Below the pieces are notes generated by a model that saw only the letters and a list, made by a program, of their open reading frames with translations, made no database searches and was not told the DNA's origin. The translations under genes were made by a program, and so were the position numbers. This document shows positions 1-64,000 of a stretch of DNA of 64,000 nt, one piece after another; position 1 is the first letter of the stretch, and each line of letters opens with the position of its first letter. This stretch comes from Fistulifera solaris (taxonomy: Eukaryota), in assembly GCA_030295235.1 (NCBI GenBank), contig AP026162.1, positions 124,001-188,000 of the forward strand, in the 5' to 3' direction.

Positions 1-3000
1 CATTTCTCGTTGAGCTACCGTTACCATTGACACACAAGCGAAGGCAATGGGGAAGAAGAAACTTTTCCACATATATAGCCAGTTGCGCAATACCTGGGAC
101 GGTACAGCTCGGAAGAGCTGTCACAATTCGTTGCCTGAAGGACTCTTGGGAGAAAGCGCTGTGGGACTGGCTGTCAACAGCGACCCCAGAATCCCTACTG
201 AGGTCTTCTAGAAACGTCGGGTTGACTTTGGCTTCATCTGACTTCAAAGGAAAGCCGAGAAACAATACAGCGACGCAAATCGTCGCTCTCAATTCAACGT
301 TTGACAAGAAAACAGATGGAATTCGATTGGTGGGGTCAACACCTTCAAACTTCCTAGCCTTTTCAATATCAGTATCCGGCTGTGAACCAGAAGATTGGGT
401 CTTCTTTTCTTCACCATTCAAGTCAACTTCCCGGCTCGTCATTCGTGACGCGCTCTGGACGTCTTCGGCACCATAGTAACGGAGATTTTCATTAATAAGC
501 AATTCTGCTGCGCAAGCTTCCCGAGCATGCACAAGTCCAGTTATAGCATAACGGGTTAAGTTCATAGGGACACCAATAGCGCGAAGATAGCGTGGAGCGT
601 CTGTTCCGTAGGCAACCTGGGATAGGTTGACACTAGCTGGACCGTAGCCATAGTCAGAACCGTCGTTTAAAGTACGGTGGGATGACCCAGATTGGTTGCT
701 ACCAATACCAATGCCTGAAAACTCGGGTGCGATTTCGGCGAGCTCAGGAGCAAACTCCGTGATGGCATCCTTATGAACACTAATCAAAGTCATTATATCT
801 GGCGATGTACTCCACAATGGATCAGATGAGGGCTCGTCCCACACTTGGGGATATACATTATCAGAGTAAGCCTCCTTTTCGACTGCATCAAGAATACAGC
901 GCAAACGAAAATCAAGTATTCTCGCATCAGGCATTGATAACAAGCGCTCTTCTTCTTCTTCATTGTCATTTTTGGAACCATCGACTTCGTCTGGCGCCAA
1001 GTCGCCGTCCGTCCTAGACGATTCTACCGGAACACGTCCTCGAGACAAAACCTTGTGCTCCTTGACAACCAGATCAGATTGCTCTTTCACAGCATCGTGG
1101 ACGCGCTTAATCAAGCGCGGGAGAGTTACAAAGTGGGAATCCGTCCCGTCAAACGCGAATGCATCTTCCACTTGTGTATCAGGCATTTCACTAATGACAG
1201 CTTCGGCTTCCGCCCCACCCTTACGTAGTAATGCGGCGTCCTCTTCGCGTTTTGACGCCGCTTTTGCCGCGGCAGCAACGGCAGCTTGTACTTCGAGCTC
1301 CGCTTTGATGCGAGCGGCTTCCAACGCATTATCAAAGACCCCTATGGCTGCAGAAGATGCTGTTCGGAAAATTTCTGCAGCGTCAATACTCGCCGCATCA
1401 GATTGGGAGACACAAGCAATTCGCTCCAAAAATGATAATTCAAAATCGTTGCGCATAGCTTCGTAATTTCCAAGACCATGGATAAACGAACCAACCAAAA
1501 GACTGATGTCGCAATCTCTGTCCCACCACGTAGCTGGTTCTTTGAGATTCAAACCCTTGTAGAAAGTCCCTACGATGAGCGAAAGCTCCTCAGTTGTAAC
1601 AAAGCGGGCTTTAAGGTCTGCATCGAGAGTTGCCAAATCTGACGAACTACATCCTCTTTTTCCGAGCGCTTCGTGACCTAGGGTACTTAAAATTGAGTCG
1701 AGACAGTCATTTATGAAGCAATTCAATCGCGAAAGTATCCCGATCCTCCTCAGAGAACGTAGAGCGGCGCCTTGGCGAAGCTCGGCAACAAAGGCTGGCT
1801 CCGTAATTATTAACGGTAACCTTAACTCCCGTTCAAGGTTTTCCACCTCCGATTGTGTTTGCAATGCTGTGCACACGGCATCGCAAACCCAATTCATCTC
1901 TTGAGCACTACTAAAGCCAAGCCACTCTCTCAGCAGCAAGCGTACATTTGAAGGAACATTTGTTCGCGAGTGAATGCTCAAAGCGACGGCGACCTGCAGG
2001 CCCAGTTGATATATAAACGCCCGCAGAAAGCTTTCAAGATCTTGAAGAGGAAGACCAGACAGGTTGGACTCGCTTCGCAATTTACAGAATCGAGCAAAAC
2101 CAAACCGTATCGTAGCGGCGATGGCGCGATTGCGCTGGGGAACTTCCCAAGCTTGTTTTAATCGTTCTAGCACAGGGTTCGCGTTCTCAGCTCTTTTCAA
2201 AGCCTGCAATCTCTCGTTCTTCTTTGATTTCTTAGGCTTTGGCTCAATAACCTCCTTGTCCTTGGCCTCCTTTGATATTCCAAGCGGAAGCCGCTTGATA
2301 GGCAAGGCGGGTTTGCTCAGCGAAACTTGTTGCTTTTCTGAGTTGATGATTTCCTGTTTCTTTTTGTCGCGTCGTTTCCTCTCCTTAATTTCTTGTTTCT
2401 TTATTTTCTGCTCAAGGCGGAGTCTCTCCTTTTCCTCCTTTTCCAATAATTTTTCTAGCGCTATCATATCCTTCTTTCGTTGTTCCGCTTCGGCTGTGTC
2501 TGCATGCGGATCGTAGACTTGGACCTGCTTTCTGCTTCTTTTGACTCCGTCGTCGAGCATCTGAGCGATATCCTCAGGGGTTTCTTCTTGTACCTCTAAG
2601 CCTACTGCTTTTGACCAAAACTCGGGGTCGTCGAGGTCGACGTCTTTCGTGCCATCATCAGTGTTGGCCACAAAACTTGCCTTGCTGAAACTTCCAAGTC
2701 CGCTACCCAAAGATGAAGTGGCAGAAGCTCCATACGTAACTTTACTCGAATGTTCAAGAAGCTGATCAATATCTGTTTCCATGAATCTTTCTGCTTCAGT
2801 GTCATCTTCATCTCGAAACACATCATATGCTCCTTTTTTCAGCAGCTCGTCAATCTGCTTCGCTTGTGCTTCCTTGTCACTTTTCTTTTCGATTTATCTT
2901 CGCCCTCTTCGCTTTGTTCTCTACTTTGGGACATAACTGCCCTTTCCAATCCAAGCTTTAAACTAGCGCTGTGAAACATGTGCATTTCGTACGTTTTCGC

Positions 3001-6000
3001 GGTCAACAGTCTTTTCAAAATGCATACATTAGTGGGAGGCATTACGTGCACGTCTAATTGGTGATGACGGGCAACTTACCGGTACACACGAACAGCCCTC
3101 GTTTGGCCGATACGATGGGCTCTCGCCATAGCCTGCAAATCGTTTTGACTTTCGAAAAGAGTGTACCTGTCAGTCTCTGATCGCTTGATACGGTAAATAT
3201 GCGTCGTTCACTTACGGATTCCAGTCGCTGTCAAAGATGATTACTACATCAGCAGCAGTAAGATTCAAACCAAGTCCACCAGCTCTTGTGCTCAGCAACA
3301 TGACAAAGCGCTGAAAAGATTTCTTCGTAAATCTATCCACGGCGTGTGTGCGAGATGAAGATGAAGTTGAACCATCGAGTCTCTCGTAGCGATACTTCTT
3401 TATTCTTAATAGCTCCTCCAATAAATCAAGCACGCGGACCATCTGGCTGAAAATCAATACTTTGTGACCGCCGTCGAAAAGTTTTTGTAAAAGTTTTTCC
3501 ATTAGAACCATTTTCCCTGATGACTTTATCAGTTGCTCCCCAAAAAGGCGCGAATAGTCTACAATAGTCGGTTCTCCGTCATTGTCGGCAGCGCTCTTCA
3601 TCTTCGCCGCAGCCTCTGCCAGAATGCGGTCTTCTGCTCCTTTGATCAGATATGGGTGATTGCAGCACTTTCTTAATTCCATCATCACATTCATCAGGCT
3701 AGGAGCGTTACTAGGTTTTGCCCCTCGGAACAAAAAAGATGTGTTGCGCTCGTAGATCGCCTTGTAAAACGTCTTTTGAATCGGTGTTAGCGACACTTCC
3801 AGAATTGTTTCTTCTTTTGGTGGAAGTGATTTCTCTACATCCTCTTTTACGCGACGTAGTAAATACGGCTTGAGGAGCGAGTGGAGTTCATTGACTTGCT
3901 CTGCATCCGTCATTTCTCCAAACTTTTCAAGAAATGATTCCTTATCAGAGAAAACGTCAGGATTTGCAAAACTAAGGAGCGCCCATAGCTCCTCTGTCGC
4001 GTTTGCGATCGGAGTGCCTGTGAGCAGAAGGCAGAAATCGCGAGGCACATTTGCGAGCTGTTCAAACAAACGAGATTTTGAATTCTTCAAGCGGTGAGCT
4101 TCATCCACAATCAGTGCTTTCCACTTGATTTTGGATATCATATGTACGTCTTTCAGAATCACTTCGTAAGTTGTAATCAAAACATGGAACTTTGTGACAT
4201 GTTGCTTTTTCAGTTTTATGGCATCCGGACGGGGAATGAACTGGTCGGTGAAATAAAACTCGTGCGCTACCAAAAACTCTCTAGCGTCAGCTGATCCATG
4301 GTACAATAAAACATTCAAATCGGGTGCCCAAGACATGAGCTCAGATTGCCATTGACCAACCAAAGACAATGGCGCAACAATCAGGAAAGGAGCGCGGACC
4401 TGCGTTGCAGACTGAGTCTGTAATTCACGGAGAAACGCCGCTGACTGAATCGTTTTTCCAAGACCCATCTCGTCTGCCAAAATGCAGGATCTTTTGTTCC
4501 ACCAATTAAACAACAGCCAATTAACGCCTTCAAGTTGGTATCCTCTCAATCTGAACCCCTTACTAGTTCCATCGTCTTCGTCGTCGGCTGGTTTCAATAT
4601 TGTACCGTCATTATTCATAAGCAGTCTCGGTCGGCTTGAAATCCCATATTCCGCTGATTCTTGAAGTTTGCGGAACTCGCGAATATGAGGATGAGGTAGC
4701 TCTCTGTAGTCATTGGGTGGCTTTTGACGATACCAAAAGTCTTCGGCTTCGTCTACAGCATCGCGCTTGATGTCACGCCAATACTCCCACGTCATTTCAG
4801 TAAAAGGCATTCCTTTCCACTTGACAACATACCTTACATTGTCTTCTGGATCCCAAGGGATGTCGTTTTCTAAATCTACGTCCTTGACCAAATGTTGGTA
4901 AAGAGTCTCCTCGGACACTTTGATCGCTTCGGAATCTTTCTTTTGTAAAGTCTCTTGCTCCTCGATCAAATTTGCTGCGCGTTGTTTAGCTAGAACACTC
5001 ATGTCCATCTCATTTTCATCGCACGCGGTGATCCGTTCAATCTCCAAACAGTCTCCACCAAAATATTCTTCGGCAGGTTCCAAAAACTGACCATGCATCT
5101 GTGTTGTCGATTCACGATCCGCTAGCATTATCGATTTCCAATTCAGACCAATGCTTGCTTCTTGTTCCTGGTAATAGCGACGAATCTTGTTGCGAGCGGT
5201 ACTGTTGTTGGATGAATCCAGCCGTATCACGTCGTCAGCCCGTTCCCACGAACAATGCAAATGAGAACGTCCGCGCCACTTGATGAGAAGGACTTCCTCC
5301 TTCTCGTCCGTCACCTCATACGTCCAATGACTTGGGTCTTGTGCAGCTTTCAAAGCTTGCAGAACGGGACAATGTGTAGGGTTGATTCGCGACAACTCCA
5401 TCCGTTTCGCAGGATCCGTCCAAATCGATTTGGCCTGAAGCGCACGAGTCTGGAGAGCGAGCGCATCCGAGTGCTCAAACAATACGGTCGGTTCCGGGGC
5501 TTTGAGAGTGGTTTTCCGCCGCACTTTGAATCCACACACTTTGTCCAGTACCCATATATGCAGGAATGATTCGTTGGAGTACCATAGCGTCGAGGGTATT
5601 CCGGGCGGCGGGGCATCCGTTGCAGGATCAAGTGCGGGCACCACTGTGACCGAGACAGACGATCCTTCCATAGTTGGATCCAGAGAAGCCGCTTTTGGTT
5701 TTTTCGGAGGAAGCAGTTCCATCATGGCTTGCTCTTCTTCTGAATCGGTGTCTTCCAGATAAATGGAACGAGGACGTTTTTGATTTGTCGTCCGCACAGT
5801 GTTTGTGCGCGCGGCTCGGGATCGACTCGCAGCATCTATTGACAAAGAAGGCGAATCGGATCGAGGGAATCCTTCACTCAAATTCAATCCTTTCGTTCGT
5901 ATGACTAATATCAAAGGCTGCTCACTTTTCACACGAATCCGCTTGGGTGGTTTGCGTGGTTCTTCCTCCAGTAAAGAACTCGAATTCGAGGTACGTCTCA

Positions 6001-6307
6001 CGACGGGATCATTCGAAGCACTGGACTCAGGTCGAACCACTTCTGCGGCCCTGCTTTGCAATGCATTATCGAACGATGAGGAAGGACGTCGAGGAATGGG
6101 TGCCTCTAAACTGACTGTACTTCTGGATGGGTTCATCTGTGGTGGTCGGCTAGAAGTCGACGTTGAAGTATGACGAGGTATCGGAGCATCGATAGCTGCC
6201 GAAGCAGACGGTCTGCGCGGGATGGGCACGTCTAGATTAGGCGGTGGGAGACGTTTACGAGGGATGGCGCCCATCATGTCGGAAGACTTGCTTTCGTCTG
6301 GATTCAT
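1..6307 (-). CDS. CHD-family (CHD6-9/Kismet-like) chromodomain helicase; 3' end lies outside the window
   Basis: Two chromodomain-like motifs (LIKWRGRSHLHCSWE, YVVKWKGMPFTEMTWE) and SNF2 motifs ([65 protein letters not shown]). GT-AG introns at 3149-3215 and 3011-3079. One 1-bp frameshift near 2880 in an A-run; the frame appears to stay open to position 1. Confidence 0.9.
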
Positions 6308-7361
6308 CTTGCCTTTGATGCACGAAAACAACGTGAGCGCGACGTTTGTAAAGCCTATCAGCCAGAGCAGCAAGTTCTACGGAGCAACAACAACCGCAAC
6401 AACTCACCGTGACGTGATATTTGTCTGCGCTCTTGCTAGCAAGCAAAGGTGACTGCAGAATCGATGATCAAGGCACAAGTGAACGAATGAGGAGTCGTCG
6501 ACAAAAAATGATAATTAGAGAGCAACAATGTCGAATCTTAGGAATTGAGAGAGCAGCTTCTCCTCAATAGCGTAAGGATGCATGTGATCTGCATTGCTGC
6601 GGACGTTCGCCGCTGCGTATCTGCCGTACATGTTTTACGAAGAAGATTTTTCTCTGGGCATCCGTCATGGTCGCCGAGGCCCGAGGCTGGGCGGCGTTTT
6701 GTCCGCACGTGAAATCCGGAAAAAATGCTCTCAATCAATCAGTATAGTATGACCCAGCGGTACTTATTGCAAATGACGTGGATACGTTTCGTACTTAATG
6801 AATAAGTAGACACTTCGACATACTATTATTTACTATCTTGCGAAATGTTAGATTACGCGGCAGGCGGCTGGATGACTGGTGACTCATCTCTAATGCAATC
6901 CCGGAAAAGCCCTTATCCTTATACGGAGTAAATAAATAATCAACTTTAGTATTGGGCCAGCTAGTAAAATACTTTCGTCGTGAATTCCTGCTAAATCGTT
7001 ATGCGTGCATTCTGATTTCACTGGTCCTGTCATTTTTCATTATTGGTTACTGATGTTGGTGCATTTATTGAAATGAGAAACGGGCCGCCAGGATTTCAGA
7101 AAGCGAGGATATCACAACACTTTTCCGCCTCACCGGCGTGCGCATTATCAAACTCAAAACCTTGCTCAAGGTCAATACGATGTGATAAATACGAGAAAGA
7201 TAGAAAACGACAAGGTACGCTTCACAATGTTATGTTTACATTATCGACAACACCCTCCGGACTTCAAGGCGGAAATACCAACCTTGTCAAGCTTGTAAAT
7301 GCGTGACAACTGCTGCACGGCAGCACAAAGCAAATTCTGAATAATTATACATCTCGTAAGA

Positions 7362-8021
7362 TCACGACGTCTCATTCTCCACCTGCTCATTATCTCGGAA
7401 ATTGTATTCAACTTCCATGCCATTTTCCATGAATACCTGCATGATCTTCATATTTCCAGTCCGATAGGCGACAGAAATTGGAGAGTACGCCTGGTAATTT
7501 CCACTTTCATCCTTCCACTTATCTAGATCATATCCTTTCTCCAATAGTTCTTTCACTTTATCCAAGTCACCCTCTCTTGTCGCTTTCATCATGATTTCAT
7601 CTTCATCACCCTCCAAATTTTTGTATAAATCCATGCTTTGCATGAGAAACTCGACAACTTCCTTGTGTCCTCCTTCTCTTGCCAAGTCCAAACCATCTTG
7701 ACTAGGAGATGCGCCCAGGTCGACCAGTGATTTCACCAAATCCAGCTGGCCGGTCCAGCCCGCCCAATCCAGTGCCGTGTATTCGCTGTCATCCTGTTCG
7801 TTCATGCCCCAGCCATGATCGATAAAAGTTCGAACCATATCACTGTAACCGAAATCAACGGCAATAAATATGGGAGCATTCTTGCATTCTTTCCCGTCCT
7901 TGTCGTTCCAAGTAATAGGTATTCGAAAATCGTACCCGTTCTTTAACAGTTCATTGACTGCGTCCAAGTCACCGCCGACGCAGGCTTTTGCCATGGCGAG
8001 TTGATGCTCTGGTGTTGTCAT
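7362..8021 (-). CDS. Ankyrin-repeat protein
   Basis: Ankyrin-like repeats: ACVGGDLDAVNELL, APIFIAVDFGYSDMV, TALDWAGWTGQLDLVKSLV, AREGGHKEVVEFL, ATREGDLDKVKELL. Confidence 0.85.
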   Translation of the reverse strand: MTTPEHQLAMAKACVGGDLDAVNELLKNGYDFRIPITWNDKDGKECKNAPIFIAVDFGYSDMVRTFIDHGWGMNEQDDSEYTALDWAGWTGQLDLVKSLVDLGASPSQDGLDLAREGGHKEVVEFLMQSMDLYKNLEGDEDEIMMKATREGDLDKVKELLEKGYDLDKWKDESGNYQAYSPISVAYRTGNMKIMQVFMENGMEVEYNFRDNEQVENETS

Positions 8022-8191
8022 GATGTTAGTTGCGATAGATTCAGTGGATTTCAATGATAAAATAATTAATCATCCCCTGCGAGAGAAATAATCGAAAGAT
8101 CAAAAGGAGGAGCTTTTCGAAAACGATCGTTCTATTTTTGCGGTAATCAAGGGGGCGCGCGAAAAGTGCGCGCGACGGTCGACAGATCCCG

Positions 8192-8447
8192 GACTGAAAT
8201 GCAGTCGTGAGAAAAAGTAATCTACACTTTCAGCTAAAGTAAATACGGACGAGAGCGATTTGCAAGGGCATTTGATAAGCAATCGAACATTGCTGCTGAC
8301 AATAATATTATTTTCTCAATCGCTCATACTTGTGCGGAAGAAGCGAATGGGCATGAAAGATAGTATTGGTCATCCGATTGCGAAGAAATACTAATTCATG
8401 ACTGAAATGCAGTCGTGGATAAAGCGGATAACACTTTAAGCCATAGT
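8192..8447. repeat. Two degenerate copies (208-bp spacing) of a dispersed ~210-bp repeat
   Basis: GACTGAAATGCAGTCGTG...ACACTTT..C.A.AGT at 8192 and 8400. The same motif recurs at 14328, 14536, 14746 and 56391. Confidence 0.6.
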
Positions 8448-8613
8448 GGTTAGTGTTGTTGACGACCATCAAGGCTTTTCGACAGCTGCAGAAGATGTAG
8501 GATGTACGTTCTTGATAACCTTAATTTATGTACAGACTGAAATCTCGAGTAACATGTAGTATCAACAGAACCCGCAAACTCCTTGCTTCGTCACACGACA
8601 ACTGAGTATCTTT

Positions 8614-10673
8614 TTACAATTCCAATTGGTCCTTTCTCGGCTCTCCACTCAATAGTTTATCTTGCATTTGTAGCAATTCCGCGTATCGACCACCTTTCTG
8701 CACCAACTCAGTGTGGGTACCGTGCTCGACGACTTGTCCTTCGTGCATGACCCAGATCTCATCACAATCCTGAATGGTACTGAGGCGATGAGCAATCAAC
8801 AAAGTGGTTCGACCTTCAGCGGCTTGCTTGAGATTCTCCATAATATCCCATTCCGTTTGACTGTCCAACGACGAAGTCGGTTCGTCGCACAAAAGAATCG
8901 GTGCATTGGGTTTCAGAATGGCCCGCGCAATAGCCACCCGTTGTTTTTCACCTCCACTTAACTTCAAGCCACGCTCTCCAACTATTGTATCGTACTGGTT
9001 GGGAAACTGCATAATCGTGTCGTGTAAATGTGCTTTCCGTGCAGCTTCCATGACCTGTTCATGCGTTGCCTCCAAATTGCCATAGTGAATATTGTAGTAA
9101 ATGCTTTCATGGAAGAGCACCGTGTCTTGGGGAACTACCGCAATGGCCTTTTGCAGCGATGCGCGCGTCAATTCGGTTTGCACATTGTATCCACCGACTG
9201 TAATATTCCCTTGTTGGGGATCGTAAAACCGATAAAGGAGGCGTAGTATGGTACTCTTCCCGCAGCCGGAAGACCCGACAATGGCCACAGTCTTGCCTTG
9301 CGGAATTTCCAGCGTAGCACCTTTCAAAATGGCGCGATCTTGGCTACTGGGATACTGAAAATGAACATTCTCAAATCGAATGGTGTGACCCATTTGCAAC
9401 GGATTATATTCTCGAGCGCTCTCATGATCGGGAGCAATAGACGATGGTTTCGTATCCGCCAATTGGAACATGGCTTCCATATCAATGAGTGATTGTTTGA
9501 TTTCTCGATAAACGGAACCAATGAAAAGAGCGGAATCGACAATTGAAACAACAGTCCGTTCACCAAAACCAAATCTCCCACGGAAGCCGTTCCATCGACA
9601 ATTTGCTGGGATGTCAAGTACATGACACCACCCAATCCTGCACTGAAGATTGCCGCCTGACCGAAATTCAATAAGCTCAATGACGTTTGTGCCTGTAAAG
9701 CAGCTTTTTGATATCCGCGCAAACTCTCTTCGTAGCGTTCTCCTTCTCGTTTGGCGTTGTTAAAGTATTGCACCGTTTCGTAATTCAACAAACTATCGAC
9801 AACTCGACCGGATGCTTGACTTTCCAATCGATTCATATCCCGACGAAATTGTGTTCGCCACGATGTGACACCCACGGTGAAGGCCGTATACGCCGTGACG
9901 GTGCCCAATGCGACGATCGCTTGGGCACTCCCAAACTGATAGGCCAACAACCCGGTGACCAAGCTGACCTCCAACAAGGTCGGTATGACATTGAAGACAG
10001 CCGCATTGAGTAAAAATGAAATACTCCGCTGTCCCCGATCGAGTATTCGACTAAGTTGTCCGGTATTTCTCGACAAATGAAATTGCAAATCGAGTTGTTG
10101 ATGAACGTGATCAAAGACGGTGCGTCCCGTGTGTCGAATGGCATCTTGTGCGACAACGGCAAAAACCGCATTCCGGAACTCCTGAAATCCCACCGCCGCA
10201 GCACGACTCATCCCGTATCCCAGCAACAAAGAAATAGGGACGATGGCGACATCTCCCGTGGCTGCTGTAGTCGTCACATCAAGGGCATCGACCAAGTGCT
10301 TGAAAAGATAAGGAACTTGAATATTGACCGCTTTTCCAGCGACCATGAGCCCTAACGAAATGACTACTCGTCGCTTGTTCTCTTTGGAACGTTCAGGATC
10401 GTCTGTAGGAGTAATATTTTTGGAAAGCGTCTTCCATATTCTCCATTGCAAGTTTCGTTCCGAAGATGATTGTTCTTCAATCTCTGGTTTGATGACGGTA
10501 GACGGTTGCGTTGTATTTGTGGTGGTGGCTGAAAACGCGCGTGTTGCGTATTTTAAGATGCGAAAGTCGCCTGATAGCGTAGAACCAAGAGGTTGTCGCG
10601 AAGGAAGCGAACGCATCCATGAGAAAGAGGACGCACGGCACGAACGAATCGCTATCATTCTTGCTGTTTCCAT
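8614..10673 (-). CDS. ATM1: Mitochondrial ABC half-transporter, ATM1/ABCB7 type
   Basis: Arg/Ser-rich presequence, TM domain with DSLLNYETV, Walker [10 protein letters not shown], signature [17 protein letters not shown] and IAHRLST. The two ORFs join if one T is restored near 9525 ([11 protein letters not shown]). Confidence 0.92.
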
Positions 10674-10836
10674 AACTAATCTTTCAGTCCGCCAGTCAAT
10701 GAATCAGTTTGATCATTTCTTGTCTTTCGTATGCTTTATCGTTCGATTGCGTTCGCACAATTTTGAACAGTTGCTGAACATTGAGAGGAAATGCTTCGAT
10801 GCTGTTCCTTTTCGCAGTGCAGATTGCGGAGATAAG

Positions 10837-11025
10837 CGTACCCAGAAAATGTGGGGGAGGGTTGTTTACACGTAACCAGAAAATGTGAGCGAGTGGTGTT
10901 ACACTTACCCAGAAAATGTGTGTGTGTGGTGTTACACGTACCCAAAATATGTGGGAGTGTGTTGTTTACACGTACTCAGAAAATGTGGGGGTGGGGTGTT
11001 TACACGTACCCAGAAAATGTGGGTA
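10837..11025. repeat. Degenerate ~34-bp minisatellite, about 6 units (CCCAGAAAATGTGGG...GTGTTTACACG family)
   Basis: Repeated CAGAAAATGTG and TGTTTACACGTAC cores at 33-35 bp spacing; same family as 13147-14232. Confidence 0.85.
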
Positions 11026-11159
11026 TGTGGTCAAGCTATCATAGGAAATGTGTGCTGGGTGCTGGGCATGCGGCGTCGTCTCGTCGTCCTTTTATAGAGG
11101 CCGGATGATGCATCCCATTCATCGACTGCTACAAACACACCACACAAGCACACTAAACC

Positions 11160-12062
11160 ATGGAAAACAAAGCCGCGAAAGAACTCTGGAAGCAACCCAT
11201 TCAAGAAACAGGAAGCTTCATACCCGATAGCAAGACGGCAACGGGGCCTTCGTTCGTCACGACGGCCGAAACGACCGCGATTGCGGCCAAATACAACGGC
11301 ACTGTGTTGCAATTTCTGGACAGTAACAACAATAGTGAGTTGGTATTCGAAGATACGTTCGCTCGGAAAGTGGGATATACGGGAAGAGCACCGGATGGGA
11401 CGTTTGTTCGACGTTGTCAACAAAAACACGGTAATGGGTTGAATGTATGGTATTTGTATCGGACGACTCCCATCCTAGACAATCAAACTCCATCTTTCAT
11501 TGTGCCGGCGAGCGAGTTGGCCGTTAAAGAGAAGTCCGAAACATCATCGGCGGCTACACCATCCACAGAAAACGTCACCGAAAGTGAGGAAGGAACGACG
11601 GAGGCGACCGATAACGACAAGGAGACTGCAGCCAACGATATCACCACCACAACAGCCGAAGACGAAATTATCAACCTGTACTTGTACGCACGCATCATTC
11701 CAGTCCGTGGAACAAGTGGAACGGCATCGTATGTCATTTACAGTACGGTCAAAGGCATTGACGCGGATTGTCGCGAATCCGGAGCTGGCTTTCTCTGGAA
11801 GGATGTTTACAAAGTCGTCAAAATCCCGCAATTTCAGTACGCGGCGCTCATTTTGGATATTTCGGAATATTCCAGCAAAATTGTAGGCAAATCTCAACAA
11901 ACGAGTGCACTCGATGTGCGTCCGACATTTACATTGGCCGCCGGAGTCGATGTGCCGGCCGTAATTGCCTCGTGCGTGCCATTGTTGCCGGAAGGTTCGA
12001 AAGTGTGGCTGGGAGCGAGCTTGGCATCGGATCTATCTGGTATGTTGGCGGCGGCCTTGTGA
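11160..12062 (+). CDS. Hypothetical protein with an acidic Thr-rich insert; weak resemblance to Tubby-C/LURP-one-like proteins
   Basis: 300-aa ATG ORF with coding-like composition. The C-terminal LAAGVDVPAVIA recalls the 'GVD' motif of LOR proteins (weak). Confidence 0.6.
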   Translation: MENKAAKELWKQPIQETGSFIPDSKTATGPSFVTTAETTAIAAKYNGTVLQFLDSNNNSELVFEDTFARKVGYTGRAPDGTFVRRCQQKHGNGLNVWYLYRTTPILDNQTPSFIVPASELAVKEKSETSSAATPSTENVTESEEGTTEATDNDKETAANDITTTTAEDEIINLYLYARIIPVRGTSGTASYVIYSTVKGIDADCRESGAGFLWKDVYKVVKIPQFQYAALILDISEYSSKIVGKSQQTSALDVRPTFTLAAGVDVPAVIASCVPLLPEGSKVWLGASLASDLSGMLAAAL

Positions 12063-12261
12063 GTTGACAAAAATGTGGGAATGATAGATACGGGACTTGG
12101 CGATGAATACTAAAGATGCTAGAATACATGACATAGAAGTAATTTAAGACACGGCAGCTCTAACCGACAACACATGAGTCTTTTATGAAAGTAGTGGCTT
12201 TCTTGTAGTCTAACAAAACTGCACGTGATAGGTTAGAAGATCTCACCGTTATTCTTTACTC

Positions 12262-13049
12262 CTATTCTAAAGCATCGTAGTAGTCCACATGCTGTCCACT
12301 TTTGAACTTTTGATAGAACAATATATCCACAAGTTTGGCTGCAGAATCATCCGGATCCACCAATTGCTTTTGATAGTGCGGTCGGAGGGAACTATCGAGC
12401 AATGGAGCTAGTCGAATTTGTTCCGTCATGTCGGTTTCCAAAGGACCCGGCGCATAATTCAATACCAAAACATCCTCTTCTTCTTGCGCCAAAGCCGCAT
12501 GAAACATATCTCGAGCCGCTTTGCCGGCCGAATACATACCAAGGAAGGAAAGGCTTGTATCGCCACGAGCGAAGAAATGTTCACTATTACTGTTTTCGGA
12601 CAGTTCATCGTTTCGTTTGCCCATTGCACGAAACGTGCCGACAACCAACATGCACTGGTAATGTTGAAATCAAAATTACTTTGCATTGTTTGTAAATTCG
12701 TATTCCGACAAGGACCGATCGGTCCTAAACTACCGGCATTGTTGATAAAATAGAGTTCTGATACGCTTTCGGAGGATAATTCTGCCAGAAAAGATTCGAT
12801 GCGATCGGATAAATCGTCGATTTGACCCAAATCAATTCCATGACAGTTGACTGTAATATTCTGATTGGAAGGCAGTGCCTCATGAATGAATTGTTGTGTG
12901 ACTTGTAGGGCTGCTTGATCTCGAGCCAACAAGCAAATCTTCCACGTTTCCTGTGCCGTCGGAGTGAAAGAACAAAACTGTTTCACAAACGCCAGAGCGA
13001 TCGATCTTCCCAAGCCCCGCGAGGCTCCCGTAACGATCAAAACTTTCAT
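12262..13049 (-). CDS. SPR: Sepiapterin reductase-like short-chain dehydrogenase
   Basis: TGASRGLG, INNAGSLG, VNISSL, catalytic YSAGK and LNYAPGPLETDM. One G is missing near 12540 (should read PSLGMYSAGK). Confidence 0.85.
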
Positions 13050-13146
13050 AATACTGACTATGAATGCTAATACAAGGGAGTTTCCGCTTTGTAGGTATAC
13101 AATAGTATTTGAAATTACCTGTGGGCGGTTTATTTCAACAAGGAAA

Positions 13147-14232
13147 CAGGTGGTCCAGAAAATCTGGACCAGTTGTATTTTCACGCCCCTAGAAAATCTG
13201 AAAGTGCGGCATTTTTACACGTGGTCAAGAAAATCTGGACCACTATAAATTTCAAGTTCCCAGAAAATCTGGGAGAGTGGTGTTTACACGTGGTCCAGAA
13301 AATCTGGACCAGTTGTACTGTATTTTCACGTTCCCAGAAAATCTGGGAGAGTGGTGTGAAGATGTGGTCCAGATAATCTGGACCAACAGTATTTTCACAC
13401 TCCCAGAAAATCTGGGGGAATGATGTTTACACGTGGATCTGGACCAATAGTATTTTCATGCCCCAGAAAATCTGGGTGATCTGTGTTTACACATGGTCCA
13501 GAAAATCTGGACCAATAGTATTTTCATGCCACAGAAAATCTGGGAGAGCGGTGTTTACACATGGTCCAGAAACTCTGGACCAATAGTATTTTCATGCCCC
13601 AGAAAATCTGGGAGAGCGGTGTTTACACATGGTCCAGAAACTCTGGACCAATAGTATTTTCATGCCCCAGAAAATCTGGGAGAGCGGTGTTTACACATGG
13701 TCCAGAAAATCTCGACCAGTTGTAATTTCACGTTCCCAGGAAATCTGGGAGATCGGTGTTTACACGTGGTCCAGAAAATCCAGTTGTATTTACACGGTTC
13801 CAGAAATCTGGGTTTACCCGTGGTCCAGAAAATCTGGACCACTTTTATTTTACGTTCCCAGAAAATCCGGGAGAGTGGTGTTTACGCGTGGTCCAGATAA
13901 TCTGGACCAGTTGTATTCTCACGTTCCCAGGAAATCTGGAAGAGCGGTGTTTACACGTGGTCCAGAAAATCTGGACCAATTGTATTTTCATGCCCCAGAA
14001 AATCTGGAAGAGCGGTGTTTACACGTGGTCCAGAAAATCTGGACCAATTGTATTTTCATGCCCCAGAAAATCTGGGAGAGCGGTGTTTACACATGGACCA
14101 ATAGTATTTTCACGCCCCCAGAAAATCTGGGTGAATGATGTTTACATGTGGTCAAGAAAATCTGGACCAGTTGTATTTTCACGTTCCCAGAAATCTGGGT
14201 TTGATGTTTTACGTACCCAGAAAATATTTGGG
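13147..14232. repeat. 68-bp tandem minisatellite (2 x 34 bp), about 16 units, with palindromic cores
   Basis: Consensus TGGTCCAGAAAATCTGGACCAATAGTATTTTCATGCCCCAGAAAATCTGGGAGAGCGGTGTTTACACA; unit starts at 13494, 13562 and 13630 (68-bp period). Confidence 0.97.
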
Positions 14233-14321
14233 TGAGAGCTGTAAGCTGTAACCTGTACCAGGTACGCAAGTAACCCAAAGCTTTAGTGTAACTGTAACCA
14301 TGTATTGTGTACGTATTGATG

Positions 14322-14800
14322 ATTCATGACTTATGACAGATAATACAGTCGCGGTCTCCAGTAAATACCTGGTATGGAAGACAATGATGTTTCGCAGGCT
14401 CTATTGGGTGCTATTGGCACAAAGGTCAAAGACTCTGGCTTGTCATGCAAGCGCTGCTAGTGGCTATTACAATGCAACAACGACAGAGGGAGCTTCAGTA
14501 GGCAGCATTGTTGGCTCGAAAGAACATCGATTCATGACTAGCGTGCAGTCGTGGCGAATTGGCCCACAGTAAATTAGCATACCAACGTTTTGCGAGGCTC
14601 TCCGAGGTAAAATATAATGGCTTGTTGTGAAAACTCTGCTAGTGACTATTCCAATGCAACAACGACAAAGGGATTCCAGTTATTGTGGTAAAGGAAGGAT
14701 TTTTAAGCAGCATTGTCACTCGAAAGTATACAGGTATTGATACATGACTGAAGTGCAGTCGTGGATAAGCTCGCTTACACTTTCTACTATAGTAATACAG
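14322..14800. repeat. Degenerate ~210-bp tandem repeat (about 3 partial copies) related to 8192-8447
   Basis: CATGACT cores at ~14325, 14533 and 14743; CTATT.CAATGCAACAACGACA.AGGGA at ~14464 and ~14646. Confidence 0.6.
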
Positions 14801-15542
14801 TTGTTCTTCTTTTGAATCAGTCGGAAATTCTGTAGCTCTGTGTCACTCCCCGCACCTGTACCAGGTAAGGGCTGGTTACACGCATGGACGCCCTGTCGCG
14901 ATAGCACCGTGAAAGTACACTTTGTGCTACACTAACCGTCGGAACGAAAATCTCACCATGGAAAAATACCGCACAAATCCAGGCTAAACATGGTGGGGCA
15001 CCGATCGATTAAATAAAGCTCGATTGATATTCTTTTTACTTTTATTATATAATTAAGGAGAGGCGGTTCCAAGAGATGTTTAATTTTCATCAGAGGCGAT
15101 CGGGTTGCGGAGAAAAGGCGTGAATTGATTCTGCCCGTGCTTTTTCACCATAGAAAATCAACTCGAAAGCGAGTATCTCAGCAACAGAAGCGTCAAAATT
15201 GTGGATATCGCACAATAAGCCTTCTATAGCTAATAGCTATTAGATGGCCCAATTCCCACAATTTTGCAGGTCCCTGAACGAAGTTACAGCCTCATGAATC
15301 CTATTTCGCCATGGTCGTCGTGTTTTTATCGCGGTGGAGGTTAATCAATCAACGATAATTCGACTATACGCGTATAATGTAGTTACGTATAAATTCGTAC
15401 CATTTGAACGAGGGGACGGTCGAAAAAGTAACCAGCCCTTACTGCGTATGCACGTATCATCATTCATGCAACAGCGAGGCTTTTTTATAATAACATTGCT
15501 TACAAAGCAGTCTATCATCTTTTCTATCAACAAATACCACAA

Positions 15543-16490
15543 ATGAAACTATCTTTGCTTTTCCTTTCCGCCTTTGCAGCAGCGCAGCCATCACTGGCCT
15601 TTGTGGTGTTACACCGACCCACAAGTCACCGTTCACAACAACGACTCTTTCTTTCGTCCGAGCCGACCAACGAACAGAAAGTCGGCAATTTAGTTGCTGA
15701 CGATGAGTGGAATGGTTTGAGTCTCGAGTTGGCGGAAGTGGTGCGATTGGCGGTGGTAGAAGACTTGAAAAAGAATACACGGGAATTTCTGGGAAAAGAC
15801 GATTACAAAGTAGGAGATTTGAGTAAAGAAATTGACTCGCGTGTCAAACAAGGAGGTGCGTCGTCTGACTGAATTTTGTACATGTATCTGCATACTCCGT
15901 CGGTGATGCCTCAATCATTTCTCGTTATACAGTGGCACAAATGAGGAACAAAGAAGATTACGAATTGGGCGATTTTGTTCTGGCCATGGATGAAATGGCC
16001 AAGAGTATGACCGAACAAATGACGGGCAAAGAATACGAAGCGGGCGATTTATCTTTGGAGTTGGACAAACGGATCAAACAAAAAGTTGCCGATTGGGCCG
16101 GTAAAGAGACGTACGAAGTAGGGGATTTGTCACGTGAAATGGTGAAGCGTGTACAGGTGCGTTGCATCAAAGGTTTCACACGGGTGCCAGTCAAACGAAT
16201 CAATGCTCATCATTTTATTGGTTTACTTTTAACGTTGCATGTAGAGCCGTGTGGAAGAATTTACAGGCAAACCGTACGAATTGGGTGATGTGGCCCGCGA
16301 AATTGAGAATCGACGCCGTAATTGGATCCGTGATTATCTCGGTGCGGAAGCCGCCGATAACTATCAATTTGGGGACATTACGAAAAAGGCCGTTTCACAA
16401 TTTACAGGCAAAGACGAGTACGAGTTTGGCGACATTACGAAGAAAGTCATTGGTGGATTGTTTTCGGGAAAGAAAAAGAAGACGGACTGA
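15543..16490 (+). CDS. Probable plastid-targeted protein with seven Y-x-x-G-D repeats, function unknown
   Basis: Signal peptide ending SLA-F. Introns 15856-15932 and 16157-16244 (GT-AG) join the three ORFs in frame. Repeats: YKVGD, YELGD, YEAGD, YEVGD, YELGD, YQFGD, YEFGD. Confidence 0.8.
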
Positions 16491-16615
16491 TCGACAACGC
16501 TATTTCGGCTAGGTAGGAGAGATACATAGGCATAGTTAGAGCAGAAGAAGATAGCTAGTAAAACAAAACCTATATTGTTATGTATTGATGCCAGACCTTT
16601 TTCCCGTACATGTTT

Positions 16616-17281
16616 TCAAAACAGGAAACGGATTAGCCCCAGCGATTGTGCCAACGTCGACGACCCAAGATACCCCGTGCACAAGTGTGTTGCTGACGAT
16701 GTCGGAATACCACTCGTGTTGGACACGACCGGAGGAATTGTACCACCGTCCGTTTGATTGGTTGTAATGGAAATGGTGGGTGATGCCGTTATCAGAGTAG
16801 GAAACTCCGTGACGATCGAAGGTTCCGAGGATGAGATCACCGGAGCAACACTCGGTGATTCCGTGAATATCACTGGACTTCGCGTCGGGCGAAAGGTCGG
16901 CAGAGTCGTCGGAACACACTGATCCAGATATGGTTGAAAGTCACATTTCAGTTCGCATGTATAATTCAATGTTTGCAACGAAAAAGGATCGACTGTGCAA
17001 GTTTGATACCATGCTAATGCTTCCGCTTCACAGACGGAACAACAGCGTACTAATCCACAAAAGATTCTTTGTACATCATCACAGCTTTCGGGTTGGGGAG
17101 TGACCAAATTGGGCGTTCCGTCGGTCGGATCTGGATCGCAGGCTCCACAGGGACAGGGAGAATTGTTCAAGACGCAATCGCGATAAGGTTGCAAGCCGGC
17201 TGTGGAGCATTCCTGGCCTTGTAGTGTTCTAGGCAAGACGAAGATCCATGAAAGAAGCAAATAGTAGTGATAGAATGCCAT
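16616..17281 (-). CDS. Secreted or cell-surface Cys-rich protein with a Pro/Thr/Ser stalk and hydrophobic C-terminus
   Basis: Hydrophobic N-terminus, Cys-rich domain (CPCGAC, CCSVC), then a PT/PS-rich linker. Confidence 0.7.
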   Translation of the reverse strand: MAFYHYYLLLSWIFVLPRTLQGQECSTAGLQPYRDCVLNNSPCPCGACDPDPTDGTPNLVTPQPESCDDVQRIFCGLVRCCSVCEAEALAWYQTCTVDPFSLQTLNYTCELKCDFQPYLDQCVPTTLPTFRPTRSPVIFTESPSVAPVISSSEPSIVTEFPTLITASPTISITTNQTDGGTIPPVVSNTSGIPTSSATHLCTGYLGSSTLAQSLGLIRFLF

Positions 17282-17807
17282 TTGTGAAAAGTAGCAAGTA
17301 ATATTAGGAAGAAGAAAGAGAAATTAGTAGCGGCATCGTCGTTATTGTCGTCATTCATCTTTCATCTTGTTGCCGAGATGCCGATCTCCATCCATTCGTC
17401 CGTTCATTCGTGTTTCGTTCGTTTGCGTTTTGGCAATACGTCCTTACTTCCGTTGGATTGTGCTGCGACACGTTTTAACTGTTGAAAGTCTGCCCGCCGC
17501 CCGCAGCCACTGCGAAGAACAATGACATTGCCTTTTGCGCGATCTTTCGTCAACATCGCAGGATGCTATAATCTATAATTATTTTTTCATCCTTCATTCC
17601 TCTCATTGTTGCTGTAGTCTACTTCTTGACACCGATTTCAAGAAAGGACGTGTGTGTTAACTGGCGATTTTTCCGTCAATGCGCTTTGAGAAATTCTTGT
17701 CATTCGCCATTTTGAGAATTCCTGCCGTCATGACATTTACGATACGACCGATTTCTTCACGAACAACTACTACTACTTCCTCAAGAGACTCACAAGAACA
17801 AAATAGA

Positions 17808-19076
17808 ATGGATACTATTAATAGCACAGGGGCTGCGCTGGGTGGTACAACAACAACTCAAGCGTCACGAGAAGAAATGCGTCGACGAAGACTGGCGGCT
17901 CTCGGACAAGCTGAATCTTCTACCGCAACGTCCGCTGTTGCTGCTGCGTCTTCTTCCAATCGATGCGCTGCGCGTCATCCTATTTATGACCTTTGTGATA
18001 GCGACGACGATGTTAAAGATGACAATCCACGAACACCAGTCGCTAGCAATGAAAGCGATAGTGACGATGATGATAGTGTCAATCTCTTGGATTATGCTAC
18101 CGTTCCGCCATCGCAGAGCACACTATCTGCTTTGTATGCGTCTTCCAACTCACGAAAACGTCCGGCGGCAGCGCTCTCGTCGATAGATCCCACGTCCCCG
18201 GCGAACTTTCAGATCGTCACCTACAATCTATGGTTTCAAACGGTTCATCCCACCGAACGCATGGAAGCCATTGCACAAATTCTGGCGCAATGTCATCAAC
18301 CCGACAGTCCACTCGTCATGGTAGGGTTCCAAGAGGTCATACCACCGCTGGCGTCCGTGTTATTTCCCGCTCTGGAACGCCAAGGATATACCATCGTGCA
18401 ACAGCCCATTAAATGGGTTCCGTACGGATGTGCCATGGCGATTCGCAATGACGTGGCTACCATCTTGGACTCGGGATTTCGACCCTTCCGACATTCAAAT
18501 ATGGACCGTGGTATCTTGTACGCGCGAATTCGATTGTCGACGGCGCAGGAAATCTTGTTAACTACGACCCATTTGGAATCATGGGCCGGCGAAGACCATC
18601 CTGGATCGACGCAGCGTCAAAGTCAAATTCTCGAAATGGAAGCGTTTTGCGTGCAGACCGTATCCAAACATCCGAATGTACATTGTGCAGTGATTACGGG
18701 TGATTTGAATTGGGATGATGAGCGAGCACGTAGCGCTGGACCGGATCCTGTGATGTTGGGGCATTTGAAAGAGCCATGGAAGGACGCTTGGGTGCATTTG
18801 CACGGCGACAACAAGAAAGCGGTTGGTTACACCTACGACTCCAAGTTAAATCCTATGCTGGGAGGTAATCTTCGGCGACGATTCGACCGCATACTATTGT
18901 ACCCCGACAATGCGTCTCAAGTAAAACACACCGAGTTTCTGGGGAAAGAAGCATTACCGGGCCTTTCGTGGGAGAAGACGAATCCGTACAACAATTCCGT
19001 ACGATCGGTTCCCATTACTCCTAGTGATCATTTTGGTTTACTTGCGCAAATTACCGTCGAGGCGAATCTGAAATGA
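17808..19076 (+). CDS. TDP2: TDP2-like EEP-family phosphodiesterase
   Basis: EEP motifs TYNLWF, GFQEV, TTHLES, GDLNW, DAW, RFDRI and PSDHFG. The start could be any ATG from 17679 to 17808. Confidence 0.8.
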   Translation: MDTINSTGAALGGTTTTQASREEMRRRRLAALGQAESSTATSAVAAASSSNRCAARHPIYDLCDSDDDVKDDNPRTPVASNESDSDDDDSVNLLDYATVPPSQSTLSALYASSNSRKRPAAALSSIDPTSPANFQIVTYNLWFQTVHPTERMEAIAQILAQCHQPDSPLVMVGFQEVIPPLASVLFPALERQGYTIVQQPIKWVPYGCAMAIRNDVATILDSGFRPFRHSNMDRGILYARIRLSTAQEILLTTTHLESWAGEDHPGSTQRQSQILEMEAFCVQTVSKHPNVHCAVITGDLNWDDERARSAGPDPVMLGHLKEPWKDAWVHLHGDNKKAVGYTYDSKLNPMLGGNLRRRFDRILLYPDNASQVKHTEFLGKEALPGLSWEKTNPYNNSVRSVPITPSDHFGLLAQITVEANLK

Positions 19077-20153
19077 ATTTGGGGTCTACTGCGACGAAGC
19101 CATTTTAGCTGTTAGCTAGTCATTCACACACCAAGTTATTCACAAGTCATCTCCTAGCTTCGTAGTTCACAGCTTTAGATTTTAGCTGTCATCCGCCACG
19201 GGTGACAAGTGACAACTTTTAAAGGTCGAAAGTCGAAAAGGACAACTAACTGTTCTTCCGGAACGTTTGGTCTTCGTCCATTAAATTAATTCGCTAGGAT
19301 TCGATCTTCTTTGTACCAAAGTCAAACGTTCCAAGTTTCAAGCCATCATGTGCAGCTGCAAGGGATATGCCAGGTAGATCACATACGGCGGACAGCTAAC
19401 ACATACACTCATGTATCGTAGATCGTAGCTAAGGTTTCTCACTGATCTAAGCTAGTTTACGGGCTACTGGTGATTGATGATTGTGCGTCTACCGTCTACG
19501 GTCGACCGTCTACCACTGATGGCAAATGGCAATACAATATACAATGCTTCAAGTCTTTAAGCGTTGTTAGTTGTTAGGCAAAGGGCAAAGTCTTTGAGCG
19601 TTGTTAGTTGTTAGGCAAAACCAATAACCAATGAGCTGGTCGAAAATCTCTTCCAAGGAACCACGAACCACGAGTCGATAGTCGATCTACTCGCTCCACT
19701 CTTCAATGCAAAAGCTTCAAGCGGGGAATGCGGAGCACATGAAAGACGAATGACCGTAATGACAATGTGCTTGTACATTTTACAACGGGCAAAAGGGGCA
19801 AAGGTCACGGGCAATCGGGTAAATTGAACAATGAATCGTTTTACGAGCAACGAACGGTGGATTACGATCAAGGATCAATATCATCGTAAACCCTACTGAA
19901 ATTGTCATTGTCCGGATTATGGAAAGGAATTTTCTGGTCATAAGTCATAAGTCTTTGCATGTGCTACTTCGTTACAAACAGTGTAGAAATGCTTCGAATT
20001 CGAAGGTCGTACATGAAAACGAGTGTCGCTGTTTTGGGCTTTCCCCGAAGTCCGATTACAGAGATTGGGGACGCAAATACACTACCAGGTACTGGTACTT
20101 TGTTGCCATAAAACAAAAATTGACTCCTCATTCAGCAACATCTTTCACAAAAC

Positions 20154-21841
<1,688 letters not shown>

Positions 21842-23298
21842 TTAAAAAGTATCAGATTCGTAGACGCTGCGAGCAAGGCTCGCATGAGCAACTAGGCTGT
21901 CCCATGCGTCTTCGATAATCTTGGAATAATAAACGACAGTTTCATCATGTTGACAGAACCACTTCGAGCCATCGCTAATGATTCGTTCAAAACATCCCAC
22001 GCCCCAGTTAAAAAGCCGAACTCGCCTTATCAGTAAATCCTCTTAAAATTTATTCGTTCATTTGCACAAAGCGTTCTCTTTTAAGGATGACTCGTTAGTC
22101 TTTTAGTGTCGACAAACTCGGATAATTTCTTTCTTCTTCCGCTTTATGATAATATATCCTAGAAGCTGCATTTCCAACATCATTGTCTCTCGTCCTTTTC
22201 TTTCTCTTTTATCAATAGCTATTTGCCTTGTATTGCTTAATAACGAGTTACTTTTGTGATTGTGGAAGATTCCACTTTTCGTTTATTTCTTTTGCAACGA
22301 AAGTTCATGTGCGAAAAAAAAACGTAGTAATGATGTCTCCGGCAGAGACACCCGGAGGTATCCTTAGTCTCAAGTCTCAAGTCTCAAGTCCCAAGTAGCC
22401 CGAAGTCGAAGTCTCTCCAACAATATCCAATAAGTCACTGGTTTGAGGGACTGAGGCGTATCAGGTAGACCAAAACTTTTAGCTAGACCTGTGCATTTGT
22501 AAAGCGGTACCAGCATTATTAAAAATGATTGACCTGGCTCTACATGGAAAGATAGATTGGATGGAGAATGGAGAGCCAACCGTCAACATGGAGATTCGGC
22601 CGTGCTACGACTACGATAATCTTCTCTCAAATTAGTGCAGGTCGCGAAAAGGCCTTCTATAAGTGGCCACGGAATGTGTTTGCTAACTCATGACCACGAT
22701 CCGGTTAAGATTTTCCAAGGATTGGGCATTGGTCGCACGCGGATCGGGACTATAGGTTCAACGATGATGATATTTTAAAAGCGCTCGTTCGCAAAAGATG
22801 TTTCAGACCGGATCCCTTTGAACGTTACCTCAGGATATTACTTGTGCTTTGCGCTTCCTTCGCTTGCATCGACGATCGACGTCGCCTTAAAAATAAAGTG
22901 AGAGTCAAGTCGTCGTCGTCCTCTAGCCCTGGTTCGTGCTTCGTTGTGTTCGCTCGTCTGCCTTCTGCCTTTCTTTTTTGTGACTTGTGACTTGTGGTAG
23001 TAGTAGTCTTTAAAAGTGAAAGGTCATTGCAATATTTGCAATAAGTCATCGGCCTTATTATTTCATGATTACGAAAACAAATAGTATACTCTTTTCTGTA
23101 CTTGTGTTCTCCACTAACAGCTAATGCTTCTCTTCGGGAAATCCTATTTAAAGTCTCCACTCTACCTCTCTAGCGAATAAACGAATAAGAATAAACCCTT
23201 TAGAAACTCCGACAAAGGCTCAAATTTCAATCAGAAGGATTCCGGCGCATTGCGATAAAGCATTACTTTCTCGTGCCATAAATTTCTTGCTAACTAAA

Positions 23299-24854
<1,556 letters not shown>

Positions 24855-26387
24855 CTATCCATGCTCTTCATAACGAAGGTCACAATCCAGTAATTTCGTG
24901 GCCAACACTATTCATAACTCCTCGCATAATCAATCAATTATTGCGTAACTTCTGGGTCTCTTTCGTCTAGTGCATGCGATAATTCATTATCAAATGAGTG
25001 AGTTTTGTCTGCCGAATCCATAATAAGATAGCTGGTTGACACAAAAAGCAAGAATGGCAGCACAAAACGGTTCGTGTCTTGTTCTCGTTGCATCAAAACG
25101 GCAAATTAGAAATTCAGAAACAAAAGCAGGGTACATCGGCGTGGTAGTCTCTTGAAAAGGCAGTCAAGAAACGTATTTTTTCGCCGACCTGTAACTCTTC
25201 AACGTCATCCATCGATTCAATGAAGGTACTACCTTCTTTCGATTACGGATTATCGTGATTTCTGGCTTCTCAACATCTGCCTGTTTTTTTAAATGAATTG
25301 TGGTTTTGAATAGTCGTCCTTTAAATCACAAATGACTGTATCAATCATTTTTGAGACCGAAGCTCATGCAAAGTACAATTCTGCGATTTCGGCTGTCCGC
25401 TGCAAGTCCTCCAGAAAAATTGTTTGATTTTTATTGCAACTGCTTCAAACGTCGCGCATTTGAAAGTGACGAAGTCAGTGTCATTGTCATACTCAAGTCT
25501 TATTCATCCTAGAAAAGGACAATACGTATTGTGATACCGACGCGGCTCATCATTGCTGAACATAAATAACGCGGCAACGATCGATCGTCACTAACTTTTC
25601 CAGAGAGAAACTGAAACTCATTTGTAACTGACGCTTGAGACAACAGAAAATGCGAGCTTGTCTAATGAAATTACTGTAACTTCTGGCTTAGCTCTTCTAA
25701 TTAAACCTTCTTATGACAACGACAACATCACAGCAACAGCACACGCAGCCGCAGCTTCGTTCGTCGTGACAAAAACGAAGTAGTCCCGCGAAGTTAGTCA
25801 CGAGTTTCGCATTCTACAGCAACTTCCCGCCGTATACGTAATAACTACGTAGCACGTTGACCGATCCCATGCCTGTAGAAACTAGGAACGCCGTCGCCTG
25901 CGGAACGCTTGTAGTTGACCGAATAAAAATTCACGAGTCCTTCTTGTTCTCAATTACACTGTTTCCTGGTAAGCTGTTGGTCGTCGTTAATGGCCATCAC
26001 TATGTCAATTTGATACCGGGTATTCCTCCCTTGAAGTTTTATGTCGGAAAATAATCAAGGAAGAATGAGGCGAGTGAATGCTTTAAACCTTAGCAACCAA
26101 AGATTCCAGATCCAAGTTTTTATGCTGAAATCGCCGTCATTTCCTTTCTGAAACTTGACGCAGCTTGATGCTTCAGGCTTCAGACCTCAGATTCCCAAGC
26201 TCAGGTCTCCGACCTTTGAAGCTGAAGCCTGAAGCCTGAAGTACTTGTAGCTTGGTGGTAATTGGTAATTACTCCGTATCACAAAAGACCGGATTACTGC
26301 TTAATGCAGACACTAAAATAAAGAGAAAGTAGGCGCGGTTTACGATCAATGATCTGAGTCATGATCATGGTCATAGTTACGGGTCAT

Positions 26388-26465
26388 TGGTCGACGACCG
26401 GCGATCGGTGGTCGGTGCTGGTCGGTGGTCGGTGGTTGGTGGTCGGTGGTTGGTGGTCGGTGGTC
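26388..26465. repeat. (TGGTCGG)n heptamer microsatellite
   Basis: Run of TGGTCGG/TGGTTGG units, visible directly. Confidence 0.9.
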
Positions 26466-27025
26466 ATCGAGTAGTTATTGTCACTGTCGTTTTGTCGTCA
26501 GTTCGTCATCTCATTTAATGCAAAGTGTAGAAAAGAAGTAAAGATAACGTGCAATCAATTCCGACTAACTTAAACCGTTTTCAGGAGCCTTATGTCCCGC
26601 TTTCGTAGAAGAGCAAATTGCATTCTCTTGTTCCTTCCTTAGATATGGATATTTGATATTTATGTTAAAGGCAACATATGACACGTATGGCTAACGGCTA
26701 TCGCTAAATAATGACCCATTTTGTCCGAATAAAATAAATTCGGCATTTTCGGATTTCGGAGAAGGCTCTTGTTTCCATCCAACTAAGATACCTAGATACC
26801 TACTTCTTTCTCGTATAAGGTATGGGCTGTGAGCTGTGAGCTGAGCTGCTAACCTACCGGTACTTTACCTGGTTAATGTCCTGATTGGAGATCTCTAGTA
26901 CTTGTAGAGAGTTCTCCTTCCAGGTCATTGCTCTAGAATTTCTCCGAGGATAGTATCATGTGGACGTATCGGTCTCAATCTCATGTCATAATTTCGACTC
27001 CGTAGCAACTGAAACCAATTCGAAG

Positions 27026-28594
27026 ATGCTTGCTTTCTGTTTACTCTTCTTTCTTTGTAACTTGGCTTCTGCACAAGTGCTTGAAAAGATTGGGGACATC
27101 TTTCCAATTCAGTTTCGTTCGAATGGGGTCTCAGATATTGAAGAAAAGGACACGCCTCTCGGTAAATTATACATCTTCACTCATCCTGGGGCTACGTACA
27201 TCGCATTGCACTTTGCTGAGCTTGATTTGCTGGAAGGGGATAGCATCGAAGTCACAGATGCGAACGGCGGTCAAGCATATACACTTACTGGAAAAGGCAA
27301 AGGACGGGGCGCCGCATTTTGGTCTCAACATGTCAAAGGTGACACGATCATCTTAAACACATTGAAAATGAGCCACAATTTTGACAAAAGCAGTCTGTTT
27401 GTGGTTGACGAGTACGCTGCTGGGTTCGAGAGCCTTTCCGAGACTATATGCGGGACTGATAACAAAGAGAATGCTGCCTGTTATCAATCGTCATTTCCCA
27501 CCGAGTACAACAAGTCCAGGGCTGTGGCAAGATTGCTTATCAACGGTAGCAACCTTTGCACGGGCTTTCTGGTGTCGGGATCAAACCACTTGCTGACTAA
27601 TTATCATTGTATCAAAACAGCGGCTGACGCATTGAACACCGACTACGAGTTCATGAGCGAGGCTCCTACCTGCATTTCTTCCAACTCACAACTGAGCCAC
27701 AAAGGAGCGATGTTCGATGGGGCTGTCTTGATCAAGACCAGTGCTGAGCTAGATTACACTTTGGTTCAGCTAAGCAACGGAAATCCATCAAGCTTGTATG
27801 GCTTTCTGGAACTAGACGAGCAACTAGCACCTGTCGGTGGCCAAGTCTACATTCCACAACACCCCGGAGGCAAGGCCAAACAGCTGGCGATTTTCAGTTC
27901 CCATGCCGCGGATGCAAGTGACGGCTTCTGCCACATCAATAACGTTGGTAACACTGGATGTGGTGGAAGCTTTAGCACTAATCTCTTTTATTACTGTGAT
28001 ACGGAAGGAGGCAGCTCTGGATCTCCAGTCATATCAAGATTAACAAACAAAGTCGTCGGGCTCCACAAGTGCGGAGGATGTACAAATGGAAACCACGCAG
28101 CTAGTTCCCACGTCCTTATGAAAGAATTCGGTTCAATCATTGTGTCTCCGCCAGTTCCGGCACCTGTGATCACTCCTGCCCCCGTGGAAGCTCCGAATCC
28201 AGTCGCTACTCCTGCCCCAGTGGCAGCACCAAGTCCGGTCGCCACTCCTATCGGCAGTCCAACAGCGTCTGCCCCTGTTCCAACTCCCACTTCTCCGGTT
28301 GCTACACCCACGATTGCAACTTCTGCCCCCGTGTCCGCCCCAAGTCCAATCGCAACTCCCATCACCGCCCCGACGGCCTTTGCCCCTGTTGAAACGCCGA
28401 CTCCACCGGTCGTCACACCAACGGCTCCTATTCCTGCCCCCGTGGCAGCTCCGAGTCCAATCGCAAAGCCGGTTGCCAAACCGGTCGCCAAGCCTACTCC
28501 AGCAAAACCTAAATGCTTGGTTTCGGGAACACGGTGCTCCGGCCCTTCTAAATGCTGCAGTGGATTTTGCCGGGCCAATCGCAAATGCAGATAA
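27026..28594 (+). CDS. Secreted S1 serine protease, copy 3
   Basis: Same architecture: TNYHCI, LDY, GGSSGSPV, Pro/Thr/Ala stalk and 6-Cys tip. Confidence 0.9.
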   Translation: MLAFCLLFFLCNLASAQVLEKIGDIFPIQFRSNGVSDIEEKDTPLGKLYIFTHPGATYIALHFAELDLLEGDSIEVTDANGGQAYTLTGKGKGRGAAFWSQHVKGDTIILNTLKMSHNFDKSSLFVVDEYAAGFESLSETICGTDNKENAACYQSSFPTEYNKSRAVARLLINGSNLCTGFLVSGSNHLLTNYHCIKTAADALNTDYEFMSEAPTCISSNSQLSHKGAMFDGAVLIKTSAELDYTLVQLSNGNPSSLYGFLELDEQLAPVGGQVYIPQHPGGKAKQLAIFSSHAADASDGFCHINNVGNTGCGGSFSTNLFYYCDTEGGSSGSPVISRLTNKVVGLHKCGGCTNGNHAASSHVLMKEFGSIIVSPPVPAPVITPAPVEAPNPVATPAPVAAPSPVATPIGSPTASAPVPTPTSPVATPTIATSAPVSAPSPIATPITAPTAFAPVETPTPPVVTPTAPIPAPVAAPSPIAKPVAKPVAKPTPAKPKCLVSGTRCSGPSKCCSGFCRANRKCR

Positions 28595-28787
28595 TATATT
28601 ATTACCCTTCAAAACGACCGGCCAATCTATTTTGGTACATTGCAAAGCCCGTTCATAATCACCCTCATAACGCCAATTAAAATCCCATTTTCGTAAAACA
28701 ACTAGTCTGTTCGACTAGACCGTCAATTTCCTGCATGCTAGCTCGTACATCGACTTCGAATTTGCCCGTGCCAATCGTCACATTCGT

Positions 28788-30232
28788 CTATGATCGCAAA
28801 GAAGATTGTTCGATATCAGCTGTCATGCGCATCGCCATTCGCCTTGCTTCGTCAATATTGGCGGGCAGAACTTTGCGACACGGCGTCCCCTCTGGAAGAC
28901 CAAAGGTAAAATAGAAATGATTTGAAACGCGCGCGCTCACTTTTTCGGGTTCCGTCACCCAGGCTTCAACTTCGACCATGATCAGAGGCATCATTTGGTG
29001 ATTCTCCACATAATCTCCGAGAAAGCCTCCTTCTGGTTTCGTATACAAAATCCGTGAATTGAAGACCAGCAAATCACCAACATCCACCGGCGCATCGAAG
29101 CTAATGTCGTCCACCTCTAAGAAATGCGGCCGTTTCCCTCCAAACAAGTAAGCATTCGCATAGGCCAGCTCGAATGCTCGCCGCATCAAGAATCCGCCAA
29201 AGATACGATTGTGAAGATTGCGGACTTGTGGCTGCGCGGTCATGGCGTTCTGCATCAAAGTCCGATTCATGAGAATGGAGTGAGGATCGGCCAAGGACGG
29301 CATTCGGAGCAACGGTCCAGCTTCTTGCAAAAGAGACGCGGCCAACTGATCGACTTTGAGTGAATCTTCGGAAAGAGGCTGCCCTACTTGCAGTCGATTT
29401 TTCCGGCGAACTCTTTGGCTTGTGCCTTTAATGCTCCCAGTTCAAATTGTGCTCGTTCTTCATTGGTGACTGGAAGTAACGGTGGCATCGCGACCGGCTT
29501 TTTCGATTGTGGATCCAAAGTTACGAACGTAAAGTATGCTTCCAGCCATTCTTCTTGTGTATCTACCTCAGTGCATTGCATGCGAATCTCCATACTACTT
29601 TTGCCGACCCAAGTGACTTTTCCTGACAAACTGAGATCTTTTTTGGACCGAAGCGCGGTTTCGGGTGCGAATGCGATCCACCGCGGCTGTTACAATTAGC
29701 GGATTACCAAAGACATGATTGAATGCAATATTTCCAGCCAATGCATCAAGATCTTCCATGATCTAATAATCAGATGAAATGAGTTGAAAAACAAACGTCC
29801 AGGTCTATCATCCCCCAAAATACTTACCTTTCCTATTCTCATTTCACCCCACGGACTTTGGTAGGCTTCCCGCAGAATGAGATCGTTCGAAAATGGGTAC
29901 ATGATTTCGGTGGCCGATTCGGAAGGAGTACGACCCCGCCGTTCCTCGGACGAGGAACGTCCTTCCTCTAAGACCGCTGCCGCGGCGCGGCTCACATCGG
30001 TACTACTCGTCGATCCCGTGTCGCTCAAACTCAAGCGCTGCTTGGCTTCTTGACGAGCGGCCCATAATTTAGCGACAATGGGATTTTTGAATTGCGCTTC
30101 TAAGGGAATTTCGTTCGTCGTCTTGGACGAAAAAAGGTGCACGCGCAAGAAGTGAAAAGATGCTGCTTTATTTCTTTCTTTTCCGCATAAAGCGTTGCAT
30201 TTCAGTAGTCTTGGTAAGTTGAATGCGCTCAT
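28788..30232 (-). CDS. Mitochondrial double-hotdog acyl-CoA thioesterase (ACOT9/10-like)
   Basis: GK|IMEDLDALAG across intron 29763-29827; IVTAAVDRI, GKVTWVGKSSMEI, RNLHNRIFGGFLMRRAFELA and VDDISFDAPVDVGD. One 1-bp frameshift near 29415. Confidence 0.85.
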
Positions 30233-30606
30233 TGAGAGTTTAAAAGTGAAAGATCGTAAGGAACTTGTTTCAATGTGTTCTAATGGCTTTTTTAGATCAA
30301 AGGTCACACAAGACACAAAAGCAAAAGGTTTTTAGCGCTCCATTTCGTCTTTCCTGCGATACGGACAGACGACCGGATTTCGTAGTATAGGCCAAAGTGT
30401 TGTCTTGTGCGACATAGGATGAGACACGATGAGACACACAAGACGTCGAACGGGTCAAATCAAAACCCGCACCCCGCACACACCTCATAACCACGCAAAT
30501 CATTTGACGACAAGACTGTAAAGTAATAAGCTTGCAATAGATCCAATAAACCGGCTGGGAAGGTTCGTTTTGATTCCAGACGTGTAGCTGCTTGTGTGCG
30601 GGAGCA

Positions 30607-33600
30607 ATGGAAGATGGACAATCGAAGAGAGGATTACAACAAGTTGATCCAGACGATACAATAGAAACAATGGCGAAACGCTCTCGCGCGAAGAAGAACA
30701 AAAGCAAGGATGATCATGACGCATCTGCTGCTGAAGATCCTTTGTGCCTTCGCCTTCTACTTTCCCTGAAATAGCAATCGACGTTCCTAAAAAGTTTAGT
30801 CGCATGCGATTAGAAGCCATCTTTTATCCGAAATTCGAAAACGAACAAAAGGAAAATCAGCGCATTCGAGAACAAATGAAGGAGTGTGTCTTGAACCAGC
30901 AAGGATATCTTGAAGCCTCCATCAAGCATTCGGGAAGTTTGATTTTGTGGTCGGGTGGGGAACGCTTTTATAGCAAAAACTCCACCAACAATGTCTTTAC
31001 GGACTGCGCGGAAATTTTGTTGCGACAACACTTTGTGAGGGCATATTGGAATGACGACAACAATGATGGTGAACGTATGTTTCGCGAATGTAGTGAATAC
31101 GTGCAGCAAAATCGATACACACTTGCTTTTGAAGTCGTCACATCCTTTTGGGTGATCATGGGGATCGACCGAATCGAGATTTCTTGATCTTGACAGCTGT
31201 CGCTGTCAAATCCGCGTCACCCTATTTTATGCCCACCTTAGAGCTTGTCGAGCTAGCACAACGGTTTCGATTGCCTCACAATGATGCGTGGGTCTTTTCG
31301 ACTCCTGCCGCTGTGGAATCCCTTTTCAGTATTTACGATAACAGTCGCGAGACGGGTCTAGCATCCACCATCAACCCAGCACTGTCCGAGGCGGCGGATG
31401 TTCATGTTTCGAGCATGTATCCACATGAGATATTCCAGGGTGATATTATGGAAGGTATCGTCATTCGTTATGTAGCCTCTCCGGGCGACTTAGCTGCTAC
31501 GCTCGACCGTGTGAAGGATCTATCGAAGAAATCGATTAATATACTCGAAAGCATCGTTCCTTCTACTCTGGCTGCGTGTCCAGACCTTGTGAAGCAGAAG
31601 TCAGATGAAAACACGCAGCGTTCTGTGATCCGGGCTGATCTTCGAAAGATTTACACGGCATCGCAACTTTGTGATGAGAGAGCGTTTGATTTGGAGGTGA
31701 AAAACTTATTGGAAAAAAAGCCAGAAAGAGCGACAAACGGTAAAGGCAAAGCAATTCACGAGTAGCGACATTACACAAATAGTCGAAACATTGCAGCAAT
31801 CATCGGATTCGGAAACAAAGCGGATTGCTGGAACAATATCACTGCTGGCTTCTTTGAAAGATCGAGTTCAATATGCTTTGTTTCGGGAACAAACATCGGA
31901 CACAAATCGTTGGCTCTGCATTGTGCATGTCTTGTTTGATCGGACATTTCCCAAATACCGTGAACGAAACAAAGACTCTCTTAGCATGGAGCTTTTTCGT
32001 GGATTTTGCATTGAGCTAATGGAACATGCAAATGAAGACGAGAATATTGACGACGCGGCGATTTTACATAGCTCGACTCAAAAACACGAAGAGCCTCTCA
32101 TGCTCAAAATGAAACTTCTTCCATATATGATTCGCACTTTTTGCTGTCGGAATGGACTGGCGACCATAAAGTCGGGTGGTCCGTCTGCATTTTCTTTTTA
32201 TTGCCAAAATCTCCTGTCGAAATGGGGTATTTCTCGACAAGGAATAGAGGCATGGCAACCATTTCTGGACGCTTGGGGCGTGTATGCTGGCGCTGTACTC
32301 GCTGGTAGTTCTGTGATCCCAGATGGCAGAGAAGACTTTTTTAGGAGACGGCCCGCCAAAAGTAGTACTCAACAGTCGAAACTTCTTGGACCACGTATTT
32401 TACTTTACAAAACTCTACGACGCTGGTTTTTATTCTGAGTTGTCTCATCGGCCGGATGAATCGGGATCTTTCAGAGGGTTATTTATTGTGGTCGGACCTG
32501 ACGCTGTTTCGGCCTCCGCAGTTGCTGACTTTCTGGCAAATCAGTGGTGTAGTGCAAAACGTCTCGACGATGTATCGGAGCTGGATAAAGCTTTCATGGA
32601 ACGCTCACTTATGCGCGGAGGAGGGCATGTTCTTAGTGTAGGTCTACTCGACAATTATGGGGGCTCCGGGAAAGTCAGAGAATTAGTGAAAGAGTATAAA
32701 GATGTCATTATGATGGTTTTGTTTGACGTGGTTGGCAATTCAGACATTATGAAAGAACCGAAAACAAAAGGACTCTTGAACTCTTGGCAAAAAATTGATT
32801 GTGGAAAAGTGTTCACGTTGTCGGGAAAATCTTTATTTCGAGAGGACGGATCCCTTGAAGCCGATGAAAATATCGAAACAATGGTTAACGAATGCACCTT
32901 TCGTAACTCATACGAAAGGCCTGGTATACTGGTATTCTTCCCGCAAATTCCTGGCTGCGGTAAATCGTGCTTGACGAGCGACGAACATCGCATACGTGCC
33001 GCGATCGAAAACAGTAGCGTTGCTGAAAAGTCAAGAAAGGTGCTTGTGATAGCTGGTGATCAAACGAAGGACAAGTATTGGCCAAAAGTAAGACACACTC
33101 GACTTCGCGACACCTCGTCAGTGGTTTTAGCGGACAAAAATGCTCCTACGCCATCGTGGGGAACGATTGGCGAGGTTTGTGAGTTCACTCAAGCTGTTGC
33201 GGTTCCGGTTCTTCCCAAGATGCTTTACAAACAACGGAAATTGTCGGGGTCCGTTCCCTGCACGGCGACGACGGAGCTGACAAGTTGCACGTATATCCTT
33301 ATTCTCTAGCTTATCTTGCTGTTTGCATGGCTCGCGTTCTTGACCGACCACCAGGAAGTCACCAGGGAAAGCTAGATTGTGGAACCAAGCGTGCCTGTAT
33401 CATTGTGTTGCAATTTTACAGCCTGTACCGCAATTTGACGGCAGAGCAGTTTGAAGAAGTGATGAAATCTAAATTTGAGAACAGAGGAGCAACATTTTCG
33501 GCGTTGCCTATCAACATTCCATTCTTTCGAACCGGTGCGGTGGATGAAGATCTTCCAATCGACTTGCAGGAAGTATTGATGGACGGGCTCAAACTAATGG

Positions 33601-34477
33601 TAAGAGATTGACTGTCTCCTTGAAATTGCTTTCTCTTTGTCTTAATCCTCCTTTTGTAGTTTGGCAATGAGCTTGACAGAGAGAAGATAAAGGTAAGCGA
33701 CACGCAAGCTATGAATAATATAGTGCGTTTTCTTGGCTAACATACGCATATCAGTCTTTGTCAGAAGCAGAAAAGAAGGATGCAAAACGAATTGAAAACG
33801 AGGCTCTGGATGAAATGGATCGTCGACTTCAAGCCGTCATATCACTTCATCGGGATTCTATTCTTGCGCTATCCATCGAGGAAGAAACAACAAAAGAAAA
33901 GTTTGTGTCTCAATTGAAGGAGAAAGTAGCCGCGTGCGATGAGATGAAATCTTATGATTCGAAACCTACAAAGTTTATCAAGTTGGCGTCTTTAGATGTG
34001 AATCGTGAGGACATTATGAGCATATTTGAATCGTTCCAGAGTGAAGCTCACTTGCAGGAGGTCTTAGCGAATGTTGTGGGCGACCGCGAAATTGGAGAAG
34101 TCTTTAACGGTAGCGATCGTCGGATCGTGACCAAGCCTCACGTGACGCTGGCTCACTTTAGTGATATGACACAAGATGAGCTTCGAAAAACTTTTGATCA
34201 TTTGTTTGGACGTAAAGTGACGCTGTCTGTCGTGGCCGTCTATTGGAGCAGTGAAAATGTTGCACTCGAAGTGAAAGTCGACAGTACAACGACTTGCGGT
34301 ATCGAGCTGCCGCCTTCACGAAACGAATTTACTCACATCACAGTGTGGGTTCATGACAAGAGTTCGGCGGTCAAATCGAATCAGCTTCCGAAACTGGTTG
34401 AGAATGAAGAGGCATCAAAGTTTGACTTTCATCAACCTTTCTTACTGGAAGGATCTGTTTCATTGTGGGAGAGTTAA
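30607..34477 (+). CDS. Plant-type tRNA ligase (Trl1/RNL-like): adenylyltransferase, polynucleotide kinase and 2H cyclic phosphodiesterase
   Basis: IFYPKFENE, SIKHSGSL (motif I Lys), FEVVTSFLGDHGDRP, MEGIVIR, LKMKLLPYMIRTF, kinase P-loop FPQIPGCGKS, ADKNAP, and two 2H motifs (PHVTL, HITV). Introns 33600-33659 and 33693-33754; several 1-bp frameshifts. Confidence 0.8.
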
Positions 34478-35120
34478 TATTGCATCAGTTTTTGAAGCGT
34501 TCCCTCTCAGATCTAGATTCCATTGTTTATCATCCCACGAAAGCCTAGTAAAATATTTTTTGAGCATCAATCGCTGCTTCTTGGGCATTGTTGGAGAGTC
34601 AGTGTGATGCCAGACATCACAGAATATCATCATGCTCCGACCTCCATTCTGCTTGATCGCTTCGATTCCGCTTTCGAACTTTTCTCGCTGCTAATTGAAT
34701 TGCTTCTATGTCCTTTCTCTCTCGTATTTGCTCTTTCTTTGCGTCTTTTGCAACGGAGTAGTTGCCAAGCAACAGCAAGAAATGCCATCATCGGCCGTAC
34801 TGGTAAATCCGAATTGCACATGAACCGTGCACGAGTCGATCCAAAAAAAATCATAAATAATCTAAATTATTGCAGTCATCTGGCCCAGTAGACCATACAC
34901 CATAAATCTTGTGCACACGATACTCCATACAGAGTATTCACAGGTCATATCAAAGCCGGTCATTTCGGTCATTCTTGCATTGCGAAGTCATGGACATCGA
35001 TGAAAAGATGTCGAGCCAAGGTCAAAGCGTGACGAAAAACGAAAAACGACAACCGCAAAAATTTGGCGACCTTTCATCAGCAAGATCCAACACCATAGGC
35101 TATCCAACTAAGAAATACCA

Positions 35121-36499
35121 ATGAAAGCAATCTACTGTTTATTCTTTCTTTTGGTTCATTTCGCGTCATCGCAGACGCTCGAAAAGGTTGGAGATGTCTT
35201 TCCGATTCAACTTCGTTCGAATGGAGTCTCTGACATTCAAGGAACGGATTCTCCGTTGGGCAAAACCTACGTCTTGACGCATCCGGGAGCCACGTACATT
35301 GCCTTGCACTTTTCGCAACTCAAATTACGGAAAGGCGATAGTATTGAAGTCAGTGACGCGGAAGGCGGTCAAGCTTACACACTGACGGGGAGCGGCAGAG
35401 GAAACGGAGCCGCCTTCTGGTCGCAACATATCAAGGGCGACACGATTGTGTTGAATACGGTGATCAAAAGTAGATTTTTCCTCAGGAGAAGAAGCGTCTT
35501 TGTGATTAATGAATATGCCGCTGGATTCGAACCATTGACCGAAACAATTTGTGGAAGAGACAACAAGGAGAATGCAATGTGTTATGCGTCGACGTTCCCA
35601 GAAGAATACAACAAATCGAGAGCCGTGGCGAGGTTGTTGATCAACGGTAGCGGTCTTTGCACAGGGTTTCTTGTGTCAGCGTCGGGACATTTGTTGACCA
35701 ACCGACACTGTATCGAGTCGGAATCGGACGCGCTCAACACCGACTACGAGTTCATGAGCGAAGCGCCGACGTGCGATTCTCCCAATTCACAGCTAGCGCA
35801 CAAAGGAACCATCTACTCCGGTGCTACACTTATAGGCTACAGCTCATCTTTAGACTACGCTCTGGTTAAAATCAGTAATGGCAATCCAGCGAGCTTATTC
35901 GGATATTTGGAATTAGACGATCAGTTGGCTGCTGTGGGGGTCAAATTTACATTCCTCAACACCCATATGGCTGGGCGAAGCAATTGGCTATTTACAGTTC
36001 CCTGGCTGTGGATGAAATCGACGGATTCTGTCATGTCAACAAGCGCGGAACGTTCGGTTCTTGTTCCAGCGGTTCTAACATCGACTTGTTCTACTATTGC
36101 GACACGGAAGGGGGCAGTTCTGGCTCGCCCATTATTTCGCGAGCAACAAACAAAGTGGTTGGCCTCCACAAGTGCGGCGGGTGCTCCAACGGCAACCACG
36201 CTACTAGTGCTCACCTTATTCGAAATCGAATAGCTCCGCACATTTCGCCACCACCAGCTCCTGTGCCGGTGGCTCCGCCAGTTGAGACGCCAACGACGCC
36301 GACCGCGCCTAGTCCTGTTCCTCCGCCAGCTGTTGAACCAACAGCTCCTATTGTCACGGAAACCCCACCCGCTCCGGCACCGGTGGAAGCCCCACCAGTA
36401 CCTGCTCCGACCCCAGTGTGCTTGAGAAGAAGGTCACGTTGCTCGTCGCATTCTAGATGCTGTAGCGGCTTTTGTAGGTCCAGTGGAAGATGCCGATAA
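35121..36499 (+). CDS. Secreted S1 serine protease, copy 4
   Basis: TNRHCI, LDY, GGSSGSP and an Arg-rich 6-Cys tip. One G is missing in the G-run near 35938. Confidence 0.85.
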
Positions 36500-37342
36500 A
36501 AATGCATACCCAACTCTTTAGATATGATATAAGATACAAACAATAACCTAATAGCGATTTTTTTGAAGAGATGAAGAAAGGGACCGTCTTTGCGCTCTAC
36601 GTTAGTTCTTTACTTGAGGTCGACGCCTTGGTCTGTTCTTCGTCGAAAGAAGTCATTAAAATATCATGCTGCATTAAGAATACTGCGCCTCTTTTCTTCG
36701 ATTGTTTGCTCGTCTTCTTCCCGACGCGCCGACATTTTATTCAGCGCACCATTTGATGAAGGACATTGATTCCAAATGGAAGAAAATTCTCAAGATTAGA
36801 AGCGTTGTCGAAGAATCCTTCTTATTCGTAGACCTGGTTGCAGCGTTCTGCTAGTTCAAGATAAAGGATGTTGTAATGTTGGCAATGGAGAGGAACGGAT
36901 GAATGTTGTGAGCGCGATGGTTTTTTGGTTGAGATTGTTCCGTACTCGTGAATCACTTGTTCCTTGTTCGTGTTCGACAACAGTCGACACTGCAAAGTGT
37001 CCTGATGACCGCGAGGTACAAAGAGAGTGATACATAAACAAGGGGTTAAATAAATGAATAGGAATGCAAGTAGTAAAGATATTGTCACAGTCTTGTTTGT
37101 TCTTATTCCTGGTCGTCGTTTCCGAAGAGACTACATTCTCGGCCTAAACTCGGTTGATATCTTCAACATTGCGCTCGATTACGTTTCTATACATGAAGTA
37201 ATAAGTTTCTGGTTTGGGGATTGGACGACCAAGCCATTTTTGTTGTTGGCCGTCAACAAAGGTCGCAAACAGAGTTTTGTGTCATAATTTCCAACGCGGG
37301 CAATAATCGTCAACTTGGAAGCCTCATTGAATCGAAATCGAT

Positions 37343-39024
37343 ATGATTGCTCTCTATTTACTTTTCCTTCTCTTGGGTCTCGTCGGCCCAGACTGCTGAA
37401 AAGGTCGGCGATGTTTTCCCTATTCAGTTCGCTTCGAAAGGCACCTCCGATATTGTGGGAACCGACACGCCTCTGGGAAAACGATATGTGCTCACCCATC
37501 CAGGAGCTACCTACATTGCTTTGCACTTCTCCAAGCTTGCTTTAGTAAGAGGTGACGCGATCGAAGTGAGCGACGTAGACGGTGGACAGGCGTATACGCT
37601 GATTGAAAATGGCAAAGGGAAAGGAGCCGCGTTCTGGTCCCAACATATCAAAGGCGACACGATCATCTTGAATACATTCACTTCCGGTCGAGACCGAAGC
37701 TTCTTTGAGATTGACGAATATGCTGCTGGCTTCGAGTCGTTCTTTGAGACGATTTGTGGTATCGACGACAAAGCGAACGCGGCGTGCTACTCGTCGTCCT
37801 TCCCCAACGCTTACAGTACTTCGCGTCCCGTGGCAAGGCTACTCATCAACGGAAGAAACCTCTGCACAGGCTTTCTCGTTTCGGGCGCGAATCATTTGTT
37901 GACGAATAATCATTGTATCCAAAATACCACCGACGCGCTCAACACCGACTACGAGTTCATGAGCGAAGCGCCGACGTGCGATTCTTTGAATTCACAGCTG
38001 TCGTACCGAGGAACCATTTTCGATGGCGCTACATTCATCCAAACCAATGTTGCACTCGACTACACCTTAGTCCAGATTAACCTCGGGGATCCGGCGACTC
38101 TGTATGGCTTCTTGGAATTGGATGATCATTTGGCGGCCATTGGCGGCCAAGTGTACATCCCTCAGCATGCCATGGGCAAGGCAAAACAGTTGGCGATCTT
38201 CAGTACCGAGACTGCCGATGCTATTGATGGATTTTGTCATATTAACAAGAGCGGCAATTACGGCTGTGGTGGAAGCGCTAGTACGAATGTCTTTTATCTC
38301 TGCGATACGGAAGGAGGCAGTTCTGGTTCCCCCGTCATATCGATGGCGACAAACAAGGTTGTGGGTCTTCACAAGTTGCTCCAGTGGCAATCACGGAACT
38401 AGTGCGCACATCATCAGGAATGAAGTAGCTTCTTTCATCCTGCCGCCCGCGACTCCTATGCCTATCAATGCGGCGACTCCCATGCCCGTCACTGCGCCTA
38501 CAATTGCAGTTCCACCACCAACCGCAGCGCCGGTTTCCGCTCCAATTCCAGCTCCAGTCTCTGCTCCTGCCCCAGTTGGCACAACGATTTCCTCTTTCTG
38601 CGGAGACGGAATTTGCGACATTTTCTCCGAAAACTGCGTGACTTGTCCTTCCGATTGCAATGGTGTACAAGACGGTAAACAAAACTCTCGCTTTTGCTGC
38701 GGTTGTGGAGGAATCAATCCGGTCGGATGCGCGAACTCGGCTTGCAATAGCGGAGCGTTCTTCTGTGATACAAGCAAGCAATGCACGGCGAGTGCTCCGG
38801 CACCGACACCCATCGCATCGCCTGTTCAGGCCCCCACGCCTATCGCATCTCCCATTCAGGCACCTGTCTCTGTGGCTGCGCCTATTCAGGCACCTACACC
38901 CATCGCTTCGCCTATTCAAGCACCCGTGAAGCCGCCTACATCTTGTTTGGCGTCCGGAACGCGCTGCATCTCAAACTCGGAATGCTGCGTCGGCGTTTGC
39001 AAGGCCAACGGTACATGCAAATAG
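37343..39024 (+). pseudogene. Secreted S1 serine protease, copy 5, with two frame disruptions and an extra Cys-rich module
   Basis: Frame break in the signal peptide (~37378). An apparent 8-nt deletion at 38376/38377 removes the conserved CGG of HKCGGC. Extra module CGDGICDIFSENCVTCPSDC...FCCG in the stalk. Confidence 0.55.
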
Positions 39025-40022
39025 CTCTTTCATTCTGTCGGAATTTATCTGAATTTTAACCAGTCAAGTTTCATAAACGGATCCGCTGCATCGATTGCAC
39101 GTTAATAATGAGATCCGAGAAAGTCATAATTTTTAAAGGGTCAGTTGCTTTGTTTGTTGTTCTACCGTTTGTTATCATGTATGCGCGCACCAGAAGGGTG
39201 AATGATAATGATATCAAGGGTGAATGGGATGCAGTTGAGCAGGTTGTTTATGTTCTTGAAAGTTGAATTATACTAGTTGTGTGTTGTGAGTTGAGCCGCA
39301 ATCCGCAATGAACATCATGCACAACAAACAACAAAACCTTTTTGCGCGAAAGAAGTGCACGGAACACGCAAGAGGAACACGGGTGCGCGGAGTGCGGCGG
39401 AGGCGGAGAAAGAGGAAAACCAATCAAAAATCATCAGAAAATCAGAAACCACTCCAAAACAGTGGACACTCGATAATGAAGTACATTGTACATTGCATTT
39501 TTCAATAAAAAAAATTGTCTATGGGTACAAAATACTATCGAACGGACAATTTACCAAAAAAGTATCTACCATAATGTAGACAATTTGTAAAAGGAAAGAA
39601 GGACTTAGTACTTCCGATAGTCACAAAACAGGGGTTAAATCTCTGCTGGATGAGTTCTGCTAAATAAAAGTCCTTTGATACAGGAGAGTAGCGTCCTGTT
39701 GTCACAGTGTATACAGTAATCGGTAGACTTCAATTTTCTACTTAAAGGATCGAGTACCGGGTGACGTGTTAGTGACATTCGGCTCTCAACACACCGCCAA
39801 AATTCAAATTTAGCTTCATTTTTGATCACGAACATCCACATTTACAACTTTAGCTCTTCGCTCTTGGCATTCAATTCTTTCATGCCAGTTTATTACAAGA
39901 TTGCTATTGTAAACAAAGCCCCACGTGCGCCGCGTATCCTTCATATGAATGATAAAAGCACAACGCCTTGCATTGGTAGCTTCTCGTGTTTTCCTCAACA
40001 ACTTGCACAATCTTGAATCGTC

Positions 40023-41360
40023 ATGATTGTTTTCTATCTGCTTTTCCTTCTCTTGGGTTTCTCATCGGCACAAACACCCGCAAAAGTCGGCGATCTTTAC
40101 CCCATTCAGATTCGTTCGAGCGGTGTCTCTGATATTGAGGGCGTCGAGACGCCTCTTGGTCAAACGTACACCCTCACTCATCCGGGCGCAACCTACATTG
40201 CCTTGCACTTTTCCAATCTAGCTCTCGCGAAAGACGACATCATTGAAGTGAGTGATGCGAACGGAGACCAAGCTTATACGCTCACTGGAAGCGGAAAAGG
40301 AGGCGGATCCCCCTTCTGGTCGCAACATATCAAGGGCGACACGATTGTGCTCAACATGCTGACTCGGGGAAAAAGTCGACGTAGTTTCTTTGAAGTAAAT
40401 GAATATGCTGCTGGCTTTGAATCCTTGTTTGAAACAATCTGCGGACTGGATGATAAAGTGAATGCCGTTTGCTACGCCTCCTCGTTCCCCACTGCGTACG
40501 ACAAAGCTCGTGCAGTAGCACGATTGCTCATCAACGGCAACAGTCTCTGCACCGGATTTCTCGTGTCGGGCTCCAATCACTTATTGACGAATAATCACTG
40601 CATTCAGAATGCAACTGTTGCATTGAATACCGATTATGAATTCATGAGCGAGGCTCCCTTGTGTTCATCTGCGAATGCACAGCTCGCGTATCCAGGAACG
40701 TTTTTTGACGGTGCTACATTCATTCAAACCAGTGCGGCGCTCGATTATACCTTGGTGCAGATTAACAGCGGAAATCCATCCAGTTTATATGGCTTCTTAG
40801 AGCTGGATAGTCAACTAACGGTTATTGGTGAACAAATTTACATCCCTCAACACGCCGGCGGTAAAGCAAAACAAATTGCTATCTATAGTACGGAAGCGGT
40901 TGATGCAACCGACGGCTTTTGTCAAATCAACAACGTGGGAAACACGGGCTGTGGTGGAAATCTAGGCAGTACAAATGTGTTTTACTTGTGCGACACGGAA
41001 GGTGGCAGTTCTGGATCCCCAGTTATATCCATGGTGACAAACAAGGTAGTGGGCCTCCATAAATGTGGCGGATGTTCAAATGGCAATGATGGTACAAGTG
41101 CCCATCTTGTTTGGAATCAAGTGGCTTCAATCCTATCTCCGGTAGCACCTGTCCCCGTCCCTGTGCCCGCCCCTTCACCGGTCCCTGTTCCTGTTCCCGC
41201 GCCGTTGCCTGTCCCCGTTCCAGTTCCTGTACCCATCCCTGTCCCCGTGCCTGCCCCGGTCCCAGCACCCGTGCCTTCGTGCTTGCCTCGAGACGGACGT
41301 TGCACGTCTGGGTCTGAGTGTTGTAGTGGTGTATGCAAGCGCAATGGTCGCTGCAACTAA
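40023..41360 (+). CDS. Secreted S1 serine protease, copy 6
   Basis: Intact ORF with catalytic triad motifs, a short PV stalk and a 6-Cys tip. Confidence 0.9.
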   Translation: MIVFYLLFLLLGFSSAQTPAKVGDLYPIQIRSSGVSDIEGVETPLGQTYTLTHPGATYIALHFSNLALAKDDIIEVSDANGDQAYTLTGSGKGGGSPFWSQHIKGDTIVLNMLTRGKSRRSFFEVNEYAAGFESLFETICGLDDKVNAVCYASSFPTAYDKARAVARLLINGNSLCTGFLVSGSNHLLTNNHCIQNATVALNTDYEFMSEAPLCSSANAQLAYPGTFFDGATFIQTSAALDYTLVQINSGNPSSLYGFLELDSQLTVIGEQIYIPQHAGGKAKQIAIYSTEAVDATDGFCQINNVGNTGCGGNLGSTNVFYLCDTEGGSSGSPVISMVTNKVVGLHKCGGCSNGNDGTSAHLVWNQVASILSPVAPVPVPVPAPSPVPVPVPAPLPVPVPVPVPIPVPVPAPVPAPVPSCLPRDGRCTSGSECCSGVCKRNGRCN

Positions 41361-41545
41361 GGCTTCTGTCTTGAAAGACTCATACGAAAACATGAGTCGT
41401 CTGCCAGGATGAAATGATGGTATGTATGTTTTTAATTGATTCGTTACTTCTAAATCGGATATCCGTTAAACACGAAACTTTCAAGCAAAATTGTGTCCAC
41501 ATAACTTAAATTCTACATCAAAGCAAGTTATGGCGAGTAGGAGGC

Positions 41546-43088
41546 TCACTTGGGGTCCATGAGGGACGCTAGGGCAGCGCCAGTTGCAACCGCGGTACCA
41601 ACAGTAGCGAAAAAGAATGGCGTCCGCTTTTTCTTTTGTTCCTTTCTCCGTGCTTCTTCCATCTCTTCGTGTTTCAACTTGTCGCGTTGGTTCTTTTCGG
41701 CCATTTGTTTCGCGAATTCTTCCGGTAATACGGACGAATGGTGATGCACTATTTTCCATACTCCATTTTCGCACGCGTAAATGAACGAGTATCGAGCAAC
41801 GGCTTTGGAGCCATCCGCTCCCATGGTGAATTCATAGATCCCCGTATCTTGAGCCCAATTGGCTCCGACGGTAATTCGTCCTCCTAGAATCTCTGCTCGC
41901 GGAAGAAACTCCAAAAATGTGTCATAATAGTCTCGAATTTCGCCGGGCGTGATACGCGGTGGCCCGGATATCGTTGGAATAAAGCTCGCTTTAGAGGAAT
42001 ACAGATCCATGACTCTGGAGGAATCCAGTGTCGCCAGAGCCCTGTTCCATTGATCAAAAAGTGCCCGTACTTGTTGTGGATTGATCCGATTGGCGACAAC
42101 ACCATCTTCTGGCATGATTGACGAATGATGATGCGCAATTTTCCATCGCCCGTGGGTATATACATAAATGAACGAGAATCGGCCCCGTAGCCTCTCACCC
42201 GTAGCTTGGAACACGAATTCGTATATTCCACTGTCTTTGGCCCAATTGGTACCGATTTGGACGTTCGAGCGGAGAATTTGACATTGTGGTCGCAGACGGA
42301 GAAAAGCACGATAATAGTTGCGTATGCTGTTCGGATTGGTCAAAGGCGCATCGGATGCCGTCGGAAGTACGACGGCGTCTTCGGTATATCGATTCAACAC
42401 AGCTTCTGCATCTCCTGTCATCAATGCATCATTCCACAAATTAAATAGATTGCGAACTTGAGCCTCCGAAATGCGTTGCTCGACGACGACTGATTCGGGC
42501 ATGAAGGATGAATGATGATTGAGAATCTTCCATGTTCCGTTTTCTTTGACGTAAAGAACGAATAACGAGCCATCATGCTCGTCCCATCATCTAGGAATTT
42601 AAATTCATAGATTCCTACATCCTTGGCCCATCCATCTCCTATTTTAATCCGTCCTCCGACAATTTCGGCTTGCGGTTTCCGACGCAGAAAAATGTCAAAA
42701 TAGTCGACAATACTTTGTGTGGTATTACGAGGCTCGTCGCGAATGGTAGGAATGAGAATGGCTTCACTAGAATAGCACGCCGCAACCTTTTTTGGGTTTC
42801 CGGTAGCCAACGCTTGATTCCATTTATCAAATAGCTTTCGAATTTCTTCGGGAGAATTTGGTTTGACTTTTTCCACCAATCGGGCATGTTGAAGGATGCT
42901 AAGCTACCAAATGAATTCTCCGTGACAGCACTGTATATTGTAGTGACGGGAGAATTTTGTGTTGCGAAAGAACGACCGTGCATCCATGATTGTGTTATTT
43001 GTGACGGCGCTAAGAACGCCACGGTAAATTGAACCGTCCACAGAACGCAAGAAGCACAGCAAAGCGAATAAGACAGCGAACTTTTCAT
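41546..43088 (-). CDS. Iota-class carbonic anhydrase-like (COG4875/CaMKII association-domain fold), 3 domains, with bipartite presequence and hydrophobic C-tail
   Basis: Three domains with LF..WN.AL.T, PT and NHHSS/HHHSS/HHHSS. Signal peptide ends TVA-FLAP. 1-bp frameshifts near 42872 and 42554. Confidence 0.85.
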
Positions 43089-43298
43089 CTCGAACTCGTC
43101 AATGCGCGACTGTTTAATTGTGTTTATTCTTTAAATCATAAACGTTTTGGGCGTGAAAGGCATATCAGGAAGAGCAGATCGCTTCCAAAGTGACACCTTT
43201 CGTTTTCTTTCTCAATCTCCCTCCGACCTCCGAATAAACTGCAAGCAAAGAACTGCACCGCCCCGCCGCAACCGAAGCGACGTTCTCGCTTCTCGTCC

Positions 43299-43579
43299 AC
43301 GTCATCAGGAGCCAATACCGTTCAGACACAGGCCTACGGACAGACCATCGCTTCCGCGCAGTGCGCACGAACTTGAAGAACGGAAATCGACACTTTCGCT
43401 ACTTTAAATCCTATACTCTTGGAATTGAGAATGCAAAAGAATGTAAACGTTGTATGACGTCAACCCCCCATAAAATCACAGTCGAACCACGTCACACCTC
43501 TCTTGGTTTCACGTGTGATCCTACGTGCGTTCTGGTACTGAGAGCACGAGCTGACGTTCGGCGACGTAAAGCATGACGT
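43299..43579. promoter_or_regulatory. Cluster of TGACGT/ACGTCA (CRE/CCRE-like) motifs in a bidirectional promoter
   Basis: ACGTCA 43299, TGACGTCA 43455, ACGTCA 43489, TGACGT 43552, TGACGT 43574, plus CACGTG 43510. Confidence 0.65.
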
Positions 43580-43657
43580 CCGTTGTTTTTTGCCTCCTCA
43601 CGCGTCTCATAAATTTCATTTTTGTGACTTTATTCTCGCAACATCACATCCATCAAG

Positions 43658-45572
43658 ATGCGCTTCTCTGCTATCGCCCTTGCCAGTGCTGCTCTCCTCT
43701 CCAGCGAAGCGTTTGCCTTTGTGCAACACCCTCGCGCGGTCTCCAAGGCGGCTATTCACTCCGAAGCCGCCTTTGTTTCCCCGTCCTTCTTACGCCAAGA
43801 TCTGGGAACCTCTCTTTTTGTCGGCCGTCGCTGAAGACGAAAAGACAGTTGTCAAGTCTGGTAAGGCTGAACTCACCAAGGATGAAGAAGAGATTCGTTC
43901 TCTCTTTTCTCTCTGGAACAATGCCCTTGCCACGGGAGATTCGCGTCTTGTTGCGGCGCGTTACGCCAAGGATGCCGTCCTTCTTCCGACCGTGTCCGAC
44001 ACTCCGCGCACGACGCCCGAATTAATCAAGGACTACTTTGATGCTTTCTTGAAGCGAAAGCCTCAGGGTGTCATTACCGAGGGATACATCAAGATTGGTG
44101 ATGGATTTGCCAAGGACTCGTAAGTTCACTCACTTGTGTGTGTCGTCGAAAGCCGTCGTCGGTCGTTTACGTGCGTCATGACATCTAACACTCGACTTCT
44201 TTCTTTCAATCAACGACAGTGGTATCTACGAATTCACAATGGGTGATAACAACAGCAAGGTAGAAGCCCGATACACCTTTGTCTACGTCAAGGAGAATGG
44301 AAAGTGGAAGATCTTGCACCACCACTCTTCGGTCATGCCGGAAGGCATCAGCGTCGCCCAGAAAATCACCGAGAACGAAGTTCGAGGACTCTTCAACTTG
44401 TGGAACGACGCCTTGGCGACTTTGGATTCGGATGCCGTGGCCAGCCGATACGCCAAGACGGCCGTCTTGCTCCCCACCGTGTCGGACACGCCCCGCACCA
44501 GCTACGAGCTCATCAAAGACTACTTTGACAACTTCCTCAAACGCAAGCCTCAGGGTGAAATTTTGGAGTCCTACGTCCAAATTGGTACCAACTGGGCCAA
44601 GGACAGTGGTATCTACGAATTCACCATGGGTGACACCGGCGACAAGGTGAAGGGTCGTTACTCCTTCATCTACGTCTACGAAGACGGTCAATGGAAGATT
44701 TCGCACCACCACTCCTCGGTCATGCCCGAAGGCATTACCGTCGGACAAAAGATTGAAAAGGAAGAGGTTCGCAAGTTGTTCAACTTGTGGAACGATGCTT
44801 TGGCCACCAAAGACTCCGCCAAGGTCGCGGCTCGTTACTCGAAAAACGCCGTCCTTCTTCCCACCGTCTCGGACAAGCCCCGCACCAGCAACGAATTGAT
44901 TGTTGACTACTTTAACAACTTTTTGAAGTTGGAGCCCCAGGGTGTCATTGATGAGGGTGAGATCATTGTTGGAACCAACTGGGCACAGGATGCTGGTATC
45001 TACACTTTCACTTTGGGAGCATCGGGCAAGAAGGTCCAGGCTCGTTACTCGTTCGTTTACGTCTACGAGGACGGTGAGTGGAAGATCTCTCATCACCATT
45101 CTTCGATGATGCCCGAGAAGGTGACTGTCGCTGAACCCATCACCAAGGAGCAAGTCCGTGACTTGTTCGGATTGTGGAACGACGCTCTCGCCACCAAGGA
45201 CCCCAAGAAGGTCGCTGCCCGCTACTCCAAGAACGCTGTTCTTCTTCCCACCGTGTCGGACACTCCTCGTACTTCTCCTGAATTGATTGAGGACTACTTT
45301 GAGGCCTTCTTGAAGAAGGAACCCCAGGGTGTCATTGACAGTGGAGATATCACCATCGGAGCCAACTGGGCCCAGGATGCTGGTATCTACACCTTCACCA
45401 TGGGCAATGACGGATCCAAGGTTCAGGCCCGATACTCTTTCGTTTATGTATTTGAAGATGGTGAATGGAAGATCTCTCACCACCACTCCTCGGTCATGCC
45501 GGAGGCTTTGCTAAACCCCCAAAGGCCGAAGCAAAGAAAGAGGAAGTTGCGGAAGAGAAGGTTGAAGCATAA
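43658..45572 (+). CDS. Iota-class carbonic anhydrase, LCIP63-like, 4 domains, plastid-type presequence
   Basis: Presequence MRFSAIALASAALLSSEAFAFV; intron 44120-44219; four domains each ending HHHSS(V/M)MPE; frameshifts near 43820 and 45520; strong codon bias. Confidence 0.92.
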
Positions 45573-45704
45573 TCAAGTTATATCATGCATATAATTTTGT
45601 CCTAGTATCATCGTGAAAATTTAGTGTTTATTTACTAGCTAGAGAAAAGCTAAGTGTATTTGTCTGGTCCGTACTAAATCTACCACATCCAGTTTGCCTC
45701 TGTC

Positions 45705-47351
45705 GATCAATTTCCTACGAGCTCTAGGTAGACGATCGAAGTGTTGCAACTTTGTACTGCTTCATGTTTCAGAATCAAATCAAGCTCGATTATTGTTTCA
45801 TGCAATGTATTAGCGATGTTGGGCAAAGTATTGTTGACATTGGCGTCGAAAAGATGCGAAAAATGGTGTGATCGAAATTGCGCAATATCCGGGTATCCCC
45901 TCTGTCGATAAATTTCCTTACCAGAGCTACGTGAAATTACGTAGGCATTCGAAGCGTTGCATCGTTCGTTCAATAAATGTTTTGTTACTCGCTCAAACGC
46001 GATTATTGCTTCTCGATACGATGCGAATGCGGTTTGCAAGAATACGCTGACTTTTCTGCACTGGAGAGCCATGAATTGGATGATGGAGAAAAAGAGATTA
46101 TCCGGGTACCCCTGCAGAGATAAATTTCCTACGGCGGCTACGTACTCTGCGTGTAGACATTGGAAGCGTTGTATCTTTTTACTTTTTCATGTTTCACTGT
46201 CAAATCAAAGTCGATTATTGTTTCCTGTCGTGCATAGGCGATGTTGGGCAAAGTATTGTTGACATTGGTGTCGAAAAGATGCGAAAAATGGTGTGATCGA
46301 AATTGCGCAATATCCGGGTATCCCCTCTGTCGATAAATTTCCTACGAGAGCTACCGGTAAGTGAAAATACGTAGACATTCGAAGCGTTGCATCATTCGTT
46401 CCATCAACGTTTTGTTTTCAAATCAATAGCGATTCTTGCTTCTCGATACGAAACAAATACGATGCGCAAGCAAACGTCGACATTTAGGCACTGTAGAGTC
46501 AAGAATGGGATGACGGCGAAAAACAAAATATCCGGGTACCCCTGCAGAGATAAATTTCCTACGGCTGCTACGTACTCTGCGCGTAGACACTGGAAGCGTT
46601 GTGTCTTTGTACTGTTTCATGTTTTAGTGTCGAATTAAGTTCGATAATTGTTTTATGCAATGTATTAGCGATGTTGGGCAAAGTATTGTTGACATTGGTG
46701 TCGAAAAGATGCGAAAAATGGTGTGATCGAAATTGCGCAAAATCCGGGTATCCCCTCTGTCGATAAATTTCCTTACCAGAGCTACGTGAAATTACGTAGA
46801 CATTCGAAGCGTTGCATCATTCGTTCCATCAACGTTTTGTTTTCGAATCGAAGGCGTTTATTGCTTCCGGATACGAAAAAAATACGATGCGCAAGCAAAC
46901 GTCGACATTTAGGCACTGTAGAGTCAAGAATGGGATGACGGCGAAAAACAAAATATCCGGGTACCCCTGCAGAGATAAATTTCCTACGGCGGCTACGTAC
47001 TCTGCGCGTAGACACTGGAAGCGTTGTATTTTTTTTGCTTTTTCATGTTTCACTGTCAAATCAAAGTCGATTATTGTTTCATGTCATGCATACGCGGTGT
47101 TGGGAAAAGTATTGTTGACATTGGTGTCGAAAAGATGCGAAAAATGGTGTGATCGAAATTGCGCAATATCCGGGTATCCCCTCTGTCGATAAATTTCCCT
47201 ACGAGAGCTACCGGTAAGTGAAAATACGTAGACATTCGAAGCGTTGCATCATTCGTTCCATCAACGTTTTGTTTTCAAATCAATGGCGATTTTTGCTTCC
47301 GGATACAATGTCAATACGGTGCACAAGAAGAAGTTGACTTTTCTGCACTGA
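45705..47351. repeat. Satellite with ~427-bp unit (two diverged ~213-bp halves) and an ~855-bp higher-order period
   Basis: ATCGAAATTGCGCAA.ATCCGGGTATCCCCTCTGTCGATAAATTTCC at 45871, 46296, 46726 and 47151; half-unit TATCCGGGTACCCCTGCAGAGATAAATTTCC at ~46099, 46529 and 46954. Confidence 0.95.
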
Positions 47352-47361
47352 ATGAATACAC

Positions 47362-48858
47362 ATGACAAGCACGAAGAAAACACACGTTTTATATGTCGAT
47401 CATCAAGGCCATCCGGCTCCCTTAACGGAATGTTTTCACGCCACTGCGTCGCGTCGGCTTTCTTCGACACTGCAGCGGTTTCCTCCGTCTTCCGTCACTT
47501 CCATCGATAGTGCTTACTGCCCGAACTGCTTGACTTCGCAAGATCTTGTTCAATATTGCAATCGCTGTCAGCGTTGTTCAGTTTGTGTGCACTCGATGCT
47601 GCAAATTATGGTCCGTGACAATCACTGTGTGTACGAGTGTGCGACGTGTCAATGGCGCAGCGCTATTTCGGTACCCGTGGTCGAAAATGCGAGTAAAGTA
47701 GAAATAGCACGAGCCGCAGAAGATTTATGCTTACAAGTAAAAGAAGCGAGACAAGTGGCGGATCACAAAGATTTATTTTCCGAACGAAAGATACGTCGTG
47801 GAATTCAGTCACTGCGTTCGTTTGATCGAGACAAGGATTGGTCGTTGGAGATTCTCGAAGCAACGCTGGAAACGAAACGAAAAGAAAAGAGTATTCGTCC
47901 GGAAGAATCAAAAGTGGAGAGTAGTTTATCGATTCAACGCCTCAATCTAGAAGACGATGAGGATAGGACACCGACAAAGTTCGAAGGTACGATAGGAGCA
48001 TGGCAGTGGCAGGCCTTGGTTCGTGGTGTACATCGCAATGATCTGCTACCCTTACCGGTTCCTTTACGTGCTCGTCGAAGTCGTCGGTGTCGTGCTGAAC
48101 TTGCCTCGGGTCGTCCCGGAATTTTGGTCAAACCGAAAGTCAATCCTTTGGAGGGCGATAGCAGTTTACGAACCGGGCACGGTCAATGGTGGAGAAAGGT
48201 ACGCCAGTCAACTCAAGGTGAATTATTCTTTCAACTATGCAATATCTCACATGGCTTTTCATTCATTTTTTAGGATTCGAGCGCCATTCACGTAATACCG
48301 CGTGTACGCGTGGTAAAGACGGTCTACCAGGAAGCATCCATCCATTTTCTATTGCAGGTTACGAACCCCACTTTAGGTCTAATTCGAATGCGCTGGGGCC
48401 CTAGTCCTTATTGTGGAGAAGAGGATTGGGATGGAAATGTGACGTTGTTGTTACAGCACCTATTGGTTGACACCATAACACAGGAGCATTGGAACGTACG
48501 ACTGCTCGAAGCGGAAGAGAGGCAATTCGAGACAACCAAGATCATAGAGCTCGCGTCAGCCGAAGATACCTTGCTGGAATTAAATCACAATAGTGGTAAT
48601 CAAGTTCCAGAAGCTATATCCCGTTGGAGTGGTACCAGCGAACAGACTCAGTGGATCGGTCAGCAGCAACAAGACGCCTGGCTGGAAGTTGTCGTTGAAA
48701 TCAAATCAACAATAAAGAACAATGAGCATTTGGCGATTCCACTTCGGATGCAAGTCGAGCTTGGCAATGGTTCATGGGAATCATCGCTGATCGAGCAGGA
48801 TACTTCTAAAGAAACAGATTGGGTCGATATTGACGTGGTATTGACGTGGGAGTCATGA
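47362..48858 (+). CDS. DCTN4: Dynactin subunit 4 (p62)-like
   Basis: SIDSAYCPNCL, CNRCQRCSVC, CATCQW, PLRARRSRRC, ILVKP and VTNPT. Intron 48199-48273 joins the ORFs in frame. Confidence 0.75.
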
Positions 48859-48916
48859 GAGGCTTACTGTGGAACACGATGTTGATGTTTATTTCATGCA
48901 TTGAATTTTAGTTTGA

Positions 48917-50860
48917 TTATTCAATTTCCTCCATCGAATGATCATCAGGCGCGTCAATATCGCTGTCAGTCTTCTTTTCTTCATCGTGAATTGTGTGCCC
49001 CTCCGCTTCGCAATCGTTTTCTTCCTGGTCATGGTAATTGCTCGAGACTGGACTAACTGATCCCAGGATGTGGACCTCCACGTGCTCGTTCTCTACTTTT
49101 GAGTTGGACGTGAGCGCAGAATGCGAACGCTTGCTTCCGGACCTTTGCAGTTCCATGGACAAAGTCATGGAGGCAATGACCTGATTTTGGGCCGTCACAT
49201 CATCCTCACCGCAATCGCCATGATCCCCTTGCAAAACTGTGGACAAGGCGTATTGTTCACTACGTCCTGGTCGTAATAAAGCCACAAGGCTTGATTGGTT
49301 TTTGTCTTCGTCGACATCTAGCCATACCTTAACCACAAAGGATGAAAGATAATTATCGTCGAACGCCCAACTATCATAATGCAAGACCAAGTTCGATAAT
49401 GTGAGAGCCAATCCCGGACTAACGTGGAATTTGTGAGGCTCGCCTTCTCTGAGAATAGCAGTTGCTACTCCGGGAGCATCATAATGATGGATCCAAGGTT
49501 GGAGACAGGAATTGGCCAATATTTCTGCTCTGTCATTGCACCGATGGTATCGATAACGTTTCATTTCAAAGTCCGTTAGAAGGCATTGGTCGAGTGATTT
49601 GGTAATATCGCCTTGTTTCAAACCGATTCCAATGAACACAATTTCTTGTCGACGGTCACCATACGCGCCTTCAAATTTGGCTCGAATGCGTTGAATGTCA
49701 GCTTCGTCATCGACGCCCCATTCATTTTTAGGCAAGGTAACATACCAAGGAGTCATTGGGTGGATCATAACAAGTCTGCCACTATGAGCCCATCCACCGA
49801 TGTTTGCGTCGCGGCCAGCAATCCAACAGAAGCCTTTGGAGCGAATGATATGACCATACGTGCCACACATGTGTGTGAATCGGTTATCAAGCTCGCTCAT
49901 AAAGCTTGGCTGGTGGATTCTGTCACTATTCCAATCATGTGAAAAGCACAGAATTTGATTTACCCACTGTGCCAGACGACCAGAATGAAATGGTTTGCGA
50001 GCGCGATACACGAACGATGTAATGCCATATTCTTCGGATTCACTGATCATAGTCTTGTCTGATTGCATGGAGACCAACCAGCCAGGACTTTCTTCTGCAT
50101 CCTTCATGGTGAACATTCTTGTGTTAAGAATGAGATTAAGGTCGACGACGCCAAACTTCGTAGGGATGACGGTGGCTTTGGGGTTAAGTGTTCGAATCAT
50201 TTCTTTTGTTGCTTGACAGTCTTGTTCGGATACCAGATCCGTTTTGTTTAGCAGTATGACATTGGCAAACTCCACTTGCTCAATCAACAAATCAGCAATA
50301 CTCTTTTCGCCTTCTTCATCTGAGTCTTCCCCGAGACCATCCTTGAACTCATCTTTGAATCGTTTGAGGGAAGAGAGATGACGAGGGAAATCATTCGTGT
50401 CAATAACCGTGACACAAGTATCCAGTCGGGCCACACTCCAAAGCATCTTGGATGGATCGTCGGCGAGTACAGTTGTTTCAGGGTCTGCACAAAATCCTTC
50501 CGCGACTTGTTGGGGTTCGGCAATGCCCGTTGATTCAATCAAGATGTAATCAAACGTACCGATTTCTCGGATACGATTGATTTCACGGATCAAATCCCCT
50601 CGCAAGGTACAGCAAATGCACCCATTGGACATGGAAATCAGCTCCCTCTTCGTTTGCACGAGGCCACTTTGTTCAACTACAGCAGCATCAATATTGAGTT
50701 CGGCCATATCATTCACAATCACGGCAACTTTCATGTTATGGTCGTGCCACTTGAGGATATACTGCAGTAGCGTAGATTTTCCGGACCCTAGAAATCCCGA
50801 GATGACTGTTACAGGAATACGGACATCCTTTGCTTCCACTTGTCTATTCGTTTCCATCAT
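48917..50860 (-). CDS. COG0523/CobW-family G3E GTPase metallochaperone with a C-terminal nucleoplasmin-like extension
   Basis: GFLGSGKST, GCICC (CxCC), IESTG, NKTD and CobW_C motifs RSKGFCW and GDRRQEIVFIG, followed by ~190 extra aa with an acidic tail. Confidence 0.9.
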   Translation of the reverse strand: MMETNRQVEAKDVRIPVTVISGFLGSGKSTLLQYILKWHDHNMKVAVIVNDMAELNIDAAVVEQSGLVQTKRELISMSNGCICCTLRGDLIREINRIREIGTFDYILIESTGIAEPQQVAEGFCADPETTVLADDPSKMLWSVARLDTCVTVIDTNDFPRHLSSLKRFKDEFKDGLGEDSDEEGEKSIADLLIEQVEFANVILLNKTDLVSEQDCQATKEMIRTLNPKATVIPTKFGVVDLNLILNTRMFTMKDAEESPGWLVSMQSDKTMISESEEYGITSFVYRARKPFHSGRLAQWVNQILCFSHDWNSDRIHQPSFMSELDNRFTHMCGTYGHIIRSKGFCWIAGRDANIGGWAHSGRLVMIHPMTPWYVTLPKNEWGVDDEADIQRIRAKFEGAYGDRRQEIVFIGIGLKQGDITKSLDQCLLTDFEMKRYRYHRCNDRAEILANSCLQPWIHHYDAPGVATAILREGEPHKFHVSPGLALTLSNLVLHYDSWAFDDNYLSSFVVKVWLDVDEDKNQSSLVALLRPGRSEQYALSTVLQGDHGDCGEDDVTAQNQVIASMTLSMELQRSGSKRSHSALTSNSKVENEHVEVHILGSVSPVSSNYHDQEENDCEAEGHTIHDEEKKTDSDIDAPDDHSMEEIE

Positions 50861-51068
50861 GATGTATTTTCTCTGGAGTGAAATTTTGTGAATGGGAGAG
50901 AAAGTGTTGATGGTTTTGCAAAAGAAAAACAAATGCAATAGGCCATACCTGATACCTTTCTTTGGTCTAACTTTTACCTTTTGACGTTAGGGGAAGTTGA
51001 TCTAGGCTGCTGTATATAAACTTCTGGCTAAAAGAAAAGGTCGGAAGCTTTAAAAGGGCTTTTTAGTT

Positions 51069-51195
51069 AAATCGTATTAGACCTTCCTATGCACCTTGTC
51101 CTCAAGCTGTTTCGTTTTCGGCCTTGCTCTATAATAAAATCGTATTAGACCTACCTATGGTACCTTGTCTCTCTAGCTGTTTCGTTTTTGGCCTA
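51069..51195. repeat. Local direct duplication of ~57 bp
   Basis: AAATCGTATTAGACCT.CCTATG..ACCTTGTC...AGCTGTTTCGTTTT.GGCCT occurs twice, about 69 bp apart. Confidence 0.85.
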
Positions 51196-51374
51196 ATTTT
51201 TTTTTCCAAAAGAGCAAACGTGAAAAAGGCCACAATCCAGCAACCTGCAAGGCCATAACGCCATCCAAGATTCGTATAGGTTAGTCCCACTCGAGATTTG
51301 GCGACAAGCAAGAAGCAAGTGCCAAGTGCCAAGTCGAAGTTGCGATCCGGTATTTAGGCGCAAAGATCCATGGG

Positions 51375-51493
51375 TGACGTCAGATCTTTGAAATAACACG
51401 TCACACATGCGACACGAGGTCCACAGTAGGAAGTAAAAGTAAAGCACGCCGAATGCGAGGTCTCTTTGTAGTTTCGTGACGTGCCTGTGACGT
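51375..51493. promoter_or_regulatory. Cluster of TGACGT/ACGTCA (CRE/CCRE-like) motifs
   Basis: TGACGTCA 51375, ACGTCA 51398, TGACGT 51477 and TGACGT 51488, 110-225 bp upstream of the ATG at 51600. Confidence 0.65.
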
Positions 51494-51599
51494 ATGCGTA
51501 CGTGGTTGATCGTTGGTCTGATTATTCCGATCGTTCAAAAAAGCATTCATTCCTTGCATCACAAAAACGAAAAGCGCCGTTTCATTCATCCTTATCACA

Positions 51600-52969
51600 A
51601 TGTTCACCGCTCGTGCTGCCAAATCTCTTCCTGTGTTGCGACAGATTCAGTCCAAGCAGCTTTACGCCGCTGGATCTAACTTGCGACCCTTTTTCAGCTT
51701 CTCTGGCGGTGACAAGGGACCGAAAGACGACGAAGTCCGAGCTCTTTTCTCCGTCTGGAACAACGCTCTCGCTACAGGAGACTCCGCTACCGTTGCTTCC
51801 TGCTATGCCAAAGATGCCGTCCTTCTTCCTACCGTGTCGGATACTCCTCGTACTTCTCCGGCTTTGATCAAGGACTACTTTGATGCCTTCTTGAAGCGAA
51901 AGCCTCAGGGTGTCATTACCGACGGATACATCCGATCGGGAGAAGGATTCGCCAAGGACTCGTAAGTACTTTATAAGTAGCTCATGTAAGAGCGAAAAAT
52001 CTGTCATACTCACACGCTTCTGTTTCTCTTTCGTTCAGTGGTATCTACGAATTCACCATGGGTGACACCGGCGACAAGGTTAAGGCCCGTTACAGTTTCG
52101 TGTACGTCAAAGAGGATGGAAAGTGGAAGATCTTGCACCACCACTCCTCTGTCATGCCCGAAGGTATTACTATCGGAAAGAAGATTGAAAAGGACGAAGT
52201 TCGCAGCTTGTTCAACTTGTGGAACGACGCTCTTGCCTCGGGAGACTCGGCCAAGGTGGCCGCTCGCTACTCAAAGAACGCCGTCCTTCTCCCCACTGTC
52301 TCCGACACACCCCGCAACAACAACGATTTGATCGTTGACTACTTCAACAACTTCTTGAAGTTGAAGCCCCAGGGTGTCATCGATAGTGGCGACATCCTCA
52401 TCGGAACCAACTGGGCCCAAGATGCTGGTATCTACACCTTCACTTTGGGTGCGAACGGCAAGAAGGTCCAAGCTCGTTACTCTTTCGTCTACGTTTACGA
52501 GGACGGCGAGTGGAAGATCTCCCACCACCATTCTTCTATGATGCCTGAAAAGATCGTCGCACCTGAACCCGTCACCAAGGAACAAGTGCGCAGCTTCTTC
52601 AACTTGTGGAACGATGCCCTAGCCACTCTTGACCCCAAGAAGGTCGCGGCTCGTTACGCAAAGGATGCTGTCCTTCTTCCTACCGTGTCGGACATCCCCC
52701 GCACTTCTCCTGATTTGATCGAGAACTACTTCGAGGCTTTCTTGCAAAAGAAGCCCCAAGGTGTCATTGACAGTGGTAATGTCAAGATCGGAGCCAACTG
52801 GGCGCAAGATGCTGGTATCTACACTTTCACCATGGGCAACGATGGATCTAAGGTGCAAGGTCGATATTCCTTCATCTACGTATTCGAGGATGGTGAGTGG
52901 AAGATCTCTCACCACCACTCCTCGGTCATGCCGGAGGCTTTCTTGAACCCCAAGGCCCCTGCTCAGTAA
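51600..52969 (+). CDS. Iota-class carbonic anhydrase, 3 domains, mitochondrial-like presequence
   Basis: N-terminus MFTARAAKSLPVLRQIQSKQLYAAGSNLRPFFSFSG; intron 51962-52038 at the same codon as in the 43658 gene; three HHHSS domains; no frameshift. Confidence 0.92.
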
Positions 52970-53194
52970 ACGTTCGCACGACTCTGACAACTAGCCATAA
53001 TCATCTGTCTAAAGTGCCTTATTTATTTTTGTAACGAATCGTTGCAACTATAATTGTAGGTGTCATTATTCTTTCTGATCAAAAGATCATCGTGTCCACA
53101 TTTCTGTGCCTTTAATAATGCGTAATCCATTGTGTTGTTTTGTCGGTAACACTCTCTAATTATTTCCTCTACTAATTAGTGTTTACCTACGAAA

Positions 53195-55980
53195 TCAAGG
53201 TGTCCATGCTAGTGCAACATCGTAGACTTTCTGATAATCGTCCGCGTATTCCACATGCAATCCTTCCTTCAAGTATTCGGGAATTTCGTCGAAGTCGCGC
53301 TGGTTAGCTTGTGGCAATATCACACAAGTTATTCCGGCTCGACGAGCCGCCATAATTTTTCACGGATACCTCCCACTGGGAGCACCTTTCCTGTGAGACT
53401 GATCTCCCCAGTCATGGCCAAATCATTTCGAACTGGTTTACCCGTTGCCAGCGACAGCAACGATGTGACCATTGTAATCCCAGCCGATGGACCATCTTTG
53501 GGAGTTGCTCCTTCCGGTACATGCAAATGGATATCCGCCGTATCGAAATAAGAATTTGCCGGATCAATTTCGTGCAGCCTTGCACGCGCCACAGTGTAAG
53601 CTATGTCGGCACTTTCTTTCATAACGTCTCCGAGTTGTCCGGTTACCTTAACGTGACCGCCTCCTCGTGGCTTTCCTTCGGCGTCAGGCGCACGTTGAAT
53701 GCCCTGCGTCTCAATATACAAAGCTGATCCACCCATTGACGTGTATGCAAGACCCATCACGATACCATTCGGCAAAGGTCCGTCTTGATACAGACGATCG
53801 CTTGTGAAGATTTGTTTGCCGACGTAATCGACCAGATTGCTCTCATCAATCGTCCATGAATCTGACTTTCGCTTTGACTTTTCCCGTAGTACAGCCCCCT
53901 CTTGCTCAGCAACAATCTGCAAAGCCAGTTTGCGAGTAATTCGGTCAATATACTTGGCAAGATTACGAACACCAGCTTCACGGGCATACCACCGAACCAA
54001 ACTCTGAATTGCTTCACGGGAAATGGCAACACCCTCGGGAATTCCTGGTGCATGAACGTATTTTTCAAGTGGCGTCGTTTTGATATTTGCTCCGTCCGGA
54101 TCAGAATCGTCCATTTTCTTCTCTTCCGAATGGAGTTCGTCAATAGTCTCGCTTTCCTTTTCTACCATTAAGCCGCTCTCTTTGAATGATTTGGGGACCA
54201 AGTAGTTTTCAGCGATCGTCACCTTTTCAGGAAAGTCGTATCCAGGCAGCCGAATAATTTCCATACGATCGAGCAGAGGTCCAGGAATGCGATCGAGCTC
54301 ATTGGCTGTACAAAGAAAAAGAACCTGACTGATATCCACTGGAACGTCTAAGAAGTGATCCCTGAAAGTAGAATTTTGGCTCGGATCCAATACTTCTAAC
54401 AAAGCACTGGCTGGATCACCGCGAAATCCCGACCCAAGCTTATCAATTTCATCAATGAGAATCACAGGATTACTAGTTCCGACTGTTTTCAAACTTTGAA
54501 TGACTTTTCCGGGCATGGCGCCGATGTATGTTCTTCAAGGAACGTTAGAGACAATAAAAAGATGACAGGTAGATATAGAAACGCACCTTCGGTGACCTTT
54601 GATCTCGCTCACATCACTCAAACCACCCACACTGAAGCGGTAAAACTCCCGGTTGAGAGCTTGCGCGATCGACTTTCCAATACTGGTTTTACCGGTGCCC
54701 GGAGGCCCCGCCAAACACAAGATTTTGCCTTCGACGGTCCCTTTCAGCTTTCCAATGGCAATGAATTGTAAGATAGCATCCTTGACATCTTCCAATCCGT
54801 AGTGATCTTGGTCTAGTACGCGTCTCGCTTTGGCGAGATCAAAATTCTCTTCGCTCATGACGCCCCACGGAACTCCCAACAACCAATCCAAATAACTGCG
54901 CGTGACCTGATACTCGGGTGAATTCTTTTCGAGCGTACTGAATTTTTCCATTTCTGCTTGAATGACATCGTTAACTTCCTTGGGAACTTTATCACCATAT
55001 TCTTCCAACTTCTTTTGATACTTTTCAATCAAAGCATCCTTATCATCCCGTTCCATCCCCAATTCCTTCTTGATGGACTTGAGTTGTTCCATCAAAAAGT
55101 ATTTTCGCTGCGTCTCGGTCATTTTCTCTTCTACTTTTTGATTGATTTCTTTTTGTAACTGACTGACGGACAATTCCCGATTGAGCAAGACCAACGCCAA
55201 ATGCAAGCGCTGTTCCGGATCGCGTTCCGCCAAGACGGCCTGCAAATCCGCGGACGCCCCGCCACTGGCACTGATGCTGGCCGCAAAGTCCGCCAATTTG
55301 AACGGATCATTCGCATCAAAGCGCATGGGAAACAAATTGAGTGATTCACGAAAGAGTGGATTCATTTGTGCAATTTGTCGAATGGTGCTGATGATTTCGT
55401 TCGATAAAGCCCGGATGGTGATATCTTGATCGGGTTGGGGTGCATATTCAAGTCGGGGCCAGTGTTTGACATTGACACGGAGGGGAGGACCCAATTCATC
55501 AATCGAAAGCAAATCGACACGACGATGCGCCAGAAGAGTCAAGGTGGCGGTCGTTTCTTCTTCGACTTTGTGAAAGCGTTGTATTTCGGCGAGAGTTCCA
55601 GTTTCGTACAACTCGAGAGGATCGGTTATGATTTCGGGTACTTCGACTACAGTTCCGTGTCCTTCGGTTGGTCTGCGTAGAAAGCAGGAAAGAAAAGCTC
55701 GATCTTGATTCCACAGTTCTTCCATGGCTTGAATGGTCGGCGGATCCGTCAATGTAATGGAAGTGATGAGACCGGGAAAGATGGGGCGTGTTTGCAGCGG
55801 TAGACCCAGTGTATGCGGCATGCGAGGTGCTGCTTCACCAAAGGGGATTTTCTCCGGTACAACAACGACTTTGTTGTCGTCGGAGGAGGAAGACGAGGAA
55901 GAAGAGAACCATCGAGGAAGAGGCGCTACACGAGGCCGTCGACGAGCGGATCGCACCGCCATGAATGAGGCCGCTATCAT
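53195..55980 (-). CDS. LONP1: Mitochondrial Lon protease
   Basis: Arg/Ser presequence, [21 protein letters not shown] across intron 54533-54586, IDEIDK, catalytic PKDGPSAG and [10 protein letters not shown]. One 1-bp frameshift near 53357. Confidence 0.93.
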
Positions 55981-56403
55981 TTCGATGGGCGACTAATTAT
56001 GAAGCGCAGCGACCTTTTCTTCTTAAGAAAATAGATGTTACAACTTCCAGGAAGATGGCTTAGCGACTGAGCAAATGCCCTTTGACGCGCATCACAAAAG
56101 AACATGAACGAATGCGTATGAACCATTCGCGGTCGATCCTCTTCCCTTTATTTCGCGATAATAATGCGCCTCATTCTCCGGGTTCTATATGTAAAAACCT
56201 GTCCGACGAAGAGTTACTATGAAGCTTTTAGTCAGTTCAAGGAAGTCTCATGACAACATCCAGTCTTAGCGAAAACGGACAACACTTTGACCTAATAGTA
56301 AATTCGGAAATGCAGCCTTGGGGATGATTATCAACATAGTAAGACGAGGGATGCAGTAAAACAGATCTCATATTCACAATCATGGTTCATGACTGAAATT
56401 CGA

Positions 56404-56598
56404 GTGGTGTTTTCACGTCCACAGAAAATTTGTGTGTGTGGGTTTTCAAGTTCCCAGAAACTCTGGGCGATTGGTGGTTTCACGTCCACAGAAACTTTGT
56501 GCATGTGGTGTTTTCACCTTCCCAGAAAATCTGGGGGTGTGCTGTTTCCACTTTTCCAGGAAATCTGGGCGATTCACGTCCACAGAAAATTTGTGGGT
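56404..56598. repeat. Degenerate 34-bp hairpin-core minisatellite, about 6 units
   Basis: Mostly alternating CACAGAAAATTTGTG and CCCAGAAAATCTGGG cores; same family as 13147-14232. Confidence 0.85.
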
Positions 56599-56721
56599 GT
56601 AGATGACACTCTTCGCGATGATGATTTATTTCTGGTACGAGTTGCAAGATGCAAGATGCACAGCGCAACAACTAGTGATACAACAAAGTGTGAGAAGAAT
56701 TGTGATAATACAAGACAGAGA

Positions 56722-57509
56722 ATGGCACAGATTGATACAGAATGGAAAATGATTTCGCGAAACGACAAAAAGCGGGTCATGAGACGAAGAGGTCGTCCGT
56801 CTTTGACAGGAAATAAGGCACAAGAACATCAATCCCTCAATCAAACAAGTCAGCACGTTGAAGATTCTGATTTGTTGCGTTCCTACATTGAAACATGTCA
56901 AGAGTCACTGTCGATACTTTTGGAGCAAATCATGGCTTTAGTTGACGATGACATGACAATACAGGAAATTGTTTGCTACGGCATTGGGAATTTTTCGCGA
57001 ACGTCGGGACACTATTTCTCGGCGTCTTTCTGGCAACTAGCCCTCGTCTTACGTCTTCGATCTACTTTCAATGTTCCGCTACTGTACTATGACCCGTGTA
57101 CCACCCAGTTCGAAACAGAATTTCTCGAGCAAATGGGTGTTCAAGTGATATCGAGGGATGAAAAGGGCGTCCGAACATCGGCGCATACACTCTTTTCATG
57201 CCTCACTGTCCCAGTGGTCTTTATGAAAATGTGTTATGGTCGAACTGGCGACATTTAAAGTCTATTTTTATCTTCGGAAATTCACTGAAGTCGTACAGTG
57301 AAGGTTTGCAATTTGATGGACCGTGTATCACCGCGATCCAACCCTGGCTGAGAGAAGATGTGATTCGATGGAGCAATATGAATGCATCTGGCGACGTAGA
57401 GGGTGCGTTCAATGATACATTCCTCAGTCAAATCAAATCTGGTGAAAAGGACGACTTTCCTGAACGTCCTTATGACAATTTGCGTGAGGAGATAGCGATA
57501 CGCGACTAG
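56722..57509 (+). CDS. SRR1 (sensitivity to red light reduced 1)-domain protein
   Basis: IVCYGIGNF, QLAL, YDP, FMPHC, LYENVLWSNW, GNS and AFND. One T is missing near 57195. Confidence 0.8.
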
Positions 57510-57718
57510 GAATATGGTCGTTAGTTTGTAGTTGATTGTTGGCGTCGCTGTCGGAGCATAAACGAAGCATAATCTTCAACGAACACTACTAAGGGTTACG
57601 GAACGATTTGTTCAAATAATGGGGTGGACCCTGTCGACAACCAATGAAGGAACCTTTCCTCGCTGACATTGAGGGCATTGCGAAAACGGTTGCTAGTTGT
57701 TGATGATGTTACATTTCT

Positions 57719-60700
57719 TTAGGTTCGCTTTATCAATGTTGTCGGCTGACAATCGATACCTTTTGATGAATCGTCGTCACTTGTACCCCACTCACCGGAA
57801 ACACCAAAGCCGCTATCATCATCACTTCCGGAAACAGAAACAGAAGCATCGTCATATCTTTTTGCGATATTTGATTCCTCATTGTGCTTACCCTTGTCGA
57901 GACGCTGATTCCCTTCGGTCGCAATAGCAATACGTTCAAGCTTCGGTAGACTTCGAGGCAGTAAAGTAGGCAATGATAAGTTGTGGACAGCAGCTATCTT
58001 TCGGATATCACGGCCCGCTTTTTCTACGATAGCTCTCAAATTTGTCCGCTTGAAGGGAAAATATGGGCCGTCGCTTCTCTCCACAAAAAAAATCACAAAG
58101 AGACGATAAATCACCAAGAATTGGAGACATGTGCAAATGAATCAGATCGTCGAGATAGGAAAGGGAGCCCACGTCAATCGCGCTGGTTTTTTGAGCGACG
58201 TCAAGAATGGGTTGCTGATTACGCCAATGAACACACTGACGAAGTTTCAACATCATCACTCCAGTGAAATCACGAGATAAATTTGACAGTATTCTTGTAC
58301 TGCGGCTCGGGAAAATTGCAAAGTGGTCTCGAAATATGTTTACAAGGCGTCGGAACACACCAAGGGTGAACTTCAATGGCTGATGAGGCCCTTCCTGAGT
58401 TGGCGCAACTTTTGTAGGCTCGATGCCTCCCATCAGAAGAGTTGTCAGTGAAACAAGGGTGCTAAGGAAATCCGGAAGCGTTGTTGAGTTGAGAAAAGGA
58501 AAACATGAAGCTGGGATTGCTCGGGTAGTTCGTTGTTTTCCGTCGAATTCGACTTTTTCGCCCCTGATTGTTGCATGAAGAGCTCTAGCCAAAGAATCAG
58601 CTTCTTCTACAAGTTTCACCACATGGTGAGAATATCGCGACAGCTGGTGTGGGGTGTCTGAAATCAGCGCAAAGTGTCTGATTATCGACAAAGAATACGG
58701 TGCAAAGGCTTTGACAGAGATGTCCCAACAAGACGCAGCCGCCGCTTTCAACAATGATTCCAGGGGTTTCTTTACTTCTGGAGAAGCTTTTGTTTTTCCT
58801 GTTTGCACGATACGAGAGAGGTGCTTTTGCCAATCTCCAGAGACTAGTTCGATTGATCCGCAGTACACATCGTGTAAAGAAGACCAGCTTATCTCGATAA
58901 TTCTGTCTCGGCGTCCAACGTCGCTTCGCTTTACTAGGCATGAAATTATATCCAATTGAAAATGAGCAACACCAACGTCTTCTATCTCTTTGAGTTGGAG
59001 AGCGACGAGCTCAAGCAACTCATTCTTATTGCGTCCTCCATCTACCCTCTCATTAGATTCCAGAGCCTGGGACTCTGTCAGAACTACCGCAAATAACTTA
59101 CAATAGGCCCTGGCCAAGTGCACTACAACGTCCAGGACTTGAGCATCAACTGCAAGGCTTGCATTTGCTTTTCGAATATGGATATAAAATTCAACAATCG
59201 TTTTCATCGATTGAAACAAACTTTGAACTGTCAAATCGACTTCATCGTACAAGAATGATGTACTCAGTGCAAGCTCTTTTAGAAACTTGCAATGGAAATA
59301 AAACATCGCCAGGTCGAAGGGCGTAAATTGTTTTCGTGCAAGAACTTTTTCTTTCAATATCCGAAGAATACTGTGGTTTGAATCGTTTCGCTGAAGGACC
59401 TTCCATAAGGTTCTTGGCGAAAGGTAGGGATCGGAGAAGAGGAGCGCATGAATCTTATCAACTTCTATCGCCGCGTTTTCTACAGGGGATGACAGCTGCA
59501 ACGCACCCACCTCTGGGAAACTTCGCGTTCCATTACTTGGAGACGATGTGGTTTGTTTTCGCTTTACCTCGGATATGTTTTCGCTGCTCTGCCGCTTTCG
59601 CTTCGAAGATACTTTCAGTGCACGAAACAGCTTCAAGATCTTACTTGATTTCGACTTCAGATGAAATATTTTCATCATCTGGTAGAGCATTAGCCGTTGA
59701 CGAGAAATTTGCTTCTCTGGGGCAAATGTCAGAGTGAAATGTTCAGACGCGTTTTTCAATACTGCCAAGGATAAAGAGATTCCTACCAACAAAGCTATTT
59801 CGTATTGGCAGAGCATCAGAACGAACTCCTCCGCAAGTTTTTCATTGAGTTGGTCACCTTTAAATGACATAATTTGTGAATGCAAAGAGTAGTCGTTCGC
59901 ATCCCCGAGAGCCGTATCCAATGCGCTCGATACAGACGGAAACGAGAAATTCGAAAATTCAATGGAAGCCTGTAACCACCCTTCCGCAGCCCAGTCCTTC
60001 ATCGCATTCTTACGAGCGAGTGTGAGGTACATGTCAGTTAGCTCGAAAACCCATAGACATGTGCATTTCCATCGTGTGGGATCCGTCACGGTGCTTATCT
60101 TTGTGAAGTAGTCGACACAAAATATAATGTCCTGGGGAGAGAACTGGTCGTCTTCATGTCCAGCCGTGTATGATGCTAGCTCTGGAGGAACGTTCTGGTA
60201 CGCAATGATATTATGTTTTAAGCTGTTGCGACCGACCTTGTATTGGGATAGCTTTTGAATGAGACCAGTATTTGCTAGAATCATTTTGAAGTGCTCAAAG
60301 TAGGCTTTCGAAGCGCTTTCCGAAGTCTCCCGATTTGCTAGAGCCTGAAGAACCATCAACGACGCGCTCCCCACCTCTGGAGCAATGGTTCGACGAGTTG
60401 AAGGTAGCATGATTTTTGCACCCATTCCTCGATCTGTTTTAGTTCCATTTCCGACACTGTCGAAGTGCCTACGATAACTCTACTGAGTGTAAGGCCACAA
60501 ACGACCCGAATTGAATCGTTTGACGAAAACGAGTATCCACCCGTCGATAAAAAGAGCAACCGTTGCAAAAGCTCCATTAGCTCCCCGTAACCATTCTGCG
60601 ATGCTTCAACTATAGCTACCAGGACGTAACATATATATTCTGCTGAAATGCGCAATGTCGAGCGATGGGTCCCAGTATCGCAGCACAATCGTCTTATGAA

Positions 60701-61883
60701 TGTCTCTTTGAAAGAAATGAGTAAATCTGGGGAGCATTGAGCAATTTGTAACAAAAGGTCGTTCACAGGCCGACAAATAGCGTTTTCCCGTTCTGTACTT
60801 GCTGACTCTTCTATAGCTAGGCCATCCACTTCCTCACTCAAGTGGACCAGACTTGAAAGTAAACTATTCCGATTTGCATCATCCAGTAGATTGATCATTT
60901 GAAATACCAACGTCACGATTGATTGCATCTCACAAGTTGGGACACGGGCGGGTGTCAAGAAAAGGAATATTGCAAGTCGAAGGAGGCCATCAACGACGCG
61001 CTGATAAAATGACGACGACAACTTTTCTCGACTCGAAGAACAAATTCGTTTCATAACAGCTTCACAGAGTGCATAAGGAAAGCACTCACGACTCAACCAA
61101 GTATCGAATATCTTGTCAACTGGATCTTCGTGTTCATTCGAAAGACCCAGCAGAAGAATGACGTCGAGCGGATGCGCAACATCTTCACTCTCGCTAACGC
61201 TATACAAATATGTCGTTCTTAACAGGTCCCGCTTCTGATCTTGACGAAATCTATCAAGAATATGCTGCACAGCCATCATAAGATAATCATTCACTTCGAA
61301 ATCGTTGCCTTGCACCCGAATCGTCGACCACAACATCATTGCCTCCCCTCTGTCGGACACGATACGCAATAGAATACGGAGAAGAGACGGCCATTCCGAT
61401 TCTTTCACCAATGCAAGTGACTTGAAGGCTTGTTGGAATGATAATTTTCGTGCTTCCCCCTGTCAATGGTAGCACCGAGAGACATTCTAGAATCGGTAAG
61501 CGAGAATCTGGTATGCGTTGACAGCTATCGAGCAAGATAGATACGACCGGCTCAGAAGCGCTCTCAATCTCTTGATCTTCCATCAATGAGGGAAGAAATC
61601 TGAGTAGCATTTGCAGCGTTTCTTGCTTCTGCGCTCGAAGTATCATGTCGAGCACTTGTTTTGGTGAAAGTGAATTGCTGTAAATCATCGAGGACAGTAT
61701 CTTGCGTATCATGGCTAACCGTGCAGCAGTTTCTTCCTCATCTATATTCGTTTCGATCGCTTGCAAGCAAGCAATGATCCTCTCGACCATTCTGGCTTCC
61801 GACCCTTGCCCAGCATTTAGATCTTGTAAACATTTTTGAAGAGCCGTCTCAAGATCCGACGCGAAATCTTGTTTGTCTGCCAT
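57719..61883 (-). CDS. Large helical protein (~1380 aa), probably FANCD2-like
   Basis: Four consecutive same-strand ORFs joined by frameshifts (~61410, 60420, 58090). LPSLMEDQE...PILECLSVLPL...EWPSLLRILL...IR resembles FANCD2 LPEILGD...PILDVLSSL...DLPVIIKFIL...LR. Acidic tail. Confidence 0.5.
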
Positions 61884-62270
61884 TTGTCACACAATTTCAT
61901 GTAGCGGGCTGACTAAAAGCTTTGTGATCATATGAACGTTGACCTAACATGTGAGCTCATTGTAAGCACCGCTGTATTTCTTTGAAAAGAGGTGTTTATT
62001 ATAGCGAAGTAATAATCAGCGCATCTCGTCGTTGCTGGTAAAACGGGTTGCAGTTTTTGCGTTGCGACGTAAGTAAAAGCAGCACGGTCGTCTTGCCGTC
62101 GGCCAGAGCAATTCACAAGAGCTATGGTTATCTGTTATCTCCAACATAATTATTCATGATATTCATTAATATTCTATGCCTTGCTCCTACATTTTTGTAA
62201 GCAACTTGTTATCTATCACTATCAATATGAAGATAAAAGATTGTTTTGTTTACTATTCATTCATTCTTGT

Positions 62271-63548
62271 TTAGTAAAGACCATCGTCTTTCATCCATTG
62301 GGCCGCCTGCTTGGCGTAGTAAGTCAAAATAATATCGGCACCCGCCCGCTTGAAGCACATAAGTGTCTCCAAAACAACATCTTTTTCGTTGAGCCATCCC
62401 TTTTCGCAGGCTGCCTTAATCATGGCGTATTCTCCCGACACATGGTATGCGGCAATGGGCAATGGCGAATAGTCCTTCAATCGTCGAATGACATCCAAAT
62501 ACGGCATACCCGGCTTGACCATGAGCATGTCAGCCCCTTCCGCGGCATCCAAGGCTGCTTCAATGAGTGCTTCTCGTCCATTGGCGGGATCTTGTTGGTA
62601 CGTCTTTTTGTCTCCAAATCCCGGATGACTGTCCAAGGCGTCACGGAAGGGTCCGTAGTACGCCGAAGCATATTTCGCCGTGTAAGAAAGAATCGAAACA
62701 TCCGTAAAGCCCTCAGCATCCAGCGCATCTCGGATGGCCTTGACACGGCCGTCCATCATATCCGAAGGAGCGACGACGTCCGCTCCAGCCCGGGCTTGAC
62801 AAACGGCCTGTTTACAAAGCTGGTGAATGGTGACATCGTTCAAAATCTTTCCGTCCTCAACAACACCATCGTGTCCTTGATCCGAGTACGGATCCAGAGC
62901 GACATCCGTGCACACAATCGTATCCGGATAGGCCGCTTTGATCATGCGAATGGCCCGAGGCACAATGCCTTCCGGATTGTACGCTTCCACTCCCATATTC
63001 GTTTTGAGTTCGTCCGGAACTTTGGGGAACAAGACAAAGGTTTTGACTCCCAACGCGTACGATTCTCCGACTTCTCGCAACATACTATCGAGGGAGTGAC
63101 GCTCACAACCGGGCATACTGGGGATGGGTTGGTTGAAATCTTCGTCATGAATGAAAAGAGGGTAAATGAAATTGGAAGGAGTGACAATGTTTTCCCGGAC
63201 CATGCCTCGCATCGCGGGAGATTTACGGTTGCGGCGGGGTCGTGCGCGCTGTCGAGAGTTTTGTGAAGGAGAGAATTTGTGAGAAAGACAAGAAAACGAG
63301 TAATTTATCGGAACATTCTTTGTGCGTACCTGAGGAAGCCAAACTTCATTTTTGTTGTTGCGCTGAAGGGCAGCGTTTTCTCCTGCAGTAGGATCGAATG
63401 CATTGGTTTCCTTGGGAAGACTAGTCATAGACTTGTCGACTGGGTCGACGCTCGGCGCCGTCTTGGCCGCATTCGGAGCGACCGCTGAAAATGCATCTGT
63501 CGTGGTCAAAGACAAGCAGTAAAAAGCTGTTGCTAAGTAAAACTTCAT
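62271..63548 (-). CDS. hemB: Plastid porphobilinogen synthase (ALAD), Asp-rich plant type
   Basis: Signal peptide ending TDA-F; RPRRNR, DVALDPYSDQGHDG, APSDMMDGRV, AKYASAYYGPFRDA, MVKPG and YHVSGEY. Intron 63249-63329. Confidence 0.95.
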   Translation of the reverse strand: MKFYLATAFYCLSLTTTDAFSAVAPNAAKTAPSVDPVDKSMTSLPKETNAFDPTAGENAALQRNNKNEVWLPQVRTKNVPINYSFSCLSHKFSPSQNSRQRARPRRNRKSPAMRGMVRENIVTPSNFIYPLFIHDEDFNQPIPSMPGCERHSLDSMLREVGESYALGVKTFVLFPKVPDELKTNMGVEAYNPEGIVPRAIRMIKAAYPDTIVCTDVALDPYSDQGHDGVVEDGKILNDVTIHQLCKQAVCQARAGADVVAPSDMMDGRVKAIRDALDAEGFTDVSILSYTAKYASAYYGPFRDALDSHPGFGDKKTYQQDPANGREALIEAALDAAEGADMLMVKPGMPYLDVIRRLKDYSPLPIAAYHVSGEYAMIKAACEKGWLNEKDVVLETLMCFKRAGADIILTYYAKQAAQWMKDDGLY

Positions 63549-64000
63549 TGTGTGTCGACTGCTGTTTGAAAAGAGTAAATTTGTCGGTAAGAAAGTGAAT
63601 GATTCGACGCAGATACTTCGTTTCAATCAACAACAACAACAAGGATTGCGTGTCGTCAGTGGGTCGATCTCTTTTTGTTGCTGATCGGATGTTTTTGCTC
63701 CTTCCTCCCTCCAAACGTCAAGTTCAACTTCCGGGTTAGTGAAATGTCGCATTACGTCGTTCTCGTGAATAAAAAGACATCGCTGCTGTCACGGGAACGG
63801 AAAATGACTTTTTCCGGAACGAACGCGATGTTGTAGCTTTGCATTCAGTCCAACATATCCCTTCGACTGCTTGTTCATTATTTATTTCTTTTTCTTTGAG
63901 CTACACCATGTTAAGAAGACACCATACGCCTACGCAGCCGACTTCCACGTCCTCCCGGACGGCCAAATCACGCATTACGGCACGCACCCGTCGACCGGGT

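Follow-up and report, generated by a model that had tools for sequence, protein, structure and literature searches.

A locus of Fistulifera solaris with three iota-carbonic anhydrase paralogues of differing predicted address and two TGACGT-dense head-to-head promoters

Does a cluster of three iota-carbonic anhydrase (iota-CA) genes in Fistulifera solaris form a jointly controlled set whose members are addressed to different compartments, or is it the product of plain gene-family expansion? Among the carbonic anhydrases of ocean diatoms, iota-CAs rank with the most abundant and the most highly expressed (PMC8119650), and at least ten plastid-targeted iota-CAs have been reported for F. solaris (PMC6723447). 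In the window, i.e., the whole stretch of 64 kb of DNA that was analysed, three iota-CA genes of the COG4875/LCIP63 type (A, B and C) are located within 11.4 kb (41546-52969; Table 1) and take part in two head-to-head gene pairs: A is paired with B, and C with the gene of a COG0523 GTPase. The position of the locus is best explained as chromosome 1 of the 'H' subgenome of F. solaris. PF08332 repeats bear out the preliminary description of three iota-CA paralogues with 3, 4 and 3 tandem HHSS-ending domains. A tandem satellite with a contig depth of 100-2000, compared with ~20 elsewhere (runs X1 and X2), lies outside the CA unit, between B and the next gene.

On balance, we lean towards the view that the locus holds three intact LCIP63-family paralogues, each with a different predicted address (stroma, plastid membrane and mitochondrion), behind two shared TGACGT-dense promoters, and that it would serve as a zinc-free CA supply; its compartments, topology, CO2/Zn response and enzymatic activity are all predictions. 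Iota-CAs need no zinc, an element in short supply at the sea surface, so that under CO2 or zinc shortage such a set would provide three places with CA activity. The proposed zinc-sparing role of the three genes rests on analogy with Phaeodactylum (PMC9010474; 10.64898/2026.05.21.726966; PMC13579330).

Table 1. Features of the iota-CA locus, in positions of the window
Feature	Coordinates	Strand	Description and evidence
iota-CA paralogue A (FisN_1Hh070)	41546..43088	-	ATG 43088, stop 41546; 514 aa after mending; 3 domains; intronless; ORFs, Pfam PF08332
Leader of A, aa 1-24	43017..43088	-	Hydrophobic signal-peptide-like stretch, end TVA, then Phe at +1 (FLAP); hydropathy and cleavage heuristic
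C-terminal hydrophobic segment of A, aa 491-511	41558..41620	-	Putative membrane anchor; Kyte-Doolittle
A/B head-to-head promoter, 569 bp	43089..43657	.	5 distinct TGACGT/ACGTCA sites: 43299, 43455-62 (palindrome), 43489, 43552, 43574
iota-CA paralogue B	43658..45572	+	ATG 43658; GT..AG intron 44120-44219; 4 domains; 604 aa after mending; stop 45570-45572
Tandem satellite	45697..47308	.	Unit ~213 bp, higher-order unit ~427 bp; repeat search; high genomic copy
Intervening gene, weak dynactin-p62-like match	47362..48858	+	PF05502, E 0.007, under cut-off
COG0523 (CobW) GTPase, 647 aa	48917..50860	-	PF02492 and PF07683; CxCC; predicted nucleoplasmin-like C-terminal domain; acidic tail
COG0523/C head-to-head promoter, 739 bp	50861..51599	.	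5 distinct TGACGT/ACGTCA sites: 50982, 51375-82 (palindrome), 51398, 51477, 51488
iota-CA paralogue C	51600..52969	+	ATG 51600; intron 51962-52038; stop 52969; 430 aa; 3 domains; leader RPF↓FS

Predicted addresses of A, B and C

Targeting classes were assigned by our own simple rules for hydropathy, cleavage sites and composition. Under this heuristic, the leader of A contains a hydrophobic region followed by TVA↓FLAP and the leader of B contains SEA↓FAF, both with Phe at +1, a class that also comprises 85 of 158 multi-domain relatives. Within the 30 residues past the cleavage site, A contains nine S/T, no D/E and one K/R, and B contains four S/T, one D/E and four K/R. B lacks a hydrophobic C-tail, and its putative diatom bipartite plastid leader and soluble character point to a probable role in the stroma, in the manner of LCIP63. 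A ends in a stretch of 21 hydrophobic residues (aa 491-511), preceded by a charged stalk ending in KKKR, followed by three residues and of only moderate hydrophobicity (Kyte-Doolittle 19-mer mean of 1.66). Its B-type leader, charged stalk and putative C-terminal hydrophobic anchor suggest a plastid membrane as the probable anchoring site of A, whose catalytic domains would face the positive (stromal) side. Tails like that of A are present in P0249, P0257 and P0274, and among the relatives found no A-like protein occurs outside the Fistulifera group, the next best matches being ~55-57% identical.

C encodes no hydrophobic leader or signal peptide. Its residues 1-37 contain five K/R and no D/E, and its leader includes RPF↓FS, an R-x-F motif with Arg at -3 of a cleavage-type site. 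The differing termini of the preliminary description (signal-AF plus a hydrophobic C-tail in A, signal-AF and soluble in B, basic without a signal peptide in C) are reproduced by these rules. Of the 'amphipathic Arg-rich presequence' that it ascribed to C, the basic, acid-free composition and the lack of a signal peptide hold, but the maximum hydrophobic moment of the leader is a modest 0.30. The lack of a signal peptide and the mitochondrial-type presequence make the mitochondrial matrix the probable site of action of C, which could there turn CO2 from respiration and photorespiration into bicarbonate.

A somewhat unlikely alternative is that C is cytosolic, or a plastid protein with a missed signal-peptide exon, in which case the cluster would serve one or two compartments instead of three. 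The derivation of its address from simple rules, the low hydrophobic moment, a 5' end covered by no RNA contig and, at 51494 in a different frame, a short hydrophobic ORF that starts with Met are compatible with this alternative; however, the ORF overlaps the motif cluster and contains no Ala-Phe cleavage site, and the database model of the homeologue P0095 begins at the same Met as C. Furthermore, four other iota-CAs begin with comparable leaders that are basic, contain no acidic residues and have Ser after R-x-aromatic (P0008, P0081, P0248 and L054, a transcript-like locus with an in-frame stop upstream), and a mitochondrial iota-CA, Bn50950, is known from a chlorarachniophyte (PMC8132391), both of which argue for a mitochondrial C.

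Promoters, paralogue history and the COG0523 neighbour

The two head-to-head promoters contain 10 of the 34 distinct TGACGT sites of the 64-kb window within 1308 bp, corresponding to 7.6 sites per kb compared with 0.38 per kb in the rest of the window (~20-fold). They are also its sole 600-bp stretches with at least five TGACGT/ACGTCA sites, and random site placement yielded two separate stretches of this kind in 0 of 20,000 trials. The sites occur on both strands, and both TGACGTCA palindromes of the window fall in the two promoters. Up to 600 bp upstream, A and B have five sites each, C has four and the COG0523 gene three, compared with 0-2 at the other 15 gene starts in the window; the five distinct sites of B are located 79-359 bp ahead of its ATG, and C has four sites at 107-225 bp and one more at 618 bp. 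No copies of TGACGC were found in either promoter region. Apart from the motifs, the upstream regions of B and C contain no alignable sequence, which argues against the motif clusters being a copied promoter. The enrichment extends to ten distinct metagenome loci with projected start codons, in which the 5.9 kb ahead of the iota-CA genes contain 19 sites, compared with 37 in 111 kb elsewhere (9.7-fold; binomial p = 1.6e-11; at least one site in 8 of 10 loci); this figure leans on two loci, L033 (seven sites) and L017 (four sites), without which it is 5-fold (p = 5e-4).

TGACGT represents the general CRE/bZIP core. The CO2-cAMP-responsive elements of PtCA1/PtCA2 have this same motif (PMC7378808; PMC11142338), and the dense promoters common to each head-to-head pair could confer a joint CO2 response.

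Domain identities between C and B are 78% (C1 and B1), 87% (C2 and B3) and 84% (C3 and B4), and those between A and B are 58% (A1 and B1), 61% (A2 and B2) and 57% (A3 and B4). B and C share the position of their intron and, F. solaris homeologues aside, are mutual nearest relatives among 612 domains; by these comparisons they are a lineage-specific duplicate pair. Starting from a four-domain ancestor, B would have kept all four domains, C would have lost domain 2 and A domain 3. Synteny in other diatoms, which the preliminary description proposed to search for, was not found for the cluster: among 18 longer metagenome iota-CA loci, a second set of iota-CA domains is present in only one (L064) and a COG0523 match in none, so that 17 of 18 are without a second iota-CA or COG0523 gene. 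As B and C are lineage-specific duplicates and these 17 loci lack both companions, the earlier term 'module' goes too far where evolution is concerned. As to the accompanying term 'co-regulated', motif clustering at both promoters, evidence that the preliminary description did not draw on, points to shared control of the genes.

We consider it unlikely that the locus reflects plain gene-family expansion with no joint control, i.e., local duplication leftovers in which the TGACGT clusters serve general bZIP functions in light, stress or housekeeping instead of acting as CO2/Zn switches. The large reported iota-CA complement of F. solaris (PMC6723447), the recent duplication of B and C, the failure to find the cluster at the other diatom loci searched and a window-wide TGACGT count without overall excess (36 found versus 37.4 expected) would all be in agreement with such an origin. 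Against it, the ~20-fold concentration of sites coincides with exactly the two iota-CA promoters, the promoters of B and C are alike in motifs only, and the same upstream enrichment recurs at unrelated diatom iota-CA genes, which speaks for joint control.

The COG0523 protein, which is identical to database protein P0121, contains PF02492 (1.7e-49) and PF07683 (1.9e-16), and GCICCT (CxCC) is read in its translation. For an AF2 model of its last 217 aa (mean pLDDT of 75, core >90), the top Foldseek matches are HDT1/2, FKBP43, NLP, NPM1 and NO38 (best E 1.2e-5; TM to target up to 0.88), with the nucleoplasmin fold in all ten first-ranked chains and in 22 of 24 among the matches listed. The Pfam NPL family scores 13.9 bits in the protein of the window and 27.7-28.8 bits (cut-off 23.4) in three of the four relatives scanned. 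The C-terminal domain is accordingly modelled as a nucleoplasmin-like fold (eight-stranded beta-sandwich). No named Phaeodactylum or T. pseudonana protein is present among the 120 matches listed, and no paper with both CobW and nucleoplasmin was found in the literature searched. This GTPase might act as a nuclear nucleoplasmin-domain metallochaperone that couples zinc status to the expression of CCM genes in diatoms, as a stramenopile counterpart of the Chlamydomonas CBP1/ZNG3-CCM1 switch, and that is switched on together with the three-compartment zinc-free CAs by the CO2-cAMP-bZIP pathway, a scenario that we regard as quite improbable; the CobW-nucleoplasmin gene itself constitutes a separate lead.

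Family membership and integrity of the genes

In Pfam, every piece of A, B and C has a match to PF08332 (CaMKII_AD, equivalent to COG4875), with E-values of 5e-63 for exon 2 of B, 6e-47 for exon 2 of C and 6e-26 for A. The HHSS motif of iota-CA domains as defined in PMC8132391 terminates all ten domains (HHHSS in nine, NHHSS in domain 1 of A). All ten also contain Thr and, counted stepwise from one residue to the next, Tyr at +15, His at +62 and Ser at +2, the spacing of the tp-iota-CA catalytic residues Thr62, Tyr77, His139 and Ser141, which were taken from PMC8395977. Many diatom four-domain proteins, those of Thalassiosirales included, are 65-73% identical, and PDB matches comprise 3h51 (E 1e-33) and 7c5x, named 'iota-carbonic anhydrase' (E 4e-16); LCIP63 itself was not singled out under its own name in the matches. 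Domain, motif and catalytic residues all agree with the earlier assignment, and membership of A, B and C in the COG4875-type iota-CA (LCIP63) family is supported by these predicted features. An NTF2/SnoaL-like identity of the domains, with a role different from the hydration of CO2, is very improbable: although Pfam SnoaL_3, DUF4440 and SnoaL_2 match the same stretches and the CA activity of A, B and C is predicted from sequence, the domains contain HHSS and the four residues at which mutations reduce or abolish activity in solved COG4337-type enzymes, and the proteins closely resemble the group of diatom proteins to which the assayed LCIP63 belongs (PMC8119650).

As assembled, A carries two frameshifts and B another two (one past the leader and one ahead of the stop), all four of which are located at short homopolymers. 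Both genes were mended by comparison of the window with short-read contigs of runs X1 and X2, which have one additional base at 42552 and one at 42867 (A), one base fewer at 43779 (B; X4 agrees) and an additional C at 45515 (B). Mended A (514 aa) is identical to database protein P0391, FisN_1Hh070 of F. solaris. Mended B (604 aa) has an acidic, soluble C-terminal tail, and the basic C-terminus of B in the raw window is an artefact. P0006 agrees with B in 440 of 444 residues, C and its homeologue P0095 (FisN_1Lh074) share 423 of 430, and the spliced junction of B at 44220 is present in an X3 contig. Assembly polishing, suggested in the preliminary description, has thus identified the frameshifts as homopolymer assembly errors and all three genes as intact, and errors of this type fit the 454 sequencing of the F. 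solaris genome (table in PMC8329260). That A and B are pseudogenes with real frameshifts, as their broken frames in the window as given might imply, has next to no probability, since X1 and X2 (and X4 at 43779) read each one-base homopolymer difference otherwise, the deposited protein equals mended A, catalytic residues are kept in all domains, and RNA-like contigs, one with a splice junction, fall on B.

Within a single locus, a transformable oil-producing diatom provides three natural forms of the same enzyme, predicted to be soluble plastid, membrane-anchored plastid and probably mitochondrial. As the two promoters that precede these variants are compact and their candidate CO2-response motifs can be counted, localisation, the dissection of the promoters and cross-talk between zinc and CO2 are open to direct tests. 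Both the passage of inorganic carbon across the diatom plastid envelope and the reason for the location of LCIP63 at the plastid periphery are open questions in the field (10.1101/2023.10.26.564148).

Comparison with known systems

Zinc sparing by iota-CA has been published before for Phaeodactylum, and many iota-CA copies have been reported for F. solaris. New are the head-to-head pairs with TGACGT-rich promoters, the upstream enrichment in metagenome loci and the predicted nucleoplasmin-like domain on the COG0523 protein.

LCIP63 (tp-iota-CA) of Thalassiosira pseudonana, which is plastid-located, low-CO2-induced and Zn-inhibited (PMC6776030), shares with the genes described here the repeated COG4875 domains, HHHSS and the Thr/Tyr/His/Ser residues (PMC6776030; PMC8395977). 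B resembles it in its four domains, and A and B in their predicted signal peptides and putative transit peptides. Unlike LCIP63, both A and C have three domains, A with a charged stalk and a putative hydrophobic anchor at its C-terminus and C with no signal peptide, and the genes, known here as sequences, are three within 11.4 kb. For Nitzschia inconspicua, six LCIP63 loci are reported, only three of them predicted to be plastid-located (PMC8329260), and paralogues with differing predicted places have thus already been reported in a raphid pennate diatom; the excerpted text of PMC8329260 reports no clustering, membrane-anchored form or promoter analysis for them.

In Bigelowiella natans, Bn86287 (plastid) and Bn50950 (mitochondrial) are likewise paralogues of one metal-independent CA class with multi-domain repeats (Hirakawa 2021, PMC8132391). 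They differ in belonging to the COG4337 superfamily instead of COG4875 and to another algal lineage, and clustering is not reported in the excerpted text of PMC8132391.

The nuclear CobW protein CBP1/ZNG3 of Chlamydomonas, partner of the CCM regulator CCM1/CIA5, resembles the neighbour gene in combining COG0523 with an extra C-terminal domain of a nuclear interaction type and in its link to the CCM (PMC12891040; PMC13368412). However, its extra domain is of the WW type, reportedly confined to green algae, whereas that of the neighbour gene is a predicted nucleoplasmin-like fold and its CCM link consists of adjacency and a common promoter.

The promoters of PtCA1/PtCA2 and PtBST1 with CCRE1-3 (Ohno 2012 via PMC7378808; PMC11142338) likewise contain tight arrays of TGACGT/ACGTCA on both strands, a few hundred bases from the starts of CCM genes. 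Unlike these, the putative elements described here belong to iota-CA and COG0523 genes of another diatom and include no TGACGC.

A zinc-sparing interpretation of the iota-CA of Phaeodactylum tricornutum has already been published (PMC9010474; 10.64898/2026.05.21.726966; Avilan 2026 via PMC13579330). This enzyme, which belongs to the same family as A, B and C, rises with ZCRP-A/B at low Zn (Kellogg 2022, PMC9010474), and ZCRP-A, like the product of the neighbour gene, is a COG0523 protein. The P. tricornutum gene is reported to be single-copy (PMC8329260), whereas the locus of F. solaris encodes three copies with differing predicted addresses, one of them adjoined by a COG0523 gene.

Gene structures and repair of the reading frames

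The preliminary description had proposed three genes built from three, four and three tandem HHSS-ending domains at positions 41546-52969 of the window, and this trio of iota-carbonic anhydrase (iota-CA) paralogues (A, B and C) was borne out. The encoded proteins contain three (A), four (B) and three (C) domains matching Pfam PF08332, and the domain-end motif HHSS is present in all ten of them (nine HHHSS, one NHHSS). The intron lies at an identical position within domain 1 in B and C.

Features of the window, with positions, strands and characteristics
Feature	Position	Strand	Characteristics
A, iota-CA	ATG 43088, stop 41546	minus	intronless; Pfam PF08332 (CaMKII_AD/COG4875)
B, iota-CA	ATG 43658	plus	GT..AG intron 44120-44219; PF08332
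C, iota-CA	ATG 51600, stop 52969	plus	intron 51962-52038; PF08332
COG0523/CobW GTPase (P0121)	48917-50860	minus	647 aa; CobW, CobW_C, CxCC; acidic tail
Tandem satellite	45697-47308		unit ~213 bp, higher-order unit ~427 bp; roughly 7.5 units
Six tandem trypsin-like serine peptidase genes	20124-41360	plus	PF13365
Last of these peptidase genes	40023-41360	plus	signal-like start; long Pro-Val/Pro-Ala tail ending in a Cys-rich knot
Lon protease gene, split ORF pair	53332-54534 / 54538-55992
ABC-transporter gene, split ORF pair	8617-9759 / 9327-10703

As given, the window contains two reading-frame breaks in A and two in B. Contigs of four public sequencing runs (X1-X4), of which X1 carries the same organism code as the window and X2 is a wetland metagenome, were compared with positions 41000-53500. 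Relative to the window, X1 and X2 have one additional base each at 42552 and 42867 in A, and one base fewer at 43779 (where X4 agrees) and one extra C at 45515 in B. A fifth one-base difference to the reads lies at 53355 inside the Lon gene, and all five coincide with short homopolymers. Polishing of the assembly, which the preliminary description had called for, is achieved for A and B by the contigs of X1 and X2. Mended A comprises 514 aa and is letter-for-letter equal to the F. solaris protein FisN_1Hh070 (P0391), while mended B comprises 604 aa and has an acidic C-terminal tail resembling that of the database protein P0006. The frameshifts in A and B are assembly errors, and a pseudogene reading of the two genes is rejected on the basis of the contig indels and of the identity of mended A with P0391. 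The F. solaris genome is listed as sequenced by 454 technology (table in PMC8329260). The ORF breaks in the Lon and ABC-transporter genes are compatible with 454 homopolymer errors or introns, so that other genes of the assembly probably need similar mending.

Contigs of X3 and X4, both taken as RNA by guess, match B and the Lon gene as well as portions of 47.7-48.9 kb and 50.6-51.0 kb. In one X3 contig, exon sequence runs directly into position 44220, so that the B-type intron has been spliced out. Within 41000-53500, no X3 or X4 contig falls on A or C, which is uninformative on whether these two genes are silent.

Family relationships and predicted destinations

The Thr/Tyr/His/Ser set described for tp-iota-CA (Thr62, Tyr77, His139 and Ser141; PMC8395977) recurs with equal spacing in all ten domains of A, B and C. 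Mutation of the matching residues in solved COG4337-type enzymes is reported to abolish or lower activity (PMC8132391). The main exon of B shares 65-73% identity with four-domain proteins of many diatoms, and matches in the PDB include 3h51 (E 1e-33) and 7c5x, annotated as 'iota-carbonic anhydrase' (E 4e-16). By sequence, all three proteins are filed as putative COG4875-type iota-CAs.

The closest named proteins are all from F. solaris. FisN_1Lh074 (P0095) is identical to C at 423 of 430 residues and P0006 to B at 440 of 444; locus tags suggest that, in this allodiploid, P0095 and probably also P0006 come from the other subgenome. After these homeologues, B and C are mutual nearest relatives among 612 domains compared; in the same comparison A lacks a close relative (best match 62%), and no A orthologue exceeding 62% identity was found among the cluster representatives. 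A word-index search with A retrieved only P0391, which is A itself, and P0392. The latter derives from a Fistulifera-like metagenome contig, agrees with A in 399 of 446 aligned residues and has a gene model that is broken ahead of the tail.

Domain-by-domain identities between C and B (C1-B1 78%, C2-B3 87%, C3-B4 84%) and between A and B (A1-B1 58%, A2-B2 61%, A3-B4 57%) fit a four-domain ancestor from which domain 2 would have been lost in C and domain 3 in A. At many metagenome iota-CA loci (L037-L045, L078, L079, L033 and L064), the long ORF starts directly behind the domain 1 motif GIYEF, the site of the B/C intron. The intron position therefore looks old, with a loss in A. A 658-aa protein in a green-alga record (Bryopsis sp., P0082) has four domains, is 71% identical to diatom iota-CAs and carries a long, chloroplast-type leader; it could reflect transfer between lineages or contamination.

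Leaders were classed by simple rules (8-residue hydropathy peak, small residues at -1/-3, Phe at +1); an earlier threshold (10-mer hydropathy >=2.0) was dropped because it misclassed obvious plastid leaders. These rules assign A (with ..TVA|FLAP..) and likewise B (with ..SEA|FAF..) to the class 'signal peptide plus Phe at +1', which also takes in 85 of 158 multi-domain relatives; 37 of the 158 have an unusable N-terminus. Only A among the three paralogues has a C-terminus made up of a charged stretch of 35 residues, then KKKR, 21 hydrophobic residues (hydropathy 1.66) and a final three residues; C-terminal hydrophobic segments also occur in three relatives (P0249, P0257 and P0274). C lacks a hydrophobic leader, contains five K/R and no D/E in its first 37 residues, and carries RPF|FS. 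Similar leaders (R-x-aromatic, then Ser) were found in P0008, P0081, P0248 and L054, the last being a short, transcript-like contig whose Met is preceded by an in-frame stop. In Bigelowiella, a COG4337-type iota-CA is known from the mitochondrion (PMC8132391). The claim of three distinct termini holds, and the locus is real and was correctly described. We predict from these termini that A, B and C may reach three different compartments. The physical cluster, with three different predicted addresses and one putative membrane-anchored form, is new here.

Divergent promoters dense in TGACGT

A and B are arranged head-to-head with 569 bp from ATG to ATG; in a second such pair, formed by C and the COG0523 gene, the distance is 739 bp. 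Over the whole window TGACGT shows no enrichment (36 matches vs 37.4 expected), and 12 matches, representing 10 distinct TGACGT/ACGTCA sites, lie inside these two intergenic regions, where the window has its only 600-bp stretches with at least five sites. When 34 sites were placed at random, 0.7% of trials gave a maximum of at least five, and 0 of 20000 gave two separate stretches of this density. Within 600 bp upstream there are five sites for A, five for B, three for the COG0523 gene and four for C; among 15 other gene starts in the window, 12 have none, two have one and one has two. Since the upstream regions of B and C do not align, their promoters were judged not to share an origin.

TGACGT, ACGTCA and TGACGC are described as CO2-cAMP-responsive elements of PtCA1 and PtCA2 and as PtbZIP11 targets, and low-CO2 induction of PtBST1 has been predicted from arrays on both strands (PMC7378808, PMC11142338). 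In 10 distinct metagenome iota-CA loci, 19 sites occur in the 5.9 kb comprising 600 bp before each projected start vs 37 in 111 kb elsewhere (9.7-fold, p 1.6e-11), with at least one site in 8 of 10; the enrichment is 5-fold (p 5e-4) after removal of the two richest loci. Seven TGACGT/ACGTCA sites lie at 3201-3410 of L033 and four at 1989-2274 of L017, no more than 300-370 bp ahead of the start codon, and three in the rest of each locus (14.8 kb and 4.9 kb, respectively). The iota-CA genes of L033 and L017 are unrelated diatom genes. The two motif-dense divergent promoters, together with a like motif enrichment in other diatoms, are new here, and A, B and C may, judging by these motifs, be co-induced.

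Genomic context and relation to known systems

Synteny was assessed in 80 metagenome loci, 18 of which span at least 4.4 kb and form 10 distinct groups. In these 18 loci, a COG0523 match was absent (0/18) and two tandem sets of iota-CA domains occurred once (L064). Because the flanks are short, this is weak evidence against conservation. The two successive three-domain sets of L064 (1295-3835, one strand) represent a pair of tandem genes or else a single gene with six domains. Elsewhere in the window, no other CCM gene is recognisable. Contig depth over the satellite is 100-2000 in X1 and X2 vs ~20 around it, identifying a high-copy repeat of the F. solaris genome.

The C-terminal 217 aa of the COG0523 protein form a beta-sandwich in an AF2 model (35-row alignment; mean pLDDT 75). 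The top Foldseek matches of this part are nucleoplasmin-fold proteins (HDT1/2, FKBP43, NLP, NPM1 and NO38), a fold shared by all 10 first-ranked and 22 of 24 listed chains (TM to target up to 0.88). Pfam NPL scored above cut-off in three of four relatives scanned and reached 13.9 bits in the window's protein; a CobW plus nucleoplasmin-like (PF17800) architecture also occurs in stramenopile relatives. No paper pairing 'nucleoplasmin' with 'CobW' or 'COG0523' was found in the literature searched, and the predicted CobW-nucleoplasmin neighbour gene appears to be new here. In Chlamydomonas, a WW-domain-containing nuclear CobW protein reportedly binds the CCM regulator (PMC12891040, PMC13368412), and the COG0523 protein ZCRP-A is reported to rise with iota-CA at low Zn in Phaeodactylum (PMC9010474).

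LCIP63, the iota-CA of Thalassiosira pseudonana, is described as a low-CO2-induced, Zn-inhibited plastid protein (PMC6776030). At least 10 plastid-targeted iota-CAs are reported for F. solaris (PMC6723447), and six LCIP63 loci, three of them predicted to be plastid-located, for N. inconspicua (PMC8329260). Zinc sparing by iota-CA has already been published (10.64898/2026.05.21.726966; PMC9010474; PMC13579330) and, by analogy, might also operate in F. solaris. A, B and C belong to an already known iota-CA family, and the regulatory leads are good.

Follow-up and report, generated by a model that had tools for sequence, protein, structure and literature searches.

Evidence for a nucleoplasmin-like domain at the C-terminus of a ZigA/ZNG-like COG0523 GTPase in diatoms and an oomycete

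A minus-strand gene in a 64,000-nucleotide stretch of the Fistulifera solaris genome (the window, to which all coordinates refer) encodes a COG0523 GTPase that continues into a nucleoplasmin-like (NPL) domain and an acidic tail. This architecture had been proposed from the letters of the window (the original prediction), and it is borne out by the predicted fold of the C-terminal extension, by profile homology, by the distribution of the extension among relatives, and by open reading frames (ORFs) in MMETSP records. We are very confident that the NPL homology and the fusion are both genuine. Conservation of the fusion extends across diatoms, and at least one oomycete has it as well. On balance, we favor the reading that the gene belongs to a stramenopile subfamily of ZigA/ZNG-like COG0523 GTPases with an acquired C-terminal NPL domain and acidic tail, a judgment that also takes in the mechanism proposed below.

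COG0523 proteins are the least understood of the metallochaperones, with very few clients known, and the domains added to them are among the best clues to their site of action. Diatoms face chronic scarcity of Zn and Co, and have expanded sets of COG0523 proteins. Seven have been reported in Thalassiosira pseudonana (PMC2770081). According to the account in PMC4414354, every NPL domain reported to date belongs to a histone chaperone or chromatin protein and lies at the N-terminus. That this otherwise chromatin-only domain should occur on a GTPase of the Zn type directs attention to the nucleus or, at the least, to a multivalent chaperone in the form of a ring. Through this family, one could test how trace-metal status is relayed to chromatin; it also lends itself to asking what an NPL ring does besides binding histones.

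The gene encodes an intact GTPase module of the ZigA/ZNG type

The coding sequence occupies positions 48917–50860 of the minus strand and consists of 647 codons followed by a stop codon at 48917–48919; it is open throughout, with no interruption, as judged from the ORF list and its translation, and these limits are supported by relatives that match it in length and layout. The start codon is the ATG at 50860, giving a 647-amino acid product (P0001), and close relatives such as P0002 begin with MM.T at the position of this ATG. The ORF tool listed a TTG start at 50938, which we rejected as an artefact of translation table 11. Positions 48917–49500 are the 3′ end of this ORF. The flanking genes provided no hint of function. 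Four 151-base contigs from runs X2 and X3 fall within 49410–49778 with 0–1 differences; the type of molecule sequenced is a guess, and the contigs have no bearing on transcription.

The N-terminal part of the protein consists of a cobW G3E GTPase domain (residues 16–232; 50165–50815, minus strand; Pfam PF02492, E = 1.7e-49) and a CobW_C domain with insertions (residues 280–427; 49580–50023, minus strand; Pfam PF07683, E = 1.9e-16), the latter with 148 residues aligned to 94 model positions. We identified a P-loop (GFLGSGKS, residues 22–29), ESTG (109–112) and NKTD (205–208) motifs, and, reading directly from the sequence, a putative metal-binding CxCC motif (CICC, residues 81–84; 50609–50620, minus strand). 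The columns of the GTPase motifs are invariant in all 65 aligned relatives, except T111, which is retained in 64; C81, C83 and C84 are likewise invariant (65/65). From motif conservation alone, we infer that the protein may hydrolyze GTP and bind Zn or Co in a GTP-dependent manner. We are evenly divided on whether Zn is the cognate metal. ZNG1-type proteins have an N-terminal client-binding segment; only 13 residues precede the first strand of the F. solaris protein, leaving no room for a segment of this type. The CxCC of COG0523 proteins is described as metal-binding (PMC9010474).

The best-scoring NCBIfam model was ZigA, with 414 bits, as compared with 109 bits for the CobW model. Because ZigA is by far the best model, yet its score lies under the equivalog cut-off of 600, we describe the protein as ZigA/ZNG-like rather than as ZigA. 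Among solved proteins, YjiA was the best match of the GTPase part, both in sequence (E = 1.7e-19) and in fold (E = 3.8e-16). A search of the whole protein against the sequences of solved structures returned only YjiA and UreG, together with weak beta-lactamase noise at residues 443–483.

The C-terminal extension is predicted to adopt a nucleoplasmin fold

The whole-protein Pfam scan called no family in residues 428–647, which leaves about 220 residues beyond CobW_C. The original prediction was therefore right that an extension follows this domain and wrong on its length, which it had put at about 190 residues; the peptide pieces that it quoted are all present, in the order given. A linker (residues 428–462; 49475–49579, minus strand), delimited using the full-length model and family alignments, is predicted to form a pair of short helices plus an additional strand; it includes a family motif around PPW and has a net negative charge in 61 of 65 relatives. 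The linker leads into the NPL core (residues 463–605; 49046–49474, minus strand), which is assigned from AlphaFold2 models, structure matches, and Pfam NPL matches in relatives.

Residues 463–605 formed an eight-stranded beta-sandwich in two AlphaFold2 models. The model of residues 455–647 had block-mean pLDDT values of 85–91 over most of the strand-rich stretches, and the full-length model, built from a 65-sequence alignment, had a mean pLDDT of 78.8 and a pTM of 0.74, with block means of 80–95 at residues 451–550. We compared the predicted domain with 48,161 chains using VIA-align, an aligner independent of Foldseek. Ranks 1–9 were all nucleoplasmin folds, with Z scores from 11.9 to 7.9; the next fold had a Z score of 7.2. 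The best match was AtHDT1 (Z = 11.9, rmsd 1.6 Å, 94 of 94 residues, model range 9..151), and the nucleoplasmin and nucleophosmin chains 1nlq, 8zs0, 4n8m, 8as5 and 3t30 scored between 9.1 and 10.3. Foldseek also ranked nucleoplasmin-fold cores best among PDB entries, with HDT1 at a TMt of 0.88 and an rmsd of 1.8 Å, and HDT2 at E = 2.1e-5; the best matches comprised HDT1–4, FKBP43/53, dNLP, NPM1, PfNPM and FKBP39. When given the full-length model, Foldseek matched the N-terminal part to YjiA and the C-terminal part to HDT1. A structure prediction lacking a nucleoplasmin-like sandwich had been set in advance as the result that would count against the fusion; the sandwich was present, and the two structure searches concur on its identity.

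The acidic loop that joins strands 6 and 7 inside the core (residues 545–564; 49169–49228, minus strand) has pLDDT values below 50 over part of its length in the first model, and its net charge is negative in 59 of 65 relatives. A second loop, which precedes the last strand (residues 574–593; 49082–49141, minus strand), contains Ser, Lys and Arg, and is net positive in 36 of 65 relatives; the motif K[KR]x[KR] occurs in this loop in 10 of the 65 and is absent from that of the F. solaris protein. A short "KRS" patch had been placed after the acidic tail; it instead lies within this loop, at residues 577–579 (GSKRSHS), ahead of the last beta-strand. A second small basic spot (EEKK) is found inside the tail itself. 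The tail (residues 606–647; 48920–49045, minus strand) is acidic, contains His and Cys, and is assigned as disordered from its composition and pLDDT, which is below 50 for residues 616–647 of the full-length model. Its last 41 residues include 17 D/E, 2 K/R, 4 His and 1 Cys, in agreement with the D/E-rich tail originally proposed. The tail is net negative in 64 of 65 relatives, with a median charge of -9; tails of relatives contain a median of 2 and a maximum of 10 His, and 44 of the 65 contain Cys.

Profile searches connect the extension to the NPL family

When residues 455–647 were scanned with the Pfam NPL model (PF17800), the score was 14.3 bits (E = 0.068), under the cut-off of 23.4, which is a detection threshold and not a structural feature; PF17800 was absent from the scan of the whole protein at E ≤ 10. 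PF17800 is the family reported in the NPL scans, and PF03066, which we take to be the accession of the nucleoplasmin family, was unlisted at the E-value limits used. Some relatives of the F. solaris protein scored higher. Four of those recovered with a profile of the extension (described below) exceeded the Pfam NPL cut-off, with 36.6, 30.5, 29.7 and 25.4 bits, and one of the four is a full cobW, CobW_C and NPL protein of 705 amino acids. Among C-terminal pieces, the model matched 10 of 15 at E ≤ 1, and among full-length relatives, 25 of 65 at E ≤ 0.01.

When the extension was used as a profile, it matched 33 proteins at E ≤ 1e-3, of which we judged 21 to be true relatives (E values from 1e-16 to 1e-4). 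The remaining 12 were dropped as long repeat proteins with 4–9 short matched stretches each, several of them with nSTAND NTPase domains, and none was regained at E ≤ 1e-3 by a profile built from 15 sequences. The 15-sequence profile matched no NPL chain among PDB sequences, its sole match being FGFR3 (E = 0.72), and when the NPL part of P0027 was searched by word index, the only match was P0027 itself.

We considered the alternative that the resemblance to nucleoplasmin is one of shape without homology, the extension being simply a generic beta-sandwich or jelly-roll. Unrelated CUB, PHM, GOLD and viral capsid domains reach Z scores of 6–7, and, as described above, solved NPL sequences were not matched directly by the HMM. 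A structure search of the ESM Atlas, which we treat as a lead only, placed NPL-FKBP rows at a TM of 0.50 amid unrelated sandwiches at 0.48–0.56; the Atlas feature search returned only CobW_C-type clusters, at 0.76, which is under the level that the tool treats as trusted. By contrast, the unbroken run of nucleoplasmin folds at the top of the VIA-align ranking, aligned over every residue compared before the scores drop, and the relatives that match the Pfam NPL model make a non-homologous sandwich very improbable.

The fusion is conserved in diatoms and occurs in an oomycete

The extension is 54–62% identical in three close relatives of equal length and layout, and, of the 120 closest GTPase relatives, 71 were found by a local profile to have it, indicating that it is not the chance product of an ORF. 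Aphanomyces astaci, an oomycete, is among the carriers, as are named diatoms. The other 49 relatives lack the extension, and 41 of these form a single sister clade with a support of 97 in a FastTree phylogeny. The presence of the extension required 8 changes on this tree, compared with a mean of 38.2 after shuffling, and none of 500 shuffles gave a number as low. Within the NPL domain, residues W513, D515, R530, Q536 and H597 are each retained in 59–64 of the 65 aligned relatives.

An apparent fusion could also arise if an assembly or gene-calling error had merged neighboring genes, or if the extension lay outside the mature mRNA. We consider this exceedingly improbable, since the reading frame is open across the junction between GTPase and extension, and since the 71 relatives, from many assemblies, have the two parts in the same order on one ORF. 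These include the MMETSP records P0041 and P0068, which are labeled as complete transcripts and encode both the GTPase and NPL parts on one ORF. In addition, a 2,461-base contig from run X1 is identical to positions 48744–51204, although it possibly comes from the same source as the window; because it covers every bin, including intergenic DNA, we read X1 as DNA.

Full-text searches returned no description of the fusion architecture, which has apparently never been described in print, as the original prediction had supposed. That claim does not extend to databases, in which 9 of the 120 closest relatives already have an automatic PF17800 label.

The NPL domain is predicted to self-associate

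We modeled four copies of residues 455–609 with ESMFold2. Three runs scored 0.68, 0.16 and 0.63, giving a median of 0.63 as compared with 0.01 for the best control; the runs share at least 2% of their contacts, and the partner has a pLDDT of at least 60. In a calibration on solved proteins, 21 of 30 same-chain pairs and none of 23 single chains reached this mark, and the tool classed the result as one that supports binding. The prediction omitted the family alignment, used four copies, included one low run, and may echo the model's memory of solved NPL pentamers. The predicted self-interface includes D515, L525, Q536, H597 and G600, such that several of the near-invariant polar residues of the family (D515, R530, Q536 and H597) lie within it. 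The models suggest that oligomerization through the NPL domain is likely; the oligomeric architecture proposed originally finds its agreement in silico.

In the mechanism that we propose, the NPL module would assemble the protein into a ring that would present several GTPase modules on one face and so gather them together; a pentamer, the form of the solved NPL cores, is the most likely. The acidic loops and tail would attract basic partners, for example histones or further proteins of the nucleus or nucleolus, and GTP-dependent transfer of Zn (or Co) would be placed at chromatin-associated clients under metal scarcity. The geometry of a ring with five large GTPase modules is offered as a proposal, and we infer nuclear location, histone binding and metal specificity only as conditional parts of it. 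A nuclear or chromatin-linked role is a realistic prospect that we stop just short of favoring. Features of the tail weigh against the mechanism, in that it is short, at about 41 residues, and its His/Cys content would suit metal binding equally well; the C-terminal placement of the NPL domain also counts against it. In its most far-reaching form, which we think improbable, the family would be a chromatin factor gated by GTP and metal, built as a pentameric ring with acidic arms of the histone-chaperone type and five Zn/Co-transferase modules that loads or strips the metal of histones or histone-bound zinc proteins, and so couples chromatin state directly to trace-metal supply in stramenopiles. 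If true, this architecture would bring the NPL layouts to four and would be the first of them to have an enzyme as its N-terminal partner; it would also be the first case of a metallochaperone that acts on chromatin.

The same self-association is expected if the NPL domain is a scaffold only, multimerizing a cytosolic metallochaperone with no link to chromatin. The acidic, His/Cys-bearing loops and tail would then hold metal at low affinity, as a reservoir or sensor, like the His-rich tails of other chaperones of G3E systems. The His and Cys counts in the tails of relatives are consistent with this possibility. Moreover, in a count made without a control, we found no K[KR]x[KR] motif, a simple NLS-like signal, in the N-terminus, basic loop or tail of the F. 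solaris protein. PMC4414354 describes low-affinity binding of Cu, Co, Zn, Cd and Mg by the pore of the FKBP39 NPL domain, the conserved polar residues of which are His24, Ser26 and Asp62. ZCRP-A, the only diatom COG0523 protein known to have been localized, was reported near the ER and chloroplast and not in the nucleus (PMC9010474). On the other hand, characterized NPL proteins, as covered by PMC4414354, are all chromatin-associated or histone-binding, K[KR]x[KR] occurs in the N-terminal extension, basic loop or tail of 43 of the 65 relatives (again counted without a control), and the loops and tail conserve net acidic charge rather than the positions of His and Cys. We therefore regard a purely scaffolding role as somewhat unlikely.

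Comparison with known systems

The F. solaris protein shares with ZigA, E. coli YjiA and ZNG1/ZNG2 the cobW and CobW_C domains and the P-loop, CxCC, ESTG and NKxD motifs, and differs from these COG0523 Zn metallochaperones in having the NPL domain and acidic tail. The closest comparison within diatoms is ZCRP-A, described as a COG0523 protein with a CxCC motif that is induced at low Zn or Co (PMC9010474) and assigned to a ZNG-related algal clade (PMC10642216). ZCRP-A is known here by its description, which in the available text of PMC9010474 mentions no NPL domain; it could correspond to the long NPL form or to the short sister clade.

NPL proteins are described as chromatin-associated pentamers with acidic tails, in three layouts, with the NPL domain N-terminal in all members known in 2015 (PMC4414354). 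Like AtHDT1–4, AtFKBP43/53, Drosophila FKBP39 and yeast Fpr3/4, the F. solaris protein has a (predicted) sandwich, an acidic stretch after the core, and predicted self-association; metal is a further link, through the FKBP39 pore and the zinc finger of HD-tuins. Sequence identity to the solved cores is low, at 12–18%. By contrast with HD-tuins and NPL-FKBPs, its NPL domain is C-terminal, at residues 463–605 of 647, behind a 430-residue enzyme module, although the N-terminal position is a description of layout and not a criterion for the domain. The partner domain also differs, being a G3E GTPase here and a prolyl isomerase or zinc finger in NPL-FKBPs and HD-tuins, the zinc finger being that of HD-tuins (PMC4414354). 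Canonical NPL proteins are reported to have more than 100 residues of charged sequence after the core (PMC4414354), as compared with a tail of about 41 residues here. The predicted fold and the acidic tail after the core are likewise shared with Npm2, NPM1, Drosophila NLP and PfNPM, which, unlike the F. solaris protein, have no enzymatic partner domain.

A precedent for a COG0523 GTPase with an added C-terminal module is Chlamydomonas CBP1/ZNG3, a nuclear protein with CobW, CobW_C and WW domains that binds the regulator CCM1/CIA5 (PMC12891040; the CBP1–CCM1 pair is also the subject of PMC13368412). By analogy, the F. solaris protein might be a nuclear co-regulator whose C-terminal domain docks on a specific Zn-dependent transcription regulator, such that expression is tuned to metal or CO2 status, with no general role for histones. 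The CBP1 precedent, in which the nuclear protein binds CCM1 through its C-terminal interaction domain, and the intact GTPase and CxCC motifs of the F. solaris protein are compatible with such a role; however, the added domain is NPL and not WW, and WW-bearing COG0523 proteins are described as restricted to certain green algae (PMC12891040). We consider the co-regulator explanation distinctly improbable. The two families are alike in having a COG0523 GTPase extended at its C-terminus, by a protein-interaction WW domain in one case and by an NPL domain in the other, and the occurrence of WW in some green algae and of NPL in stramenopiles marks these extensions as independent inventions.

The GTPase part of P0001

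The stretch flagged in the original prediction is the 3' end of an open reading frame at 48917-50938 on the minus strand. Read from the ATG at 50860, where the close relative P0002 also starts MM.T, the protein under study (P0001) has 647 residues, with a cobW domain at residues 16-232 (Pfam, E 1.7e-49) and a CobW_C domain at residues 280-427 (E 1.9e-16); the Pfam scan gave no match over the last 220 residues. Every peptide stretch quoted in the original prediction was found in P0001, as was the D/E-rich tail, the last 41 residues containing 17 D/E against 2 K/R, along with 4 His and 1 Cys. The "KRS" patch, claimed to follow the acidic tail, is actually in the loop preceding the last strand.

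P0001 has P-loop, CxCC, ESTG and NKxD motifs, which are invariant in 65/65 full-length relatives but for one T-to-S exchange in ESTG. Among NCBIfam models, ZigA, a zinc chaperone, scored highest (E 5e-124; 414 bits, under the equivalog cut-off of 600), ahead of CobW (109 bits), and the closest solved relative is E. coli YjiA (sequence E 1.7e-19; fold E 3.8e-16); we therefore read the GTPase part as ZigA/ZNG-like COG0523. The GTPase and CobW_C part of the full-length model also matched Tetrahymena Shulin (6zyx/6zyw, E about 6e-8), and there were weak Pfam DAAF9_2 matches at residues 199-253 of P0001; these matches reflect a COG0523-like module in the dynein regulator Shulin.

The extension has a predicted nucleoplasmin fold

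The extension beyond CobW_C had been proposed to be a nucleoplasmin-like (NPL) domain. Pfam NPL stayed below its cut-off on P0001 itself (residues 455-647, 14.3 bits, E 0.068, cut-off 23.4) but exceeded it in some relatives. When a profile built from the extensions of four close relatives was run against 1.84 billion representatives, 33 matches reached E <= 1e-3. Among the 21 retained, 15 also have CobW_C, 9 matched NPL at E <= 0.01, and 4 passed the NPL cut-off (36.6, 30.5, 29.7 and 25.4 bits); one protein above the cut-off is a 705-aa cobW+CobW_C+NPL protein. NPL was also matched by 10/15 C-terminal pieces at E <= 1 and, at E <= 0.01, by 25/65 full-length members (the best at 9.1e-9). What counts against sequence-level homology is that a profile of 15 extensions matched no NPL chain among PDB sequences.

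The other 12 of the 33 matches were discarded as spurious, being long proteins with 4-9 short matched stretches each, several of which have nSTAND NTPase domains; at E <= 1e-3 the 15-sequence profile found none of them again. Long proteins of this sort, P0007, P0010, P0015, P0029, P0032-P0034 and P0036, each matched about positions 46-86 of the four-sequence profile in 5-9 stretches; as these matches were lost with the 15-sequence profile, they probably stem from composition or repeats.

We modelled residues 455-647 with AlphaFold2 from an alignment of 4 sequences (mean pLDDT 66.9; block means 85-91 across most strand-rich stretches, loops and tail low) and the whole protein from an alignment of 65 sequences (mean pLDDT 78.8, pTM 0.74; NPL blocks 80-95). 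The predicted models place an NPL-fold core at residues 463-605, within which residues 545-564 make up an acidic loop and residues 574-593 one containing Ser, Lys and Arg. The best-ranked Foldseek matches in the PDB were nucleoplasmin-fold cores, AtHDT2 (E 2.1e-5) and AtHDT1 (TMt 0.88, rmsd 1.8 A, repeated at the same values with the full-length model) among them, with AtFKBP43, Drosophila NLP, AtHDT3/4, AtFKBP53, NPM1, PfNPM and FKBP39 also at the top; birnavirus VP2 capsid and PHM chains appeared only at rank 20 and lower. In a Foldseek-independent structural alignment of the extension model against 48,161 representative chains, nucleoplasmin folds took all of the first nine ranks: AtHDT1 (Z 11.9; rmsd 1.6 A over 94/94 residues), Drosophila NLP (10.3), PfNPM (10.2), two NPM1 entries (9.7 and 9.3), Npm2 (9.1), FKBP39 (8.9), FKBP53 (8.5) and Xenopus NPM2 (7.9), with the first non-nucleoplasmin fold at Z 7.2. 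The nucleoplasmin-like beta-sandwich is thus predicted, as originally suggested.

The fusion is widespread among relatives

Among the 120 best matches to residues 1-430 of P0001, scored with a local profile, 71 have the extension (65 across most of the domain, 6 partially) and 49 lack it, with median lengths of 642 and 481 residues, respectively. The relatives closest to P0001 share 76-83% identity. By their source names, proteins with the extension come from the diatoms Ditylum brightwellii, Pseudo-nitzschia multistriata, Seminavis robusta, Cylindrotheca fusiformis, C. closterium and Amphora coffeaeformis, and Aphanomyces astaci, an oomycete, also has one. A FastTree tree was built from the GTPase part, with a midpoint root and SH-like support only; on it, extension presence required 8 changes, whereas shuffling gave a mean of 38.2, with 0/500 shuffles that low. 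A single clade (support 97) holds 41 of the 49 short proteins; the remaining 8 lie within long-form clades, and the 7 of these with 379-514 residues may be truncated models. The long-form proteins P0041 and P0068 are labelled as complete transcripts by MMETSP, a transcriptome project according to the available text of PMC9010474; therefore, the GTPase and NPL parts share one mRNA in relatives. Judged from these comparisons of sequence, the COG0523-NPL fusion is an old, conserved architecture.

The 41-member short clade is a well-supported sister clade (P0059-P0151; COG0523 proteins of 436-619 aa without an NPL domain), and could hold the Zn-responsive ZCRP-A.

Conservation and predicted self-association

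Near-invariant NPL residues among the 65 full-length relatives are W513 (64), R530 (63), Q536, L493 and L525 (62 each); D515, E570 and H597 are each kept in 59/65. The tail is net negative in 64/65 (median charge -9, median length 28), as are loop 496-507 in 58/65 and loop 545-564 in 59/65; loop 574-593 is net positive in 36/65. Four copies of residues 455-609 gave ESMFold2 values of 0.68, 0.16 and 0.63 (median 0.63 vs 0.01 for the best control), in runs that did not draw on the family alignment; using more than two copies falls outside the calibration. In that calibration, the mark attained here was reached by 21/30 proteins solved as one-chain pairs and 0/23 solved as single chains; at least 2% of contacts agree between the runs, and partner pLDDT is at least 60. 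For a eukaryotic protein, such a pass may reflect solved relatives memorised by the model, and structures of NPL pentamers have been solved. The confident predicted interface includes D515, L525, Q536, H597 and G600.

Overall, the proposed combination of COG0523 GTPase, nucleoplasmin-like domain and acidic tail proved real and conserved; its catalytic and metal motifs are intact, and it has a predicted NPL-fold core as well as acidic loops and tail. We conclude that the fusion is genuine and that its self-association is predicted. An NPL ring might render the metallochaperone multivalent and direct it to basic nuclear partners, and the metal handled may be Zn or Co. In a plain, uncontrolled motif count, K[KR]x[KR] occurs in the N-terminal extension, loop 574-593 or tail of 43/65 relatives (28/65 in the N-terminal extension, 10/65 in the loop); P0001 has none in its N-terminus, loop 574-593 or tail. 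The main rival to the nuclear multivalent metallochaperone places the ring in the cytosol as a scaffold, where the acidic tail with its His and Cys residues would buffer metal.

Neighbouring sequences

Two plus-strand ORFs with several CxxC pairs and no Pfam match (47362-48273 and 48310-48858) are convergent with the GTPase gene, ending only about 58 bp from its stop codon; both probably belong to a single gene that contains an intron or frame change. At 47388-47697 and 48457-48689, contigs of sequencing run X1 form pairs of equal length, in which one contig matches exactly and the other shows 15-24 differences; these look like two alleles or haplotypes. A tandem repeat at 45738-47306 (unit 425 bp, 3.7 copies, 87% matches) contains short ORFs derived from it; X1 contig depth is very high where the repeat ends on the right (1313 for bin 47200-47366 vs about 18-50 elsewhere), so the genome probably carries multiple copies of the unit. 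The locus is flanked by a paralogous plus-strand gene pair (44239-45591 and 52058-52966) of repeated CaMKII association-domain/SnoaL-like (NTF2-fold) modules, in which 4 and 3 stretches matched, respectively. A Lon protease (AAA, Lon_lid, Lon_C) occupies two adjoining minus-strand ORFs, 53329-54516 and 54535-55980, the domain scan covering the downstream ORF only.

Comparison with known systems

The original prediction had not recognised the fusion as described, and full-text literature searches joining COG0523, CobW or metallochaperone with nucleoplasmin(-like) found no account of it, one unrelated review aside; databases contain such proteins under generic names, with an automatic PF17800 label on 9 of the 120 best relatives. 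The available text of PMC4414354 lists three NPL layouts (NPL-FKBP, HD-tuin and nucleoplasmin), in all of which NPL is at the N-terminus, ahead of over 100 charged residues, and does not mention CobW or GTPase. According to the same paper, FKBP39 recovered all four core histones in pull-downs, and Cu, Co, Zn, Cd and Mg are low-affinity ligands of its pore. Published reports on COG0523 proteins describe seven genes in Thalassiosira pseudonana (PMC2770081), the Zn/Co-responsive diatom ZCRP-A near the ER and chloroplast (PMC9010474), and Chlamydomonas CBP1, which is nuclear, has the layout CobW+CobW_C+WW and binds CCM1, a regulator (PMC12891040). CBP1 parallels P0001, both being COG0523 proteins with an added C-terminal domain, a WW interaction domain in CBP1 and NPL in P0001. 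We do not class the COG0523-NPL fusion as a new category; it adds a fourth layout to the three of NPL proteins and a new add-on to COG0523.
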